A DNA stretch of 64,000 nt from Candidatus Aenigmatarchaeota archaeon (GCA_049303335.1 JBAQNA010000022.1:1135-65134); one strand, 5' to 3'. Shown: positions 1 to 64,000, counted from the stretch's first letter. A program made the numbers and translations. The notes: generated by a model not told the origin, from the letters alone.

Positions 1-526
1 GCACTGCGGCGCGGACTGCAACACGCCGCTGACGAACATGGTGCTTTACTCGCTGCCGCTGACCGTGCTGTTCGCGGGTTTCGCCGGTTTTGTCGCAATC
101 CCGGCGTTCTTTTTGCGCACGGGAAGCGAGATAAAAGGCGGGCTCATCGGCGGCTTTGTAAAAAGCCAGTCGAAAAAAATGGGCATAAACGCGCCAAAAA
201 CTTATCTTGCAAAATCGGGCAGGGCTGTCGCGTTCTCTTTCAGGTCGGTCTTCTCCGCAATATTCGTCTCGGAAAAACTTTTGTCGATGCTGAACAGGAA
301 GGAGCTTGAGGCCGTTCTTCTGCACGAGCTCGCGCACATAAGCTCGAAGTCGTCTGTGTTCAAGGTGTCCGCGTTCCTGATGAGCTTCTCGCCGCTGTCC
401 ATATTCAAATCCTTCGGCAGCGACCTCACGCTCGAGGAAAAAAAGGCTGACGCGTTTGTTGTCAAATCGCAGAAAACCGGAAAACATCTTTTGTCAGCAA
501 AAAGGAAAATGGAAAAAGCGCAATGA
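1..526 (+). CDS. M48/HtpX-like zinc metallopeptidase, 5' partial at window edge
   Basis: HExxH motif LLHELAHI in a hydrophobic protein. The frame is open back to window position 2, so the N-terminus is upstream. Confidence 0.5.
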   Translation, partial: HCGADCNTPLTNMVLYSLPLTVLFAGFAGFVAIPAFFLRTGSEIKGGLIGGFVKSQSKKMGINAPKTYLAKSGRAVAFSFRSVFSAIFVSEKLLSMLNRKELEAVLLHELAHISSKSSVFKVSAFLMSFSPLSIFKSFGSDLTLEEKKADAFVVKSQKTGKHLLSAKRKMEKAQ

Positions 527-544
527 AAAAAAGGTGAATTAAAC

Positions 545-685
545 ATGTTCGGACTTCCTGTCAAATGTCCCGTCTGCAAAATGGAGATAAAGAAGGGAAA
601 AGGAATAAGCCGCTTCGGAAAGGTTTTCTGCTCCGAGGAATGCGCGAAAGAATACGGGAAGCAGCAGGCAAAGAAACAAAAGTAG
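545..685 (+). CDS. small TRASH-type zinc-finger (metal-binding) protein, 46 aa
   Basis: Translates to MFGLPVKCPVCKMEIKKGKGISRFGKVFCSEECAKEYGKQQAKKQK. C-x2-C ... F-C-S-x2-C is the TRASH domain pattern. Below the ORF-track length cut-off. Sits in the copper/redox neighbourhood. Confidence 0.55.
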   Translation: MFGLPVKCPVCKMEIKKGKGISRFGKVFCSEECAKEYGKQQAKKQK

Positions 686-771
686 CCTGCAAATATTTTT
701 TTTCCGAAAACGCCTTTTTATACTCCCGCAGCTGTAACCATTACATTGTTTGTAAAGCTTCTTGTGGTAAA

Positions 772-1212
772 ATGAAAAACACGTCTGCAAAAAAAGGAGG
801 CGGCGCGCAGGGAAAAGCGGTGGCGGGAATGAACGCGGCCGCCGGCGGAGCAAGCATAATAAGCGCGCACAACGTATGCCACGCCGTATGCGAAGGTCTG
901 GTCGGGATTGCCGCGGTTTTCGGGATAACAGGAATGGGAATGCCGCTCGCGTTTCTGACTGATTACAACATTTATTTCTGGGCGATGGCTCTCGCGTTCC
1001 TGCTGATCGGGCTCGCGCTGCTTGTCAGCAAAAGGTGCATATCGAAAAACATGATGATGTTCAACGGCGGAATCGTTTTGGCAGGAGTGCCGTTTGCATT
1101 CCTGTCGCCGGTTCTTCCGGTTTTCTGGGCGGGAGGTTCCGTCTTAATTTTATTTAGCGCATACAGGTTTTTGAAACAGAAAATGTCGAAGAAAAACAAA
1201 AACTCAAGGTGA
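772..1212 (+). CDS. membrane protein with H-x2-C-H-x2-C motif (possible metal-binding); start moved to internal ATG
   Basis: ORF 565..1212 overlaps the TRASH gene at its 5' end; a plausible start is MKNTSAKK at 772. Several TM helices and motif HNVCHAVCEG. Confidence 0.4.
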   Translation: MKNTSAKKGGGAQGKAVAGMNAAAGGASIISAHNVCHAVCEGLVGIAAVFGITGMGMPLAFLTDYNIYFWAMALAFLLIGLALLVSKRCISKNMMMFNGGIVLAGVPFAFLSPVLPVFWAGGSVLILFSAYRFLKQKMSKKNKNSR

Positions 1213-1535
1213 AAAATATGTCAAAAGAAAAATCAAGCAAGAAAATCAGCAAGGAGAACATGCTGCTTTACGTGATTGCCGCAGCGGCGGTCGCCATTCT
1301 CGCGTGGGCTGTTCTAAGCATTCTCGGCACGGGAGTCGGAAGCGCGAATTACAACTACTATCAGCAGGCGAACGCAGGCGGGTGCGGCGACCTGAACGAT
1401 GTCGCGAACGTCCAGCACCTGAGCCATCACCCCTCGCAGTATGCGGACTGCATAAGGCAGGTCTCGCCTGAAATGTTCAAACAGGCCGTCGGAACGGACA
1501 AAAGCGCGTTCATGCAGCAGAACGGGATAACGTAG
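1209..1535 (+). CDS. hypothetical small membrane-anchored protein
   Basis: N-terminal Lys-rich region followed by one TM helix; two Cys; no recognisable domain. Confidence 0.35.
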   Translation: MKNMSKEKSSKKISKENMLLYVIAAAAVAILAWAVLSILGTGVGSANYNYYQQANAGGCGDLNDVANVQHLSHHPSQYADCIRQVSPEMFKQAVGTDKSAFMQQNGIT

Positions 1536-1658
1536 GTTCGGCAATCTGCATGTGATGTTTTATTCGCAAACCAGAAAGGCTTATATACTTGCAAAGCTTT
1601 ACAAATGCTGTAAAGCTTTAAGCAATTATTCTGAATAGAAAAAATTGAAGATGATAAA

Positions 1659-2894
1659 ATGAATTCCATCCGCCACGGATTGAGAAATGTTTACAGGAAA
1701 AAATCAAGAAGCGCTGTTCTCGTGCTTGTTCTGGCTTTGAGCATAAGCGCATTTGTAACGATGACGGCCGTTGACGAGAGCGTAGGCAAGCGGCTGCAGG
1801 ATGTCCAGAAAAACATAGGCACCCAGCTTGAATTGAGACCTGCGGGCTCTTACGGCCTCGCGCATTCGAGCGATGACAAAACTGCGCGATACCTGTCCGC
1901 AGGCCTGGTGGATAATATTAGCGGCAAGGATTTTGTAACTTCCGCCAAAGGCTATCTTTCGATGATGGGAGATTTTGCGGGCGAGCATGTCATTGTAATG
2001 GGAATCGAGCCGAACGCGCAGCTTGCAATATTCGGCGGGACAACAGGAAAAATAATTTCCGGGGAATCTCTAAGCTCATACGGAAAAGATGAGCGCGTGG
2101 TTCTTATCGGGGAGGGGTATGCAAAAAGGCACAATGCAAATATCGGCGACTCCGTAAAGCTGAAGGATTCCGATGTCAGGGTTGTAGGCATTTTTTCAAG
2201 CGACACCAGTTACGGGGACCACGGCATATTCACTCCGCTCGGGACAATGCAGGAAATTTTTAATCTTGAGGGAAAATTGTCATCCATTTTTGTTGACGTG
2301 AATTCAATGAGCAATGTCGGCTCCGCGATAGGGGAAATAAAGAACGCGACTTCGGGCGTGGATATAGTTGACAAAGACAAGGCATCAAGGGAAGTTGTCG
2401 TGGCATCGCTTGGCAGCATACGGGCGTCAAGCAGCATAGGCGCAACCTTCTCGCTTTTAATCGGCTCCGCAATAATATTTTTTATAATGCTGCTTGTAAC
2501 GCGCGAAAGAAAAAAGGAGATAGGAACGCTGAAGGCGATTGGCGCGTCAAACGGCGGAATTTTGAAACAGTTCATGGCGGAAACCATGATAATCGCGCTC
2601 GCGGCCGCCGTTGTCGGCATCATATTCGCAGCGGCCGGAGGAAGCGCAATCTCATCCAAACTTTTTTCTCCCGGAAATATTTTAAGCAACGGGCAAAATA
2701 ACCTGGGAAATCTTGGCGTTTATGCGGGAAGCGTTGATACGTACGCCATGTTGGCCCCGATTTCGTTCAACTTTTCCGCGGCAAATCTTGCGTATGTGTT
2801 TGCAGCGGCTGTCATGCTCAGCATAATAGGGGTGATTTATCCCGCGGCGCAGATATTCAGGATGAATCCATCAGAGGCGTTAAAGCATGGATAA
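1659..2894 (+). CDS. ABC transporter permease, FtsX/MacB-like (N-terminal TM, large extracytoplasmic domain, C-terminal 3-4 TM)
   Basis: Topology and length typical of MacB/FtsX permeases; overlaps the downstream ABC ATPase by 8 nt (operon). Confidence 0.75.
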   Translation: MNSIRHGLRNVYRKKSRSAVLVLVLALSISAFVTMTAVDESVGKRLQDVQKNIGTQLELRPAGSYGLAHSSDDKTARYLSAGLVDNISGKDFVTSAKGYLSMMGDFAGEHVIVMGIEPNAQLAIFGGTTGKIISGESLSSYGKDERVVLIGEGYAKRHNANIGDSVKLKDSDVRVVGIFSSDTSYGDHGIFTPLGTMQEIFNLEGKLSSIFVDVNSMSNVGSAIGEIKNATSGVDIVDKDKASREVVVASLGSIRASSSIGATFSLLIGSAIIFFIMLLVTRERKKEIGTLKAIGASNGGILKQFMAETMIIALAAAVVGIIFAAAGGSAISSKLFSPGNILSNGQNNLGNLGVYAGSVDTYAMLAPISFNFSAANLAYVFAAAVMLSIIGVIYPAAQIFRMNPSEALKHG

Positions 2895-3567
2895 TATTAT
2901 TGATGTCAGGGATGTGACAAAGGAATACGTTTCGGGAGACGGCAAGGCAAAGGTTCTTGACGGAATAACTTTTTCCGTCCCGCGAAGCGGCAAGTTCATA
3001 ACAATAGCGGGGTCGAGCGGAAGCGGAAAAACAACGCTGTTGAGCATGATAGGCGCTTTGGACAAGCCGACTTCGGGGCAGATTTTTATTGAGGGAACCG
3101 ATGTGACAAAAATGGGCGAGAGGCAGCTCACCATGCTGAGAAGGAAAAAAATGGGTTTTGTTTTTCAAACTTTCAACCTTCTTTCAAACCTGACTGCGCT
3201 GGAAAATGTCATGCTTCCGATGGAATATAATCATGCGGATGCGGGCGCTTCCAAGAGCAGGGCGGAGAATCTTTTGAAGGATGTCAAGATGATCCACAAG
3301 GCGGCGCAGTTTCCAAGCAAGCTGAGCGGAGGAGAATCGCAAAGGGTTGCAATCGCCCGCGCCCTGGCGAACGACCCTGATATAATATTGGCTGACGAGC
3401 CCACAGGAAACTTGGATTCCGCCACGGGGAGGGAAATAATTAGCCTGCTGAAAAATTTGGCGCATGAAAAGAACAAGACGGTTATAGTTGTCACGCATGA
3501 CGAGGGGATTATGAATTTATCAGACATCAAATTCCACATAAAAGACGGGAAGATTGCCAAACTCTAA
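2887..3567 (+). CDS. ABC transporter ATP-binding protein (MacB/LolD-like)
   Basis: Walker [10 protein letters not shown], signature [15 protein letters not shown], Walker [13 protein letters not shown]-loop VVTHD. Confidence 0.9.
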
Positions 3568-3596
3568 CGCGATTTAAAACACAAATAATTTATGAG

Positions 3597-4199
3597 ATGA
3601 TTGAATTGAATGTAAATAAAAAAGTTTTTGCATCTGTGATTTTGGTAGGACTTTTTGCCGGCATTGCTGTGTACGCATTGTCAGGCGCAAACAAGATTTC
3701 GGATTCTCCGCCAACAGGCAAGTTCCTGTTCAGCCAAGCGGTCGGGCAGAAAGCCCCCGATTTCAGCTTGGAAGGCATAGACGGAAAAATCACAAAGCTG
3801 AGCGATTACAAAGGAAAAAATGTCGTCCTGTTTTTCAACGAGGGCAGCATGTGCTATCCAGCATGCTGGGACCAGATGGCTGAATTCGGAAATGATGAAA
3901 GATTCAGCAGCAATAATGCAGCAACATTCTCCATATTGGTGGATTCAAAGAGCGAATGGCAGAAAATAATTGCGCAGGTGCCAAAACTTGAGAAAGCAAA
4001 AATTTTGTTTGACACTTCAAAATCAGTGTCAAAATCTTATGATGTCCTCTCGCTATCATCTTCAATGCACCGCGGTTCCTTCCCCGGACACACTTATTTC
4101 ATCATCGACAAGGAAGGCGTCATACGCTACACTTTGGATGACATACAGATGGCAATAAGGAATGACAAGCTGGCTTCTGAGATAGCAAAACTTTCTTAA
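3597..4199 (+). CDS. membrane-anchored thioredoxin-fold redoxin (TlpA/AhpC-TSA-like thiol-disulfide oxidoreductase)
   Basis: N-terminal TM anchor. Motifs KAPDFSLEGIDGK...LSDYKGKNVVLFF and a C-x3-C motif (CYPAC) are typical of the redoxin family. Confidence 0.65.
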   Translation: MIELNVNKKVFASVILVGLFAGIAVYALSGANKISDSPPTGKFLFSQAVGQKAPDFSLEGIDGKITKLSDYKGKNVVLFFNEGSMCYPACWDQMAEFGNDERFSSNNAATFSILVDSKSEWQKIIAQVPKLEKAKILFDTSKSVSKSYDVLSLSSSMHRGSFPGHTYFIIDKEGVIRYTLDDIQMAIRNDKLASEIAKLS

Positions 4200-4210
4200 G
4201 AGTTGATGGC

Positions 4211-5128
4211 ATGGAACTTCTTATCGGGGCATCTTTTATAACATCCTTTATCGCCGGGGTTGCCGCGCTTTTCGCGCCCTGCTGCATAAGCGTTCTGCTG
4301 CCCGCGTATCTTGGCTCGATATTCAGAGAAAAGAAAACCGTCATATTGATGACGTTTGTGTTCTTCCTCGGGTTGCTTGCGGTATTCATGCCTCTGGGTT
4401 TGGGGGCTGCCGCGCTAGGCCAATTTTTTAGCGAGTATCATAATCTGATTTATACAATCGGAAGTTTGTTGCTGCTATCCCTTGGATTGTCATTGCTGCT
4501 TGGCAGGCATTTTTCCCTTCCGTTTTCAATTCATCCGAAAACAAACACCCAGAAAGTACAGAATACAGGCTCGGTTTTCGGGTTGGGGGTTTTTTCCGGG
4601 TTTGCAACGCTCTGCTGCGCCCCAGTTCTGGCCGGGGCTCTTGCCCTGTCTGTGTTGCCCGGCTCCGTTTTATTGGGCGGCCTGTATACGCTTGCCTATG
4701 TCATCGGAATGGTGTCCCCGCTGTTTATCATCGCCTACTTCCTTGACAAGACAGACTTTACAAAGAAATTCATAGCGTTCAGGAAACATTTCTCATATTC
4801 CATTGCAGGAAAGCAGATATCTCTAACGATAGCGGAAATGATAGCAGGCTTTACCTTTCTTTTCATGGGAATCTTAATACTTTATCTTGCCCAAACCAGC
4901 CAGCTTGCCATGGGCGGCGGGGATTACCAAGTAATGTTTAACATTTATATGTCAAATCTGACGGATTCGGTAAACGGATACTTGGGATGGGTTCCGTGGG
5001 AAATATGGGTTGCAATTATTATTGCCGCGCTTGTTTTGATAATTAGGGCCGTTTTTGCCAGGCGGAGGAATGAGTCGAATCAATCTTCTGTAAAGAATCT
5101 GCAAAGTCTCGAAGAAGCTTCCAAATAA
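4211..5128 (+). CDS. ccdA: cytochrome c-type biogenesis / thiol-disulfide transporter CcdA (DsbD family)
   Basis: Multi-pass membrane protein with the paired Cys motifs APCC and TLCCAPVLAG characteristic of CcdA/DsbD; immediately downstream of the redoxin. Confidence 0.7.
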   Translation: MELLIGASFITSFIAGVAALFAPCCISVLLPAYLGSIFREKKTVILMTFVFFLGLLAVFMPLGLGAAALGQFFSEYHNLIYTIGSLLLLSLGLSLLLGRHFSLPFSIHPKTNTQKVQNTGSVFGLGVFSGFATLCCAPVLAGALALSVLPGSVLLGGLYTLAYVIGMVSPLFIIAYFLDKTDFTKKFIAFRKHFSYSIAGKQISLTIAEMIAGFTFLFMGILILYLAQTSQLAMGGGDYQVMFNIYMSNLTDSVNGYLGWVPWEIWVAIIIAALVLIIRAVFARRRNESNQSSVKNLQSLEEASK

Positions 5129-5141
5129 GAAAGAACAAAGA

Positions 5142-5558
5142 TCAGTTTCTGAATCCTTTTGCGCAGTATTTGCAGCAGAATGCAAAGCTCTTGTCGCGAA
5201 TCTTTTTTACAAAGCCGCCCCCGAAAATTTTGCAGCCGCAGTGCGCGCATTGCGTAAGGCTCGGCTCGATTGCAAGCTCAATAAGGCTTGAGAATTTTAC
5301 GAGCATGTTCTTTACAAACTTTTTCCCGGACGGCGTAAGGACGTATGTCTTTTTCTCCCGCGTTCCAGAACTCTCCACTTTAATATAGCCGGCTTTCTTC
5401 AGCCTGTTCAGAAACGGGTAAATCTCGCCGGCGCTTATTCTCTTGTCCAGCTTTCCGCTTAACTCCTTTATCAGCTCGTAGCCGTGCTTCTTTTTTTCGG
5501 ACAGAAGAAGAAGGGCATACAATTTTACAATGTTTGTTATTTTTACACTATCTTGCAT
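5142..5558 (-). CDS. PadR-family transcriptional regulator with C-terminal TRASH metal-binding domain (CopR/CopT-like metal sensor)
   Basis: N-terminal PadR wHTH (LLLSEKKKHGYELIKEL...YPFLNRLKKAGYI). C-terminal CAHCGC...FAFCCKYCAKGF is a TRASH motif. Confidence 0.65.
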   Translation of the reverse strand: MQDSVKITNIVKLYALLLLSEKKKHGYELIKELSGKLDKRISAGEIYPFLNRLKKAGYIKVESSGTREKKTYVLTPSGKKFVKNMLVKFSSLIELAIEPSLTQCAHCGCKIFGGGFVKKIRDKSFAFCCKYCAKGFRN

Positions 5559-5634
5559 AAGGCTTATTAATTCCCGAATGATATAAATATATCATATTTT
5601 GATATATCAAGACATAAAAATAAAAGGTGGTTAG

Positions 5635-5886
5635 ATGAGTTTGAATGCAAAAGCACTCGCCCTGTCTGGGGGAATTGTGTGGGGTTTGACAATATTCGGA
5701 ACAACTTTGCTGTCAACGGCAACGGGATTTGGGAAAGCGATGATGGAAGTGTATGGAAGCATCCATCCGGGATATAGTATAAGCTATGGAGGTGCATTTG
5801 TCGGACTGGCTTATGCGTTTGCCTGCGCTGCCGTGGGGTTGTTCGTTTTCGCAAAAGTCTACAACTATCTGGAAAAAAGATTTTGA
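5635..5886 (+). CDS. small hypothetical membrane protein
   Basis: Two predicted TM helices, Gly/Ala-rich. Confidence 0.35.
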   Translation: MSLNAKALALSGGIVWGLTIFGTTLLSTATGFGKAMMEVYGSIHPGYSISYGGAFVGLAYAFACAAVGLFVFAKVYNYLEKRF

Positions 5887-5953
5887 ATAAACGATTTTTT
5901 TTATTTTTTTCATTTTATCTTTTGTTTTAATCCGTTGCAATCAGGATGGTAAT

Positions 5954-6274
5954 ATGAAAGAAACATGCTGTGATGTGCTTGGAAAGGAACTAAAAGCAGG
6001 AAAGAATTTTTTGACAAACAAGACTGCTTCGGGAGAAAAGTGGATTCCTGCGTTCGTGCAGAAGGTTGACGCGAAAAAATGCATCGGCTGCGGCTCTTGT
6101 GTGAAAGTCTGCCTTGGAAATTGCTATGAACTGAAGGATATATTAATCAACGGAAAGAGGAAAAAGGTCAGCGTTGTCGCGCATCCGGAAAACTGCCTTG
6201 GCGACTGCCATTGCCACAAAGTCTGCCCGATAATCGGCGGGGCAATGGTCTGCATGCCAAAGGAGATAAAGTAG
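5954..6274 (+). CDS. 4Fe-4S ferredoxin-like Cys-rich protein
   Basis: CIGCGSCVKVC...CYE and CLGDCHCHKVCP Cys clusters. Confidence 0.5.
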   Translation: MKETCCDVLGKELKAGKNFLTNKTASGEKWIPAFVQKVDAKKCIGCGSCVKVCLGNCYELKDILINGKRKKVSVVAHPENCLGDCHCHKVCPIIGGAMVCMPKEIK

Positions 6275-6286
6275 CGAAACAAAAAG

Positions 6287-7213
6287 GTGAAAAACATAGC
6301 AATGAAAAATCCGAATTATTGGAAAAGCCATTATGTTGTTGAAACGGATGCGGAAGAAATTGAAAGGAACATCAGGCTAACAAGCTTTAGCTCGGGCGAT
6401 AAAAATTTTGGATTGGTATGTTTTGAAAAGGGCAAGCGTGCTCCTAATATTCTGATTTCACCCGGCTCGGGAGGACATTCGTATGTTTTCGCAGAACTCG
6501 GCTATCTGATGCATAAAAAGGGATACAATGTTTTTATCATGCCAAGACACGGCAGCGCTACCATTAATGAGCTGATGCAACGACATGAAGATGCTCTTGA
6601 ACATATTGCAAATAATTTTAATGAAAATATAGGAGTATTCGCCGAGGGTCTTGGAAGCTATGCAGTTTTTTATTTGGCATTAGCTCATGGCCCGATGAAA
6701 AGCATGGTGCTTCAGAACGGGCCGGCAATACTTACCGAAGATGAATTTCAGAAAGCATTTAGTGAGGGCGGCGGCGCGGCCAGAAGGCGGAAGTTAATTC
6801 TTCCTTTTGCAAAATTTTTGGCAAAAATCTTTCCGAGCCTGCCAGTGCCCATATCGCTGTATCTGGATTACAAGGATCTCATAGACACGAAAGAGGAAAA
6901 CCGGAAATTGGAAACGCGTCTGGTAAAAGAGGGTTATCTTAAAGACCCGGATTTCAACAAGTGGAATGCATTGTCTGCGATTATGTCTCTTGTCCTGACG
7001 CCTCCGCCGAATCCTCTTTCGGAGTTAAAGACGCCCGTGATGTTTATAGTTCCCGCGAGGGGCATATACCCGTCTTACGAAAAAGATTTATTTGGCCGGC
7101 TTCCTGCTGTCAAGAAAAAACTGGCTGAAGTCGACGGAAGCGTTTTTTGGATGGTTTCCCATCCCAAAGAGGCGGCAAAAATAATATGCAAACGGTTTGA
7201 TGAAACGTTGTAA
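6287..7213 (+). CDS. alpha/beta-hydrolase fold protein
   Basis: Length and motif pattern (ILISPGSGGHSYVF, nucleophile-elbow-like GLGSYA) consistent with alpha/beta hydrolases. Confidence 0.45.
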   Translation: MKNIAMKNPNYWKSHYVVETDAEEIERNIRLTSFSSGDKNFGLVCFEKGKRAPNILISPGSGGHSYVFAELGYLMHKKGYNVFIMPRHGSATINELMQRHEDALEHIANNFNENIGVFAEGLGSYAVFYLALAHGPMKSMVLQNGPAILTEDEFQKAFSEGGGAARRRKLILPFAKFLAKIFPSLPVPISLYLDYKDLIDTKEENRKLETRLVKEGYLKDPDFNKWNALSAIMSLVLTPPPNPLSELKTPVMFIVPARGIYPSYEKDLFGRLPAVKKKLAEVDGSVFWMVSHPKEAAKIICKRFDETL

Positions 7214-7224
7214 GGTTGCTAACT

Positions 7225-7740
7225 ATGAAATCGGATAAACCCAAAATCTACGAGCGGCATTACGAAGACAGCGCGCTGATTCCCGCAGGCGCTGCAGAGA
7301 TATTCGCCTTTATAGATGATCATGCCCGCGTCATGTCGCATATGAACAAGCCGTCGTGGATGATGGGCGGCGGGCGAGGTGACATTTCGTTTGACGCCGG
7401 ACACGGCCAAAAGGTCGGTTCCCATATTCGCATGAGCGGCAAGGTCTTTGGGATTACTGTTTTTGTTGATGAAGTTATCACGCGCTATGAGCCGCCTCGC
7501 ATAAAAATCTGGGAGACGGTCGGGATGCCAAACCTTCTGGTCGTTGGTCATTACCGCATGAAAGTCGGGATAGAGCCGCAGGAGGATGAGTCGTTACTGC
7601 GCTTGTCCATAGACTATAATTTGCCGAAGACAAATGCTTGGCTGGGAAAACTGTTCGGCAGGTATTACGCGAAATGGTGCGTACAGCGTGTAATCAAAGA
7701 CACGCGCAGTTATTTTATAAAAAAACAAAAATTAAATTAA
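7225..7740 (+). CDS. SRPBCC (START/polyketide-cyclase-like) family protein
   Basis: About 170 aa with the alternating beta-strand pattern typical of SRPBCC. First ATG at 7225; the ORF track begins with TTG at 7216. Confidence 0.4.
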
Positions 7741-7741
7741 A

Positions 7742-10282
7742 ATGATTATTATGAAAGACCCTGTTTGCGGAATGGATGTTGGCGAGAAGGCGGTAAAGCT
7801 CGTGAAAGGCGGAAAGGCATATTATTTCTGCAGCAACAGTTGCAGGGACAAATTCTTTGGGAAGGGAAAAGATGATGAAAAAATAAATTCCAAATCAAGC
7901 CATAATGATTCCCAAACAAATACGCAAACAAAAAAATTCTCCTGCAACATAACGGGAATGCACTGCGCGAGTTGTGCCCAGAATATTGAAAAGAGACTTA
8001 AGGGTGAAGAAGGCGTGGCGAGCGCGAGCGTGAGCTATTCCGCAGGCAGGGCTTCCGCTGAGTTCGATCCGGAAAAGACGAGCGAGCAAAAGCTTGCCGG
8101 AACGATAAACAGGATGGGTTACAAGGCTTTTTTTGCGGCTCCCGAATCCGGGGGGTTTGCGACAGACCCTGTCTGCGGCATGCGCGTGAGCAAGGCGAAC
8201 TCCATAAAAAAACAGTTTGACGGCAGGATACATTATTTCTGCAGCGAGGAATGCGTGAGAAAGTTCGAGTCCCCGGAGGAGGAATTAAAGAGCATGAAAA
8301 AGCGGGTCATGATAGCCCTTTCAGGAGTGCTGCTGCTTGCAGCGCTTCGTGTAATAGCCATGTTAACTCTTGCTGCGGGGGCTACTCTGATATCATGGGC
8401 GCCAATCCCTTCGCTTCCCTGGTTTACATGGGGATATTGGCTGTTCATACTCACAACACCGATACAGTTCATAGGGGGTTGGACATTCTACAAGGGCGCC
8501 TATAACGCGCTCAAAAACAGGAGCCTGAACATGGACTTTCTTATTGCAATGGGCACTTTGACGGCGTGGACATTCAGCTCGTTCGTGCTTTTCTTCCCCG
8601 GAGTCCTGCCTGTGAAAGAGAGGGATGTTTATTTTGAAGTTTCAGCCGTAATTATAGCGTTCGTGCTTCTTGGAAAATTCATGGAGGACTACATAAAAAA
8701 ACGCACATCCGCGGCGGTGAGAAAGCTTCTTGACCTGCGCCCGAAGACAGCGCGCGTGATGCGCGAGGGAAAAGAGGTTGAGATACTTGCAGAGGAAATC
8801 ATGACAGGCGAAATCGTTGTTGTCCGCCCAGGCGAGAAAATTCCGGTGGATGGCTTGGTGATAGAAGGTGAAAGCTCCGTTGACCAGTCCGTGGTAACAG
8901 GCGAAAGCGTGCCCGTGCTAAAGAAAAAAGGCGACGAGGTAATCGGCGCAACTTTGAACAAGCATGGCATGCTGAAGTTCAAGGCAACAAAGGTCGGCTC
9001 GGAAACTACGCTAATGCAGATAGTTAAAATGGTTGAAGAGGCGCAGGCGTCGAGCGCGCCGATACAGCGGTTGGCTGACAAAGTCTCATCCTATTTTGTG
9101 CCTGCAGTAATCGCGATTGCTCTCGCTTCGTTTTTCGGATGGTGGCTTATCGGCGGAAACTTTACAATGGCAATACTTGCGTTTGTGGCAGTCCTTATAA
9201 TTTCCTGTCCCTGCGCCCTTGGAATAGCAACTCCTGCCGCGCTCATGGTGGGCGTCGGAAAAGGCGCAGAAGCAGGCATACTGATACGCGGCGGGGAATA
9301 TCTTGAGCGGGCGCACAAATTGCAGACAGTTGTTTTCGACAAGACCGGAACGCTTACGAAAGGAAAGCCCGTTCTCACTGATGTGGTTGCCTATAATGTT
9401 TCTGAAAAGGGAGTCCTGCACCTTGCCGCTATCGCCGAGAAAAATTCGGAACATCCTTTGGCGGAGGCGATAGTAAACGGCGCGAAAGAAAAGGGAATAA
9501 AGATAGAGGAGGCGCAGCATTTCAAGGCAATTCCGGGAATGGGAATAGAGGCAAAGTTCGGAAAGATAGAAATCCTTCTTGGAAACAGGAAACTGATGGC
9601 TGACAAAAAAATAAACGCGGAAAAAATCACAGGTGATATGGAAAAGCTTGAGGGTGAGGGAAAGACCGTGATGATTCTCGCGGCGGACAATGTGATTTTG
9701 GGGCTTGTGGCTGTTGCCGACACGCTCAAGGAGCATTCTGCCGAGGCAGTGAAGGAACTTGGCGCAATCGGTATAGAGTCCGTGATGCTCACGGGCGATA
9801 ACGAGCGGACTGCAAATGCGATAGCTGAGCAGGTTGGCATAAAGCGGGTGATAGCAAATGTTCTCCCGCAGGAGAAGCTTGAAGTCATAAAAAAACTCCA
9901 AGCTGAAGGAAAGGTTGTTGCAATGGTCGGCGACGGGATAAACGACGCGCCAGCTCTTGCGCAGGCGGACATCGGGATAGCCATAGGCTCCGGAAGCGAT
10001 GTGGCAAAGGAGACCGGCGGGATAATCCTGATAAAGGACGATTTGAGGGATGTTGTAAAAGGGATAAAGCTCAGCAGGCTGACAATGAAAAAAATAAAGC
10101 AGAATCTTTTTTGGGCGCTCGCTTACAACACCGCGGCGATACCGCTTGCGGCTTTCGGTTTCTTGAATCCGATAATAGCCGCGGCCGCGATGGCGATGAG
10201 CTCGCTTACGGTTGTGATAAATTCCGCGCTCCTGAAAAGGATTAAAATGGAAAAACGGGAGCTTGCAGCGCCGGCGGCATAG
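7742..10282 (+). CDS. copA: copper-translocating P1B-type ATPase CopA with N-terminal TRASH-HMA-TRASH metal-binding domains
   Basis: Two TRASH motifs (DPVCGM...YYFCSNSC and DPVCGM...HYFCSEEC), an HMA motif GMHCASCA, the CPC ion motif ISCPCALG, phosphorylation site DKTGTLT, the HP motif and GDGINDAP. Confidence 0.95.
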
Positions 10283-10294
10283 GAGTGATTAAGC

Positions 10295-11080
10295 ATGGGA
10301 CTCATAGAAGAATATTTCTCCGGCGTGATGGGGCATCATTATACGGCGGTAGGAATTCTTTCTTACGGAATAATTTTTGCAGCGGCAGTTTATCTTGTCT
10401 ACGAATATCTTTTGAAGAGAATCGGCTTCAGGATTGACAGCAAATTCATGCTGTCCCTTGTGCCGTTCATCATATTCGGCGGCATCACGCGGGCGCTGAA
10501 GGACACGAACTTTTATCAGGGATTCTTTTTCATGTCGCCGGGAATATACATAACAATATTTTTCATAACGCTTTTGTCTTTGCTGCTGTCTATAGCCGCG
10601 GAAAAAAGATTCAAAAAACCTTACTGGATTTTCATGCTTGGTATAGGAGGCGCGCTTGTTTTGTTTGACATGATTCAGGTTGCTCTTATAGGGATAGAAA
10701 ATTGGACAGCGGTAGTAATGATTCTTGGCTTGTTTGCAGCTTGGGCTGCTGTTTTTGCAGGCGCGCATTTTCTGCTTCCAAAATTCAGCAAGATAAACGC
10801 GGGAATCGCATTCTCGCATGCTATGGACGCTTCGCAGAATTTTGTCGGCGTTGCCGTTTTCGGGTACTCGGCGCAGATGCCTTTGAATTTTGCCGCGGAA
10901 AGCTTTTTCGGCTCTTGGATAATCTTTCCGATAAAAATAAGCGTTGTGCTTGCCGTGCTGCTGCTCATAGACAAATATTCAAGCGACAAGGAATTCAACA
11001 CATGGCTCAAGCTTGCGATACTGATTCTCGGCTTGCCGATGGGATTCCGCGGAATGCTCAGGGTTGGAATGGGGGTGTGA
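10295..11080 (+). CDS. archaeal multi-pass membrane protein, DUF63-like
   Basis: About 7 TM helices, no catalytic motifs; resembles the archaeal DUF63 family by size and hydropathy. Confidence 0.4.
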   Translation: MGLIEEYFSGVMGHHYTAVGILSYGIIFAAAVYLVYEYLLKRIGFRIDSKFMLSLVPFIIFGGITRALKDTNFYQGFFFMSPGIYITIFFITLLSLLLSIAAEKRFKKPYWIFMLGIGGALVLFDMIQVALIGIENWTAVVMILGLFAAWAAVFAGAHFLLPKFSKINAGIAFSHAMDASQNFVGVAVFGYSAQMPLNFAAESFFGSWIIFPIKISVVLAVLLLIDKYSSDKEFNTWLKLAILILGLPMGFRGMLRVGMGV

Positions 11081-11084
11081 TTGT

Positions 11085-11217
11085 AAACTGCCGGCGTGCT
11101 CTATCCTTTCACCGGTTTCTGCTCAATCCGATAATCGCGGCCGCGGCGATGGCTTTCTCGTCAGTGTCCGTTGTCGGCAACTCCCTTCTCATGAAAAAGT
11201 GGAAACCGAGATTATGA
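11085..11217 (+). pseudogene. frameshifted remnant of a CopA-like P-type ATPase C-terminus
   Basis: Encodes AGVLYPFTG, then after a frame change [33 protein letters not shown]. Compare the intact CopA C-terminus [31 protein letters not shown] at about 10160-10260. The DNA is clearly paralogous. Confidence 0.6.
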
Positions 11218-11269
11218 ACTTTTTTTTGAGTGCGCGATAGATTTAAAAAGTTTTAGGCATTCATTTAAA

Positions 11270-11647
11270 ATGATTTTTATGACTAAACCCCAGAAATTGA
11301 GAAAGATCTTGGCTGAAGCCTATAGAGAACTCGGATATGGAAACCATAAACTGGAAATATTTGGGATCAATGGGCTGCCTGTTGCATCATTTGGAGTGAA
11401 AAGGGATGACATGCTTACTGTTTCTGGAAACATGTCTGCTTTTTATGATGATGCAAAAATAGCAGCACGAAGATTATTGCATCAGGATGCAGAATCTGTT
11501 GCCATAGAAATTGAAGACGGAAGCAGGTATTATGCAAAAATGATCGGAGGCAATAATATTCTTGGAATAGTTTCTGATTTGAAAAGTTTTGACGCTGTTA
11601 AGACCGTCTTGAATAAATATTCTTCGAAATTTATTGGAATCTTGTAG
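11270..11647 (+). CDS. hypothetical protein (possibly roadblock/LC7-like)
   Basis: 125 aa alpha/beta protein; weak resemblance only. Confidence 0.3.
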   Translation: MIFMTKPQKLRKILAEAYRELGYGNHKLEIFGINGLPVASFGVKRDDMLTVSGNMSAFYDDAKIAARRLLHQDAESVAIEIEDGSRYYAKMIGGNNILGIVSDLKSFDAVKTVLNKYSSKFIGIL

Positions 11648-11680
11648 CATATTTAACTTCTTCTTTTACAATATTAATTT

Positions 11681-12754
11681 ATGAGAGACCCTGAATGCGT
11701 TCTCGTGCGGCTCGGAGAGATAGCGCTGAAAAGCCCGCAGGTGCAGAGAAGGATGTTTGGAATGCTTTTGGACAACGTAAAAGCCGCTTTGGATGGGATA
11801 GAATACAAAATGGAGACAAATCCGAACAGAATTTTCATCTATACGAAACAGATTGATGAAGCAATGGAACGGATAAAAAAGATTTTTGGCGTTACATCAG
11901 TATCGCCTTGCTGGACTTGCTTCTCGGGTCTGAACGACATCCGAATGATTGCTTCGGACATGGCTTCCGATGTTTTGAAAATCAGCGAGAAGAATTCTTT
12001 CGCGATTCGCGCGCACCGCGTGGGAAGGCACAAATTTTCTTCAAAAGAGATAGCTGAGGAAGCCGGCGCGGCTGTGAAGCGCGTAACCGGGGCGCGCGTA
12101 GACCTTTCAAACCCCGACAGGGAAATATTCATCGAGGCGCGCTCGCGCAAGACTTATGCATTTGTTGAAAAGATCCCTGCCGTGGGCGGAATGCCAGTCG
12201 GCGTGAGCGGAGGAATAATCTCAATAATTGAAAGTCCGAACGATGTGATAGCATCCTGGCTAATGATGAAGCGCGGCTGCGAAATCATGGCGATAACAGA
12301 TGAAGAAAACATGAAGCTTGCTCAAAAACTGAAAGATTGGGACAAGCAATTGAATATTCTAACTTATGAAAAAAATATTTTGGAAAATTACCTGGCGAAT
12401 ATTCCCAGTGCGAAAAAAACATCTGCACGGAAAATCCTTTTAATAATGCTCGCTTCCCTTGTCGCGGAAAAGGAAGGCGCTCTCGGAATAAGCTCCGGAA
12501 TAGCTTCAGGTGCAAACCTGGGATTTATTGGACAGGTGAATGGAACATCAAGTGTGCCCGTGTACATGCCGCTTCTGCTTTATCCGGAAAAGGAATTGAA
12601 AGAAATTATGAAGATGATAGGGATAAAGGCAAAATCAATAAAAGAAAAACTTCAGGAGATTGATTTGGAAAAAATGAGCGCCGATATTGGAAATACTGCG
12701 GAACAAATGCTTAAATCTCTGAAAGAAGAAAATGTAGAGCATGAGGCAGGATGA
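11681..12754 (+). CDS. ThiI-like tRNA sulfurtransferase (THUMP domain plus adenylation domain with degenerate PP-loop)
   Basis: The N-terminal region looks THUMP-like. It carries VSGGIISIIESPNDVIASWLMMKRGCEI, whereas canonical ThiI has SGGIDSPVAAWLMMKRG. The Asp of SGGIDS is replaced and there is an insertion. Confidence 0.55.
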   Translation: MRDPECVLVRLGEIALKSPQVQRRMFGMLLDNVKAALDGIEYKMETNPNRIFIYTKQIDEAMERIKKIFGVTSVSPCWTCFSGLNDIRMIASDMASDVLKISEKNSFAIRAHRVGRHKFSSKEIAEEAGAAVKRVTGARVDLSNPDREIFIEARSRKTYAFVEKIPAVGGMPVGVSGGIISIIESPNDVIASWLMMKRGCEIMAITDEENMKLAQKLKDWDKQLNILTYEKNILENYLANIPSAKKTSARKILLIMLASLVAEKEGALGISSGIASGANLGFIGQVNGTSSVPVYMPLLLYPEKELKEIMKMIGIKAKSIKEKLQEIDLEKMSADIGNTAEQMLKSLKEENVEHEAG

Positions 12755-13175
12755 ATATCTAGAGAAGGGAAATGCGGAAACATCTTCTGGTTCTGAAGAT
12801 GACGGACAGAAGAAAATCACAGACGAGGAAATAAAATCCGCAATATTGTCGGTGATGAAAAAGCGCATTTCTGTCAGGTCACAGGAAGAGCTGGCTTCCC
12901 TTGTCGCAGACGAAATCAACGAAAACGTGCAGCCGCAGAAAATCAGGGTTCTCGCGCTCGAACTGCCGCAAATAGAGGTTCGCGTTCTCACGAAAAAGTC
13001 CAACCGCGAAAAGCCTTCAAACTGCCCTTCCTGCGGCAAGCTTCTGAAAGCGCTTTACGCGAAAAACCTTCTTGACCAGAAAGTTGTCGTTGGGCTGGAG
13101 TGCGAACGCTGCCTCTACCGCGGCACCCTGAAAAGCTTCGCTCCCTTCAGGTACGAGTTCGCGATAAAGAAATAG
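12741..13175 (+). CDS. hypothetical protein with C-terminal C-x2-C ... C-x2-C zinc ribbon
   Basis: CPSCGK...CERC near the C-terminus; acidic N-terminus. Confidence 0.4.
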   Translation: MRQDEYLEKGNAETSSGSEDDGQKKITDEEIKSAILSVMKKRISVRSQEELASLVADEINENVQPQKIRVLALELPQIEVRVLTKKSNREKPSNCPSCGKLLKALYAKNLLDQKVVVGLECERCLYRGTLKSFAPFRYEFAIKK

Positions 13176-13226
13176 AAATTTGTCAAACTTTATAAACCGC
13201 CTTTCACCTTCTTATTTGGGATAAAA

Positions 13227-13526
13227 ATGTTCGAAGCGGAAGGTAGCATCGGGATTTTTCTTTGGGGAGCCATACTCGGCTGGGTGCTGATTTTCTTCAT
13301 CACAAGGAACAAGAACGACATCAAGGGCGCGGTTCTTCTCATCGGGGCGATAGGCGGAACCACGGTTTTTACGTGGCTGAACGGCGGAATATTTGACGAA
13401 TATTTTCTCGGATTGTTTGCAGGCTTCGTCGCTAACATCATAGTCCGCGTGATAGGAAAGAAAATCGGAGGGAAGGCGGGTGAAGCAGTCGCGGAAGTGA
13501 CCGTGTACAGAAATCTGAGAATTTAA
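13227..13526 (+). CDS. small hypothetical membrane protein
   Basis: Two or three TM helices. Confidence 0.35.
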   Translation: MFEAEGSIGIFLWGAILGWVLIFFITRNKNDIKGAVLLIGAIGGTTVFTWLNGGIFDEYFLGLFAGFVANIIVRVIGKKIGGKAGEAVAEVTVYRNLRI

Positions 13527-13554
13527 ATTCTTGACATACAATCATATTATGATG

Positions 13555-13800
13555 CCGTCGTAGCGAAGCTCGGCTCAACGCGCCCGCCTCGAATAAGGTT
13601 TTCTTCTCGAAGAAAACCTTAAGCAAAAGAAGGAATATACAAACATATTATGAGAAAGCGGGTGTGCGCAAGCACACGCAGGTGAGCCCTTTTCTTTTCG
13701 GTGCGAAAGTGAAAAAGAAAAGCGCTCAAGCGGAAAAGAAAAAACAAGAAAAGGGCTCTGCGAATTCGAATTCGGGAAGAAATTCCTGCCGACGGCGCCA
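13555..13800 (+). ncRNA. highly structured intergenic element (candidate ncRNA, identity unknown)
   Basis: Contains a perfect hairpin aaggttttcttc-tcga-gaagaaaacctt, a GNRA hairpin gtgtgc-gcaa-gcacac, a long purine/pyrimidine hairpin gcccttttctttt...aaaagaaaagggc, and a cgaattcgaattcg palindrome. Same hairpin style as the rRNA/tRNA insertions. Confidence 0.3.
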
Positions 13801-13820
13801 AAAAATATAAAACGATTTTT

Positions 13821-14216
13821 ATGAAAAATAAAGTTGTTATCTGCAATAGCGCAATATTCCATAAAGACGCGGAAAAGTGGAAAGAAAAGTTGGAAGAAGG
13901 AGGATATGAAGTCATAAAAATACCGGAGCATGATATAAATTCCCTTAAAGACTATCGGAATGGCCATACGGAACATTACAGGAAAATCGCGGAAGCCGAC
14001 ATTCTGTTTGTCCTGAATCTCGAAAAGAGCGGAATCGCGAATTACATCGGTCCGAGCGTATTCGCGGAAATGGCGTTTGCAATCGGCTTGAACATAACGC
14101 TCGGGAAGAATATAGAAATTTTTTGCCTGAATCCGCTGCCGAAAAATCTTCCTTATTCGGACGAGCTGAACAAGTGGAAAGAACTTGGATGGATAAAATT
14201 CTGGAAAGAATGCTGA
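13821..14216 (+). CDS. nucleoside 2-deoxyribosyltransferase-like protein
   Basis: Rossmann-like MKNKVVICNS...ADILFVLNL...NYIGPSVFAEMAFAIGL resembles the Nuc_deoxyrib_tr family. Confidence 0.45.
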   Translation: MKNKVVICNSAIFHKDAEKWKEKLEEGGYEVIKIPEHDINSLKDYRNGHTEHYRKIAEADILFVLNLEKSGIANYIGPSVFAEMAFAIGLNITLGKNIEIFCLNPLPKNLPYSDELNKWKELGWIKFWKEC

Positions 14217-14235
14217 TAATAATTTATTTGTCTTA

Positions 14236-14499
14236 TCAAATGCTTCTTATCTTCTTTAGAAAATCCTCGCCTTTTTTTGTCAATTTGTAATGATTTTCAT
14301 ATCTATTTTTTACCAAGACAGGCATCACGTCTATCAAGCCGTTCTGCCTCAATATGTTGAGCTTTTTGGAAAGCGTTCTTTCGTTTTTGCATATGTCTTT
14401 CAGCTCGCTGAACCGTTTATGCTTCGCTAATGCGTTCAAAATTTCTAGAATATAAGGCTGCCCTACAAGCCTGATTGTTTCGATGTTGCCTTTATTCAT
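14236..14499 (-). CDS. HxlR-type winged-helix transcriptional regulator
   Basis: GQPYILEILNALAKHKRFSELKDICKNERTLSKKLNILRQNGLI is an HxlR-like wHTH. The start was moved to the internal ATG (MNKGNIETIRL); the longer ORF-track N-terminus is low-complexity. Confidence 0.55.
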   Translation of the reverse strand: MNKGNIETIRLVGQPYILEILNALAKHKRFSELKDICKNERTLSKKLNILRQNGLIDVMPVLVKNRYENHYKLTKKGEDFLKKIRSI

Positions 14500-14582
14500 A
14501 CTATAGTAAGCTATAGCAATAAAGTATAATGTATCGAAAAGTATAGTAAGCTTTATATTAGTATAGTTAGAAATTACTTGAT

Positions 14583-15299
14583 ATGTCAGATAAACAAGCC
14601 GGAAACAAGAAGATGAAAATCCTTGACGTCGGCTGCGGTTCAAACAAATCCAAGTCGGAAGGAGATGAAGTTATAGGAATAGATTTTGACAAAAGACTTA
14701 AGCCGGACGTCGTTTGGGATTTGAACAATATTCCTTATCCCTTCAAGGACAGCGAATTTGACGAGATAACAAGCACTCATTGCATTGAGCATCTGAACTA
14801 TTCCTCAAAAGACCCGGATGATATTTTGAAAGAATTATGGAGAATTACAAAACACAACGGCTTGATAAAAATAAAGGTTCCGCATTTTTCGAGCACAGCC
14901 GCTTGGGGGCATTGGCAGCACAAAAGGCCGTTTGCGGCATTCGCCTCAATTCTTCACATTAATGACAAGTTAAAAGATTATTTCAAGATTGAAAAAATGG
15001 AGCTGCATTACGCAACAACTTACTCGACAGATGCAAAGAAAACTCTTTCCAAAGTTATCGACTTTTTTGCAAATATGAATCTGTGGTTTTGCGAAAGAAT
15101 GTGGCTTTATTATGTCGGAGGCTTTCAGGAAGTTGAAATGTGGCTGAAAGTCAGAAAATCCGATGAAACGGACAAATGCGAAGCAAACGAAAAGGCGTGG
15201 AAATACCACAGAGGCTGCCCGAAAAGGTGGAGTTGCAAAAGAATGAATTCAGAACAGTGCAACGAGACTTATGCAGAAATGAAAAGCAGAATTTATTAA
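14583..15299 (+). CDS. class I SAM-dependent methyltransferase
   Basis: Motif I ILDVGCGSN and motif II-like VIGIDFD, followed by a Rossmann fold. Confidence 0.65.
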   Translation: MSDKQAGNKKMKILDVGCGSNKSKSEGDEVIGIDFDKRLKPDVVWDLNNIPYPFKDSEFDEITSTHCIEHLNYSSKDPDDILKELWRITKHNGLIKIKVPHFSSTAAWGHWQHKRPFAAFASILHINDKLKDYFKIEKMELHYATTYSTDAKKTLSKVIDFFANMNLWFCERMWLYYVGGFQEVEMWLKVRKSDETDKCEANEKAWKYHRGCPKRWSCKRMNSEQCNETYAEMKSRIY

Positions 15300-15308
15300 A
15301 TTCAATCT

Positions 15309-15581
15309 TCACATCGGCACGCCGAACGCGTCTGATAGTTTTTCAATCTTCTTTATCTCGGAGACGAACTTCTCGCCTTTCTTGGTTATCCTGTAGACGA
15401 TTCCCTTTCCCTCCACAGCCTCGATGAATCCGCCCTCAATCAGAGTGGCAAGGTGCTTTTTCATCCTCGGGTGCGAGAGGTTTGCCTTGTAAAGAATGTG
15501 CGTGGGCTTCACCCCGCCGCCGTCCCTGACAATCTTCAGTATGTCCGCGAGTATCGAAAGCCTCGACCTTTTAACGTTCAA
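15309..15581 (-). CDS. small winged-helix DNA-binding protein
   Basis: 90 aa with a helix-turn-helix and wing pattern (ILADILKIV...HILYKANLSHPRMKKHLATLIEGGFIE). Confidence 0.45.
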   Translation of the reverse strand: MNVKRSRLSILADILKIVRDGGGVKPTHILYKANLSHPRMKKHLATLIEGGFIEAVEGKGIVYRITKKGEKFVSEIKKIEKLSDAFGVPM

Positions 15582-16194
15582 TCTTATTCACCCTCGTGAG
15601 CATTGCAAGAAGCGACACAAATCCGGAAAGAAGCGATATCTGCGCGACTACGTACACGAACGCGTTGTGCGAAGTGAACAGCGAAAGCAGGTGGTATGCC
15701 CCCATGAGCGCGAACGCCAGCATCACCAGAAGCGCGTTCGTGTTCCTGTTGAGCGCGTAATTCGCGGCGCTCTTGAATACCACATACGAAAGAATGAAAA
15801 GCGACAGGACCTGGAAATACGGGAAGCCTATGCTCCAGAACGGAAGGAATATCGGGAACTTCAGCTTTTCCGGAAGGTACATCACCGCAAGGAGCCCGTA
15901 CGCAAAAATGGAGCTCGCGTAATAAATCCAGAAGCCGAAATCGTCGGCCCAGGACGCGCCATCCTCGAATACCGATGCGCTTGATGTCGAGAGCGTCAGC
16001 AGCGTTGTTATGCCGAGCGTAAGCAGCCCCATGCCAAGAACCGCAAAGCTCGCGTGAAGATAGAAATGCGGTTTTTTCGATGTTACGTTGTAGAGCTTGA
16101 ACGCGTTAAAGCTGACAAGAAACGCGATCGCCGCGGAAAGAATGTACATGACGGAGTCGAATCCGAAAAACCACGACGGCACGAGTATGATCAT
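15571..16194 (-). CDS. hypothetical multi-pass membrane protein
   Basis: 6-7 TM helices, no motifs. Confidence 0.4.
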   Translation of the reverse strand: MIILVPSWFFGFDSVMYILSAAIAFLVSFNAFKLYNVTSKKPHFYLHASFAVLGMGLLTLGITTLLTLSTSSASVFEDGASWADDFGFWIYYASSIFAYGLLAVMYLPEKLKFPIFLPFWSIGFPYFQVLSLFILSYVVFKSAANYALNRNTNALLVMLAFALMGAYHLLSLFTSHNAFVYVVAQISLLSGFVSLLAMLTRVNKIER

Positions 16195-16497
16195 TCATTA
16201 TCACTGTTTTCAGATGTGAAGGCTGACGTATTTGCCTTATGAACCTCAAGTCCAGATTTCCGTTTCACAAGCGGCTTATATGCCTTTTGCGAATTCTCTA
16301 ATACTGAAATGCCACCTGCCAAAAAACAAAACGGGGTGATGAACAAGATATGGCGGAAAAGATTCCGCCAAAAACAACTCGCAGCTTCGTTCCAAGTCCC
16401 TCTTCACGGAGGGACTCTAATCGCTTAATTTTCTTGCTTCTTCAAAGTATTTAAAAATTAATTCTGACGCCCAGAAAGCCATAAAAATAAAAAAAAT

Positions 16498-16571
16498 TGG
16501 TGCGCCGGACGGGATTTGAACCCGTGTCGCGAGCTTGGCAAGCTCGTATCCTGCCACTAGACTACCAGCGC
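16498..16571 (-). tRNA. tRNA-Gly (GCC), CCA encoded
   Basis: The minus strand reads GCGCUGG UA GUCUAGUGGCAGGAUACGAGCUUGCCAAGCUCG...GGGUUCAAAUCCCGUCCGGCGCACCA. The anticodon loop is UUGCCAA and the T-loop is canonical. Confidence 0.85.
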
Positions 16572-16642
16572 ATTGCTAGATAAATTATCTATGAAACTTA
16601 AATAAATACGCATTTGAATTTGAAATCTTTTTATTCCGGAAA

Positions 16643-17518
16643 ATGCAGAATAAGACCATGAAAAACCTGAAAATCATCGACGTTAACACGCATCCCTCCT
16701 TCTCGGAAAACGACTTCAAGACGGACGCGAAACAGATAGGCATAGACTTCACGCTTAACGGGCTCCTGAAGGATTTCAAGAAATACAACGTTTACCGCGC
16801 GGTAGCGATGCCGAGATTTTCGCACAACTGCGTCGGCGAGAGGATTTCCCACACCGACCGCAACGACGAAATAATCCAGATTGTGAAAAAACATCCGGAC
16901 AAATTCTTGGGCGTTGCCACGCTGCAGCCGAGCGAGTTCGCGGAAAAGGATATGGAGACCATAGAGAAAGGAATCAACGACGGATATTTCAAGGCGCTGA
17001 AGCTTTATCTCGGCTACGAATATTTCTATCCGAACAGCGAGGAATGCGCGCCGATATACGAGTTTGCGCAGAGGATGGGCGTGCCCGTATTCTTCCATAC
17101 GGGCGACACCTGGAGCAAATTCTCGCGCGTGAAATACGCGCACCCGCTTGCGATAGACGACGTCGCGTGCTCCTTCCCGAAGGTGAAGCTCGTCATCTGC
17201 CATTTCGGGAATCCCTGGATAGCGGATGCGACGGAAGTCATTTACAAAAACAGCAACGTCTTCACCGACCTTTCCGGGCTGGTGGTTTACAGCAACAGCG
17301 TGTACAGGAAGCAGTACGAAAAGCTGAAAATCCGGCAGGTTTCCGAGGCGATATATTTTGACGACAACAATGCCAACAAGGTCATGTTCGGAACCGACTA
17401 TCCGATCGTCGGGTACGAATATTACACAAAACTCATTTCAAGGCTGGAAATTGGAAAGAAGGACTTGAGAAAAATATTCTTCGAGAACGCGCGGAAGCTG
17501 TTCGGGCTGAAAAAATGA
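16643..17518 (+). CDS. amidohydrolase-2 family metal-dependent hydrolase (TIM barrel)
   Basis: IIDVNTHP...FFHTGD...AHP...VICHFGNPW...FGTDYP is the His/Asp metal-ligand pattern of Amidohydro_2. Confidence 0.65.
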   Translation: MQNKTMKNLKIIDVNTHPSFSENDFKTDAKQIGIDFTLNGLLKDFKKYNVYRAVAMPRFSHNCVGERISHTDRNDEIIQIVKKHPDKFLGVATLQPSEFAEKDMETIEKGINDGYFKALKLYLGYEYFYPNSEECAPIYEFAQRMGVPVFFHTGDTWSKFSRVKYAHPLAIDDVACSFPKVKLVICHFGNPWIADATEVIYKNSNVFTDLSGLVVYSNSVYRKQYEKLKIRQVSEAIYFDDNNANKVMFGTDYPIVGYEYYTKLISRLEIGKKDLRKIFFENARKLFGLKK

Positions 17519-18864
17519 TTTTTCCGAAGATGCAACAGCGCCAACAAAATTATTCTGATAATATGCCAAACAAGAAAAGAACAAAACGAAAGGGCCTGAA
17601 GTTCCTGATTGTCGATGCCGAGGGGCTGATGTCTGACATGGCAAGGCAGCTGAAAGGGGAGGGCAACGAAGTCAGGATGCACATAACGCAGAAAAAATGG
17701 CAGGACATAGCGGGCGGGATCGCAGAGAAAGTGGATGACTGGAAAGCCCATAAGGACTGGGCTGACGTGATTCTTTTTTCATACTGCGGGTTTGGAAAAG
17801 AGCAGGAAGAGCTGAGAGGGAAAGGCTGCAAAGTTGTTGGAGGCTCCTCGCTGGAAGTTATAGAGACGGACAGGCACGAGGGCGTCAGGATGCTGGAGCG
17901 GATCGGGATAAAGCCAATCCCGTCCGCGGAATTCGAATCTTTCAAAAAGGCAAGGGAATTTATAAGACAGAACCCCGCAAGGTACGTGTTCAAGCCGTGC
18001 GGCGTAATGGAGGATGACAAGGAATCGACATTCGTGGGAAGGGAAAATGACGGCTCCGACGTGCTGCATGCGCTGAACAAGTTCGAGAAGATATGGAAAG
18101 GAAAAGCCTGCTTCATGCTCCAAAGATTCGTGGAAGGCATAGAAGTCGGCGTGGCCTGCTATTTTAACGGGAAAAACTGGGTCAAGCCCGTGCACATAAA
18201 TTTCGAGCATAAAAAGCTGATGCCTGGAGAGATAGGACCGAATACGGGGGAACAAGGAACGGTTTTTTATTTTGTGGATGACTGCCCCTTGTTTGACATG
18301 ACGCTGAATAAAATGACAGAAATCCTGAGAGAGAAAAATCACGTCGGGATTGTGGATCTGAGCATGATTATAAACGAAAAGGGCATTCACCCGCTCGAGT
18401 TCTGCATCAGGAACGGCTATCCCGCGTTACAGATTGAGGCGGCATCCCTTGACATTCCGTGGGGAAAATTTTATTCAGGCTTGTCCGACGGAAAAGACGC
18501 AAGATTCAAAGTCAGAAAACCTTTTTCCGTCGGCGTCGTAGTTTCGGTTCCGCCATATCCTTACGAAAGCAGGGAATTGTTCGAAAAAATTTCAGCGGGG
18601 CAGGCAATCCTCGTCAAGGAGAAAGAAAAATTTGTCAGGTACGCGGATGTCAAAATAAAAAACGGAAGTCTGGTTCCCGCGGGCGATATGGGTTATTTGC
18701 TTGTCTGTGTGGGAATCGGGAATACGCTTGAGCAGGCCATAAATGATGCGTATGATACGGTTGGGAAGGTGGACGCGAAAGACATGATGTACAGGAACGA
18801 CATAGGAAAGAAAGTTGTTGAAGGAAAGTGGATTGACAAGCTGAGGAAATGGAAATATTTATGA
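17515..18864 (+). CDS. ATP-grasp enzyme related to phosphoribosylamine--glycine ligase (PurD-like)
   Basis: NFEHKKLMPGEIGPNTGEQG matches the PurD motif (D/E)HKR-x4-GPNTGGMG. The N-terminal pre-ATP-grasp region has a Rossmann fold. ATGA start/stop overlap with the upstream amidohydrolase. Confidence 0.55.
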   Translation: MIFPKMQQRQQNYSDNMPNKKRTKRKGLKFLIVDAEGLMSDMARQLKGEGNEVRMHITQKKWQDIAGGIAEKVDDWKAHKDWADVILFSYCGFGKEQEELRGKGCKVVGGSSLEVIETDRHEGVRMLERIGIKPIPSAEFESFKKAREFIRQNPARYVFKPCGVMEDDKESTFVGRENDGSDVLHALNKFEKIWKGKACFMLQRFVEGIEVGVACYFNGKNWVKPVHINFEHKKLMPGEIGPNTGEQGTVFYFVDDCPLFDMTLNKMTEILREKNHVGIVDLSMIINEKGIHPLEFCIRNGYPALQIEAASLDIPWGKFYSGLSDGKDARFKVRKPFSVGVVVSVPPYPYESRELFEKISAGQAILVKEKEKFVRYADVKIKNGSLVPAGDMGYLLVCVGIGNTLEQAINDAYDTVGKVDAKDMMYRNDIGKKVVEGKWIDKLRKWKYL

Positions 18865-18926
18865 GATGACTTATAGCCGGGAGCAAAGCCCTTTATATCC
18901 AAAAACATTAAATACTTACTTTTAGA

Positions 18927-19421
18927 ATGAAAATAGAAAGGGTTGTTCTTATGCCGTTCTGGTCAAAGCCGCAAAAGAAGGATATCGAGGCAGTGAAGCA
19001 GGCTGTTGTCCCGCAGGAAAGGCCGCAGCCAATGGATATGCCGAAGTTCGACCTCGGGAAACTTCCCGAGAGGCCGCGCTTTGCCCCGCTTTTTATCAAG
19101 ATTGACAGGTATCAGGAAATCCTTAATTCCATTGAAAATCTGAAGTCAATACTGCTCGGCGTGCGCGACTTGCTGAACCTGATGCAGCAGCTTGACAGGA
19201 TAAAAATCGAGTCCGAGACGCTTCTCAACAAGAACATACAGGAAGTCATCCTGATTATTTCCAACATGGACAAGGAATTCATCAGGCCGAAAGGCGTCAG
19301 CGTGGAGGATTCCGTGCAGGATGCGCGCGACAGCGCGGGGTATGAAAAAGTCGGGAACTACATAGGCGACCTGCAAAGGGAGCTTGACAACCTCAAGTCG
19401 CAGCTGCAGGATCTAAGATAA
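18927..19421 (+). CDS. hypothetical coiled-coil protein
   Basis: ORF with a heptad-rich C-terminus; no motif. Confidence 0.35.
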   Translation: MKIERVVLMPFWSKPQKKDIEAVKQAVVPQERPQPMDMPKFDLGKLPERPRFAPLFIKIDRYQEILNSIENLKSILLGVRDLLNLMQQLDRIKIESETLLNKNIQEVILIISNMDKEFIRPKGVSVEDSVQDARDSAGYEKVGNYIGDLQRELDNLKSQLQDLR

Positions 19422-19627
19422 TTTCTTTTTCCGCCTTTCAGTTAGTTTTAAATTCTTCTAAAAGTAAGGTGTTTTTGATTAAACTTTTTTCACCTGGGCA
19501 CGAAAACGTTTTACGTTTTCGGCTCCGCCAAAAATGCGCAGCATTTTTGTGCGTGAGCAACAGCAATATTAGTATGCGAAGCATCAATAATATCAACTGC
19601 TGCTAACTTTCACTAAAAAAAGTTTAC

Positions 19628-19809
19628 GCGGAGATAGCCAATCACCCTTTTTTGCTGGCGCAAAAAAGCGCGACCGGAAAAGGGCGGACAAAGCCAGGTC
19701 TAAGGCGCAAGGCTTAGGAACAGGTTTCCTTTTCGTGCGAAGCTCAGAGACCTGAATTGAGACACCTTGTGGGTTAGTCCCTTCGTCAGTTCAAATCTGA
19801 CTCTCCGCA
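19628..19809 (+). tRNA. tRNA-like gene (about 180 nt) with internal insertions; encoded CCA; identity unresolved
   Basis: The 5' GCGGAGA pairs perfectly with 3' TCTCCGC, followed by A-CCA. A canonical T-arm (cgtcag ttcaaat ctgac) is present and a long variable-arm-like hairpin suggests Leu/Ser type. It contains the hairpin cccttttttgctggcgcaaaaaagcgcg, which is also present in RNase P RNA. Confidence 0.4.
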
Positions 19810-19869
19810 CCAATTGATTTTGCAGGAACATCTTATGCTTTTTATATTCTTTGCGTTGCATTATATTTT

Positions 19870-20143
19870 GCAGAAGATGGCCGCGGTGGTGTAACGGCAT
19901 CGGGTGAAAACCCTGCACGTTAAAGCACAAGAGCCTGTGGAAAACCTTTTCTTTTTAAAAAGAAAAGGTTTATCAAAAGAAAACAAAATAGAAAAAAGGC
20001 TTTATCATGCACAAAAAACTGAAAGTTTTTTGGCACGCCGAAAATCTTTCAGATTTTCGTGCGAAAAAGAAACAGTATTGTTTCGGAATATTACAGAAAG
20101 CTCTTAGACCGAGTTCGAATCTCGGCCGTGGCCCCACTCACAT
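19870..20143 (+). tRNA. intron-containing tRNA-like gene (about 180-nt insertion), CCA encoded; identity unresolved
   Basis: The 5' GCCGCGG pairs with 3' CCGTGGC (one G-U), then C-CCA. T-arm ccgag-ttcgaat-ctcgg; the 5' part resembles an archaeal D-arm. The insert is the purine-rich hairpin type. Its 3' exon lies 14 nt upstream of cmk. Confidence 0.45.
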
Positions 20144-20156
20144 TGAAAGTGTTTTT

Positions 20157-20702
20157 ATGAAAAACGTGATATGCATATCCGGGCAGCCCGCATGCGGCAC
20201 AAGCACGGTCGCAAGGATTATCGCCGAGAAATTGGGATTGGAATATTTTTCTCCGGGGCAGTATTTCAAGAAGCATTCTTCGGGAAAGGAGACGGAGTCC
20301 GCAATAAACGTATGGAAAACGGAGAAAGGCTCAAGCAAGGATTTTCACAACGATATTGACAGGATTCAGTCGGAAATTGCCGAAAAAGGGAATGTTGTCA
20401 TAGACGGGAAGCTTTCAATAAGGATGATAAAGAACGCGGACCTAAAGGTCTGGCTGAAGGCTGACATTGACAAGAGGGCTGGAAGGGTTGTCAAAAGGGA
20501 TTTCATAAGTCTTGAATCGGCGCTCGCAAAGGTGAAAGAGCGAGAGGAATTGGAGAGAGTTAACTGGAAGAATATCTACGGCTTTGACTATTTCGAGCAG
20601 GAGAATGAGGCCGACCTGGTCGTTGACAACACCGAGCTTTCCGCGGAGGAAACCGCGCAAAAGATTCTGGAGTTCTGGGAAAGCAGGACGGAAAGGATTT
20701 AA
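20157..20702 (+). CDS. cmk: archaeal-type cytidylate kinase
   Basis: P-loop ISGQPACGTSTVARIIAEKLG, with the length and pattern of archaeal CMP kinases. Start set at 20157, because the longer ORF-track frame runs through the tRNA exon. Confidence 0.75.
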   Translation: MKNVICISGQPACGTSTVARIIAEKLGLEYFSPGQYFKKHSSGKETESAINVWKTEKGSSKDFHNDIDRIQSEIAEKGNVVIDGKLSIRMIKNADLKVWLKADIDKRAGRVVKRDFISLESALAKVKEREELERVNWKNIYGFDYFEQENEADLVVDNTELSAEETAQKILEFWESRTERI

Positions 20703-20725
20703 AGATTAAAGGCTTTAATAAAGCC

Positions 20726-21340
20726 ATGAATGAAGAATCTGTTCTTGCTGGTTATTGCCTGCCTGATTCCGAAATAAAGGAATTGATGAAAAATGGCGTA
20801 ATAACAAACGGTAGCGCGAACTTGGTTGAACAGTCCGGCGTTGACCTGACATTATATAAAATATACGGATATTCTGGTCCTGGCTTTATAGGAAAAAATG
20901 AAAGGATACTTCCTGAAAAAAAGGAGATTGAGCCCGTTGGAGGAAAATATGAACTGATGAAAGGCAAATATTATGACATAATCTTCAATGAGGGATGCAA
21001 ATTTCCAAACAATATTTCCGCGATAATAAATCCAAAGAGCAGCACAAACAGATGCGGCACTTGGGTAACGAGAAGATTCTTGGATAAAGAATATACAATA
21101 ACAAGCGGCTTTTATGATCCCGGCTACAAAGCCGACCATATAGCGGCACTGTTGATAGTTAACAATGATTATGATTTTAAAACAGAGACCGGAGCCCCGC
21201 TCGCCAAAATGATGTTTTTTAAATCATTAACACCTGTCATAAAGTCGTATAACAAAAAGAGAACGAAATCCAGTAATGGCGAGATAGCGACAGATGGGTG
21301 TAAAATCCTTAATATGCAAAAAACTATGGATGATTTCTAG
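20726..21340 (+). CDS. dCTP deaminase/dUTPase-superfamily protein
   Basis: Overall resemblance to archaeal Dcd (SGVDLTL...; GFYDPGYKADHIAALLIVNND resembles GWIDAGFKG...). Not verified. Confidence 0.45.
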   Translation: MNEESVLAGYCLPDSEIKELMKNGVITNGSANLVEQSGVDLTLYKIYGYSGPGFIGKNERILPEKKEIEPVGGKYELMKGKYYDIIFNEGCKFPNNISAIINPKSSTNRCGTWVTRRFLDKEYTITSGFYDPGYKADHIAALLIVNNDYDFKTETGAPLAKMMFFKSLTPVIKSYNKKRTKSSNGEIATDGCKILNMQKTMDDF

Positions 21341-21676
21341 CAGCCGCGATAGAAATAGCGCTGGATAAAACAGGGCTCTCGACTTCTGAAAACCTTTAAA
21401 AGGTTCGGCGAAACCTATTTAAATATGTATCTTCATCAAAGGATACTACTTCACGGGTGTATTGCGGCCGGAGCGAGACAAGATTTTTGTCTGCAATGAA
21501 AAACCATCCTTGCATCCCGAGGAATCGGCTGCGCACAAAGGCGCGGTGTGGCAAACATGAGGATTAAATTATGTTTTTTCCGATGTGGGCGAAAGATTGG
21601 TGATACTCTGTTTAGTAGATTAGCAGGGATTCATAAAAACAAGTTGTAATTCACAACTTAGTGTGTTCTTTAACTA

Positions 21677-23848
<2,172 letters not shown>

Positions 23849-23947
23849 AAATTTAATAATGTGTACTGCTAACAGAGCACTAAATAAAACTTTCAGAATT
23901 AGACATAAAAAGAGTTGGAATTTTTACACAAATAAGAAGGTGATAAA

Positions 23948-24202
23948 ATGTTGGATGTTGAAAATTATGATGTAATATACAAATTGGGAGGAATAGCCGC
24001 AAGTGCTGTAACGGCATATTTTGCAGCCCAAATAATTAATTACAATCTTACAAAAAATTTTATGCCAAAGGATTCAGGAGTAGCAATAGGAGAAGCTAAA
24101 AAATTGCTAGAAGAAAGAAATACAAACATAGATAAAATATTGAGATTAAGCGAAAGAATGTTTTATAAACAATTCTTGAAGAAAAACAATATTGATTTTT
24201 AG
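23948..24202 (+). CDS. small ORF in the 16S-tRNA spacer (hypothetical)
   Basis: 84 aa, AT-rich, one hydrophobic segment; it could instead be non-coding spacer. Confidence 0.2.
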   Translation: MLDVENYDVIYKLGGIAASAVTAYFAAQIINYNLTKNFMPKDSGVAIGEAKKLLEERNTNIDKILRLSERMFYKQFLKKNNIDF

Positions 24203-24292
24203 TAATCCGTTTTTTATTATTTTGTTTTTTCTGAAGTTTCATCATACCAGTCCGTGTATATTTAAATCTTGAATTGCAAAACAATTTTCAAT

Positions 24293-24461
24293 GGGCTGGT
24301 AGATCAACGGAAGCAACCCTTTCCGCTCGCTTTGCTCGCGCAAAGCGTTGACGGAAATTTCCGATATCGCTACCCTTGCAAGGTAGAGGTTCTGGGTTCA
24401 AATGAGTTTTTCTAAAAAGCTCAAGCAAAAATATGCTGTGAAAATCCCAGCCAGTCCACCA
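24293..24461 (+). tRNA. tRNA-Ala (TGC) in the rRNA spacer, interrupted by two insertions (D-loop and T-loop), CCA encoded
   Basis: Acceptor GGGCTGG/CCAGTCC with G3-U70. Anticodon stem ctacc/ggtag with loop cttgcaa. T-stem ctggg/cccag, with a roughly 40-nt insertion between the T-loop and the 3' T-stem strand. Ends A-CCA. Confidence 0.6.
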
Positions 24462-24899
24462 TATGCTTAAATAGCTGCGATATGAAACTAATCTTGCCGA
24501 ATATTTTGCGGTGAATTTGTATGCGTAACAAAACATCTTGCATTGGCGCGCTTTTCTAGAAATCTTCACCGAATTTATCGGATTTTTTCAGAACCGGTTT
24601 TTCTGTTGGAAATAATCTTTCGCTCACATCCTGCTCTTCATTTATCATATTCATTTTTTGGAAATGCGTGCACATCGCTGCTTTCGCGGCGGTGGAAGTG
24701 TTGATGGCAATGATTGCTTTCCCGAAAAGGGAGGGCACAATTGAACACCTATTGAATCCGAAAGGATTATGAAAAAACGGTTATCCATTGAGCCGCGCCA
24801 AATTTATTTGGCAAAGCGAAAAATTTATTTTTCGCGATGAAACTGGCAAAGGCAAGGACTGGCAGACGCAGCGACATTAAGTTGTTGCTCGCCTGCCGG

Positions 24900-27800
24900 T
24901 CAGGTCTGTGGGATAAGAATTGAAACAATAAGCCGTATGGCGGATGGCTTGGCTCTGAACAACGATGAAGGCCGCAGCAAACTGCGATAAGCACGGGGTA
25001 GGCGTATGCAGCCTTCGAACCCGTGATAGCCTAATGCGACTTCGCGCCTGCTTCGGCAGGCATTCGCGGAAGAGATTGCATCAAGCCTGCGAAAGTGAAT
25101 CCGCCGGATTAAAGCATTTAAGTAAGCGGAAGAAGAGAAAGAAAATCGATTCCGTTAGTAAGGGCGACTGAAAGCGGAACAGGACAAACCGAACCCGCCC
25201 GGAAACGGAGCGGGAATGTGGAGTTTGGACTCGGGCACTTCTTAACTTTCCAGCCCAAAGTTCCCTGGAATGGGACGCGACAAAGCGTGACAGCCGCGTA
25301 GGGGGACGGGAGAAAGAAGATTCCGGGTATCCAGAGTATCGTTCTTCGGATATAGAGCGAGAAGGCGGGTGCCATCAGTACCCAATCCTAAATATGTCCA
25401 GAGTCCGATAGCGCAATAGTAAGGTGACTGAAAGCTGAAAAGTACTCTTCACCGAGGGTGAAAAGAACCTGAAACCATACGGCGATAGTCTTTTATGGCA
25501 TGGAAGGTGCGCCTGCGAATGAACGCACCGCGAGGTGCAAGTAAGAGCGGGCGCTTACAGTGTCATAGAATTCGTTTCGAAACACGAGGCAGGGAGTTTG
25601 TTTCTGTGGCGAGGTTAATCCGGTTAGCGGAGAAGCCAAAGCGAAAGCAATAGGCGCGTAGCCGCGCAAGCGGCGTGGCGCGAGGTCTGAAAGGGCCTGC
25701 AGTCACAGGGACAAGACCCGAAACCGCTTGATCTAACCCTGGATAGGGCGAAGCGCGACGAAAGTTGCGTGGAGGCCCGGTACCGATGTTGGGCGCAACC
25801 ACTCGGGTGATTTGGGGTTAGGGGTGAAAAGCCAATCGAAAGCGGTAATATCTGGTTCCTTCCGAAATGCATATAGTGCAGCCTCATCCGAGGCAGCTGG
25901 CGGGGTAAAGCACTGATTGGGGAGTTAAGGAGCGAAAGTTCCGGCTTTCCTGTCAAACTCATAATCCGTTAGCGCCGTAGACGATGGGAGTGAGGGCACT
26001 GGGGTAAGCTCGGTGTCCGAAAGGGGAACAACCCAGCCTAAGGTTAAGGTCCCTAAATCTTAGCTAAGTCGCGAAAGTGGTGCTGGTTCAAAAACAGGAG
26101 GGGCGTAGGCTTAGAAGCAGCCATCGCATAATCAACGCGTAAAGCCCTTTTCTTTTTTGGTAACGAACTTGTAAAAAAGAAAAGCGCTTGCGGAAAAGAA
26201 AAACAAAAAAAAAGAAAAATCGGAAATAAAAACAAATAAAATCTTTTCCGGAAAGCGCGAAAGAAAAAGGCTCGCGAAACAGCGGACCTCTCGAGAATCA
26301 GTGCGCTGAAAATGGACGGGAGTAAGTTAAGTACCGATACCTTAGATATCGAAAGATATAGCGTAGGAAGGCGCTCCGTGCGGGCAGAAGCATCTGCGAG
26401 AGCGGGTGTGGACCGCATGGAGATGAAAATCCTGCCGGTAGTAGCAGCAACAGTTAGGTGAGAATCCTAATCGTCTAAGAGGCAAGGTTTTCCCGGCAAC
26501 GTTTTTCGGCCGGGAGTTAGTCGATCCTAAGTCCAATCTTAACTGAACTGGACGAAAGGGAAGCAGGTTAATACTCCTGCACCACGGGCATACGCGCGGT
26601 AACGCAAGTCCGAGCGCGGACGCTTCCGGACAAGCCGGCGCAAGTTAAGCGTTTAAATCCGGGGAGTTTCGTCATGAAGAGAACCGGATGAAGGCGTTAA
26701 CAGCTCTGCTGTATTGCGGAGTCCGGCCCATTTCAGGAGCCCATGAAAACGCGCGCGGAAAGAATTGCTCGTGTCCGTACCAAGAACCAACACAGGTGCC
26801 CTACGCTGAGAAAGCGAAGACGTCTCGGGATACACCATTTTAGGGAACTCGGCAAATTAGCTCCGTACCTTCGGTATAAGGAGTGCCTGGCCAGGGATTG
26901 GCCAGGTTTCAATAGCATGGGAGGAGCGACTGTTTAACAAAAACGCAGCCGACTGCTAAAGAGAAATCTTGCGTACAGTCGGTGAGGCCTGCCCAGTGCG
27001 AGTGTGTTAAAACCGGTTTCAACCGGTCCAAGCCCTCGTAAACGGCGGCGGTAACTCTGACCGTCTTAACGTCGGTCATTTTAGTCGCGAAAGCGGCGAT
27101 GAAAAAAATCAATCAATGCCGATTGAGATATAGGTAGCGTAAATGTTAGGTCCTAAATCCGAAATTATCAAATCGGGAATTTTCAGAATTGGAATTAACA
27201 GTCGGAGATGGACAGAGTTTTGCTCAACAGAAGCCACGAAAGCGGAAACGACTGTGTTATTAGAATCTCTTTTTTAAAAGAGACCTAACAGCGCATTCCC
27301 TTGTCGATTAATTGTCGACCCGCATGAATGGCTTAACGACTCCTCTACTGTCCCAAGATGGAACCCGGCGAACCTGCTATTGTGGTGAATAGGCCACAGA
27401 CCCTCAGAGGGAAGAGAAGACCCCGTGGAGCTCTGCGGCAGCCTGTCGTTGCTGTGCGGTCGCGGTCTCATAGCGTAGGCAGGAGCCGTTAAGCGTTGGA
27501 TTTCGGTCCAACGATAGGCGACAATGTAACACTGCCATCTCGTGACTGTATGGCTAACCTCGTTTTCGGGGAACACCGATTGGTAGGCCGCTCGGCTGGG
27601 GCGACGCGAACAAGTAGGAAATTATACCATTAAAATCCATTACCTGTTTGTCGCGCCTTATGTACGCCCTTGAGAGGAAAAAAGCTTTTTTCTTTTGAAA
27701 GAAAAAAGCTTTATCAAAAAAGAAACATTATACCTTATATCAAGGGCGCCCAAAGTTCTGCTCATTCCGGTCAGAAATCGGAAGTAGAGTGTAAGCGCAA

Positions 27801-29190
27801 AAGCAGGACTGACTGGATTCCGCACATCAAGGAATCCAGAGACGAAAGTCTGGGCTAACGATACGCCGAGTGTTCCTGATGGATTTCGGTGACTTCAGAA
27901 AAGCTACCCCGGGGATACGGGTTGGCGCGGAGCAAAGCGGGTCTTCTTGGAAAAAAATATTAATCTTAAATAGATTTATCGCTAGTTGTAAGATGGTGAA
28001 CAATATGTGTAAAGAATGCGGTGTAACTCTAAATGAATATGAAGAAGCATTAAGAACTATTGAAAGAGTAAAACCTAATTTATTGGAGATGAGCGATACT
28101 GCTCGCGCGGCAGATACAAATTTGCAATTATTGCAAAAACAACATATGAGTCATATCACAACAAAAGATAATTTTTCTTTTTTCACATTTTTCCAGGAAG
28201 GCCCGAAGCCCGTACCAACCCGCCAAATAACCGAGTCGTGGCGGGCGAGAGCTCCTAATTCTCACATCTCTAGATGTATTTCACAGAGAGATGGCAATGA
28301 GCAAATCGACTTTTTGAAATGGGTGATTTTCCGGCTGTTTAACGATGAGCGCATATTCGATTTAGCGAGTTAAACGAATTTTGAAGTAACTGATTTATTT
28401 TTAGAAGTTTTCAGATTTAGAAATACAAGAAATAAGGCAGTTATAGAGAAAATGATAGAAATAATTATGTTAGCCGGAATCCTATTTCAAGACGAGAACC
28501 CGCGCGTTGCTACCTCGCTGTCGGCTCCCCCTCTCCTGGTCGTGCAGTAAGCCCTTTTCTGTATCGAGCGTGCAAAAAGCGCTTGCGGAAAAGGTCCTGA
28601 ATGCGACCAAGGGTACAGGTGTTCACTGGTTAAAAGGGGACGTTAGCTGGGTTCAGAACGTCGTGATTCGTTGTGGGTTTTCATTTTACATGCGAAAGCA
28701 ATATTTCCGGTAAGGCGTGAGCATAATGACTTTACCGTCCCAAAATGAGCGGCACTAGCCGCGATGAATTTAGGAGTAGCTTATGAGTGCTGCCAATTTC
28801 CAGGCAACACGCTTTACCTTTTCAAACTTTCCTGGAATTCAGATGCGATTATCCACATCGAACGACATAGACAGTTCGGTCTTTATCTTCCGAGGGTGCA
28901 AAACCTGACCCGAAGGATGCCCAAGTACGAAAGGAACGTGCATCCGTGGCCACTGGTTGACCGGTTATCGTAATGGTAACGCCGGGCAGCTACGCCATAA
29001 TCGTTAACCGCTGAAGGCATGACAGCTGGAGCTAAATGTTCGGCTGTGCCGAACTAAGCGGGAAACGATCGGGAAAAATAGGTGGATGCTGACGGATAGA
29101 TCATCCGTTTAATGGGGCAGTGGTGTACGCACGAAGCCAAAAGCGACGTGTTCAGCCTTCTGCTCCCAATAGCGCAGTTTCAATTCTCTC
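24900..29190 (+). rRNA. 23S rRNA, about 4.3 kb (ends approximate), with multiple insertions
   Basis: Begins GGCGGATGGCTTGGCTC..GATGAAGG..GCGATAAGC. Conserved blocks recognised: GGAAAGACCCCGTGGAGCT, the CCCCGGGGATA region, GCTGGGTTCAGAACGTCGTGA and CGAACTAAGCGGGAAAC. Insertions at about 26140-26290, 27080-27300, 27660-27740 and 27935-28480. Confidence 0.8.
27993..28373 (+). CDS. ORF inside the 23S domain-V insertion (possible degenerate intron-encoded protein)
   Basis: A roughly 550-nt low-GC insert interrupts the 23S right after the conserved CCCCGGGGATA block. Its longest frame begins MVNNMCKECGVTLNEYEEALRT. No LAGLIDADG motif was recognised. Confidence 0.25.
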   Translation: MVNNMCKECGVTLNEYEEALRTIERVKPNLLEMSDTARAADTNLQLLQKQHMSHITTKDNFSFFTFFQEGPKPVPTRQITESWRARAPNSHISRCISQRDGNEQIDFLKWVIFRLFNDERIFDLAS

Positions 29191-29420
29191 AAAATGAGCT
29201 TTTCTTTTTACGCACGAAAACTTCGTTTTCGGCGCCCCTAAAAAGCTTCGCTTTTTATGGGAAAAGAAAAGCTCAAGCAAAAGAAAACATTTTGAAAAAG
29301 CTTGAGCAAAAAGAAAACTCTAAAAACGACCTGACCAATCGCGCGAAAGCGCGAGTCCTTGCCTTTGCCAGTTAATTTTTTCTTTAGAATTTTCTGGGTT
29401 AGCGGTAGCTGTATAAAATA

Positions 29421-30548
29421 TTATGATGGTAGTCTTAGGTTAAAAAATCTATAGACCTTAAAAGTTAAGAAAACTATTACAAATCTTGTTATTAATTCGG
29501 CAATTTCAAATATCGGGTCTTCTAAAGGGGAGAAATATAAACTTAATAAAAATACAGGCATATAGCTTATGAAATGCGTTGCAGATAATCTTATAAAATC
29601 ATTTTTGATTCGTATTTTCAATAAATCAATAATTGCTTTTCCTAACAAAAACATAATTACTCCATTAAATAAAATACCGAATAACCAAGTATCTATGACT
29701 TCAAACTCTCCGGCAACTATTGTAACACTAATGGCATAAAATATACCCCAGAAAAACCCGAATTTTATATATTTAAGATAATTTTTAAACCAACCACTTT
29801 CTCCAACATCTTCAAAAGATGAAATCTTTCTTTCAGATGATAAATTAGATTCTAGTATGTTAAGAATCTTATCAATCTCATTTTTTTCAAGTCTAATCCT
29901 ATTTTTCTTATTCTCAATAACTTTACATAAGTCTCCTATCTTAACAATATCGGATTGCGTTTTTTCAATTTGTAAATTTGCATCAGGATTTGTAAAAACC
30001 ACAATTGTGTTAATCCAAGGCTTGAATTTTTCAGAAAATATATTTTTCTCGGAAATAAACTCTTTTAATCTTACGGCATTTCTATCTGCTTGTTTTATTG
30101 GATTTTTCAAATCTGATACGTAATACCCGCCTTTAAGATTCATCTTTTCTTGCGTCCATTTGCCATTTTCATATTTTATGTTTCCTTTATGATTCTTTGT
30201 CTCGATTACAAAAATACCATTTTTACCTATAACTATATGGTCTATATTTCCTTCTGTATTTGGTAATCTGACATCATTTAATACGAAGAAATCTTTATCC
30301 AGTTTCTTTAATTCATCTATAACAGCTTCCTCTCCTTTTGCGCCCAAATTCCATGTGATATATTTGCTAAAATAAACTAACGATATGAAGAAAAATATTA
30401 AGCCTGAAAATAATCCATATAATGCAATAGGATAGTCGGAAATTAACCCAAAAAATGCAGTCAATATCGCAAATAAAAACAAGAATAAACCACGGTTTCT
30501 ATTTAGATTGGAAAATGTTCTTGAGAATAATTCATGATTGTTTGACAT
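29421..30548 (-). CDS. membrane-anchored NERD-domain (nuclease-related) protein
   Basis: NERD signature GEEAVIDELKKL...DFFVLNDVRLP...GNIDHIVIGKNGIFVIETKNHKG; TM helices at the N- and C-terminal ends; low-GC gene. Confidence 0.65.
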   Translation of the reverse strand: MSNNHELFSRTFSNLNRNRGLFLFLFAILTAFFGLISDYPIALYGLFSGLIFFFISLVYFSKYITWNLGAKGEEAVIDELKKLDKDFFVLNDVRLPNTEGNIDHIVIGKNGIFVIETKNHKGNIKYENGKWTQEKMNLKGGYYVSDLKNPIKQADRNAVRLKEFISEKNIFSEKFKPWINTIVVFTNPDANLQIEKTQSDIVKIGDLCKVIENKKNRIRLEKNEIDKILNILESNLSSERKISSFEDVGESGWFKNYLKYIKFGFFWGIFYAISVTIVAGEFEVIDTWLFGILFNGVIMFLLGKAIIDLLKIRIKNDFIRLSATHFISYMPVFLLSLYFSPLEDPIFEIAELITRFVIVFLTFKVYRFFNLRLPS

Positions 30549-30613
30549 AATATTAAACTGTTATTCTTACTTATCAATGTAACCTTTTTATACTTCACAC
30601 GCGAACTTCTTTT

Positions 30614-30894
30614 TAATGAGTTGGAAAGACAGCTGTCGCGGCTTTTTTCCGCCGGCCCTTTTTGCTGGCGCAAAAAGCGCCGTGAGGTCAAGTTCCGTCC
30701 ACCGAAACCCCGATTCTGTCGGGGCTGCTGCCCAGTTGAAAAATGAATCGGCAGGGTGCAAGACCAAGTAGGCTGCGATGACCAAAGAGCAGCGGGTAGG
30801 TTGCTTAGACGAATGCTGTCCATGGCGGTTGAAAGAAGGTTCCGTTTGGAGCCGGACTCGCCGAACACAAGACGGGCTAATTCCAACTCATTAA
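30614..30894 (+). ncRNA. rnpB: RNase P RNA (compact, archaeal type)
   Basis: P1 helix ttaatgagttggaa / ttccaactcattaa. GGAAAG near the 5' end. GGGTAGGTTGCTTAGACGAATGCTGTCCA resembles the GGGUAGGCUGCUUGAG...AGAUGAAUGACUGUCCAC block. Contains the hairpin ccctttttgctggcgcaaaaagcgcc. The overlapping minus-strand ORFs were rejected. Confidence 0.6.
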
Positions 30895-30916
30895 TTTCTT
30901 TCAATATCTAATACAA

Positions 30917-31975
30917 TTATATTATCTGCTTCATCACAACCGTGTCGTCGGGCGCGAATGCCTTGCTCCAGATGCGAACCTCGTCGATTGTGCCGTTGAA
31001 ATAAGCTACGAAGTAACTCGCCCCAATTTTTAATGAAGCGTTTGAAGCATATAATCCCGAAGAATATGGCACAGGCGTTTTGTCAACAACGCCATTTACA
31101 TAAAGATTTATTACAGTTCCATCATAAGCCGCAATTATATTTTTCCATATATTGTCTGATATATTTGTAGTTCCTGTTATGTATTTGTCCCACGTTGTGC
31201 CTGTGGCGCTAAATCCCATTTTTGCCAATCCGCTGGAATCTATTTGCAATCCCCAACTCCTCTGATTTCCTGCTGGGAGAGCTTTATTCATAATATCTAT
31301 ATTTGATTTATTAGTTTTAACCCACACACTCACCGTAATCGCATTTGTGATATTAAGGCTCGCCGCATTCCCCGCATTAACATAATCGTTTGCGCCGTCA
31401 AATTGCAATCCTTCTCTGAACCTTCCTTCAGCCCAGCCGCTTGTCGCGTTTCCAGTCGTGTTCATGTTGGTCAATGCTCCGACATTTCCATTTCCCGAAT
31501 TGTCATAAGTTATTGCGCCAGTTCCTTCGTCAAAGTTCCACGAACCGGCAAGTCCGTCGGGATTCGGTATTATCTCGACAAGCGCCAGCGCAACCGCGGC
31601 GCCGTTTGTTATTTTCAAACTATGCTTTCCGAACGGCACCTGCCACAGTCCCGAAACATTCACAACACTCGAGTTTCCCTCCATTATCGTGTTTGTGCTC
31701 GCGTCCAGTGCGACATCATCAATCATCACAACCAGCGACTTGTTCTCAATCACCCCTTTCCCGCAATTTCTCAGCGTTATCTGGTTTCCGATTATGTTGT
31801 CAACCTGCATGCACATCGAGAGCTGTGCCGTTAACTGCGAAGCCTGCTCCGAGCCGGAAGAAGTTGTTTGCGAAGCCATTGTCGAGGAGAAAACATAGAA
31901 CACTCCAACCAGAGAAACGGTGATCATTAATAACATGACGGTGGCGATGACGGCGGAGATGGCTTTTGATTGCAT
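30917..31975 (-). CDS. archaeal type-IV-pilin-like surface protein with concanavalin-A-like (LamG) domain
   Basis: N-terminus MQSKAISAVIATVMLLMITVSL is a class III signal peptide. Thr/Ser/Asn-rich; the LamG-like C-terminus ends ...GTIDEVRIWSKA. Confidence 0.55.
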   Translation of the reverse strand: MQSKAISAVIATVMLLMITVSLVGVFYVFSSTMASQTTSSGSEQASQLTAQLSMCMQVDNIIGNQITLRNCGKGVIENKSLVVMIDDVALDASTNTIMEGNSSVVNVSGLWQVPFGKHSLKITNGAAVALALVEIIPNPDGLAGSWNFDEGTGAITYDNSGNGNVGALTNMNTTGNATSGWAEGRFREGLQFDGANDYVNAGNAASLNITNAITVSVWVKTNKSNIDIMNKALPAGNQRSWGLQIDSSGLAKMGFSATGTTWDKYITGTTNISDNIWKNIIAAYDGTVINLYVNGVVDKTPVPYSSGLYASNASLKIGASYFVAYFNGTIDEVRIWSKAFAPDDTVVMKQII

Positions 31976-32085
31976 AAAGAAAGAAATAAAGAAGGGAAAA
32001 TATAAAGATTAATATTGAACAAAACAAAAGAATTTAAACCAAAGAAACAAAGTAGAATATAATATAAAATGCAAAAGGTTTTCAT

Positions 32086-32385
32086 ATGGCGGAACAAAGG
32101 GAGGCCGCGCCTTCGGGAATCGGCGGGCTCGTCAGGTACGAGGAGGAGAAGAGCAAGGTGCTCATGAAGCCCGATTATATTTTCGCGGCGGTTGCGGTCA
32201 TATCCGAAGTCGAACTTGTCATTCAGGGGCTGTTTTTCATAGCCGCGGCGTTCGGCGTCCTGTTCGGCCTGATGTTCTATTGGATGTACAAGGGCAGGAT
32301 TGAGAAAACGCATCCTGTCAAGGTTCAGACCGCTGTAAGTGCGCCTGCGCCGCAGCAGCCGGCTCAGCAGAATTCCGTGCAATAA
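32086..32385 (+). CDS. preprotein translocase Sec61-beta (archaeal SecG)-like protein with C-terminal extension
   Basis: GGLVRYEEEKSKVLMKPDYIFAAVAVI plus a TM helix matches the Sec61-beta core motif (GLVRYxxEE...P...). Confidence 0.5.
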   Translation: MAEQREAAPSGIGGLVRYEEEKSKVLMKPDYIFAAVAVISEVELVIQGLFFIAAAFGVLFGLMFYWMYKGRIEKTHPVKVQTAVSAPAPQQPAQQNSVQ

Positions 32386-32414
32386 TAGAACTTTTAAATC
32401 TAAAGAAACAATAA

Positions 32415-32858
32415 TTGCATATGAGAATTTTTATAAGTTTTTCTAAAGAAGGTATAAAATATGCAGAGAAAGTAAATACTTTTTTCGAAGTAAACGGATG
32501 TAGTCCGTTTCTAGCAACAAAAAATATCGCTCCTGGAGAATTTGGGTGGATAAGAATTGGAAAAGAAATAAATAGTTCAGATTTAATTATATTTATAATC
32601 ACAGAAAGTAGTCAAAGTTCCACAAGCCAAATGTCTGAAATTTCGTTGTCTATGAATTTAGGAAAGCATATTATATCTTGTGTTAAAGATGGAATTGAGT
32701 TATCTGAACTAATTATTCTAGAAGCGCGTAATATTCTCAAGTTTGAAGATTCAAATCTAGAGTCAATATGTCATAAGATCTTATCTAATATAAACAATGG
32801 AAGATATTCTAAAGAAATAAAACCATCTTCTTCCTTACCAGAAGGTAAAGAGGTGTGA
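32415..32858 (+). CDS. TIR-domain protein (ThsB-like, stand-alone)
   Basis: RIFISFSKEG ... LIIFIITESSQSSTSQMSEISLS follows the TIR pattern (a beta-A IFISYS-like motif and a beta-C/alpha-C Ser/Glu region). 147 aa; low-GC gene. Confidence 0.6.
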   Translation: MHMRIFISFSKEGIKYAEKVNTFFEVNGCSPFLATKNIAPGEFGWIRIGKEINSSDLIIFIITESSQSSTSQMSEISLSMNLGKHIISCVKDGIELSELIILEARNILKFEDSNLESICHKILSNINNGRYSKEIKPSSSLPEGKEV

Positions 32859-33625
32859 ATATGATAGATGAAAATGAAATAAGAGAGTTTTCAGAAGCAA
32901 TTATTGAGACCTACAAGAATTTATCAATATTAAAAGAAATCAGTCAGATTATTGAATATTCTGACGGAATTAAATGTGATTTCATTCAGATAGGGGAAAG
33001 AGTATTGTTGCCTAAAGAATTCTTTAAGAAGGGCAATAATATTGATAATAGATTTTTAGGTGGTGATTTTGCTAGGTCTGTTATATGGGGTGAGGAAAAT
33101 TTCATAATTAATCAATTGACAGAGTTAGCAGAAAAAGGCAAAATACTCTCAGTTCAGATAAAAGATTTCTCTTATCCTACTATTGTTCAATATATCTTGC
33201 GTGTTGATAATCCTACTGATATATTCATACCTATAGACCTTGAACCCTATTATATGAAAGTTCATGATTGGATAAAAGAAGGAAATGCTGGATATGAAGG
33301 AAGTCAATTATATATATTTGCTGGAGAAAAAAAAATAAGAGTACATTGGTCAACAAAATATACACCTTTTGACAGTATTATCGTACTAGATAGAGATGGT
33401 GTTAAAATAGTACAAAAAAGGTTTGAAGATATAAAAATACCAAAAGAGTTTATAACTCCAATATATAGTTATAAAAAGAGTGAACCTTTTAGAATTGATT
33501 TTGCAGAATCTGATAAACCGGATCATTTTGACTGTTATATTAGAAGTGTATTCGCTATATATGAAATAGAAAAAGAATCTATTTATGTAATAAAGTTGCC
33601 TAAGGATGAAAAATCTAAAAAGTAA
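32855..33625 (+). CDS. hypothetical protein translationally coupled to the TIR gene (candidate effector/sensor)
   Basis: ATGA start/stop overlap with the TIR gene; same low-GC composition; 256 aa, no motif recognised. Confidence 0.45.
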   Translation: MNMIDENEIREFSEAIIETYKNLSILKEISQIIEYSDGIKCDFIQIGERVLLPKEFFKKGNNIDNRFLGGDFARSVIWGEENFIINQLTELAEKGKILSVQIKDFSYPTIVQYILRVDNPTDIFIPIDLEPYYMKVHDWIKEGNAGYEGSQLYIFAGEKKIRVHWSTKYTPFDSIIVLDRDGVKIVQKRFEDIKIPKEFITPIYSYKKSEPFRIDFAESDKPDHFDCYIRSVFAIYEIEKESIYVIKLPKDEKSKK

Positions 33626-33673
33626 ATATATAGTACATTTTTCTTTTTATCTTACTTCTCCTAATTCTTCTTT

Positions 33674-34495
33674 ATGAAACCGCTCATCAAGCTCGGCACC
33701 GCCGGCATTCCCCTTTCTTGCGAAAAGCGCGACACTGTTTCGGGAATAAAAAAAGTCGCGGAGCTCGGCTTGCAGGCGCTGGAGGTCGAGTTCGTGCGCG
33801 GCGTGAGCATGTCGCTGCCAAAAGCCAAGGAAGTCGGGAAAGCCGCGGCAGAATCCGGAATCGGGCTTTCAATCCACGCGCCGTATTACATAAACCTTGC
33901 GAGCGGGGAAAAAGCGATAATCGCGGCGAGCAAGAAGCGCGTTCTCGATTCGCTGGAGCGCGGCGCCGCGATGGACGCGAAAATCGTGGTGGTTCACGCG
34001 GGCTATTACGGAAAAAATCGCGATGAAGCCGTGAAAATGATAGCCGAAGCCTGCGCAGAGATTGCGGAAAGGATAGAAAAGAACAAATGGGACATAATTT
34101 TCGGGATCGAAACGAGCGGGAAGCAGGGGCAGTTCGGGCCGCTGGAGGAGATTGTTGCGTTGTGTGAAAAATCAAAGCATTGCGCGCCGGTGATAGATTT
34201 TGCGCACCTGTTCGCGCGGCAGGCGGGAATCATTGATTACGGGAAAGTTCTTGATTCTGTAAAACATTACAGGCACTTGCACTGCCATTTTTCGGGAATA
34301 AATTACAGCGTTGTCGGAGTTGGAAAAGGAAACGAGCGCAACCACGAGCCGATCGGGAAGCCGCCGTTCGAACCGCTCGCGGAAGAGCTTTTGAAGCGCG
34401 GCGCGGACATCACGATAATCTGCGAAAGTCCGTTGCTTGAGAATGACGCGCTGAAGATGAAGAATGCACTTGAGAAATTGGAACACTCGTTTTGA
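33674..34495 (+). CDS. nfo: endonuclease IV (Nfo) family AP endonuclease, TIM barrel
   Basis: LGTAGIPLSC...LEVEF...HAPYYINLAS...VVHAGYY...DFAHL matches the Nfo metal-ligand His/Glu/Asp pattern. Confidence 0.75.
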   Translation: MKPLIKLGTAGIPLSCEKRDTVSGIKKVAELGLQALEVEFVRGVSMSLPKAKEVGKAAAESGIGLSIHAPYYINLASGEKAIIAASKKRVLDSLERGAAMDAKIVVVHAGYYGKNRDEAVKMIAEACAEIAERIEKNKWDIIFGIETSGKQGQFGPLEEIVALCEKSKHCAPVIDFAHLFARQAGIIDYGKVLDSVKHYRHLHCHFSGINYSVVGVGKGNERNHEPIGKPPFEPLAEELLKRGADITIICESPLLENDALKMKNALEKLEHSF

Positions 34496-34603
34496 CGCCG
34501 CGTCAGGCTTATAAATGGGTGAAACGAATTGTTTTTTGCGAGAGGCTGTTTTATACGAACCGCGCTCTGGCAGCAAAACTAATTCCTTGTTAAAGCTGGT
34601 CTT

Positions 34604-35425
34604 ATGGTTATGGAATACATTTCGCAGGCTTGGGACGCGTACAAAAGAAACTTCTGGCAGATAATCGGCGGACTGCTTCTTGTCATGCTCATAACTTTCG
34701 GAATAATCATAATCGGCGCGCTGCCGCTTCTTGCAAGCTTCATACAATATTACGGCGGAGTTTCTTCCCCGACAACCGCGGCATTTGCAAACTTTATTTC
34801 GGACAGCGCCGCGCAGATAGCGATATTCATTGCAGGCATACTGGCGGCTTTCATGGCTGCGGTTGCGCTTAACGCGGGATATGTAAAAATGCTTGCGGAT
34901 TCGCTGAAAGGCAAGGCCGAGATAAGCACGATATTCGAGACTGCGAAAGAGAAGTTCTGGACAATACTCGGGGCGAACATTCTCACATTGCTTATAGTTT
35001 CTGCGCTGGCGCTCGTCCTGCTGGTTCCGCCTTTCCTGATTATGGCATCGTCTTCAATCGAAACGTCCGATGTCTCGGGGATTTTCGCGGTTTTGGGCGC
35101 GCTTCTATGGTTTTTTGCGGGCTTGATAATTTTTATACTCGCGGTGCTGCCGTTTACCCTGGTAGAACAGGCGGTTGTGATAGGAAATCACGGCGTTGTC
35201 GATTCCGTGAAGAAAAGCTTTTCCGTCGTGAAAGGCAACTATCTGCAATTCCTTGCGTTGGTTGTCATTTTGGGCGTAGTAAGCGGCGTTGTCTCGCTGG
35301 TTCCGCTGATGGGCGACTTGATAAACCTCTTTGTGGTAACGCCCATTATGCTGCTGTCTTACACGATTTTCTATCTGGCGAAAACGGGAAAAACCGGAGC
35401 AAGAAAACCGAAACGGAAGCGATAA
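34604..35425 (+). CDS. hypothetical multi-pass membrane protein, tandem paralog 1
   Basis: N-terminus YISQAWDAYKRNFWQIIGGLL; paralogous to the next gene along its whole length. Confidence 0.5.
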   Translation: MVMEYISQAWDAYKRNFWQIIGGLLLVMLITFGIIIIGALPLLASFIQYYGGVSSPTTAAFANFISDSAAQIAIFIAGILAAFMAAVALNAGYVKMLADSLKGKAEISTIFETAKEKFWTILGANILTLLIVSALALVLLVPPFLIMASSSIETSDVSGIFAVLGALLWFFAGLIIFILAVLPFTLVEQAVVIGNHGVVDSVKKSFSVVKGNYLQFLALVVILGVVSGVVSLVPLMGDLINLFVVTPIMLLSYTIFYLAKTGKTGARKPKRKR

Positions 35426-35426
35426 T

Positions 35427-36308
35427 ATGGTAACAAGATACTTGTCGGAATCGTGGGACGCGTACAAAAGAAACTTCTGGCAGATAGTCGGTGGACTGCT
35501 TATTATTACATTGGTGATGTCCGGGATAATCATAGTCAGCGCGCTGCCCATCGTTGCAAAGCTCATAGGATATTTATCAGCGTCTTCCAACGTGCAGTCG
35601 GCATTGTTTCAGTTTCTCATGGACGGCGGCGTGCAGTTTTCCGCTGCCTTGCTTGTCGCAGGCGTAATAGTCGCATTGATAATAAGCACCGCGCTTGAAG
35701 CCGGATTTGTAAGAATGCTTGCGGACGCGCTGAAGGGAAAAGCCGAGATAGGCGTCATGATTTCCACGGCAAGGGAAAAATTCTGGACGATAATCGGCGC
35801 TAACGTTCTTGCCGGCGTGGCAAGGTTTGCGCTTTTCCTTGTTTTTATATTTCCGCCGTTTATGGCGATAATGTATGAGTCTGTTTATAATCTCAGCAAT
35901 TATCTTTATGCTCCTGATATCGGCACGATGCTCTGGTTTTACGGAGGCTTGGTAATCTATATGCTTCTTGTTTTGCCTTTTACCCTCGTGAATCAGGCGG
36001 TTGTTGTAGGAAATCATAATGCCGTTGATTCCGTAAAGAAAAGCTTTTCCGTCGTGAAAGCGAATTACCTGCAGTTCCTCGGGCTGACCGTTCTCGTGTC
36101 CCTGATAGCTATGTTGGTTGCGATTGTTCCCGTATTGGGCTCGCTCGCAAACTTCTTTGTGGTAACGCCTGTTGCGGCGCTCGCCTACACCGCGTTCTAT
36201 CTTGCAAAGGCGAGGGAATCCGGAAGAGCTGCAATCGGAAAAAGAGGAACCGCAAAAAGAAATTCTGTAAGGGGAAGAAAGAGAACCGGCAGAGCGAAAA
36301 GGAAATGA
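35427..36308 (+). CDS. hypothetical multi-pass membrane protein, tandem paralog 2 (Arg/Lys-rich tail)
   Basis: N-terminus YLSESWDAYKRNFWQIVGGLL; shares the blocks MLADxLKGKAEI and VVIGNHxxVDSVKKSFSVVKxNYLQF with paralog 1. Confidence 0.5.
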   Translation: MVTRYLSESWDAYKRNFWQIVGGLLIITLVMSGIIIVSALPIVAKLIGYLSASSNVQSALFQFLMDGGVQFSAALLVAGVIVALIISTALEAGFVRMLADALKGKAEIGVMISTAREKFWTIIGANVLAGVARFALFLVFIFPPFMAIMYESVYNLSNYLYAPDIGTMLWFYGGLVIYMLLVLPFTLVNQAVVVGNHNAVDSVKKSFSVVKANYLQFLGLTVLVSLIAMLVAIVPVLGSLANFFVVTPVAALAYTAFYLAKARESGRAAIGKRGTAKRNSVRGRKRTGRAKRK

Positions 36309-36372
36309 TTTTTGCGGCATATGAGCAGAATATAGTAACGCAAAATCTTAGCAGCTTGACAGGTTAATCATA

Positions 36373-37161
36373 TCAGTTTTCTTTATCGTTTTCATTTTCC
36401 TTGCTTGCTTCAGCCGGGCTTTCCTTGTTTTCGTTTTTGTTCTCCGCAGGTTTTTCCCCGCTTTTCAGCTCCACCATTATCTCCTGGAAAAGCTCGCCCT
36501 GCTCGTAGCCTATCTTTCCTTCCTGCGCGAGGTGGAGCATAGGCATCAGCGTCTTCACGATTTTCTCGCGCTTCCAGTCCGCGACAAGCTTTGAGAATTC
36601 CACCTTGCCGTTTTCCAGCTCCGAAAGGATTCCCTTTATCTGCGCGAGCAGCTTGTCAATCCTTTCGTTGATGTCATCGGGCTCGATTGCGAGCACTTGG
36701 CCGACTATCGCCTTTTGCCTGTCCTTTCTCGCTGTCCTGCGCTCCTGCACATCGAAAGCCTTTCTCAAAGCGCCGATCAGTTCCGTGAGGCTGACGTTTT
36801 TCAGCGGCACCCTTTTTATCGGCGGGTCAAGCGGCGGAACCCCGGCGAGCTGGCGGAGCAAGTCCGCTTCTTTCTGGTTCTTGTCCGGCGACTCGGGTAT
36901 CAGTATTTTCAGCTCCTTCTCCGCGAGAATGTCCGACTTCATCCGAAGCAGGATTGCAGCTATCAGTATGAACCGCGCGGGCACGCGCAGGTCGTTTTCC
37001 ATCTTTTGGATGTGCTCGATATAGAAAGAGAAGGCGTCCGCGAGCTTCACGATGTCAATCGACCACGGCTCCATTCCCTCCTCTGCCACGATTTTGACAA
37101 TCACGTCCTCCCAGCTCGGCTCGACAACCATCAGCCTTATCATCTGCTCGTTGGATAACAT
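36373..37161 (-). CDS. scpA: segregation and condensation protein A (kleisin ScpA)
   Basis: N-terminal ScpA motif (EGMEPWSIDIVKLADAF, RFILIAAILLRMKS), a winged-helix C-terminus and an acidic tail. Confidence 0.7.
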   Translation of the reverse strand: MLSNEQMIRLMVVEPSWEDVIVKIVAEEGMEPWSIDIVKLADAFSFYIEHIQKMENDLRVPARFILIAAILLRMKSDILAEKELKILIPESPDKNQKEADLLRQLAGVPPLDPPIKRVPLKNVSLTELIGALRKAFDVQERRTARKDRQKAIVGQVLAIEPDDINERIDKLLAQIKGILSELENGKVEFSKLVADWKREKIVKTLMPMLHLAQEGKIGYEQGELFQEIMVELKSGEKPAENKNENKESPAEASKENENDKEN

Positions 37162-37233
37162 AACATCTTTTCGGGTTAAGAAGTTAAAAAGGTTTCAAGA
37201 AAACATTTTAATAAGCGTTGTCATAATTATGCT

Positions 37234-37554
37234 ATGAATCTTGACGAATTGAAAATCAGGCTGAAAGAGTATAAGCCAGAAGACATTATTTTTTCGCATC
37301 ATGCTGAAATCAGGCTGCTTCAAAGAAACATTCCGAGAAAGATTATGGAAGACAGCATAACAAATCCAGTAAACCTGATAGATTTTATAGAGGAAGAACC
37401 AGAAAGGCAGAAATACAGGCTTATATTTGAATTAAGCCATAACAGGAATCTCATAGTTGTTGCCGCGCTCGGCGCAAGAATAAGCGTCATAACCGCGCTA
37501 ATCAGGTATAGAAAATGGATGAGACCTATAAATTTAAAGGATAGAAAACAATAA
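37234..37554 (+). CDS. DUF4258-like small protein (putative toxin of a TA-like pair)
   Basis: 106 aa; pattern IIFSHHAEIRLLQRNI...; adjacent to a DUF2283-like gene. Confidence 0.4.
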   Translation: MNLDELKIRLKEYKPEDIIFSHHAEIRLLQRNIPRKIMEDSITNPVNLIDFIEEEPERQKYRLIFELSHNRNLIVVAALGARISVITALIRYRKWMRPINLKDRKQ

Positions 37555-37558
37555 GTTA

Positions 37559-37891
37559 ATGGTTAAAAATATGATAAAAGAAACTTATTTTGACTATGAC
37601 AGGGAGAACGATTCTTTGTTCATTTACAAGAAAGAGACTGTAAAGGGCAGCATTGATGTCGGGAATTATGTGGTGGACTTCACGCACGAGGGCAATGTCG
37701 CCGGAATAGAGATAATGAACGCCAGCGAGGTTATGAGAAACCTGAAAGTGGAAAATATCGAAAAGTTTCTGGAGAACATAAAACAGATCACAATCAAGTC
37801 GGTGCAGAAGCGCGATTCCGTTGTTATCTATTTTGCCATTTCTTCCGACACGCAGATAAGTTCGTCAATAGCGATTCCCGTTTGCAGATGA
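37559..37891 (+). CDS. DUF2283-like small protein (putative antitoxin partner)
   Basis: YFDYDRENDSLFIYKKE...GIEIMNAS resembles DUF2283; 4-nt spacing from the upstream gene. Confidence 0.4.
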   Translation: MVKNMIKETYFDYDRENDSLFIYKKETVKGSIDVGNYVVDFTHEGNVAGIEIMNASEVMRNLKVENIEKFLENIKQITIKSVQKRDSVVIYFAISSDTQISSSIAIPVCR

Positions 37892-37912
37892 AATTGAAAT
37901 ATTATTAAATTT

Positions 37913-38401
37913 ATGAAACTTTCCATCGAGCTTGTGCCGTCAACATCTTGGTATAACAATCTTCGGAAAGCCCTCCCGAAAGAGGAGTGGGACAGAATCA
38001 GGAAGAAGTGTTATGCCAACGCAGGCTTCAGGTGTGAGATTTGCGGAGCGAAAGGAATGTTGAACTGCCACGAAATATGGAAGTATGACGATGCGAATAA
38101 TATTCAGAAATTAGAAGGCTTTATCGCGCTCTGCGAATTATGTCACCATATCAAGCATATCGGGCTTTCCAATATTCTTGCTTCCGAGGGAAAGTTGGAC
38201 ATGAAAAGGGTTATCGCGCATTTCATGAAAGTGAACGGCTGCGACAGAGGGGCTTTTGAAGCGCACGAGAAAGAGGCGTTCGGCGAATGGGAAAAGCGTT
38301 CAGCGCACGACTGGAAAGTCGTGCTGGGAGAATATGAAGGAATGATAAGCGGGAAAGAAAATGAAAAAGAAAACAAAGATTCGCTGAAGAGATTTTTGTG
38401 A
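37913..38401 (+). CDS. HNH-like zinc-finger protein
   Basis: CEICGAKGMLNCHEIW...LCELCHHIKH is a CxxC...H...CxxCH arrangement like the HNH/His-Me finger. Confidence 0.4.
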   Translation: MKLSIELVPSTSWYNNLRKALPKEEWDRIRKKCYANAGFRCEICGAKGMLNCHEIWKYDDANNIQKLEGFIALCELCHHIKHIGLSNILASEGKLDMKRVIAHFMKVNGCDRGAFEAHEKEAFGEWEKRSAHDWKVVLGEYEGMISGKENEKENKDSLKRFL

Positions 38402-38469
38402 TTTTCATTTCACGGCTTCTTTATAGCAAAGCAGATATTTTTATAATCTAATATACAATATCATTAACT

Positions 38470-39105
38470 ATGAACAAAAAACATCTCTGGGTTTTGGCAA
38501 GGCTTATGATAATCGTCATACCTGTTATTCTTGCATTTTTCATTTTATTTAATCCCTATGAAAGGATACCTTTGTCTAGAGAAAAAATTTTAGAAAATGT
38601 TACAATGATTAAGGTATCAGAAGATGTAATATTTCAACCATCACTTAAAAATGCAATTCGTGGAGTTTTTGATGTTCCTTTTGATTTAAAATGGTATGAC
38701 ATTTGTTTTGTAAATAATGATACAAAAATAATTTTTGAGAATGGAGAGACGGATAAAAATGTAAGTGTTTCTCTTAATTTTAACTATAATCAAACAATTC
38801 TTATCATTCCTTATGGAGAAACCAAATGTATACTTTACAAGTTTAATAAAGATTTTACATATTATTGGAGATTTGAAGCTCCTATTAATTTTACTAGAAT
38901 AGCAGAAACTTCAAAAGAAGAGCGTATTTACATAAACGAAACCCATTATCTTAAACGAAAAGGGACATGGTCTTTGCATCCTGATGTTGATTCATATGCA
39001 AAACCTGAGATGAGTAGTATAATTGTTAAAAATATTTTATTTTTCTTCGCATGGTTTAGTTTTTATAATGATAGAAATTATAAATTTTGTAAGATTTGGA
39101 ATTAA
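38470..39105 (+). CDS. hypothetical membrane-anchored protein (low-GC island)
   Basis: N-terminal TM helix, Asn/Lys-rich; GC visibly lower than the neighbours. Confidence 0.35.
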   Translation: MNKKHLWVLARLMIIVIPVILAFFILFNPYERIPLSREKILENVTMIKVSEDVIFQPSLKNAIRGVFDVPFDLKWYDICFVNNDTKIIFENGETDKNVSVSLNFNYNQTILIIPYGETKCILYKFNKDFTYYWRFEAPINFTRIAETSKEERIYINETHYLKRKGTWSLHPDVDSYAKPEMSSIIVKNILFFFAWFSFYNDRNYKFCKIWN

Positions 39106-39133
39106 TAAGAAGAAATAAGAATTATATATTTGA

Positions 39134-40651
39134 TTGTTTATTATTCATATTATGAATAATAAATTTTATAAGGATTTAGATAAAGTAAACGAAGAGATGA
39201 TAAAGTTTCTTAACAGCTATTCAAAGTCAAATATCCTTCAGAAGTTTTATATTTCAAGTTTTAAATCATTTTTTTATGGAAATTTGATAAATGCTTTTTT
39301 TACCAATTTGAATGCAGAAAATATTGAGGAACTTCAATTGCCGAAAGACAAAGTTTTGGAAATTAAAAAGAAATACAGAAACGTAATAAAACAAATTAAA
39401 TTAGCAACATCTTTAAAATTAAACAAAATAGATGAAAAATATTACAATGCATTCAAAAATCAGATAAAAAAGGATTTTCCAGTATTTGTAAAATTAATTG
39501 ATAGAATCGAGAGAAGCATTAACATAAATAAAGCGAAAAATTTCTTAAAGAAAAAAGAGAAAAAGATTAAAAAATCAGGAAACTCCAATAGTGATATTAA
39601 TTCTTTTTTTATAATCAAATCTTTAGAAGCATGTATTAAAAAGGAAAGAGGTCTTCCAAACATAAATAAAATAGACAGAATAATGAGAGTTTTTATCAAA
39701 AAACTTTTGCCTAAATTCTCCAAAGCAGTAGTGAAAAATCTAAAAAAGAACAGTAAAGAAATGTTAAATTCACAGAGAACTTATCAAGGTGGATTTGAAT
39801 ATAAACTTTATGTTCGGTGGAAGGAATCAATTGATTTACTAGAATGTTTAATCAGAATCTCAATGGAATCTGGAGAAGAACATAGAAACAAAATATCTAA
39901 ATCAAATGATAAAACAAATGATTATAAAAGAGTAGCTTTAATAAAAATTCATGCGAGAGCTGTTCATATTGCAAATGAAATTCTTATATTATTAAAATCC
40001 GGATATCCTGATGGCGCCAATGCGAGATGGCGAACACTTCATGAGTTGGCAGTAATTTCTTTTTTCTTATCTGCTAATAATAGCGAAGTGTCGCAAAGGT
40101 ATCTTGAACATGAAATGATAAAGAAATTCAAAGAGGCAAAAGATTATAGAAATTATTATAAAAAATTAGGGTTTCCTTCATTTGGGAGAAAAGATTTTAA
40201 TAGATTGAAGAAAGAGAAAGAAAAATTATGTAATAAATATAACGATAAATTTCAAGGAGAATACGGATGGATTCCGAGTAAAATATTGTCAGACAGAAAT
40301 TTTAGAACATTAGAGAAGCATGTAAGATTAGATAGGCTTCATCCATTTTATAATCTTTCCAATGATGCTGTCCATGGTGGTCCTAAAGGATTCTATCGTT
40401 TAGGGCTTATGAATGCATGGCAAGATAAATTACATTTAGTTGGTGCAAGCAATTATGGTCTTGCATTACCCATTCAAAATACTGTGATTTCTCTGTTGCA
40501 CGTAACTGTCTGTTTGCTTGGTTTAGAACCAGATTTCGAGAGTCTTATGCAAATGCAAATCATATGTATTTATGTCGATGAAATATGTCCCATTGCAGCT
40601 AAAATTCAAAAACAAATAGAGAAAGAAGAAGCTTCTAAGATTTCACCATAA
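39134..40651 (+). CDS. hypothetical 505-aa protein with possible HEPN-like Rx4H motif (Abi-like candidate)
   Basis: Very Lys-rich N-terminal half. The C-terminal half has ANARWRTLHELAVISFF (R-x4-H). Low-GC gene. Confidence 0.4.
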   Translation: MFIIHIMNNKFYKDLDKVNEEMIKFLNSYSKSNILQKFYISSFKSFFYGNLINAFFTNLNAENIEELQLPKDKVLEIKKKYRNVIKQIKLATSLKLNKIDEKYYNAFKNQIKKDFPVFVKLIDRIERSININKAKNFLKKKEKKIKKSGNSNSDINSFFIIKSLEACIKKERGLPNINKIDRIMRVFIKKLLPKFSKAVVKNLKKNSKEMLNSQRTYQGGFEYKLYVRWKESIDLLECLIRISMESGEEHRNKISKSNDKTNDYKRVALIKIHARAVHIANEILILLKSGYPDGANARWRTLHELAVISFFLSANNSEVSQRYLEHEMIKKFKEAKDYRNYYKKLGFPSFGRKDFNRLKKEKEKLCNKYNDKFQGEYGWIPSKILSDRNFRTLEKHVRLDRLHPFYNLSNDAVHGGPKGFYRLGLMNAWQDKLHLVGASNYGLALPIQNTVISLLHVTVCLLGLEPDFESLMQMQIICIYVDEICPIAAKIQKQIEKEEASKISP

Positions 40652-40700
40652 AAAATAAATTAAAAGATTTTATTGATACCTTTTCATAGAAATTCTTTTC

Positions 40701-43184
40701 CTATCCCGGCATCTTTATCCCGACCAGCTTGCTCTCGCCGTTTTCCATTGAGACGCCGTAGACGCAGTCCGCCTGCTGGATTGTCAGGTCGTTGTGGCTT
40801 ATCATTATGAACTGCGCGCCTTCCGCGTATTTTTTCACAAGCTCCACGATTTTCCGCGAGTTGGGCTTGTCAAGCGCTGCGTCAACCTCGTCAAGAATGT
40901 AGAAAGGCGCTGGCCTGAAGCGCTGCACAGCGAAAAGGAACGCGAGCGCCACGAGCGTTTTTTCGCCGCCTGACATTGAGTCGATGTTCAGCAGCCTTTT
41001 TCCCGCGGGCGAAGCTTCTATCACAAGCCCGGAATCGAGGCTGTCCTCCTCGAGATGCAGGTCTGCCTCCCCGCCCGTCAAATCGTGGAACACGGTCTTG
41101 AATTGTTCCGAGACCGCGGCAAGAGTTTTCGAGAAAGTTTCCTTGCGCTTGCTTTCTATTTCAATCATTATGTAAAGAATCTTGTCCCTTTCCGCGGAAA
41201 GCTTGTCCACCCTTTCCTTCAGTTCGTTGTAGACCGCGCTCTGCTGCGCGAACTCCTCCACGGCCTTCATGTTTATGGGTCCCAACCTTTGTATCGCTGT
41301 AAACGTCTCCCGCAGCTTCGCCTCAAGAATCTCAATCTTTTCCTCCAGGATATTTTCTTTCTTGTAATTGTTGAACTCGAGCTTCAAATTGTCAAGCTCC
41401 GCCTCCAGCCTTGCCTTCTGGATTTTCAGCCTGTTGATGTCTGACTGTATGATGAGCCGCTTTTCATAAACCGCCTTCCTTTTTTCCCTTGTGCTTTGCA
41501 TTTCCTTTGAAAGCGATTCGCGCCGCTTCTCAATGTCCGAGAATTCCGTGCTTCCTTTTTCCTCCTCGTTTTGCAGGAGGCGAAGCTGTTTTTCCAATCC
41601 TGCAAGTCCTTCATCAATTTTTGCAGTCTCGTCTTCCAATACTTCTTTCTGCGTCTGGTATTTTTTCATCTCCCCTGCCTCGAAAAACGATTTCCTGTCC
41701 TTGTGATAGAAGCCGCCTATCATCGCGCCGCTTTTTTCCACGAGGTCGCCGTCAAGCGTCACATACCTTTTTCCGAAGCCCAGCTGCTTGGCGGTCTCAA
41801 TCCTGTCAACGATTACGGTGTCCCCGAAAATGAAAGAGAATGTGTTGGAATATTTTTGGTCAAAATCAACCAGATTAATTGCCAAGTCAATGACGCCGTC
41901 GCCTTTCGGCAATTCCCCAAATCTCGGCTTTATCTTGTCCAGCGGAAGGAAAGTCGCCCTGCCGATTTTGTTCTGCTTAAGGAATTTTATGCACTCCACA
42001 GCGATAGCGCTGTCCGCGACAACAATGTCGTGCAAATGCGCTCCTGCGGCAACTTCTATCGCAGTCTGGTATTCGGAAGAAACTTTTGAAAGGCTTGCAA
42101 TCGTTCCATAAACTCCGGTCCTTCCCATTCTCATTATCTCCTGCACGGGCCTGCTCGCTGATTGTTCCAAACTTCTTTGCTGCAGCATGTTCAGCTTCTC
42201 AATGATGTTGTTTATCCTTTCAATCTCAATCTTGTTGCTCTCGATCTTGTTTTTCTTCAGAAGTATTTCCGAGCGCAGCTTTTCCACTTCCTTTATTATC
42301 GAAATGTCTTTCGAGCGGTTGAACATCTTTTTTTCAAGCTCCCCCAATTCCTTTTCCTTTTCCGAGAGCCCGTTTTCCTCGCCCTGGAATTCCTTGTCCA
42401 ATTCGGCGGACGATGCTTCCTTTTCCTTTATTTTCCCGTCAAGAAGATTCATCGCGCTCTCGGCCTCGCTAAGCTTTTTGTGCGCCACTGACGCGCGAAA
42501 AACGTCAAGCTCCTTTGAAAGCTTTTGGTATTCTTCTGCGGCTTTGCTCTCCTGCTCAAGTTTTGATATCTGCGCTGCGCGCTCCGTCAGCACGATGGAC
42601 GACTCCTTCAGCCTGTTCTCGACCGTGAGAAGCTCGCGCTGCGCCTTCGTGCGCTTGTCGTCAAACTCCGCTATTCCGGAAATCTCGTCAATAATTTCTC
42701 GCCGCCCGAGCGGAGACATCTCTATTATTTCCGTCACGTTTCCCTGCAGGATTATGTTGTGTCCGTCCGGTTGGATGTTCGCGGCGTGCAGAACCTCGAG
42801 GATCTTTTCCCTTGTAACCGTGTGCCCGTTCAACTTGTAAATCGAGACGCCTTTCCTGTTTATTTTTCTTGAGACAACTATCTGCGCGTCCTCCATCGGG
42901 AATTTTTTGTCCGAGTTGTCAAAGAATATCGCGACCTTCGCGAACTCCGCGGCTTGCTTTCCCTTTCCGCCGTTGAAAATCACTTCAAGCATTTTGTCAG
43001 CGCGCAAACCCTTTGCGGAACTGCGTCCGAGAACGAAGCAGACCGCGTCAGCGGTGTTGCTCTTGCCGGAGCCGTTCGGCCCGCATATTGTGGAAAAATT
43101 GCTCGGGAAAGTCATCAGCGTCTTCTTCGCGAACGACTTGAATCCCTGCATCTCGATTTTGTCAATACGAACCATGATTACCAC
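40701..43184 (-). CDS. smc: chromosome segregation protein SMC (compact, 827 aa)
   Basis: Walker A GPNGSGKSN; hinge GVYGTIASL...ATFLPLDKI; signature LSGGEKTLVALAFLFAV; Walker B FYILDEVDAALD. The coiled-coil arms are shorter than in canonical 1150-aa SMC. Confidence 0.85.
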   Translation of the reverse strand: MVIMVRIDKIEMQGFKSFAKKTLMTFPSNFSTICGPNGSGKSNTADAVCFVLGRSSAKGLRADKMLEVIFNGGKGKQAAEFAKVAIFFDNSDKKFPMEDAQIVVSRKINRKGVSIYKLNGHTVTREKILEVLHAANIQPDGHNIILQGNVTEIIEMSPLGRREIIDEISGIAEFDDKRTKAQRELLTVENRLKESSIVLTERAAQISKLEQESKAAEEYQKLSKELDVFRASVAHKKLSEAESAMNLLDGKIKEKEASSAELDKEFQGEENGLSEKEKELGELEKKMFNRSKDISIIKEVEKLRSEILLKKNKIESNKIEIERINNIIEKLNMLQQRSLEQSASRPVQEIMRMGRTGVYGTIASLSKVSSEYQTAIEVAAGAHLHDIVVADSAIAVECIKFLKQNKIGRATFLPLDKIKPRFGELPKGDGVIDLAINLVDFDQKYSNTFSFIFGDTVIVDRIETAKQLGFGKRYVTLDGDLVEKSGAMIGGFYHKDRKSFFEAGEMKKYQTQKEVLEDETAKIDEGLAGLEKQLRLLQNEEEKGSTEFSDIEKRRESLSKEMQSTREKRKAVYEKRLIIQSDINRLKIQKARLEAELDNLKLEFNNYKKENILEEKIEILEAKLRETFTAIQRLGPINMKAVEEFAQQSAVYNELKERVDKLSAERDKILYIMIEIESKRKETFSKTLAAVSEQFKTVFHDLTGGEADLHLEEDSLDSGLVIEASPAGKRLLNIDSMSGGEKTLVALAFLFAVQRFRPAPFYILDEVDAALDKPNSRKIVELVKKYAEGAQFIMISHNDLTIQQADCVYGVSMENGESKLVGIKMPG

Positions 43185-43250
43185 TGGAATATTGTTTCCG
43201 GACTATAATAAATCCGATACAGAAATAATATTGCAGTTTATCTCTTTTAA

Positions 43251-43808
43251 GTGTTTTTTGTAAAAGCTAAAAATCCCCGTCAAAAAGCATTTAAGCCTGA
43301 AATTTTATCTTGTTCTATGGTTAACAGCGAGTCCGTGTCGGGATGGACCATAATAAACTCCACGATGGTTGCGGTTTCTTTGACGCTGCTAGTTCTTGTT
43401 ATCGGCTTGATTGACAGGGTGCCGAAAATATCGCTGTATCTTATGCTTCCGAGTTTCGTCATGTTCTTGAACGCGATTTTTGCGAACAATAAAATTCTTG
43501 AGAAGATTTCGGACAAAAAGCACGCGCAGAAATGGGACGATTTCGCAACCGCCTGCTTTGACGCTGGACTGACTTTCCTGATTTCCGCGTTCGCGGTCTT
43601 GAGCTACAAGGTCGTGGACATAGTCTCCGCCGCGATATTCCTCGCGTTCGTCTGGGGCGTCGCGATAGCCTTCAACGTCTACAACGGCATGAGGGGAAAA
43701 TACCTCCTGAAAAGGTTCTCGAGAAACCACATCATCGTCTGGTTCGCGATAGAATTCTTTTTCTTGCTGCTCATTCTGGCGGACTATTTCGGGATGGCGG
43801 TACTTTAG
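43251..43808 (+). CDS. hypothetical membrane protein
   Basis: 4-5 TM helices; no motifs. Confidence 0.35.
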   Translation: MFFVKAKNPRQKAFKPEILSCSMVNSESVSGWTIINSTMVAVSLTLLVLVIGLIDRVPKISLYLMLPSFVMFLNAIFANNKILEKISDKKHAQKWDDFATACFDAGLTFLISAFAVLSYKVVDIVSAAIFLAFVWGVAIAFNVYNGMRGKYLLKRFSRNHIIVWFAIEFFFLLLILADYFGMAVL

Positions 43809-43874
43809 GGAAGCCAACGTTCGCAGGGTGAAATCTTTATATTTGGTTCTGACAAAACTTCAGAATAAGAAGAG

Positions 43875-44102
43875 GTGTGCTTTTTGGCGGACTTGATTTC
43901 ATTGATTGCGGGGCTTGACCAGTATGCCTTGGCAGCGCTTGCCGTTTCCGTCCTTTTGAGAGGGCTTCTTTTGCTTGTTTTTCCGAAACATACTGCTGAC
44001 ATAGCTGTAAAACTTGCTAAAATGAAAACCGGGAAAATGAGAATCCTGGGACTCGTCAGCGCGACAATCGGCATCATCGCGCTTTACATCGCGGCGGCGT
44101 GA
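43875..44102 (+). CDS. small hypothetical membrane protein
   Basis: 75 aa, two TM helices. Confidence 0.3.
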   Translation: MCFLADLISLIAGLDQYALAALAVSVLLRGLLLLVFPKHTADIAVKLAKMKTGKMRILGLVSATIGIIALYIAAA

Positions 44103-44242
44103 AGGGAAAGAAGCGCCGCTTTTTTTAAAACGTATTCCGCAGTTGTTTTATTTTCCGAACTTTCTTGGCTGCTTGCAAAACATACAAGCATTTCACATGT
44201 TCAAGAATCATTCTTAAATACTTCTGCTGAAAAGTTAGTTTT

Positions 44243-45949
44243 ATGAGAATCGCGATAATCGATTACGAGAAGTGCAAGCCGGAGTCGTGCGGAAAGGAGT
44301 GCGAAAGCTTTTGCCCGCGCGTGCGCGCAGGCGACGAGACCGTAAAATTCGGGGAAAACGGAAAGCCTGTCATCGACGAGGGAAGCTGCATAGGCTGCGG
44401 CATCTGCGTGAAAAAGTGCCCGCGCGACGCGATAAAAATCGTCAACACCCCGGAACAGCTGAACGAGCAGCCCCTGTACAGGTTCGGGAAAAACAGCTTC
44501 GCGCTGTTTAGATTGCCGTTTCCCGTGAAAGGCGAAGTCGTTGGCTTGCTCGGTCAGAACGGTCTCGGAAAAACTTCTGCGCTGAAGATTCTCACGGGCG
44601 ACATAAAGCTCGTGCAAACTCACGAGAGCCTTGCGAGAATGTTCCGCGGAACCGAGCTTCAGGAATATCTGGAGAAAATGTTCTTGAAAAAGCTGAAAAC
44701 CGTGCTGAAACCGCAGATGCTTTTCTCGAACAGCAAGAGCATTGTCTCGGATGTCCTGCAGAAAAGCGACGAGCGGGGAATGATGAAAGAAATAGTCGGC
44801 GCGCTCGAGCTGCAAAGCTTTCTGGACAGGAAAATAGAAAACCTTTCCGGCGGGGAATTGCAAAGGCTCGCCATAGCGTCTGCCGCGCTGCGCAAAGCGG
44901 ACGTGTACTATTTTGACGAGCCCTCGTCTTTTCTTGACGCGAGGCAGAGGATTAACGCTGCGAAAATAATTCGCTCGCTCGCGAAGGATGCAGCTGTTAT
45001 GGTCGTCGAGCACGACTTGGCATCGCTCGATTTTTTGGCTGACAAGATTCACATATTCTACGGCGAACCCGGCTGCTATGGAATCGTGTCGAAGCCTTAC
45101 GGCGTGAGAGTGGGGATAAACGCGTTTCTTGACGGCTTTATCCGCGAGGACAACGTGAGGATTCACGAGCCCGTTGATTTCTCGTTCACGAAAAACGTGG
45201 AGCAGACCGAAAGATATCTTGAGTTCGGAGAATTGAAAAAGAAGCTTGACGGATTCTCGCTGATTGTGGAAGGCGGTGAAATAAGGAAAAAGGAGATTAT
45301 CGGGATATTCGGCGCGAACGGCTTGGGAAAGACCACCTTCGCGAGAATTCTTGCTGGAGAAATAAAACCTGACGCGGGGGAAGTTGAAGGAATAAGCATC
45401 TCATATAAACCGCAATACCTTTCTTCAGAATTTGACGGAACCGTTCTTGAACTCTTGGAATCAACAGTCCGCCTGTCTGATGATTTCAAATCCGCTGTTC
45501 TGCGCCCGCTCGGCATTGACGGGCTTTTCGAGAACAGCGTGAAAAACCTTTCCGGCGGCGAAATGCAGAGGCTCGCGATAGCGCTCTGCCTCGGGAAGGA
45601 AGCCGACCTTTACCTGCTGGACGAGCCTTCCGCCTATCTTGACTCGATGCAGAGAATGGTAGCCGCGAAAATCATCAGGAGAATTGCGGAGAAAAGCGCC
45701 GCGGTCGTGATTGACCACGATTTGCTTTTCCTGAACTACATTTCCGACAGGGCAATGCTTTTCACGGGCGAATCGGGAAAGTCCGGCTTTGCAAAGCAGT
45801 GCAATCTCGCCGACGGAATGAACGAGTTCCTGAAAACGCTTGACATAACTTTCAGGAAGGAGAAGGAAACGGGCAGGCCTCGCGCAAACAAGCCGGGCTC
45901 GCAGAAGGATGAGGAGCAGAAGGCGAAGGGAAATTATTTTCTGGGCTGA
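44243..45949 (+). CDS. abcE1: ribosome recycling ATPase ABCE1 (RNase L inhibitor homolog)
   Basis: N-terminal FeS domain (CKPESCGKECESFCP...CIGCGICVKKCP) plus two ABC cassettes (GQNGLGKTS and GANGLGKTT; two LSGGE signatures). Confidence 0.9.
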   Translation: MRIAIIDYEKCKPESCGKECESFCPRVRAGDETVKFGENGKPVIDEGSCIGCGICVKKCPRDAIKIVNTPEQLNEQPLYRFGKNSFALFRLPFPVKGEVVGLLGQNGLGKTSALKILTGDIKLVQTHESLARMFRGTELQEYLEKMFLKKLKTVLKPQMLFSNSKSIVSDVLQKSDERGMMKEIVGALELQSFLDRKIENLSGGELQRLAIASAALRKADVYYFDEPSSFLDARQRINAAKIIRSLAKDAAVMVVEHDLASLDFLADKIHIFYGEPGCYGIVSKPYGVRVGINAFLDGFIREDNVRIHEPVDFSFTKNVEQTERYLEFGELKKKLDGFSLIVEGGEIRKKEIIGIFGANGLGKTTFARILAGEIKPDAGEVEGISISYKPQYLSSEFDGTVLELLESTVRLSDDFKSAVLRPLGIDGLFENSVKNLSGGEMQRLAIALCLGKEADLYLLDEPSAYLDSMQRMVAAKIIRRIAEKSAAVVIDHDLLFLNYISDRAMLFTGESGKSGFAKQCNLADGMNEFLKTLDITFRKEKETGRPRANKPGSQKDEEQKAKGNYFLG

Positions 45950-46227
45950 ATAATTTTGTAAAGATTTTCGAGGCTCTGTTTTTCCAATTCGAATCTTCCT
46001 GTTCCGACTTGAGAGCTGATGCGGTTGGAACAGTAATGCCTGCCACCGCGCATGTAACAATGAAACCAGTTCAATTTCAATTCTTTCAGACCTTCCGAAA
46101 TGTATTGGTCTGAAAACTCTATGAAAAAGTCATTATCGATGCTTTTAAAAACTGTTGCATATTTTTTCATTAAGCCGCAATCTACCAAGAAATACTTCTT
46201 TCTAATGCTCAAAATTGCAGATTTCAT
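45934..46227 (-). CDS. hypothetical small protein (low GC), convergent with and overlapping the abcE1 3' end
   Basis: 97 aa; HCYMRGGRHYC Cys/His cluster; low GC. Confidence 0.25.
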   Translation of the reverse strand: MKSAILSIRKKYFLVDCGLMKKYATVFKSIDNDFFIEFSDQYISEGLKELKLNWFHCYMRGGRHYCSNRISSQVGTGRFELEKQSLENLYKIIQPRK

Positions 46228-46272
46228 AATATCACATATTTATTAACAACCGCAAAGCATTTATTTGTTCGC

Positions 46273-46644
46273 ATGCAGAGTAAAGGAGGCGCTAATATGG
46301 ACACAATCAAAAAACCCGCGGATAACAGGCAAACCATGATGAAGAAGCGGCTTCCCGCGAAGGAAAAGCTCGTCTCTGAAATCCGGCAGAACGACATACG
46401 GGTGCGGATTCTCGGGACAGTAATAGACAAGAGCGAGGGTGCGATAGTGCTTGACGACGGCTCGGGAAGGCTTGAAGTGGTGACCGAAGGGCAGGCTCCG
46501 GAGATGGGAAAGATGGTGAGAGTTATAACGAGAATTCTGCCAATGACCGGCGGGTTCGAGGCGCGGGCGGAGTGCGTGCAGGACATGACCGGCTTTGACG
46601 TGGAGCTTTACAGGCGCGCGCGGGACGTTGCGAACAGGGTTTGA
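46273..46644 (+). CDS. OB-fold nucleic-acid-binding protein
   Basis: IRVRILGTVIDKSEGAIVLDDGSGRLEVV is a classic OB-fold anticodon-binding/RPA-like strand pattern. Confidence 0.45.
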   Translation: MQSKGGANMDTIKKPADNRQTMMKKRLPAKEKLVSEIRQNDIRVRILGTVIDKSEGAIVLDDGSGRLEVVTEGQAPEMGKMVRVITRILPMTGGFEARAECVQDMTGFDVELYRRARDVANRV

Positions 46645-46845
46645 GGCGATTTAATGGGCAAAATAGAAAGACTGTTTTTCAGACCTGGTGGATGGTATTC
46701 TCCCAAACAGGCAGTTGCTTATTATTTTTTTAAGCAATTTGAGGATTATTTACTGAAAAACGCTGACGGGAAAACAAAATCATCTTGATTTTAAATACTT
46801 GAGCGTGCAAAAAGACAAAGACGAGAAAACACAAGACGGGATTCT

Positions 46846-47079
46846 ATGTCATATATGTTTGAAGTATTGGAAAAAATACGGATGCAGATATATCCTACTG
46901 GAACAAACGCTTCTAAAACAGTTTATAATAAAGGCAAACCTGAAGAAAAACCGTTTGCATCAATAGAAGGAAGAACAAGGAAAGAAATAGTCGATGATGC
47001 GATTGAAGCTATAAAAAAATACGGCTTAATCGAGATAGGGGTTGGAGCGATGGTAAAAAATATTAGCGCTGGAGATTAA
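46846..47079 (+). CDS. hypothetical small protein
   Basis: 77 aa, low GC, no motif. Confidence 0.25.
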   Translation: MSYMFEVLEKIRMQIYPTGTNASKTVYNKGKPEEKPFASIEGRTRKEIVDDAIEAIKKYGLIEIGVGAMVKNISAGD

Positions 47080-47124
47080 GAATTAATGATTAATAATTAT
47101 TAAAATTCCTAAAAAGGTGGTTTT

Positions 47125-47871
47125 ATGTTCAATGCGGAGCTTTCGGATGCAAAGGTTTTGAGGGACAGCATAGACGCGATTTCGCAGATTATCGACGAGG
47201 GAAGCTTCAAGCTAAAGAAGGACGGCATCGAGCTGCTCGCGACTGACAGGGCGATGGTCGCCGCGGTGAATTTCCGCCTCGCATCGTCGGCATTTAACAA
47301 GTACGAGTGCGACAAGGAAACGTCGATAGGACTGAACCTCTCGAACTTTTTGATGGTTCTGAAGCGCGCTTCCGGCTCGGTGGGAATGAAGCTGAACGAG
47401 GACGCGAGCAAGCTCGAGCTGACGGTAACGGGCGACTCCGTGAGAAACTTTTCAATACCGCTTTTAACGCTTTCTTCGGATGATATCCCGCCGATAACGC
47501 AGCTGGAGTTTCCCGCGTCGGCGGAAATAAAGTCCGCAATACTGGAGGACGGCATAGCGGACGCTGACATAATCGCGGACTCGATTGTCATAGAGATGAG
47601 CGCGAACGGCCTGCAGATGCGCGCAGAGGGCGACTCGTCGAAGACTGACTTGAACGTCGAGAAGGGCAATGAATCGCTGATAAGCATTGACGCGAAAGAC
47701 ACGGTGAAAGCGAGATATCCGCTCGACTACCTGAAGAAGTTCATCAAGGCTGCGAAAATCGCGGACACGGCGAAAATCCAGTTCGGGAACGACTTCCCGA
47801 TGAAGCTCGAGCTGAAAGGCGGCGACGTCTATCTCGCGATGGTTCTGGCGCCGAGAGTCGAGGAGGCGTGA
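47125..47871 (+). CDS. pcn: DNA polymerase sliding clamp PCNA
   Basis: 248 aa; two-domain beta-clamp pattern and an acidic C-terminus; resembles archaeal PCNA along its length. Confidence 0.85.
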   Translation: MFNAELSDAKVLRDSIDAISQIIDEGSFKLKKDGIELLATDRAMVAAVNFRLASSAFNKYECDKETSIGLNLSNFLMVLKRASGSVGMKLNEDASKLELTVTGDSVRNFSIPLLTLSSDDIPPITQLEFPASAEIKSAILEDGIADADIIADSIVIEMSANGLQMRAEGDSSKTDLNVEKGNESLISIDAKDTVKARYPLDYLKKFIKAAKIADTAKIQFGNDFPMKLELKGGDVYLAMVLAPRVEEA

Positions 47872-47911
47872 AAAGCGGGCGATAATATGTAAATAATAAG
47901 GGTGATAAAAA

Positions 47912-48088
47912 ATGGCAAAGGTTGATGTAGGTTTGTATGTTGTTATGGCTATTCTTGGTATAGGATTTATTTTATCACTTCAAGAAACATTGAAAAATCC
48001 TACACAGATAAACTTGTATATTACGGCAGGAACGTTTGTTGGTACAGCAATTCTTGTAGCTATTGCAATAATAAAAGGTAAAAGATAA
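47912..48088 (+). CDS. small membrane protein (58 aa)
   Basis: MAKVDVGLYVVMAILGIGFILSL...; two TM helices; below the ORF-track cut-off. Confidence 0.25.
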   Translation: MAKVDVGLYVVMAILGIGFILSLQETLKNPTQINLYITAGTFVGTAILVAIAIIKGKR

Positions 48089-48128
48089 TCAACCTCAAGA
48101 AACACTGAAGAGCCACAGAATTGTTTTT

Positions 48129-49358
48129 TCACTCGGCTTTTCCTTCCAAAAGCTCTTCAACCGTCCTTAAAATGATTTCCAAACCGTCCTGATTTTTCAC
48201 TCTCGCAACTTCTTCGCGAGCGCCTTTTCCAAAAGAATATGCTGCGATATATCCCTTCTTCTTTTTTATCCTTCGCATCGCGGTCTCGAAATTATCCACA
48301 ACATTCCTCCCCACGCCTTCGCTTTGCTTGACTTGAATCGGATAGCCTCCTAAAAGCTGCGGCGTAAAGCCGTCTATTCCCATATCCCCGCTTTTCTTGT
48401 CGCTTACCCTGCCTAAAAATTTGCCTGCTACAACCCAGTTCTGGAACTCGAAAGGCGGAAGGCGTTTTACATAATTCAAATCAACATTTCCTCTTATCAG
48501 GTTTGCATCCATATTACATTCTCTCTGCAATCTTTTTTTGATTAGTTTGCAGGCTGTGGGACTTATGTCTATGCCAATCCATTTTCTTCCAAATTTTTGC
48601 GCTGAAATTATTGTAGTTCCGCAGCCGCAGAACGGGTCTAAAACAATATCGCCATCGTTGCTTGCCGCTTTGATAATTCTCTCAAGAAGCGTTAGCGGTT
48701 TTTGAGTAGGGTAGCCTGTTCTCTCTCTTGCCGCAGGATTTATTGCCTGAATGTCCGTCCACCAATCATTAGGCAGAGTCCCTTTGTCCAAATAGTAGCG
48801 ATATTCTTTTCCGAGCTTGATATTTCTCTGATATTGCCTGCCTTTTTCATCGGTAAGAATTGTTTCATGCATTGTGGAAGGGTCTCTTGGCAGAGCAACA
48901 GCATTATAATAAAAATTATATTTTTCCGTTTTGGAATACCAAAAAATAGTGTCATGTTTCTTTGGAAAAAAACCGGTTGCCCTTCCGCCTGTTTCATAAC
49001 ACCAAATTATCTCATTTACAAGATTATTATTGAATATTTTATCCAACAAAATCCGAAGGTGCGCGTTAGCGTGCCAGTCACAGTGCAAAAATAATGAGCC
49101 TGTTTTTTTCAATATTCTATGGCATTCCCTCAAGCGCGGCTCCATCCATGAGATATAATGCTCAACCCCGCCTTTCCATCTGTCCTGAAAAGCGCGAATC
49201 TCTGCGCCATCTTTCCATATCACTTCATATTGTCTATTTGAGAAAAACGGAGGGTCCGCGTAAATCAGGTCTATGCTTTCGTCGGGAAACTTGCTCATAA
49301 TTTCCAGATTATCGCCTTCGTAAATGCTGTTTATTTCCATAAAATCACTGCAAAACAA
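48129..49358 (-). CDS. DNA methyltransferase (beta-class N6A/N4C, DPPF motif) fused to a C-terminal Mrr-like PD-(D/E)xK nuclease domain
   Basis: Motif IV IYADPPFF is followed by motif I DPFCGCGTT (beta-class order). The C-terminus GDMGIDGF...IQVKQSEG fits Mrr_cat D...(D/E)xK. Confidence 0.7.
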   Translation of the reverse strand: MFCSDFMEINSIYEGDNLEIMSKFPDESIDLIYADPPFFSNRQYEVIWKDGAEIRAFQDRWKGGVEHYISWMEPRLRECHRILKKTGSLFLHCDWHANAHLRILLDKIFNNNLVNEIIWCYETGGRATGFFPKKHDTIFWYSKTEKYNFYYNAVALPRDPSTMHETILTDEKGRQYQRNIKLGKEYRYYLDKGTLPNDWWTDIQAINPAARERTGYPTQKPLTLLERIIKAASNDGDIVLDPFCGCGTTIISAQKFGRKWIGIDISPTACKLIKKRLQRECNMDANLIRGNVDLNYVKRLPPFEFQNWVVAGKFLGRVSDKKSGDMGIDGFTPQLLGGYPIQVKQSEGVGRNVVDNFETAMRRIKKKKGYIAAYSFGKGAREEVARVKNQDGLEIILRTVEELLEGKAE

Positions 49359-49466
49359 TTAATAATACCTATTTAATATAGCTGATGCTGGTTTAAATAT
49401 TTTTAAGACTGCCTGCTGAAAATCAGAAACGCAGTTGTTTTTAAGTTTTAAAATCATATTATTCTT

Positions 49467-50807
49467 ATGTTCAAGTTCCAGATTCTCAAGTATTACTCGC
49501 AGCCGTTCGTCCAGCAAAAAATATCCGAGTTCTCGAAAGGGCGCGAAGTTGTCGGCAGGCTGGAGGACGACCGCTATGCGCGGCGCCCCGACGTGATTCT
49601 TTATCCGCGCGACGTTTCCGAAAAGGTGAAGCAGGGCGCGGTAAGCTTCCACTGCTCGGTCGAGCGGTGGCACAACCCCATGCAGCTTTCCTCCGAGATG
49701 CGCGAGCCGGAAATGCGCGAGCTGCGCAGCGGCTGGGATTTCATAATCGACATCGACGCGAAGGCGAAGCTGGAGCACGCGAGGATTGCGGCGCAATCAG
49801 TCATTTCTTTTCTGAAGGATTTTGGAATAACACCAACGATAAAGTTCTCGGGAAGGCGCGGTTTTCATATCGGAGTGTCCGGCGAAGCGTTCCCGAAAAA
49901 AATGGATTTCTTGGAAGTGTCAAAATCCTATCCGGAGGCTCCGCGCGCGATGGCCGGCTTTATCAGGGAAAAGATTTCCGACAGGCTTATGGATTCCTTG
50001 GTAGGAATGGAGGGCGGCGTTGCCGCGCTGATGAAGACCGCGGACGCAAAGACGCTCTCGCCTTACGAGTTCATTGACATAGAAAAGGAATGGGGAAACC
50101 GCCACCTCTTCAGGATGCCGTATTCGCTGCACGAGAAGACCTGGCTCGCTTCGGTGCCGCTTTCGGAAAAACAGCTGAAAACTTTCGAGCCCTCGCAGGC
50201 AAAGCCGGAGAGCATAAAAAAATTCGACTCCGTATTCTTGAAAAACAAGGAAGGTGAAGCATCCGAGCTTCTGATGCAGGCGCTCGAATGGCAGTCAAAA
50301 ACGGTTCAGCCTGCATTGGTTCAGAAAAATGACAGGAAGCATTCCGAAATAAAGGCCGAGATTCCGGAGCAGTTTTTCCCGCCCTGCGTAAAAAATATTC
50401 TGGCGGGAATAGGCGACGGGAGGAAGCGCTCCGTTTTCACGCTGTCCGCGTTCCTGAAATACATGAACTGGACGCCGGAGCACATCGAGAAACGCGTGGA
50501 GGAATGGAACGGAAAAAACCCGTCTTCGATAAGCAACGCGACCATAAGGAGCCAGCTCAAGTGGCACCTGCGCCAGAACAGAAAAATATTCCCCGCGAAC
50601 TGCGACAGCGATTTGTTCTACAAGTCCATAGGCGTGTGCAATCCGGACAACACGTGCCATGGACTGAAGAACCCGATTAATTACGCGTTCCGAATGTATA
50701 GAAAACAGTTCAAGACAGCCGACATCGCGATAAAGAAGGACAGGAAAGTATTAAGGAGAGTCAGAAAGAAAAAAGAAGATAAAACTAATCAAATAACCCA
50801 GTCTTGA
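49467..50807 (+). CDS. fused DNA primase PriS-PriL (small catalytic subunit plus large-subunit Fe-S domain in one polypeptide)
   Basis: AEP motifs WDFIIDIDAK and KFSGRRGFHIG, with RMPYSLHEKT. The C-terminal domain carries the PriL-CTD motif FFPPCVKNIL...RKRSVFTLSAFL and downstream Cys residues CDSD...C...C. Confidence 0.7.
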   Translation: MFKFQILKYYSQPFVQQKISEFSKGREVVGRLEDDRYARRPDVILYPRDVSEKVKQGAVSFHCSVERWHNPMQLSSEMREPEMRELRSGWDFIIDIDAKAKLEHARIAAQSVISFLKDFGITPTIKFSGRRGFHIGVSGEAFPKKMDFLEVSKSYPEAPRAMAGFIREKISDRLMDSLVGMEGGVAALMKTADAKTLSPYEFIDIEKEWGNRHLFRMPYSLHEKTWLASVPLSEKQLKTFEPSQAKPESIKKFDSVFLKNKEGEASELLMQALEWQSKTVQPALVQKNDRKHSEIKAEIPEQFFPPCVKNILAGIGDGRKRSVFTLSAFLKYMNWTPEHIEKRVEEWNGKNPSSISNATIRSQLKWHLRQNRKIFPANCDSDLFYKSIGVCNPDNTCHGLKNPINYAFRMYRKQFKTADIAIKKDRKVLRRVRKKKEDKTNQITQS

Positions 50808-50976
50808 AATCCTGTTTTAATTTTTCAAAATCGCTTATGCCATACTTTCTTGCTAAGACTTTTTCATATGCTTTTATTGTTTCCTTAGAATAGCCTTTGT
50901 CCAAGCCTTCAAAATATTCTCTTGCAATGTCCCCCAACCCGCCAACGATGCCCATTTTCTTTTCTTCCCCTCGCAA
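50785..50976 (-). CDS. hypothetical small protein
   Basis: 63 aa; overlaps the primase 3' end. Confidence 0.2.
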   Translation of the reverse strand: MRGEEKKMGIVGGLGDIAREYFEGLDKGYSKETIKAYEKVLARKYGISDFEKLKQDFKTGLFD

Positions 50977-51024
50977 CCTTTTTCTTGAAAGATAATTTGC
51001 AAAGTACTAATGCGCCGGCACGCT

Positions 51025-51105
51025 TATAAACTTATCGCTTTCCGCGGCTTTGCTCCTAAACTCGGTTCTGCTCCTAATGTCGGAGTTTTGCTCCTAAAGT
51101 CGTTA
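51025..51105. repeat. triple tandem approximately 18-bp repeat (ttGCTCCTAAAnTCGG) preceded by the 16-mer CGCTTTCCGCGGCTTT; left boundary of the RM/IS island
   Basis: Reads ctttgctcctaaactcgg / ttctgctcctaatgtcgg / agttttgctcctaaagtcg. The 16-mer cgctttccgcggcttt recurs at about 57015. Confidence 0.5.
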
Positions 51106-51396
51106 GAGTTTTAATTTCGCTGGGTCAATACCAGCTTCCCTCATTCTTTTCAGTATTGCTTCTCTATCTATCGGCTTACCTTCTTTAAGCCGCTTTCTTA
51201 TTTCCTCTTTTGTTTTGTGGCAATTAGGGCAATCTTCCAGAACTTCATAGACTTCTTTTGATGTGTGATAGCCGCGAACCGCACCCATTGTTGCGGTGCG
51301 TGTTGTTTTCGTTGATATGACAGATGGCTTATGCCTAACCTTGATTTTAGCCTTCTCACAAAATGGGCAATCCATTAACAGTTCTTGTTCTAACAT
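51103..51396 (-). CDS. zinc-ribbon protein (CPFC ... CPNC)
   Basis: 97 aa; two CxxC pairs; basic residues. It is the first gene inside the island. Confidence 0.4.
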   Translation of the reverse strand: MLEQELLMDCPFCEKAKIKVRHKPSVISTKTTRTATMGAVRGYHTSKEVYEVLEDCPNCHKTKEEIRKRLKEGKPIDREAILKRMREAGIDPAKLKL

Positions 51397-51443
51397 AATT
51401 TTCTAATCAATTTTAAAGAATATAAGATTAATGAGCATGGCTT

Positions 51444-52385
51444 TTAGATATTTGAACTATAAGATAAGGATTTTATATAATCTTCCATAAATTTCCAGTC
51501 AGGGTCTCCTTTTTTATCTATAGGTAATTCTATTTCATCAAAATCTAATCTTTGCAGTCTTACTTGTCTACCAAAATTATATTTATATTGCAGTTCTTTT
51601 AGAATTGTTGCTAAAAATAAGCAAATATACTTATTGAGAGAAAGACTTTTTGGAATTAAAGTATGAACATTATCATCACTAAAATATTCATAATTATGAT
51701 AGAATACATTAAAAAACATATCAATTGTTAATTTATCTCTGAAAATCTTTTTACTGTCTTTAAATTCATCATAAGAAATATAATCAACAACCCCGTTATT
51801 TTCAGACGTTGCAGTAATTAGTGGGATTTTACCTTCTATTCTTTCTTCTTTTACCAATCTTTCACCTTTTTTAATGTTAAATAAATCAACAATCTTAAAA
51901 TTTTTCCAAGTTTTAACATTTAATTCAATTTTCTTAGAGATAATCGGTTCTTTTTTCAATTCATTGATTTTTAATGAATATATCCAAGAAGGAATTTTTT
52001 CTTTAGATGGAATTTCTAAATCTTTTAGTGTTTTATTAGCTTGTCTTCCATAAGAATATTTCCATGCATTTTGTTTTAAACACATACAATAATACCATAA
52101 TTCGCGTTCATTTAATTTTATTTTTGGTGTTAAGTATACTATATGAAACCCGCTATAATACGGTTCTTTTTGTAAAAAACTCGCCATCACAGAACCACCA
52201 CAAGAAACCGAAATAGTATTTGCAGGATTTGGCGTAATCCCTTCAATTAATTTGACTTTGCCAACAACACCATTATTTTTTTCAGTTCGGGCTACAAATG
52301 GAATACCATTAGAATCTTCTTCCATATTGGAAAATTCTAAATTAACACCATATTTTAAATTAAAATAGTCTTTTACTTTGACCAT
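51444..52385 (-). CDS. restriction-modification specificity subunit (HsdS/BcgIB-like, two short TRDs)
   Basis: Two repeated TRD-like halves (YFNLKYGVNLEF...IPFVARTEKNNGVVGKV and WKNFKIVDLFNIKKGERL...IPLITATSENNGVVDYI). 1-nt spacing to the upstream gene. Low GC. Confidence 0.65.
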   Translation of the reverse strand: MVKVKDYFNLKYGVNLEFSNMEEDSNGIPFVARTEKNNGVVGKVKLIEGITPNPANTISVSCGGSVMASFLQKEPYYSGFHIVYLTPKIKLNERELWYYCMCLKQNAWKYSYGRQANKTLKDLEIPSKEKIPSWIYSLKINELKKEPIISKKIELNVKTWKNFKIVDLFNIKKGERLVKEERIEGKIPLITATSENNGVVDYISYDEFKDSKKIFRDKLTIDMFFNVFYHNYEYFSDDNVHTLIPKSLSLNKYICLFLATILKELQYKYNFGRQVRLQRLDFDEIELPIDKKGDPDWKFMEDYIKSLSYSSNI

Positions 52386-54404
52386 TTAATCACCCGTATT
52401 TAAAAATTTAAAAGCAACAAAATCTTTTAATGTTTTCTCAAAATCTTTTTCATTTAATTTAGAATAATCTGTTTCCATATATGCTTCAACACACCATTCA
52501 TCATTGGCGGTTACATATTTCTTAACACTAAACCCTTCAATTTCTTCTTTATTTCTATAATTTTCTAACCAATATTTTTTTATTTCATTCCATTTATTTT
52601 TATAATCATCTCTTCCAGATTTTCTTTTTATAAATCCGTCATCTTTCCAATAACCAAAATAAGTCTTATAATTTGTTGGATGTTTTTCTTTTGCCTTAAA
52701 TACCATAATACAAGTATTAACCCCAACATTAGAGTTATGAAACAACTCTGTTGGCATAGAAAAAACGGCTTCCAGAGTATTTTCTCTTAACAATTTTTCT
52801 TTAAGTTCCAAACCGGTACCGCTTTGAGCTAAAGCACAGCTCATAGGAACAATAGCAATACATAAAGAACCCTTTTCAAGTAAATATAAATTATTTAATA
52901 CAAATTCTAACTCTTCTGGGTCAGTTTTAGTTGATTTGTATGGAGGATTAAGAAAGCCCGTATTAGGTTTAAATGTTTTTATTTTGTTAATTGTTTTTTC
53001 ATTGAAACATGAACCTTTAATCAAGTTACTTCTCCCATCTCCGTGAATAAACATATTAGAACATACCAAAGCAAAAATATCATGCTGAAACTCAACACCA
53101 ATTATTTGTTTATGTTTTATAATTTCTTCTTTCTTTGTATCTCCTGCGGCGTCCTCAATCATTTTTCTCATAGCACTTATCAGGAAACCCCCAGTTCCAC
53201 AGCAAGTATCTAAAACCACACTATCTTTATTTATATTGGCTATCTCCGAAAATAATTCGGTGATGTGTGGAGGAGTTAAAACAATTCCTAAACCCTTATC
53301 ATTATTAGCATATCTTAAAAATTCTATATAAAATTGTCCAAGAGTATCAAAATATTGATATGTTTTATTAAAATTATTTATCCTCAAATCTACTTCGGTT
53401 ATAATATCTCTTAATTCATTTTCTTCTTTTGAAAGTATTGTATGAGTTTTTATGAAACTGTATGTAGTTATAATATCAACTATATGTTCGTTTTGAACGT
53501 TTGTTAATTTATTTTTTATAGTATTGACAAGGCTTTCAGATAATTCTTTTGGTTTCTGAAATTTATAAGAATTACAAAAAGCTTTATCTTGTAATGCTAT
53601 AAGTATTCCGCTAATTAACAAACTCCTATTAGCTTCTGGAACTTTTATGGCGTGAAGTTTATCATTTAATATTTTTGAATATCTTAACAGTTCTTGAAAA
53701 TCTTGATTAAACTTCTTCTCATCTGATTTGTAGCCATTTATATAATCATACAAGGAAAAAAGTTTATCTTCTTTAAATATAGTATTTGCTTCTTTAACTC
53801 CTTTCAGTTGTAAAAAATGAGAAATTCTTATATTAGATTTTTCTTCTCCACTAATTGCTATAGACAAAACATCATACTCTTTAGAAAGAAAAGAAGAATA
53901 TAATAAAGCTCCATCAACAGCATAATCTTTATATTTATCTCCTTCTTTAGATTTATGATATTTTGTATTAGCTTTACATTCAACAACTATTATAAAATCT
54001 GGAATTTCTTTAAATTGAATTATAAATTCTGGGTAACCCTTCCCATTTCCACTTTTTGAAGCATTTTTTAATAATTTATCAATCTTTATATTTTTAGTGG
54101 CTTGTTCTTCAAATATTATGCTGTTAAACATCCCATCATTCTTAAAATGAGTTCTTACAAAGTCTTCAGTAATTCTTTCGTTTCTCATTTTTTCCCCCTC
54201 TTTAGATACTCTTCTATTGAGATTTGTATGACTTTCGACCTGTCTGTTGGGGCTGGTTTTGTTTGAGAACAATATTCGTCTAATTCTTTTAGAACTTGTT
54301 TGCTTATAGAAATAGTTGCCCTTGCCTTTACAACTTCTTTTTTCATGTAATAATTGAGAAGATTGTGACTTATAATCTTTAGTATGATTAGTATTACTTC
54401 TCAT
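52386..54404 (-). CDS. Type IIB/IIG restriction-modification enzyme A subunit (N-terminal PD-(D/E)xK nuclease plus gamma-class N6-adenine methyltransferase, BcgIA-like)
   Basis: Motif IV FLNPPYKS (NPPY) and motif I LDTCCGTGGFLISA. The N-terminus has PDFIIVVECK, a nuclease (E)xK-like pattern. Together with the 313-aa S subunit this matches BcgI A/B architecture. Confidence 0.7.
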   Translation of the reverse strand: MRSNTNHTKDYKSQSSQLLHEKRSCKGKGNYFYKQTSSKRIRRILFSNKTSPNRQVESHTNLNRRVSKEGEKMRNERITEDFVRTHFKNDGMFNSIIFEEQATKNIKIDKLLKNASKSGNGKGYPEFIIQFKEIPDFIIVVECKANTKYHKSKEGDKYKDYAVDGALLYSSFLSKEYDVLSIAISGEEKSNIRISHFLQLKGVKEANTIFKEDKLFSLYDYINGYKSDEKKFNQDFQELLRYSKILNDKLHAIKVPEANRSLLISGILIALQDKAFCNSYKFQKPKELSESLVNTIKNKLTNVQNEHIVDIITTYSFIKTHTILSKEENELRDIITEVDLRINNFNKTYQYFDTLGQFYIEFLRYANNDKGLGIVLTPPHITELFSEIANINKDSVVLDTCCGTGGFLISAMRKMIEDAAGDTKKEEIIKHKQIIGVEFQHDIFALVCSNMFIHGDGRSNLIKGSCFNEKTINKIKTFKPNTGFLNPPYKSTKTDPEELEFVLNNLYLLEKGSLCIAIVPMSCALAQSGTGLELKEKLLRENTLEAVFSMPTELFHNSNVGVNTCIMVFKAKEKHPTNYKTYFGYWKDDGFIKRKSGRDDYKNKWNEIKKYWLENYRNKEEIEGFSVKKYVTANDEWCVEAYMETDYSKLNEKDFEKTLKDFVAFKFLNTGD

Positions 54405-54494
54405 ACTAATACATATTGTATCATACTATTAATACTAATCATACTATATATTTTCGCAGAAATTCTTATCTTAAAAACTTTTCAGAAATACAAC

Positions 54495-54644
54495 TCACGC
54501 TTTTTTCTTCATCTCCTCGTCTATCTTTTTCTGGACGAAGTGGGAGAGGTTGATGTAGTGGTCTTCTATATATTTGGCTTGATGAGGGAATAATGTTATG
54601 TTCTTTTTGACCGCCTTTTCTTCCTCTTTTTTCTTCTTTGTCAT
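54495..54644 (-). CDS. small basic protein (possible RHH/regulator) adjacent to the transposase
   Basis: MTKKKKEEEKAVKKNITLFPHQAKYIEDHYINLSHFVQKKIDEEMKKKA. The upstream extension in the ORF track is a Tyr/Thr low-complexity artefact of TA-rich repeats. Confidence 0.25.
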   Translation of the reverse strand: MTKKKKEEEKAVKKNITLFPHQAKYIEDHYINLSHFVQKKIDEEMKKKA

Positions 54645-54760
54645 ATTATACGTATAATAGGTATGAGTATATATACTTGTGTATGTATACATATAATACG
54701 TATTATGTGTATAATAGAAATACAGAAACATAACAATCAAAAAACAAAAGAGGCGATTTA

Positions 54761-55972
54761 ATGCAAAACCAAAATTCAGCTAACATGACAAGAGAGCAGA
54801 AAGGATTAGAGATAGCAAAAACTTCCCAAATAACAAAGAATGAAAAGGGATATTGGAAAGTGCCAAGCCAGTCGGGGCATGGCTACTATCTTGTGAATCT
54901 TAACAAGCATGAGCCAGAATGTTCTTGCCCAGACTGCGAATTAAGAAAGCTGAAATGCAAGCACATTTTCGCGGTAGAATTTTATCTGAAAAGGGAAATT
55001 GACAGCACGGGCAACATGACAGAAACAAAGGCAGTAAAGATAACTTATTCGCAGAATTGGGAAGCATACAACAAAGCACAAACAAGCGAGTTAAGGCTCT
55101 TTGATGTTCTGCTTAAAGACTTGGTTAATGATGTGGAAGAGCCAAAACAGCACATGGGAAGAAAGAGATTAGACATTAAGGATACCATGTTTTGCGCAAT
55201 ACAAAAAGTCTATTCCCAGCTTTCAAGCAGAAGGGCATACTCGCTTTATGCAAACGCAAAAGAAAAGGAAAAGATAAAGAACGCTCCGAATTTCAACGCA
55301 ATAAACAAGTTCCTTAACCGCGAGGATATAACGCCGATACTACACAATTTGCTGACATTAACGGCTTTGCCTCTAAAAAGCGTGGAAACGACTTTTGCCC
55401 CAGACAGTTCTGGTTTCAGAACCACACAATTTAACGAATACTGCAAAGAAAAGCATGGCACGGACAAATATCATATATGGGTAAAGGCGCATATCCTTGT
55501 CGGGACTAAAACAAATATCGTGGCGAGTGCAAGAATAACCGAAGGGGAAAGTGCTGATTGTCCGCAGTTCGCACCTATGGTTAATGAAGCCCATGACAAC
55601 GGCTTTGAGATAAAAGAGATAACAGCGGACAAGGCTTATTCAAGCCGTGATAACTACTCTTTGGCTCAAAGCATAGGAGCAACCGCCTTTATCCCTTTTA
55701 AATCAAACGCTACGGGAAAATCAAGAGGCTCTATGATTTGGGGGCAGATGTATCACTACTTCATGTATAGGCATGATGAGTTTATGCAACACTACCACCA
55801 GCGAAGTAATGTAGAAAGTGCCTTCAACATGATTAAGGCGAAATTCGGCGACAAGTTAAGAAGCAAAAATTATGTGGCACAACAAAATGAACTTTTATGC
55901 AAACTGATAGCCCACAATATCGTTGTGCTGATACATGAGATACACGAACTCGGGATAAAGCCCGAGTTCTGA
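54761..55972 (+). mobile_element. IS4/IS5-like DDE transposase with N-terminal SWIM zinc finger (IS element ORF)
   Basis: SWIM CSCPDCELRKLKCKHIFAV. DDE region ...ADKAYSSRDN... and the C-terminal YHQRSNVESAFNMIKAKFG (conserved E) are typical of DDE_Tnp_1. TA-rich imperfect repeats lie upstream at 54400-54760. Confidence 0.7.
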
Positions 55973-56042
55973 AAGGCATTTTTAAATTATATACTCTAAA
56001 CTATATATTACATTATAAAAACTGTCTTAATACGGCGAACAT

Positions 56043-56387
56043 ATGGTTTATAAAGCTTTAAAAGGGTTAGATTCTAAACGAAAGTATAAATTAAGTATAG
56101 TCAAGGTTTTAAAGATGCAAACACCAGAACAAATAGAGAAACTCACAAAGAGTATTGATATTGAATTAGTAAATTCTGAAGATTTAAGAGCTGATATTAG
56201 AGATGGTTGGGATTTACCAGCTACTGGATTGGTTATAAAAAAAACAACAAGAAATTCTCCAGGAATGCCAGATTATACTTTTATAGGAGTAGATGGCACT
56301 GCTTTTATAAAAAACATTGAAGCTTTAGCTTCTAAAATTAATGTTGCAAAGCTTTGCGAGGATTTACGTAAAGAATTAATAAAATGA
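56043..56387 (+). CDS. hypothetical protein (island cargo)
   Basis: 114 aa, low GC. Confidence 0.3.
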   Translation: MVYKALKGLDSKRKYKLSIVKVLKMQTPEQIEKLTKSIDIELVNSEDLRADIRDGWDLPATGLVIKKTTRNSPGMPDYTFIGVDGTAFIKNIEALASKINVAKLCEDLRKELIK

Positions 56388-56419
56388 TACTCTTATTCTC
56401 ATTATTTTGAAGTGATACT

Positions 56420-56938
56420 GTGTTTATCTTTATTATTTCTCCAGATATTTTGATAGACTTATTACACGGGGGAGAAACTGAAAGAATTTTTACTGTATTG
56501 GCTGCATTAGAAAGGCGTAGAAATTGCACGACAGAAACGAAGAAATTTAGATGTTTTGTTCCGCAAAATATTCATAATAAGGTTTTAGTTTTAAGAGCTA
56601 TGAATGTTATGAGTGATGCAATGGATGACACAACAAATATGATTTTCAAAAACGAATTGGAATATATATCAACCGTTTTTTTCGGTTTGGAAAAATCAGA
56701 GGATGGCATTCCAAGCACTTCAGATGCATATTATATATCAACAATAGAACTTGCAAGAGACTTTTCTGATAAAGCAAATGTCGAAGTCTTTATTGTATCA
56801 TCAGAGCATGATAAGGTTACAACAGCAATTAAAACCATTTCAGCAGAACTTACACAATGGATGAAAGCTCATAAAATTGGAAATTTATCATTTACGAGCA
56901 TTGATATCAGCGAAACAATTCTTAAGATGCAAAGTTAA
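56420..56938 (+). CDS. hypothetical protein (island cargo)
   Basis: 172 aa, low GC, no motif recognised. Confidence 0.3.
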   Translation: MFIFIISPDILIDLLHGGETERIFTVLAALERRRNCTTETKKFRCFVPQNIHNKVLVLRAMNVMSDAMDDTTNMIFKNELEYISTVFFGLEKSEDGIPSTSDAYYISTIELARDFSDKANVEVFIVSSEHDKVTTAIKTISAELTQWMKAHKIGNLSFTSIDISETILKMQS

Positions 56939-56949
56939 AAAGTAATTAT

Positions 56950-57045
56950 TCTGCACCTAAAGTCCGAAATCTGCACTTTTAGTCGTGGTTTTTGGCTACT
57001 TTAAGTGCAAAGCCGCTTTCCGCGGCTTTTGCCGCTTTGCAAAAG
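56950..57045. repeat. right-boundary repeat array (ctgcacctaaagtccg / ctgcacttttagtcgtgg / ...) ending with the 16-mer CGCTTTCCGCGGCTTT
   Basis: Shares the exact 16-mer cgctttccgcggcttt and a tgcNcctaaagtcCg unit with the 51025-51105 array. Confidence 0.5.
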
Positions 57046-57074
57046 ATTATAAAATCGCGAGTTCAACTGATATT

Positions 57075-58754
57075 ATGAAAAAATCCGAAAGCGGAAGTAC
57101 CAGCCAGATAAAAACGGAAATCGAGAAAGCGCTTGAGAAAGCCGTCGGCAAGAAGCTCGCGCTGCAGGAAGCCGCGGAAGGCCACGGCGATTTTGCGCTG
57201 CCCTGCTTCGAGCTCGCGCGCGAGCTGCGAAAAAGTCCGCAGGCGATAGCCGAGGATTTTGCAAAAAAGATAAAAATGCCGAGCGCGGCGGTGAAAGCCG
57301 AAGGCGGATATTTGAACTTTTACATCGATTGGAAAATTTTCGGGCAGGAACTTCTGGAAAGCGTCGGCGAGAAATACGGCTCGGGAAACGGCGGAAAAAA
57401 GATTCTCATTGACACATTTCAGCCAAATCCGTTCAAGGCTGTCCATATCGGGCACTTAAGGAACGGCTCGGTGGGCGACAGCATAAGAAGGATACTGGAA
57501 TTCGAGGGAAACAAAGTTTCGACGGTCAGCTTTATGGGCGACGTGGGCGCGCATATAGCGAAATGGCTTTGGTATTACAACAAGTTCCACAACGGTAAAG
57601 TTCCGGAAAAAAACGTCAGCAAATGGGCGGGGGAAATCTATGCGACAGCGACAAAAAAAATGGAGGAAATGGAAGAATACGAGAAAGAGGTGAAGGAAGT
57701 AAACAAAAAGCTGGACGGCAGGGAGCCGAAACTCACAAAGCAGTGGAAAGAACTAAGGGATGTTTTCTTTCAGGATTTTCTGAGAATAGCGAAAGAGCTC
57801 GGCCTGAGGCTTGACGATTACATACCGGAAAGCGTGTCCGAGGAGCCGGGAAAAAAACTGGTGATGAAGTTTTTCAGTGAAGGCAGGCTGAAGAAAAGCG
57901 ACGGCGCGATTGTAATCGACTTGGAAAAATGCGGACTCGGCGTTTTTATCCTGCTGAAGAGCGACGGCACCGCGCTTTATTCGACGAAGGATTTCGGGCT
58001 GTTCGAGCTGAAAAGGAAGAAGTTCAAGTTTGACAAGTCACTGTATGTTGTCGCGTCCGAGCAGGATTTTTATTTCAGGCAGCTTTTCAAGGCTTTCGAG
58101 TTTTTGGAAATGCCCGGCTGGGAAAAATGCTTTCACGTGTCCCACGGAATCGTGAAGTTGCAGGAGGGAAAAATGTCCTCGCGGCTCGGCACGGTTGTGC
58201 TCTACGAGGACCTGCGGGACGAGGCGATAAAAAGGGTTCTGAAAATTATAGAGGAAAAAAATCCGGAGCTGCCGAATAAAGAAGCGGTTGCGAAGAAAAT
58301 AGCGCTTGGGGCGCTGAAGTTCGCGATGCTTTTCGTTGAAAACTCGCGCGACATAGTTTTCGACTGGGAACGCGTGCTCGACTTTGAGGGAAGAAGCGGG
58401 CCGTATCTGCAGTACACTTATGCGAGGGCTTGCGGAATATTGCGGGACGCGTCCCTGCCGAAGAAATTCGACGCGAAGCTGCTCGCGGACGATGCCGAAG
58501 TGGCGCTAATGAAAAAGATTGCGCAGTTCCCGAACGCCGTAGCGGACGCAGCGAAGGATTATTCGCCGCACATAATCGCAAACTATGACATAGAGCTCGC
58601 GCAGGCTTTCAACACTTTCTACAACAAGCTGTCCGTGCTGAAAGCGGAAAGCAAGGAACTGCGCGATGCGAGGCTGAAGATTGTTGACGCGGCGAGAACC
58701 GTGCTGAAAAGCGGGCTGCAGCTGCTCGGGATTGACGCGCTCGAGAGGATGTAA
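57075..58754 (+). CDS. argS: arginine--tRNA ligase
   Basis: HIGH motif PFKAVHIGHLRNGSVGD; class-I Rossmann fold; KMSK-like GKMSSRLG; C-terminal DALR anticodon-binding region. Start set at 57075; the ORF-track N-terminal extension reads through the repeat array. Confidence 0.9.
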   Translation: MKKSESGSTSQIKTEIEKALEKAVGKKLALQEAAEGHGDFALPCFELARELRKSPQAIAEDFAKKIKMPSAAVKAEGGYLNFYIDWKIFGQELLESVGEKYGSGNGGKKILIDTFQPNPFKAVHIGHLRNGSVGDSIRRILEFEGNKVSTVSFMGDVGAHIAKWLWYYNKFHNGKVPEKNVSKWAGEIYATATKKMEEMEEYEKEVKEVNKKLDGREPKLTKQWKELRDVFFQDFLRIAKELGLRLDDYIPESVSEEPGKKLVMKFFSEGRLKKSDGAIVIDLEKCGLGVFILLKSDGTALYSTKDFGLFELKRKKFKFDKSLYVVASEQDFYFRQLFKAFEFLEMPGWEKCFHVSHGIVKLQEGKMSSRLGTVVLYEDLRDEAIKRVLKIIEEKNPELPNKEAVAKKIALGALKFAMLFVENSRDIVFDWERVLDFEGRSGPYLQYTYARACGILRDASLPKKFDAKLLADDAEVALMKKIAQFPNAVADAAKDYSPHIIANYDIELAQAFNTFYNKLSVLKAESKELRDARLKIVDAARTVLKSGLQLLGIDALERM

Positions 58755-58785
58755 AAGATTTAAATAGTATAGCTACAATTACATT

Positions 58786-59037
58786 TTGCGAGATGTGACA
58801 ATTATGGCAACAAACGTAAAAATCAGGGAGCTTCTCGGAAAGCCGATCATTTCGGACAGCGGAAGGAAGTTCGGAATTGTCGGCGACGTGGAATTTATCA
58901 CGGAATCCGGCGAGCTGATGAGCGTGAAAATCGTGGAATCGGGCGCGAAGGGAAAGGATGGCGACAAGAAAATACCTTTTTCCGCGGTAAAGAGCGTAGG
59001 CGACTTCGTGGTAATCTCGGAGAAGGATTTGGAATAG
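58786..59037 (+). CDS. PRC-barrel domain protein
   Basis: LLGKPIISDSGRKFGIVGDVEFITESGELMSVKI is the PRC-barrel pattern. Confidence 0.45.
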   Translation: MRDVTIMATNVKIRELLGKPIISDSGRKFGIVGDVEFITESGELMSVKIVESGAKGKDGDKKIPFSAVKSVGDFVVISEKDLE

Positions 59038-59084
59038 AATATTTTCAAAATACTAATCCTGTTTGTTTAAATAATTTTCTAAAA

Positions 59085-59735
59085 TTAAAGTTCCAGACTT
59101 TTCCACAAAATACGGCATGCATATGTGCGATATGGTGACCACTTCTTTGCGATTTCTTCAATCTCGTTTTTTGCGGCATCCTTGTCCAGCGAGTATAATT
59201 TTACTATTGCCTTTCTGAGGCCGAGGTCGCCGTGCGAAAACACATCCTCCCTTCCGAGCGTGAACATAAGGAACATTTGCGCGGTCCAAGGCCCGATTCC
59301 TTTCACTTGCATTAGCTTTTCAGCCGCCTGCGAATCATCCAGACGCTTTATGCTTTTTAAATCCAGTGTGCCGTCCGCGACTTTCTGCGCAAGGTCTTTG
59401 ACGAAGCCTGCCTTCGACCAGGAAGCGCCGGCGTTCCGTATCGCCTCTTCGGACAATTTGAGCGCGTATTCCGGCGTAATCTTTCCGTTTGGAAAGAGAT
59501 TTTCAAACCTGCCGAAAATCGTGCGCGCCGCATTTTTTGCAAGCTGCTGGCCGATGATTTCGTAGCACAATGAGCGGAAATATTCGCTTGTCTTGCGGAG
59601 CTCTATCGGCTCGATGACAACCTTTTTCGCAATGGAGAAAAGAACCTTGTCCTTTTTCTGAAAATGAGCGAGCGCCGCGCGAATTCTCGGATTCATAATT
59701 CTCATTGTACTGCGATTTATAAAAAGTTTCTTCAA
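59085..59735 (-). CDS. HhH-GPD superfamily DNA glycosylase (AlkA/3-methyladenine DNA glycosylase II-like)
   Basis: Helix-hairpin-helix LMQVKGIGPWTAQMFLMFTLGREDVFSHGDLGLRKA with the catalytic Asp position. Confidence 0.65.
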   Translation of the reverse strand: MKKLFINRSTMRIMNPRIRAALAHFQKKDKVLFSIAKKVVIEPIELRKTSEYFRSLCYEIIGQQLAKNAARTIFGRFENLFPNGKITPEYALKLSEEAIRNAGASWSKAGFVKDLAQKVADGTLDLKSIKRLDDSQAAEKLMQVKGIGPWTAQMFLMFTLGREDVFSHGDLGLRKAIVKLYSLDKDAAKNEIEEIAKKWSPYRTYACRILWKSLEL

Positions 59736-59740
59736 AGAAT

Positions 59741-60919
59741 TTATGCTGCAGCGATGGCAGGTCTCTTGACGCGATAATCCGGAAGCCGATTTAGCAAGCC
59801 GCCTTCCATATTCTCCATTATTGCGCTCGCGATGGAATATTCCATTTGATCTTTTTCTTTATCGCTCAATTCAGGAATGCCCAGTTCTGTCATTCCTTCA
59901 CTTCCGATTTTCGGGCAAAGTCCTGTCCAGACGTATTTAAACGGCAAATCTTCAACGTCTTTCGGTTTTATTATCTTGCTATTTTCGGCCATTTTATACA
60001 AATGTCCGTGAACATTATCTTTGCTCAAACCCAAGCCGGACAGGTCGCGGTCTATCCTTAACGGCGCCAAGATAGGAACATTCTCCAGCGAATTATTCAC
60101 AACCGGTATGACTAAATCAAGGAGAACGTCAGCGCCAACAGAAGGACCTGCCCCCTCGAGATGCTCATTGTATAATGCTCCCATTTTTCTTACTTCATTG
60201 CAGATTTGATTAACATTTTCTCCCCCCAACACTTCTTTGATCGGTTCCCCTCCGACGGTGCTGCAGTCCATTGCATGAACCATGGTATCATCATGCCCTC
60301 CGCACACGCCTTTGAAAGCAATGTCATATCTTGAATATTTTCCTTTCAAGTCAGGGTCGTTATCAATAAAGTCGCATATGGTCCCTTCAGTCCTCATCCA
60401 ATCCAGTCCGGCGCCGAATGAAAATATATTGTTCGGATTTGCTTCTTTTCCATATGCTTCCTCCATCCGCTCAAGCACATAAGGGCTGAGGCAGCCTACG
60501 CCGTTTACAAGGTTTCCTATCTTAGAATTTTTCAGCGAAATGTTATGATTCGGACAGTATTCCGTAATAAATTTCTTAATAGGTATGGAATTGTCTTTTG
60601 ACATTTTGCTTCTGGTCTCTCCAGGCAGCCTTTGGCGCCCCGTTGTTATTATTGTGATGTCCGGGTTTGGAACATTATCCGGGCCCGAATAAACGCGATA
60701 TTCTCTTCCAAGCGCCCTTCCGCTGTCCCTGAACTCTTTCGCCAGAAGCTCCGCTTTTCTTCTTTCCGGCTCCCCATGTTTCGGCTCCTTTGTATCCAAT
60801 AAATATATTTCTACATCTTCCTTCAGCATGTCAGGATTGGACAAGATAGTTCCTACTATATGCGTGGCAGTCTTTCCAACGCCGGCTATTGCGATATGAA
60901 CACTTGGCATACAAATCAT
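59741..60919 (-). CDS. lactate/malate dehydrogenase-family NAD-dependent oxidoreductase (long variant)
   Basis: Rossmann HIAIAGVGKTATHIVG; substrate-loop ITTGRQRLPGETR (compare ITAGxxRKPGMTR); catalytic His block GVCGGHDDTMVHAMDCSTVGGEPI (compare IGGHGDTMVPL...GG). 392 aa, with insertions. Confidence 0.55.
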   Translation of the reverse strand: MICMPSVHIAIAGVGKTATHIVGTILSNPDMLKEDVEIYLLDTKEPKHGEPERRKAELLAKEFRDSGRALGREYRVYSGPDNVPNPDITIITTGRQRLPGETRSKMSKDNSIPIKKFITEYCPNHNISLKNSKIGNLVNGVGCLSPYVLERMEEAYGKEANPNNIFSFGAGLDWMRTEGTICDFIDNDPDLKGKYSRYDIAFKGVCGGHDDTMVHAMDCSTVGGEPIKEVLGGENVNQICNEVRKMGALYNEHLEGAGPSVGADVLLDLVIPVVNNSLENVPILAPLRIDRDLSGLGLSKDNVHGHLYKMAENSKIIKPKDVEDLPFKYVWTGLCPKIGSEGMTELGIPELSDKEKDQMEYSIASAIMENMEGGLLNRLPDYRVKRPAIAAA

Positions 60920-61226
60920 CTTGAAAATCGTGAATCATCGGCGCGTGTCTTGCTTTCCGGTTACGGCAGTTATGTTCCAATCTTTAAATGCCTTTCGGCG
61001 ATGCCGCGCGCGTCAATAATGGAAAGTCGGCTCTGCAGAAATCCTGCATCATGCATTGAACTTCCATATCAGAACGGCTTTCTCGGCGATTCAGATGGGC
61101 GTCGATACCAACGTTCCTGATTTTTTCGTCCATAACGTGAATTTCCGCAGAGCCCGGAAAATCAAAACGCTTAAATAGACTTCTTCCGATATCTGTTTTT
61201 ACTGAATAATTTTTACCGGTGTCAAT

Positions 61227-63419
61227 ATGGTGGCGAAAGACGAGTATGTCGAGAAAGTGCAGGGTCTGATGAGCAACCCGAAGAACATCAGGAACATAGG
61301 CATAGTCAGCCACATCCACCACGGCAAGACAACGCTTACGGACAACCTCGTAGCCGGAGCGGGAATGATTTCATCGGAGCTCGTCGGGGAAAGGATGCTC
61401 ACCTGGATTGACGACCAGGAGCGCGAGCGCTTGATGACTATATACGGCGCAACCGTGACAATGGCCCACGAATTCGAGGGGCAGAAATATCTTATCAATC
61501 TTCTTGACACTCCGGGGCACGTTGACTTCGGCGCGGACGTGACGCAGGCGATGCGCGCTGTCGACGGAGCAGTCGTGATGGTCTGCGCTGTCGAGGGAAT
61601 AATGCCGCAGACCGAAACCGTTTTGAAGCAGGCGCTTGTCGAAAAAGTGAAGCCCATTCTTTTCATCAACAAGGTTGACCGCGCCATCAAGGAATTGAAG
61701 CTCACGCCGGAGCAGCTGCAGAAAAGGCTCGCCGCGATTGTCGTCGAGGTTAACAAATTTATCCAGCGCCACGTGCCGCCGGAATTCAAGGACAAGTGGA
61801 TTCCGCGCGTGGAAGACGGCTCGGTGGCGTTCGGCTCCGCTTACAAGAAGTGGGCGATCTCCGTGCCGTTCATGCAGAAATCTAAAATCACTTTCAAGGA
61901 AATTATCGAGCTGTGCGCGCAGGAAAAGGACGAGGAGCTCGCGCTGAAGGCGCCGATGCACAACGTTGTCCTCGACATGGTCATCACTCATTTGCCTTCG
62001 CCGCTGCAGGCGCAGCCTTACAGGGTCGGGAAATTGTGGAAGGGCGACATAAATACGGAAGTCGGGAGGCAGCTTTCCAACGCGGACCCGAACGGAAAGC
62101 TCGGCGCGGTGATAACGAAAATAGTTTACGACCCGCACGCGGGAATGATTTCGACCGCAAGAATTTTCTCCGGAAAAATTACCAAGGGCCAGGACATTTA
62201 TATGGTCAGGGCGAAGCGCATCGTGAAAGTCCAGCAGGTTACAACTTTTATAGCGGAGAAGCGCGTGCCCGTTGACGTTGTGCCCGCGGGAAACGTTGTC
62301 GGCTTGGTCGGATTGGCTGATGTGATAGTTGGCGAAACCATTTGCGACCCGTCGCAGCCGATTGAGGAGTTCGAGGCGATTAAACACATATTCGAGCCAG
62401 TTGTGACAAAATCAATCGAGCCGAAAAATCCGCAGGACCTGCCGAAGCTCATCAATATTCTCAAGACGCTCGGGAGGGAGGACCCGACTTTGAAAATTCA
62501 GATTAACCAGGAAACCGGCGAGACGCTTGTGTCCGGATTGGGCGAGCTCCATCTTGACGCGAAAGTGGAAAGGAAAATCCGCGAGAAAGGCGTTGAGATA
62601 AACGTGTCGCCGCCCATCGTGGTTTACCGCGAGACCATAAGCAAGCCTTCGCCCGTTGTCGAGGGAAAGAGCCCGAACAAGCACAACAAGTTCTATCTCG
62701 CGGTTGAGCCCGTTCCGGAGGCGCTTTACAAGGCGATGATAACGAACGACGTCCGCGATATGGAGGTGAAGGGGAAGAACGTGGAGCTGATAAAGAAGTT
62801 CCAGGACCTGGGGCTGAGCAAGGACGATTCGAAAGACGTGATGATGATTTACAACCACTGCCTGCTGCTTGACACCACGAAAGGATTGCAGTACATCAAC
62901 GAGGCGATGGAGCACATAAAGACCGGATTCCGCGAGGCGATTGACAACGGCCCGCTCGCAAAGGAGCCTGTAGCTGCGATAATGGTAAAGCTCTCGGACG
63001 CGAGCCTTCACGAGGATGCGGTTCACCGCGGTCCCGCGCAGGTCATACCGGCTGTTCGTTACGGAATCCAGCAGGCCATCCTGAAGGCGCAGGCAACGCT
63101 GCTTGAGCCGAAGCAGATTTTGAGGATTGACACTCCGCAGGATTATATCGGAAACGTGTCGGGCGAAGTGAGCAACAAGCGCGGCGAGATAATAGACGTT
63201 GAGCAGGAGGAATACTCGGCTGTCATAACGGTCAAGCTGCCGGTCGCGGAAATGTTCGGCTTCGAGTCCGCGCTGAAAAGCGCGACCGCGGGCAAGGGAT
63301 TCCAGAGCATGATGGACGTCGTTTTCGAGAGGCTGCCCAACGACATCAAGGAGTCCGTGATAATGAAAATCCGCGAGCGCAAGGGTCTCTCAAAGGAAGT
63401 GCCGAAAGCGGAGATATAG
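61227..63419 (+). CDS. fusA: translation elongation factor 2 (aEF-2)
   Basis: G1 HIHHGKTTLTD; G3 DTPGHVDF; G4 NKVDR; the diphthamide-region VHRGPAQVIPA; 730 aa. Confidence 0.95.
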   Translation: MVAKDEYVEKVQGLMSNPKNIRNIGIVSHIHHGKTTLTDNLVAGAGMISSELVGERMLTWIDDQERERLMTIYGATVTMAHEFEGQKYLINLLDTPGHVDFGADVTQAMRAVDGAVVMVCAVEGIMPQTETVLKQALVEKVKPILFINKVDRAIKELKLTPEQLQKRLAAIVVEVNKFIQRHVPPEFKDKWIPRVEDGSVAFGSAYKKWAISVPFMQKSKITFKEIIELCAQEKDEELALKAPMHNVVLDMVITHLPSPLQAQPYRVGKLWKGDINTEVGRQLSNADPNGKLGAVITKIVYDPHAGMISTARIFSGKITKGQDIYMVRAKRIVKVQQVTTFIAEKRVPVDVVPAGNVVGLVGLADVIVGETICDPSQPIEEFEAIKHIFEPVVTKSIEPKNPQDLPKLINILKTLGREDPTLKIQINQETGETLVSGLGELHLDAKVERKIREKGVEINVSPPIVVYRETISKPSPVVEGKSPNKHNKFYLAVEPVPEALYKAMITNDVRDMEVKGKNVELIKKFQDLGLSKDDSKDVMMIYNHCLLLDTTKGLQYINEAMEHIKTGFREAIDNGPLAKEPVAAIMVKLSDASLHEDAVHRGPAQVIPAVRYGIQQAILKAQATLLEPKQILRIDTPQDYIGNVSGEVSNKRGEIIDVEQEEYSAVITVKLPVAEMFGFESALKSATAGKGFQSMMDVVFERLPNDIKESVIMKIRERKGLSKEVPKAEI

Positions 63420-63421
63420 AA

Positions 63422-63829
63422 TTATTTTTCTTTATTCTTTTTCTCCCAGACACTTTTCATAAAATCCGGATTCCAAGGTTTCAATCCTTCCGAGAGGACA
63501 GATTCGGATAATTTCGCAATCTCCTCAAAAGAAGTGTCCTGCGGAAAAGCTTCGGCGGCGGCCTTTACTCCGCCGAGTTGAATGTTTATTTCGTTGTATG
63601 AAGAAAATAAATTTTCTTTAGTGAATTCTATTCCTTTCTTTTTGTAGTAATCAAGAACGTATTTTGCTGCGTGTATGGACGGATTAATATTTTGCAGAGG
63701 TTTATTTTCCAGAATTATTTTCGAGACAAAACCCAGAAAGAACGTGTAGCCGTTGTGCTTGTCCAAGTCGCGCAGATAATTTTCCGCGACTTTTTTATCG
63801 TATTCGAAATAGTCTATCATAACAAACAT
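63422..63829 (-). CDS. hypothetical protein
   Basis: 135 aa, Lys-rich, no motif. Confidence 0.35.
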   Translation of the reverse strand: MFVMIDYFEYDKKVAENYLRDLDKHNGYTFFLGFVSKIILENKPLQNINPSIHAAKYVLDYYKKKGIEFTKENLFSSYNEINIQLGGVKAAAEAFPQDTSFEEIAKLSESVLSEGLKPWNPDFMKSVWEKKNKEK

Positions 63830-63842
63830 TCATTGCCAAATT

Positions 63843-64000
63843 TTATATCCTTGAATTCTTGTCCAGCTTTTTATACATCTCCTCGACGCTTTTGCTGTTT
63901 ATTCTTTTTCCGAAGCAGAAGTGCGGCACGAGCGCGCCGCTGAAGGTTTTCGGGATGTGCATCAGCTCGTGAATCAAAATCTTGTCCTGCTCCACCTTGC
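63843..64000 (-). CDS. HExxH metal-dependent peptidase-like protein, 5' partial (runs off window)
   Basis: The minus-strand frame reads ...VEQDKILIHELMHIPKTFSGALVPHFCFGKRINSKSVEEMYKKLDKNSRI*; HELMH is a zincin-like motif. Confidence 0.4.
   Translation of the reverse strand, partial: KVEQDKILIHELMHIPKTFSGALVPHFCFGKRINSKSVEEMYKKLDKNSRI

Follow-up and report, generated by a model that had tools for sequence, protein, structure and literature searches.

Insertion sequences of the IS903 group generate 9-bp target duplications (PMC3281130), and the transporter IS (tIS), a concept from ISfinder, denotes an element in which IS-type inverted repeats, one transposase and passenger genes lie within the same end pair (PMC9330008). 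In the stretch of Candidatus Aenigmatarchaeota DNA analysed here (64 kb, hereafter the window), we assign the island at 51046–57014 as one unit transposon, or transporter IS, of an archaeal lineage within the IS5 family, with a probability of roughly 90%. No published description of this transposon family was found in the literature searched.

A first-pass annotation had described a low-GC block between the genes for primase and argS (the latter identified by Pfam) and had taken it for an integrated mobile element. GC content is indeed 24–33% within the block vs about 47–51% in the flanking genes, and comparison with island-free relatives, which that annotation had proposed, located the empty site in two related Aenigmatarchaeota genomes, L001 and L002 (primase 87% and 81% identical to that of the window, respectively). 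In both, the interval from primase to argS holds a small ORF, one CGCTTTTCCGCGGCT-type site and a TATA box, and no island; the L001 site holds one copy of the duplication sequence (GCTTTTCCGC), and synteny with the empty-site relatives picks up again exactly at 57017. Because the island is absent and the site is present in single copy in two relatives, the island is an insertion, and its absence from genomes with primases 81–87% identical marks that insertion as young. The transposon (51046–57014, plus strand, 5,969 bp, 31.6% GC) is bounded by GGCTTTGC... tips, directly adjoined by a perfect 9-bp target-site duplication, GCTTTCCGC, at 51037–51045 and 57015–57023, and occurs once within the window. 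It inserted recently into this Aenigmatarchaeota (DPANN) genome, landing between two divergent promoters, one serving the small host ORF (50785–50976) and the other argS. The TATA box of the former (TTTATAAG, 51023–51030, minus strand) and that of the latter (TTATAAAA, 57047–57054, plus strand), which lies 20 nt ahead of the argS ATG at 57075 and was left intact by the insertion, are both conserved in L001 and L002.

Each edge of the island carries an array of repeat units, as the first-pass annotation had reported, including the three copies at the left, but its reading of these arrays as duplicated target does not hold, as they are the transposon's own ends and are found at unrelated sites elsewhere. 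The left end (51046–51102, plus strand) combines the GGCTTTGC tip with three direct 13-bp units (TGCTCCTAAACTC, 51051–51063; TGCTCCTAATGTC, 51069–51081; TGCTCCTAAAGTC, 51089–51101), an arrangement that recurs on the left side of the relatives examined. The right end (56952–57014, minus strand) comprises a terminal stretch at 56994–57014 (GGCTACTTTAAGTGCAAAGCC, tip plus one inverted unit) and two direct subterminal units in the opposite orientation (TGCACCTAAAGTC, 56952–56964; TGCACTTTTAGTC, 56972–56984). No good copies of the unit occur outside the island edges within the 64-kb window. The arrays constitute the terminal inverted repeat and subterminal repeats of the transposon, and the 13-bp units are likely transposase binding sites. 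The asymmetry of the right end is common to the closest relatives; in more distant relatives the right end has the terminal unit together with inverted, sometimes also direct, units, and left ends across the family carry at least three direct units. Unit sequence varies by subfamily yet agrees between both ends of each element, except in the window copy alone, where left units are TGCTCC-type and right units TGCAC-type.

The transposase gene (54761–55972, plus strand) encodes 403 aa with an N-terminal SWIM zinc finger (C54, C56, C66, H68) and an IS5-type DDE domain (D215, D290, E352) bearing the signature Y345-x2-R348-x3-E352-x6-K359; Pfam returns DDE_Tnp_1 (E=4e-22) and SWIM (E=4e-5). The gene that the first-pass annotation had called an IS4/IS5-like transposase is not a separate IS within a restriction-modification (R-M) island; its product is the transposase of the whole 5,969-bp element. 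The best NCBIfam match is the IS5 family model NF033579 (residues 99–388, whole model covered), and alignment to the IS903B transposase places the DDE residues in register (E=2e-13); since the former score is 124 bits, under the 140-bit cut-off, and the latter identity only 26%, the IS903 group, the closest named relative of the transposase, is to be read as nearest relative and not as a membership call. The transposase has more than 3,399 homologues; DDE, YREK and SWIM residues are invariant across 36 of them, and the source-named hosts among the top matches are archaeal in every case.

Including that of the window, 18 complete elements were collected, each with a perfect 9-bp duplication adjoining GGCTTTGC-type tips; in the 17 others every duplication is a different 9-mer and the tip is constant. 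Relatives carry three 13-bp units per end, co-varying in sequence between ends, and elements of the family span 2–6.7 kb with passenger genes that vary from one to another. Eight (L039, L046, L048, L051, L064, L065, L067 and L068) have the same ends as the window element; L039 has the ends, zinc-ribbon gene and transposase in common with it, and differs in cargo and flanking 9-mer. Decayed ends also occur within the family, in L069.

That the window copy is an immobile relic is conceivable, if rather unlikely: it is the only copy in the window, decayed ends have a precedent in L069, and its left and right unit types differ (TGCTCC vs TGCAC), unlike those of the other complete elements examined, such that pairing of the ends could be impaired. 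Against loss of transposition, the duplication is perfect, both tips are undamaged, a full-length transposase ORF keeps all invariant catalytic residues and zinc ligands, and the insertion is young. We accordingly favour a transposon that may still be capable of movement.

Insertion sites of the close elements display a recurrent pattern. In 9 of 11, an outward-pointing TTTAWATA (≤1 mismatch) is flanked upstream by the duplication at 6 bp (seven sites) or 8 bp (two sites), compared to a base rate for such placement of 0.8% at all positions and 1.8% at intergenic ones, here positions outside ORFs ≥80 aa (P about 1e-14, with n=11 sites and with motif and spacing defined after data inspection). 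Spacings form a sharp peak at 6 bp and are absent at 5, 7, 9 and 10 bp, and in 7 of the 11 sites an ORF starts 32–60 nt downstream of the TATA box. The box of L061 and the window's own (TTTATAAG, 6 bp from the target duplication) each have two mismatches to TTTAWATA. Seven high-GC relatives from IMG/VR contigs have no TATA box at their sites. This pattern suggests that the close subfamily targets promoter edges. An unlikely alternative is that a genuine transposon shows TATA proximity without targeting, by survival in short, AT-rich, promoter-filled intergenic DNA or through a preference for A/T flanks; intergenic regions in DPANN genomes are short, visible insertions are the tolerated ones, the high-GC relatives do without the box, and the 11 sites yielded a motif picked after inspection. 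Survival alone, however, does not predict the quantised spacing, the observed frequency is 82% against 1.8% even outside ORFs ≥80 aa, and the box faces away from the element every time, all of which we consider better accounted for by promoter-edge targeting.

The passenger genes include an R-M cassette. Its specificity (S/B) subunit (51444–52385, minus strand, 313 aa), assigned to a putative Type IIB system, has two target-recognition domains, matches Pfam Methylase_S in two stretches and PADLOC Specificity_II over its full length (E=3e-37), and shares 88% identity with its counterpart S subunit in L072. The A subunit (52386–54188, minus strand) has a PD-ExK nuclease motif (IPDFIIVVECK) in its N-terminal part, fused to an HsdM-like N6-adenine methyltransferase (VLDTCCGTGGF, NPPY); it matches PADLOC REase_MTase_IIG PDLC03608 over residues 10–597 (E=7e-158) and Pfam N6_Mtase, and among solved structures its closest relatives are M subunits of Type I systems. 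The earlier pairing of A and S as BcgI-like holds at the level of architecture, from which activity and double-sided cleavage by a BcgI-like Type IIB enzyme would be expected. The gene calls of the first-pass annotation were right overall and needed three corrections. Its 672-aa A subunit was too long; the true start is M73, giving 600 aa, as NCBI calls the identical P0155. The upstream part of that over-long ORF overlaps an additional gene for a 53-aa RHH-like protein (54185–54346, minus strand; weak aCcr1 (RHH) match, E=0.007), whose translation is coupled to that of the A subunit through an ATGA stop/start overlap and which is likely the controller of the R-M operon. An inverted repeat upstream of this operon (54374–54452, 23-nt arms, 91% complementary) is a candidate operator. 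Finally, the small basic protein it had listed is present and is now recognised as a 49-aa RHH-like protein (54495–54644, minus strand; PHROG 497, HicB-like RHH region, E=4e-4). It diverges from the transposase gene, and the intergenic inverted and direct repeats between the two (54644–54716) form a candidate shared operator/promoter region; the same position holds small zinc-ribbon or RHH genes in L039, L046, L048, L064, L065 and L068.

Beside the left end lies a recurrent accessory gene (51103–51396, minus strand) for a 97-aa protein made up of a zinc ribbon (CPFC...CPNC) and two helices, with homologues within other elements (77% identity in L039, 43% in L067, 32% in L065 and L066) and a family of about 31 members, mostly from Aenigmatarchaeota or unnamed contigs. 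It has only a weak Lar-like match (E=9e-4), and its structural model (pLDDT 65) returned no fold match. Two hypothetical genes on the plus strand are taken as cargo. The first (56043–56387, 114 aa) has no match in Pfam, NCBIfam, PADLOC or PHROGs and no homologue among the other elements; the second (56420–56938, 172 aa) is a near-orphan with only 2 distant homologues among 1.84 billion representatives, and its single-sequence model (pLDDT 43) is too low for use. Nine of 12 close elements contain R-M or methyltransferase genes. R-M genes, the usual cargo of the family, plausibly both protect the host and stabilise the element.

The cassette (51421–54190) also exists on the chromosomes of L072 and L073, at 82% DNA identity and with neither the transposon nor any transposase, and therefore has its own history. 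This finding, together with the GC mosaic of the block (26–27% in the R-M genes, 41% in the transposase gene), lends something to the idea of an R-M genomic island of other origin that was later hit by an unrelated IS, the end repeats being the island's and not the transposase's, but we regard it as very improbable: DNA similarity to relatives ends at the transposase ORF (54761–55993), inverted repeats around that ORF are absent, the transposase accompanies these tips and units in 18 elements, unit sequence co-varies with transposase subfamily, and the ends and the zinc-ribbon gene (40% GC) have transposase-like GC. This last observation makes for a simpler reading, in which a backbone of ends, zinc-ribbon gene and transposase captured low-GC cargo.

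The first-pass annotation had also recorded an identical 16-mer at each edge, and CGCTTTCCGCGGCTTT is found exactly there, in precisely two copies (51036–51051 and 57014–57029), and allowing up to 2 mismatches adds no further copy anywhere in the 64-kb window (expected number, 0.12). Its suggestion of duplicated attachment or target sequences was half right, in that part of the 16-mer is duplicated target and there is no attachment core. The 16-mer resolves into C (a 1-nt coincidence between host and tip), the 9-bp duplication GCTTTCCGC and GGCTTT, 6 nt over which the host flank GGCTTTT agrees with the transposon tip, by chance or preference, at a position where L001 has GGCTGCG instead; as an attachment core it was rejected. 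Site-specific integration of a plasmid or virus, with the 16-mer as attL/attR identity core and the unit arrays as arm-type recombinase sites, is scarcely credible, for although the 16-mer is an exact direct repeat bracketing the island and the ends joined on paper give a perfect, recombinase-core-like 10-bp inverted repeat (GCAAAGCCGC-TTTCC-GCGGCTTTGC), that palindrome is simply two terminal inverted repeats side by side, every ORF of the block lacks an integrase or recombinase domain, 17 related elements with the same tips each have a different flanking 9-mer and no common core, and the L001 empty site departs from the 16-mer exactly in its tip portion (GGCTGCG vs GGCTTT).

For the unit transposon, we propose the following mechanism. 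The 403-aa transposase, with its SWIM zinc finger and DDE domain, would probably bind each end at its GGCTTTGC tip and its three 13-bp units, pair the ends, cut at the tips and join these to a target whose two strands are cut 9 bp apart; repair of this stagger would yield the duplication GCTTTCCGC. Insertion in the family is non-random: in the close subfamily the 9-bp duplication comes to lie 6 bp (sometimes 8 bp) upstream of a TATA box facing away from the element, so that the insertion point borders the BRE/TATA core promoter on its upstream side and the promoter remains intact. The box would be sensed either through TBP/TFB or as the DNA motif itself. As cargo, the element carries the putative BcgI-like Type IIB cassette (A, nuclease and methyltransferase; S, two recognition domains), the RHH regulator coupled to it and two orphan genes.

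This arrangement can be set against several known systems. Casposons are Cas1-driven transposons with 14–16-bp duplications, which an archaeal element with an apparently 16-bp flanking direct repeat recalls, but the block has no Cas1 or PolB and the true duplication is 9 bp. Ty3 integrates next to promoters bound by TFIIIB, which consists of TBP and a TFIIB-like factor, and Tf1 does so at those of Pol II; the fixed short distance to a core promoter element and the sparing of the promoter are shared, whereas Ty3 and Tf1 are LTR retroelements whose integrases are tethered by host proteins and the element here has a DDE transposase. Tn7 and phage Mu have asymmetric ends, each with several sites for transposase binding, paralleled here by three repeated sites per end in unequal left and right orientation patterns; their transposases belong to an unrelated family, and accessory ATPase and target selector genes are absent here. 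In its cargo, the element resembles BcgI, in which a nuclease-methyltransferase A subunit works beside a distinct S-like subunit that contains two recognition domains: the A subunit here likewise fuses an N-terminal PD-ExK motif to an HsdM-like gamma-class adenine methyltransferase, a likeness of architecture, and the S-like subunit is again separate with two recognition domains, the difference being the coupled RHH gene ahead of the operon. As a transporter IS or unit transposon, it encloses passenger genes and one transposase within IS-type inverted repeats, but its cargo, in the family as a whole, consists mostly of R-M modules and not of resistance or transport genes. The likeness to IS903 spans a GGCTTTG tip (terminal bases GGCTTTGTTGAATAAATC at IS903B ends vs GGCTTTGC... 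here, with 17/20 positions of the L061 right end matching the IS903B end), a 9-bp target duplication and homologous DDE_Tnp_1 domains in which D, D, E and Y-R-E-K align. From this bacterial IS of about 1.05 kb, with a single ORF and one 18-bp repeat per end, the archaeal elements differ in about 95 extra N-terminal transposase residues that include the SWIM zinc finger, in three repeated units per end, and in a length of 2–6.7 kb with passenger genes.

The first-pass annotation had proposed a restriction-modification (R-M) and IS island between the primase gene and argS, set apart by low GC, by arrays of a short unit at both edges and by a shared 16-mer, which it took for duplicated attachment or target sequences of an integrated element. 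All three features were confirmed. The 16-mer CGCTTTCCGCGGCTTT occurs exactly twice in the 64-kb window (51036-51051 and 57014-57029), and no third copy was found there even when two mismatches were allowed. A repeated 13-bp unit of the TGCTCCTAAANTC type is present in three direct copies at the left edge (51051-51063, 51069-51081 and 51089-51101) and, at the right edge, in two direct copies (56952-56964 and 56972-56984) plus one inverted inside 56994-57014. No good copies of this unit were detected elsewhere in the 64 kb. GC drops from ~47-51% in the flanking genes to 24-33% within the block, whose composition is mosaic: 26-27% in the R-M genes, 30-32% in the downstream genes for hypothetical proteins of 114 and 172 aa, and 38-49% in the ends and in the genes for the transposase and the Zn-ribbon protein.

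Rfam matches to archaeal SSU and LSU rRNA identify the window as archaeal, and its nearest genomes are Candidatus Aenigmatarchaeota MAGs; the SSU match (21677-23664) extends over 1,988 nt vs a 1,478-nt model and therefore implies ~500 nt of insertion(s) in the gene, inside which no ORF of at least 100 aa was found. The primase (49467-50807) is a single 446-aa protein with small- and large-subunit primase domains, for which 38 relatives were retrieved, almost all from DPANN genomes. Scanning this protein against species-representative genomes identified two close relatives, L001 (87% identity) and L002 (81%), in which only a small minus-strand ORF separates primase from argS. The L001 intergenic sequence reads ...GCTTATAAATCTATCGCTTTTCCGCGGCTGCGCCGGTTTTGCAAAAGATTATAAAATC...ATG, and joining the window flanks through a single repeat copy reproduces it, point differences aside; DNA synteny with L001 stops at 50782 and restarts at 57017. 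From this gap in synteny and the empty site in both relatives, the block is an insertion, and a recent one, and the proposal of an integrated element stands. Other differences from these relatives were also observed. A second low-GC block on the other side of the primase gene (47877-49454) is absent from L001 and L002 and encodes a 409-aa protein (48129-49358, minus strand) in which an N6_N4 DNA methyltransferase is fused to an Mrr-type endonuclease domain; none of the transposon ends described below were seen there. The stretch 59033-61157, ~1.3 kb longer than in L001, includes an HhH-GPD glycosylase gene (59085-59735) and a gene for a 392-aa protein with no Pfam match (59741-60919).

On its own, the window was compatible with an att core of 16 bp, with long inverted repeats and a short duplication, or with something intermediate; comparison with other copies settled the boundaries. 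A contig of an NCBI MAG carrying an 84%-identical transposase homologue, P0005 (contig L039), matches the window in three separate places, namely the left end with the Zn-ribbon gene (51044-51425), the transposase gene (54761-55993) and the right end (56943-57014), with unrelated genes between the matching blocks. Its element starts GGCTTTGCAC, finishes GTGCAAAGCC and is flanked on both sides by CAATCTGGC. Applying these tips to the window placed the element at 51046-57014, with tips GGCTTTGC at 51046 and, as reverse complement, at 57014, between perfect 9-bp copies of GCTTTCCGC (51037-45 and 57015-23). Further complete elements were gathered from metagenome, genome and IMG/VR contigs; among viral contigs a single-sequence transposase query gave no match and an alignment query succeeded. 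In all 18 complete elements, that of the window included (2.0-6.7 kb, 3-8 genes), a perfect 9-bp duplication abuts GGCTTTGC-type tips, and no two elements have the same 9-mer; tip variants begin AGC or TGC in two elements (L051 and L053), and the left tip is more degenerate in L065 (AGTGTTGC).

These comparisons decide between the readings that the window had left. An attachment-site mechanism, in which the 16-mer would be a recombination core, drew on the two exact copies and on a perfect 10-bp palindrome formed by the joined ends, suggestive of a hairpin; because the flanking 9-mers differ across the 18 elements there is no constant core, and site-specific integration is thereby excluded. 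Nor is a recombinase encoded: no tyrosine or serine recombinase domain was found in any ORF of 51046-57014 with Pfam, NCBIfam, PADLOC or PHROGs. The window could likewise be read as having longer inverted repeats and a duplication of 5 bp (TTTCC), a reading that the same variable 9-mers ruled out. An SSV-type split integrase does not fit ORFs that, on inspection, point outward at the ends and stop short of the repeat; a casposon does not fit a block in which Pfam found no Cas1 and whose duplication is 9 bp vs ~14-16 bp; a tRNA target does not fit a window whose sole tRNA lies at 16.5 kb and a block without Rfam matches; and the Aloposons of Asgard archaea, with giant genes and integration at tRNA sites, are unrelated. 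Of the 16-mer itself, the view that it is a duplicated target held for nine bases only: its C belongs to the host and also matches the final base of the right tip; next comes the 9-bp duplication; and GGCTTT is shared by the left tip and the host flank GGCTTTTGCC, where L001 reads GGCTGCG instead. The tip-like flank might reflect a weak insertion preference rather than pure chance, since insertions abutting the tip of another element were seen in L049 and L065. The variable cargo between common ends and transposase agrees with what is defined as a transporter IS or unit transposon, in which passenger genes and a single transposase lie within one inverted-repeat pair and one target duplication (PMC9330008). 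We consider the identity of the island as a transposon secure, with a probability of roughly 0.9.

The ends of this transposon family follow a common plan. In all subfamilies the left end consists of the tip followed by three direct units (four in one case), and the right end, read inward, of the tip and one unit in the same sense; the closest relatives have two or three opposite-sense units after this terminal unit, and in more distant subfamilies the subterminal units are inverted or direct. Unit sequences differ by subfamily (TGCACCTAAAGTC, TGCTCCTAAAGTC, TGCTAATAAAGTC, TTGCCCAANAAC, GCAACGGAATG and TTGTTGCAAAAGTC). Every other complete element has the same unit type at both ends, as expected for binding sites of its own transposase, which the units putatively are. 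The exception is the window copy, with TGCTCC-type units at the left (51046-51102) and TGCAC-type units at the right (56952-57014); L039, its closest relative, has TGCAC at both ends, and the mixed ends may reflect a recombinant end. In metagenome-assembled genomes, islands of this kind can be delimited simply, by the GGCTTTGC tip together with the 9-bp duplication and the three units at each end. Two contigs carry abutting copies: three family elements lie head to tail in L065 (4684-11850), each separated by the same 9-mer GCCGCTGGG, and in L049 (181-262) a right end of one subtype stands 9 bp from a left end of another, arrangements that suggest repeated insertion right beside a resident end. 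On contig L069 (440-510), an 88%-identical Zn-ribbon gene adjoins a left end that has decayed (GGCTTTGTCCGAAAAGTC...) and retains just two degenerate units, with a CTTAAATA box still 6 bp beyond the 9-mer; this shows that relic copies of the family exist.

Alignment of the reconstructed targets revealed a motif that recurs in the host sequence flanking the duplication on one side. TTTAWATA, with one mismatch allowed and pointing away from the element, was present at 9 of 11 complete close-subfamily elements, exactly 6 bp from the duplication at seven sites and 8 bp at two; boxes with two mismatches stand at 6 bp in the window (TTTATAAG) and in L061 (TTTTAATC). Eight of the boxes adjoin the left end and three the right end. 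Its base rate in the surrounding host DNA is 0.8% over all positions and 1.8% when ORFs of 80 aa or more are excluded, giving a binomial P ~1e-14 for n = 11 sites with motif and spacing defined after inspection of the data. The spacing histogram over 0-30 bp has a single sharp peak at 6. At 7 of the 11 sites the box is followed, after 32-60 nt, by the start of a correctly oriented ORF of at least 50 aa; of the remaining four sites, two are too near a contig end to judge. The box was absent at seven more distant, high-GC IMG/VR elements. The box of the window (51023-51030) is conserved in L001 and L002 and fits the promoter of the small ORF at 50785-50976, and the argS TATA box (57047-57054), 20 nt before the ATG, is intact. 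The TFB-recognition element (BRE) occupies the six bp directly upstream of an archaeal TATA box; the staggered cut would therefore fall just outside the core promoter. Targeting to the promoter edge is likely real, and a 6-bp placement upstream of the TATA box would offer a safe landing place that spares both genes and core promoters.

The gene list of the first-pass annotation was essentially right, with amendments around the R-M genes. The 672-aa A subunit had been over-extended: its start is M73 of that ORF, giving 600 aa (52386-54188), the same call that NCBI makes for the identical protein P0155. The sequence ahead of this start is part of a distinct 53-aa ribbon-helix-helix (RHH)-like gene (54185-54346), whose stop overlaps the A start (ATGA). 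What had been listed as a 'small basic protein' proved RHH-like as well, with a length of 49 aa (54495-54644; PHROG 497, E=4e-4). The A subunit has a full-length match to PADLOC REase_MTase_IIG, a fused restriction-methylase (E=7e-158), and Pfam N6_Mtase covers residues 353-628 of the long ORF; its translation contains a PD-ExK motif (IPDFIIVVECK) and methyltransferase motifs I (VLDTCCGTGGF) and IV (NPPY), and its closest solved relatives are Type I M subunits. Directly downstream, the 313-aa S subunit matches PADLOC Specificity_II over its full length (E=3e-37) and has two Methylase_S stretches. Nuclease and N6-adenine methyltransferase on one polypeptide, with a separate specificity subunit of two target-recognition domains, is the organization of BcgI-like Type IIB systems, and PADLOC, Pfam and motif evidence thus bear out the BcgI-type architecture proposed for this predicted enzyme. 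Among the other proteins, exact-sequence look-ups of primase, the 172-aa protein and protein P0122 returned no entry. The 172-aa protein had two distant homologues only among 1.84 billion representatives; the idea that it is PIN-like found no support, its single-sequence model (pLDDT 43) being unusable. For the 97-aa Zn-ribbon (model pLDDT 65), Foldseek against the PDB gave no match with E<0.5 and a Lar-like match spans one CxxC knuckle only; a role in restriction alleviation would be a guess.

The R-M cassette has relatives of its own. Over 2,768 bp, 51421-54190 shares 82% DNA identity with an A and S pair in Nanoarchaeota MAGs that lies among housekeeping genes without a transposon. In two further contigs, L070 (6164-7105) and L071 (2149-3078), the S gene keeps the first recognition domain of the window gene (51444-52385) and has the second replaced, with 55% protein identity overall and DNA similarity that stops at window position 51895; the A gene is conserved too. 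Such a swap would change the recognised sequence. A homologues 70-86% identical (P0156-P0274) were found in Woesearchaeota and Nanoarchaeota and in the bacteria Elusimicrobia, Parcubacteria and Campylobacterota, many of them 775-780 aa long with a fused Methylase_S domain, and this spread points to recent transfer across domains. With transposon-free copies and A homologues in both DPANN archaea and bacteria, the cassette is thus an independently mobile module captured by the transposon.

Across the family, the backbone appears to be formed by the ends, a transposase located towards the right end and a small regulator gene in divergent orientation, which encodes an RHH protein in the window and L048 and a short Zn-ribbon in L039, L046, L064, L065 and L068; the 97-aa Zn-ribbon gene belongs to the backbone in four elements. 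Beyond this backbone the content varies, and 9 of 12 close elements carry DNA methyltransferase or R-M genes. These are the Type IIB A and S pair in the window, a Type II endonuclease and methyltransferase in L048, a BglII-like endonuclease and methyltransferase in L068, a Type II methyltransferase adjoining a 164-aa ORF in L039, a methyltransferase and a ResIII/Z1 protein in L065/L066, a methyltransferase and an uncharacterised neighbour in L067 and L041, and N6-methyltransferase homologues in L044 and L051. In L041, whose contig ends before the right end, a tRNA-Ser(GCT) (3907-3982) lies just downstream of the transposase gene and a small RHH-like ORF. The genomes of DPANN archaea are very small, these archaea rely on hosts, and the ways in which they acquire and lose defence genes are poorly documented. 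The element offers a concrete vehicle for such genes, within a widespread family whose usual cargo is an R-M module.

A recent insertion, a non-random target position, inverted-repeat tips, a 9-bp duplication and a large family of variable cargo underlie a working model of the element. The SWIM-DDE transposase would bind tip and units, pair the ends and insert immediately ahead of a core promoter with cuts staggered by 9 bp, guided by the TATA box sequence itself or by DNA to which TBP/TFB is bound. The 49-aa RHH-like protein, with palindromes at 54644-54716, may regulate the divergent transposase promoter; the 53-aa protein and a 23-nt inverted repeat (54374-54452) may govern the R-M operon, much as controller proteins do; and the R-M system could protect the host and penalise loss of the element. 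The full reading, an undescribed archaeal SWIM-IS5 cargo family that homes to the upstream edge of BRE/TATA and acts as a dedicated R-M shuttle among DPANN and other archaea, is tentative, and we give it somewhat less than even odds. Cargo-carrying IS derivatives and mobile R-M systems are kinds already known. In the literature covered, which took in neither ISfinder nor most subscription journals, we found no description of an archaeal SWIM-IS5 family, of three-unit asymmetric ends, of the habit of carrying R-M cargo or of the 6-bp TATA placement.

The transposase, which has >3,399 homologues, matches Pfam DDE_Tnp_1 (E=4e-22), and its best NCBIfam model is IS5 NF033579, aligned from residues 99-388 to positions 2-288 of 289 at 124.2 bits, below the cut-off of 140. 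A SWIM zinc finger occupies residues 43-76. In an alignment of 36 homologues, C54, C56, C66 and H68 of the finger are invariant, as are D215, D290 and E352 with Y345, R348 and K359 of the DDE signature (Y-x2-R-x3-E-x6-K). A translated plasmid search returned thousands of IS903B copies as distant relatives (26% identity, E=2e-13), with the catalytic residues aligning to DSTG, ADGAYD and RSIAE. The ends of IS903B, GGCTTTGTTGAATAAATC as read in contig L063, share their first seven bases (GGCTTTG), and hence the GGC start, with the ends of the family, and the right end of L061 (GGCTTTGCACAATAAATCAG) equals the IS903B end at 17 of 20 positions. Elements of the IS903 group make 9-bp duplications (PMC3281130), as do all 18 elements here. 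From the shared tips, the duplication and the aligned catalytic motifs, the element probably works like an IS903-type IS, though it departs from that group in its curated score and in lacking the simple organization of IS903, a ~1-kb element with a single ORF and one ~18-bp inverted repeat per end; members of the present family measure 2.0-6.7 kb and have 3-8 genes, three units per end and an added SWIM domain. If the targeting holds, it becomes testable whether a prokaryotic transposase uses the eukaryote-like initiation complex of archaea as a beacon, and were the homing reading true, the family would be a prokaryotic counterpart of the promoter-tethered eukaryotic elements Ty3 and Tf1.
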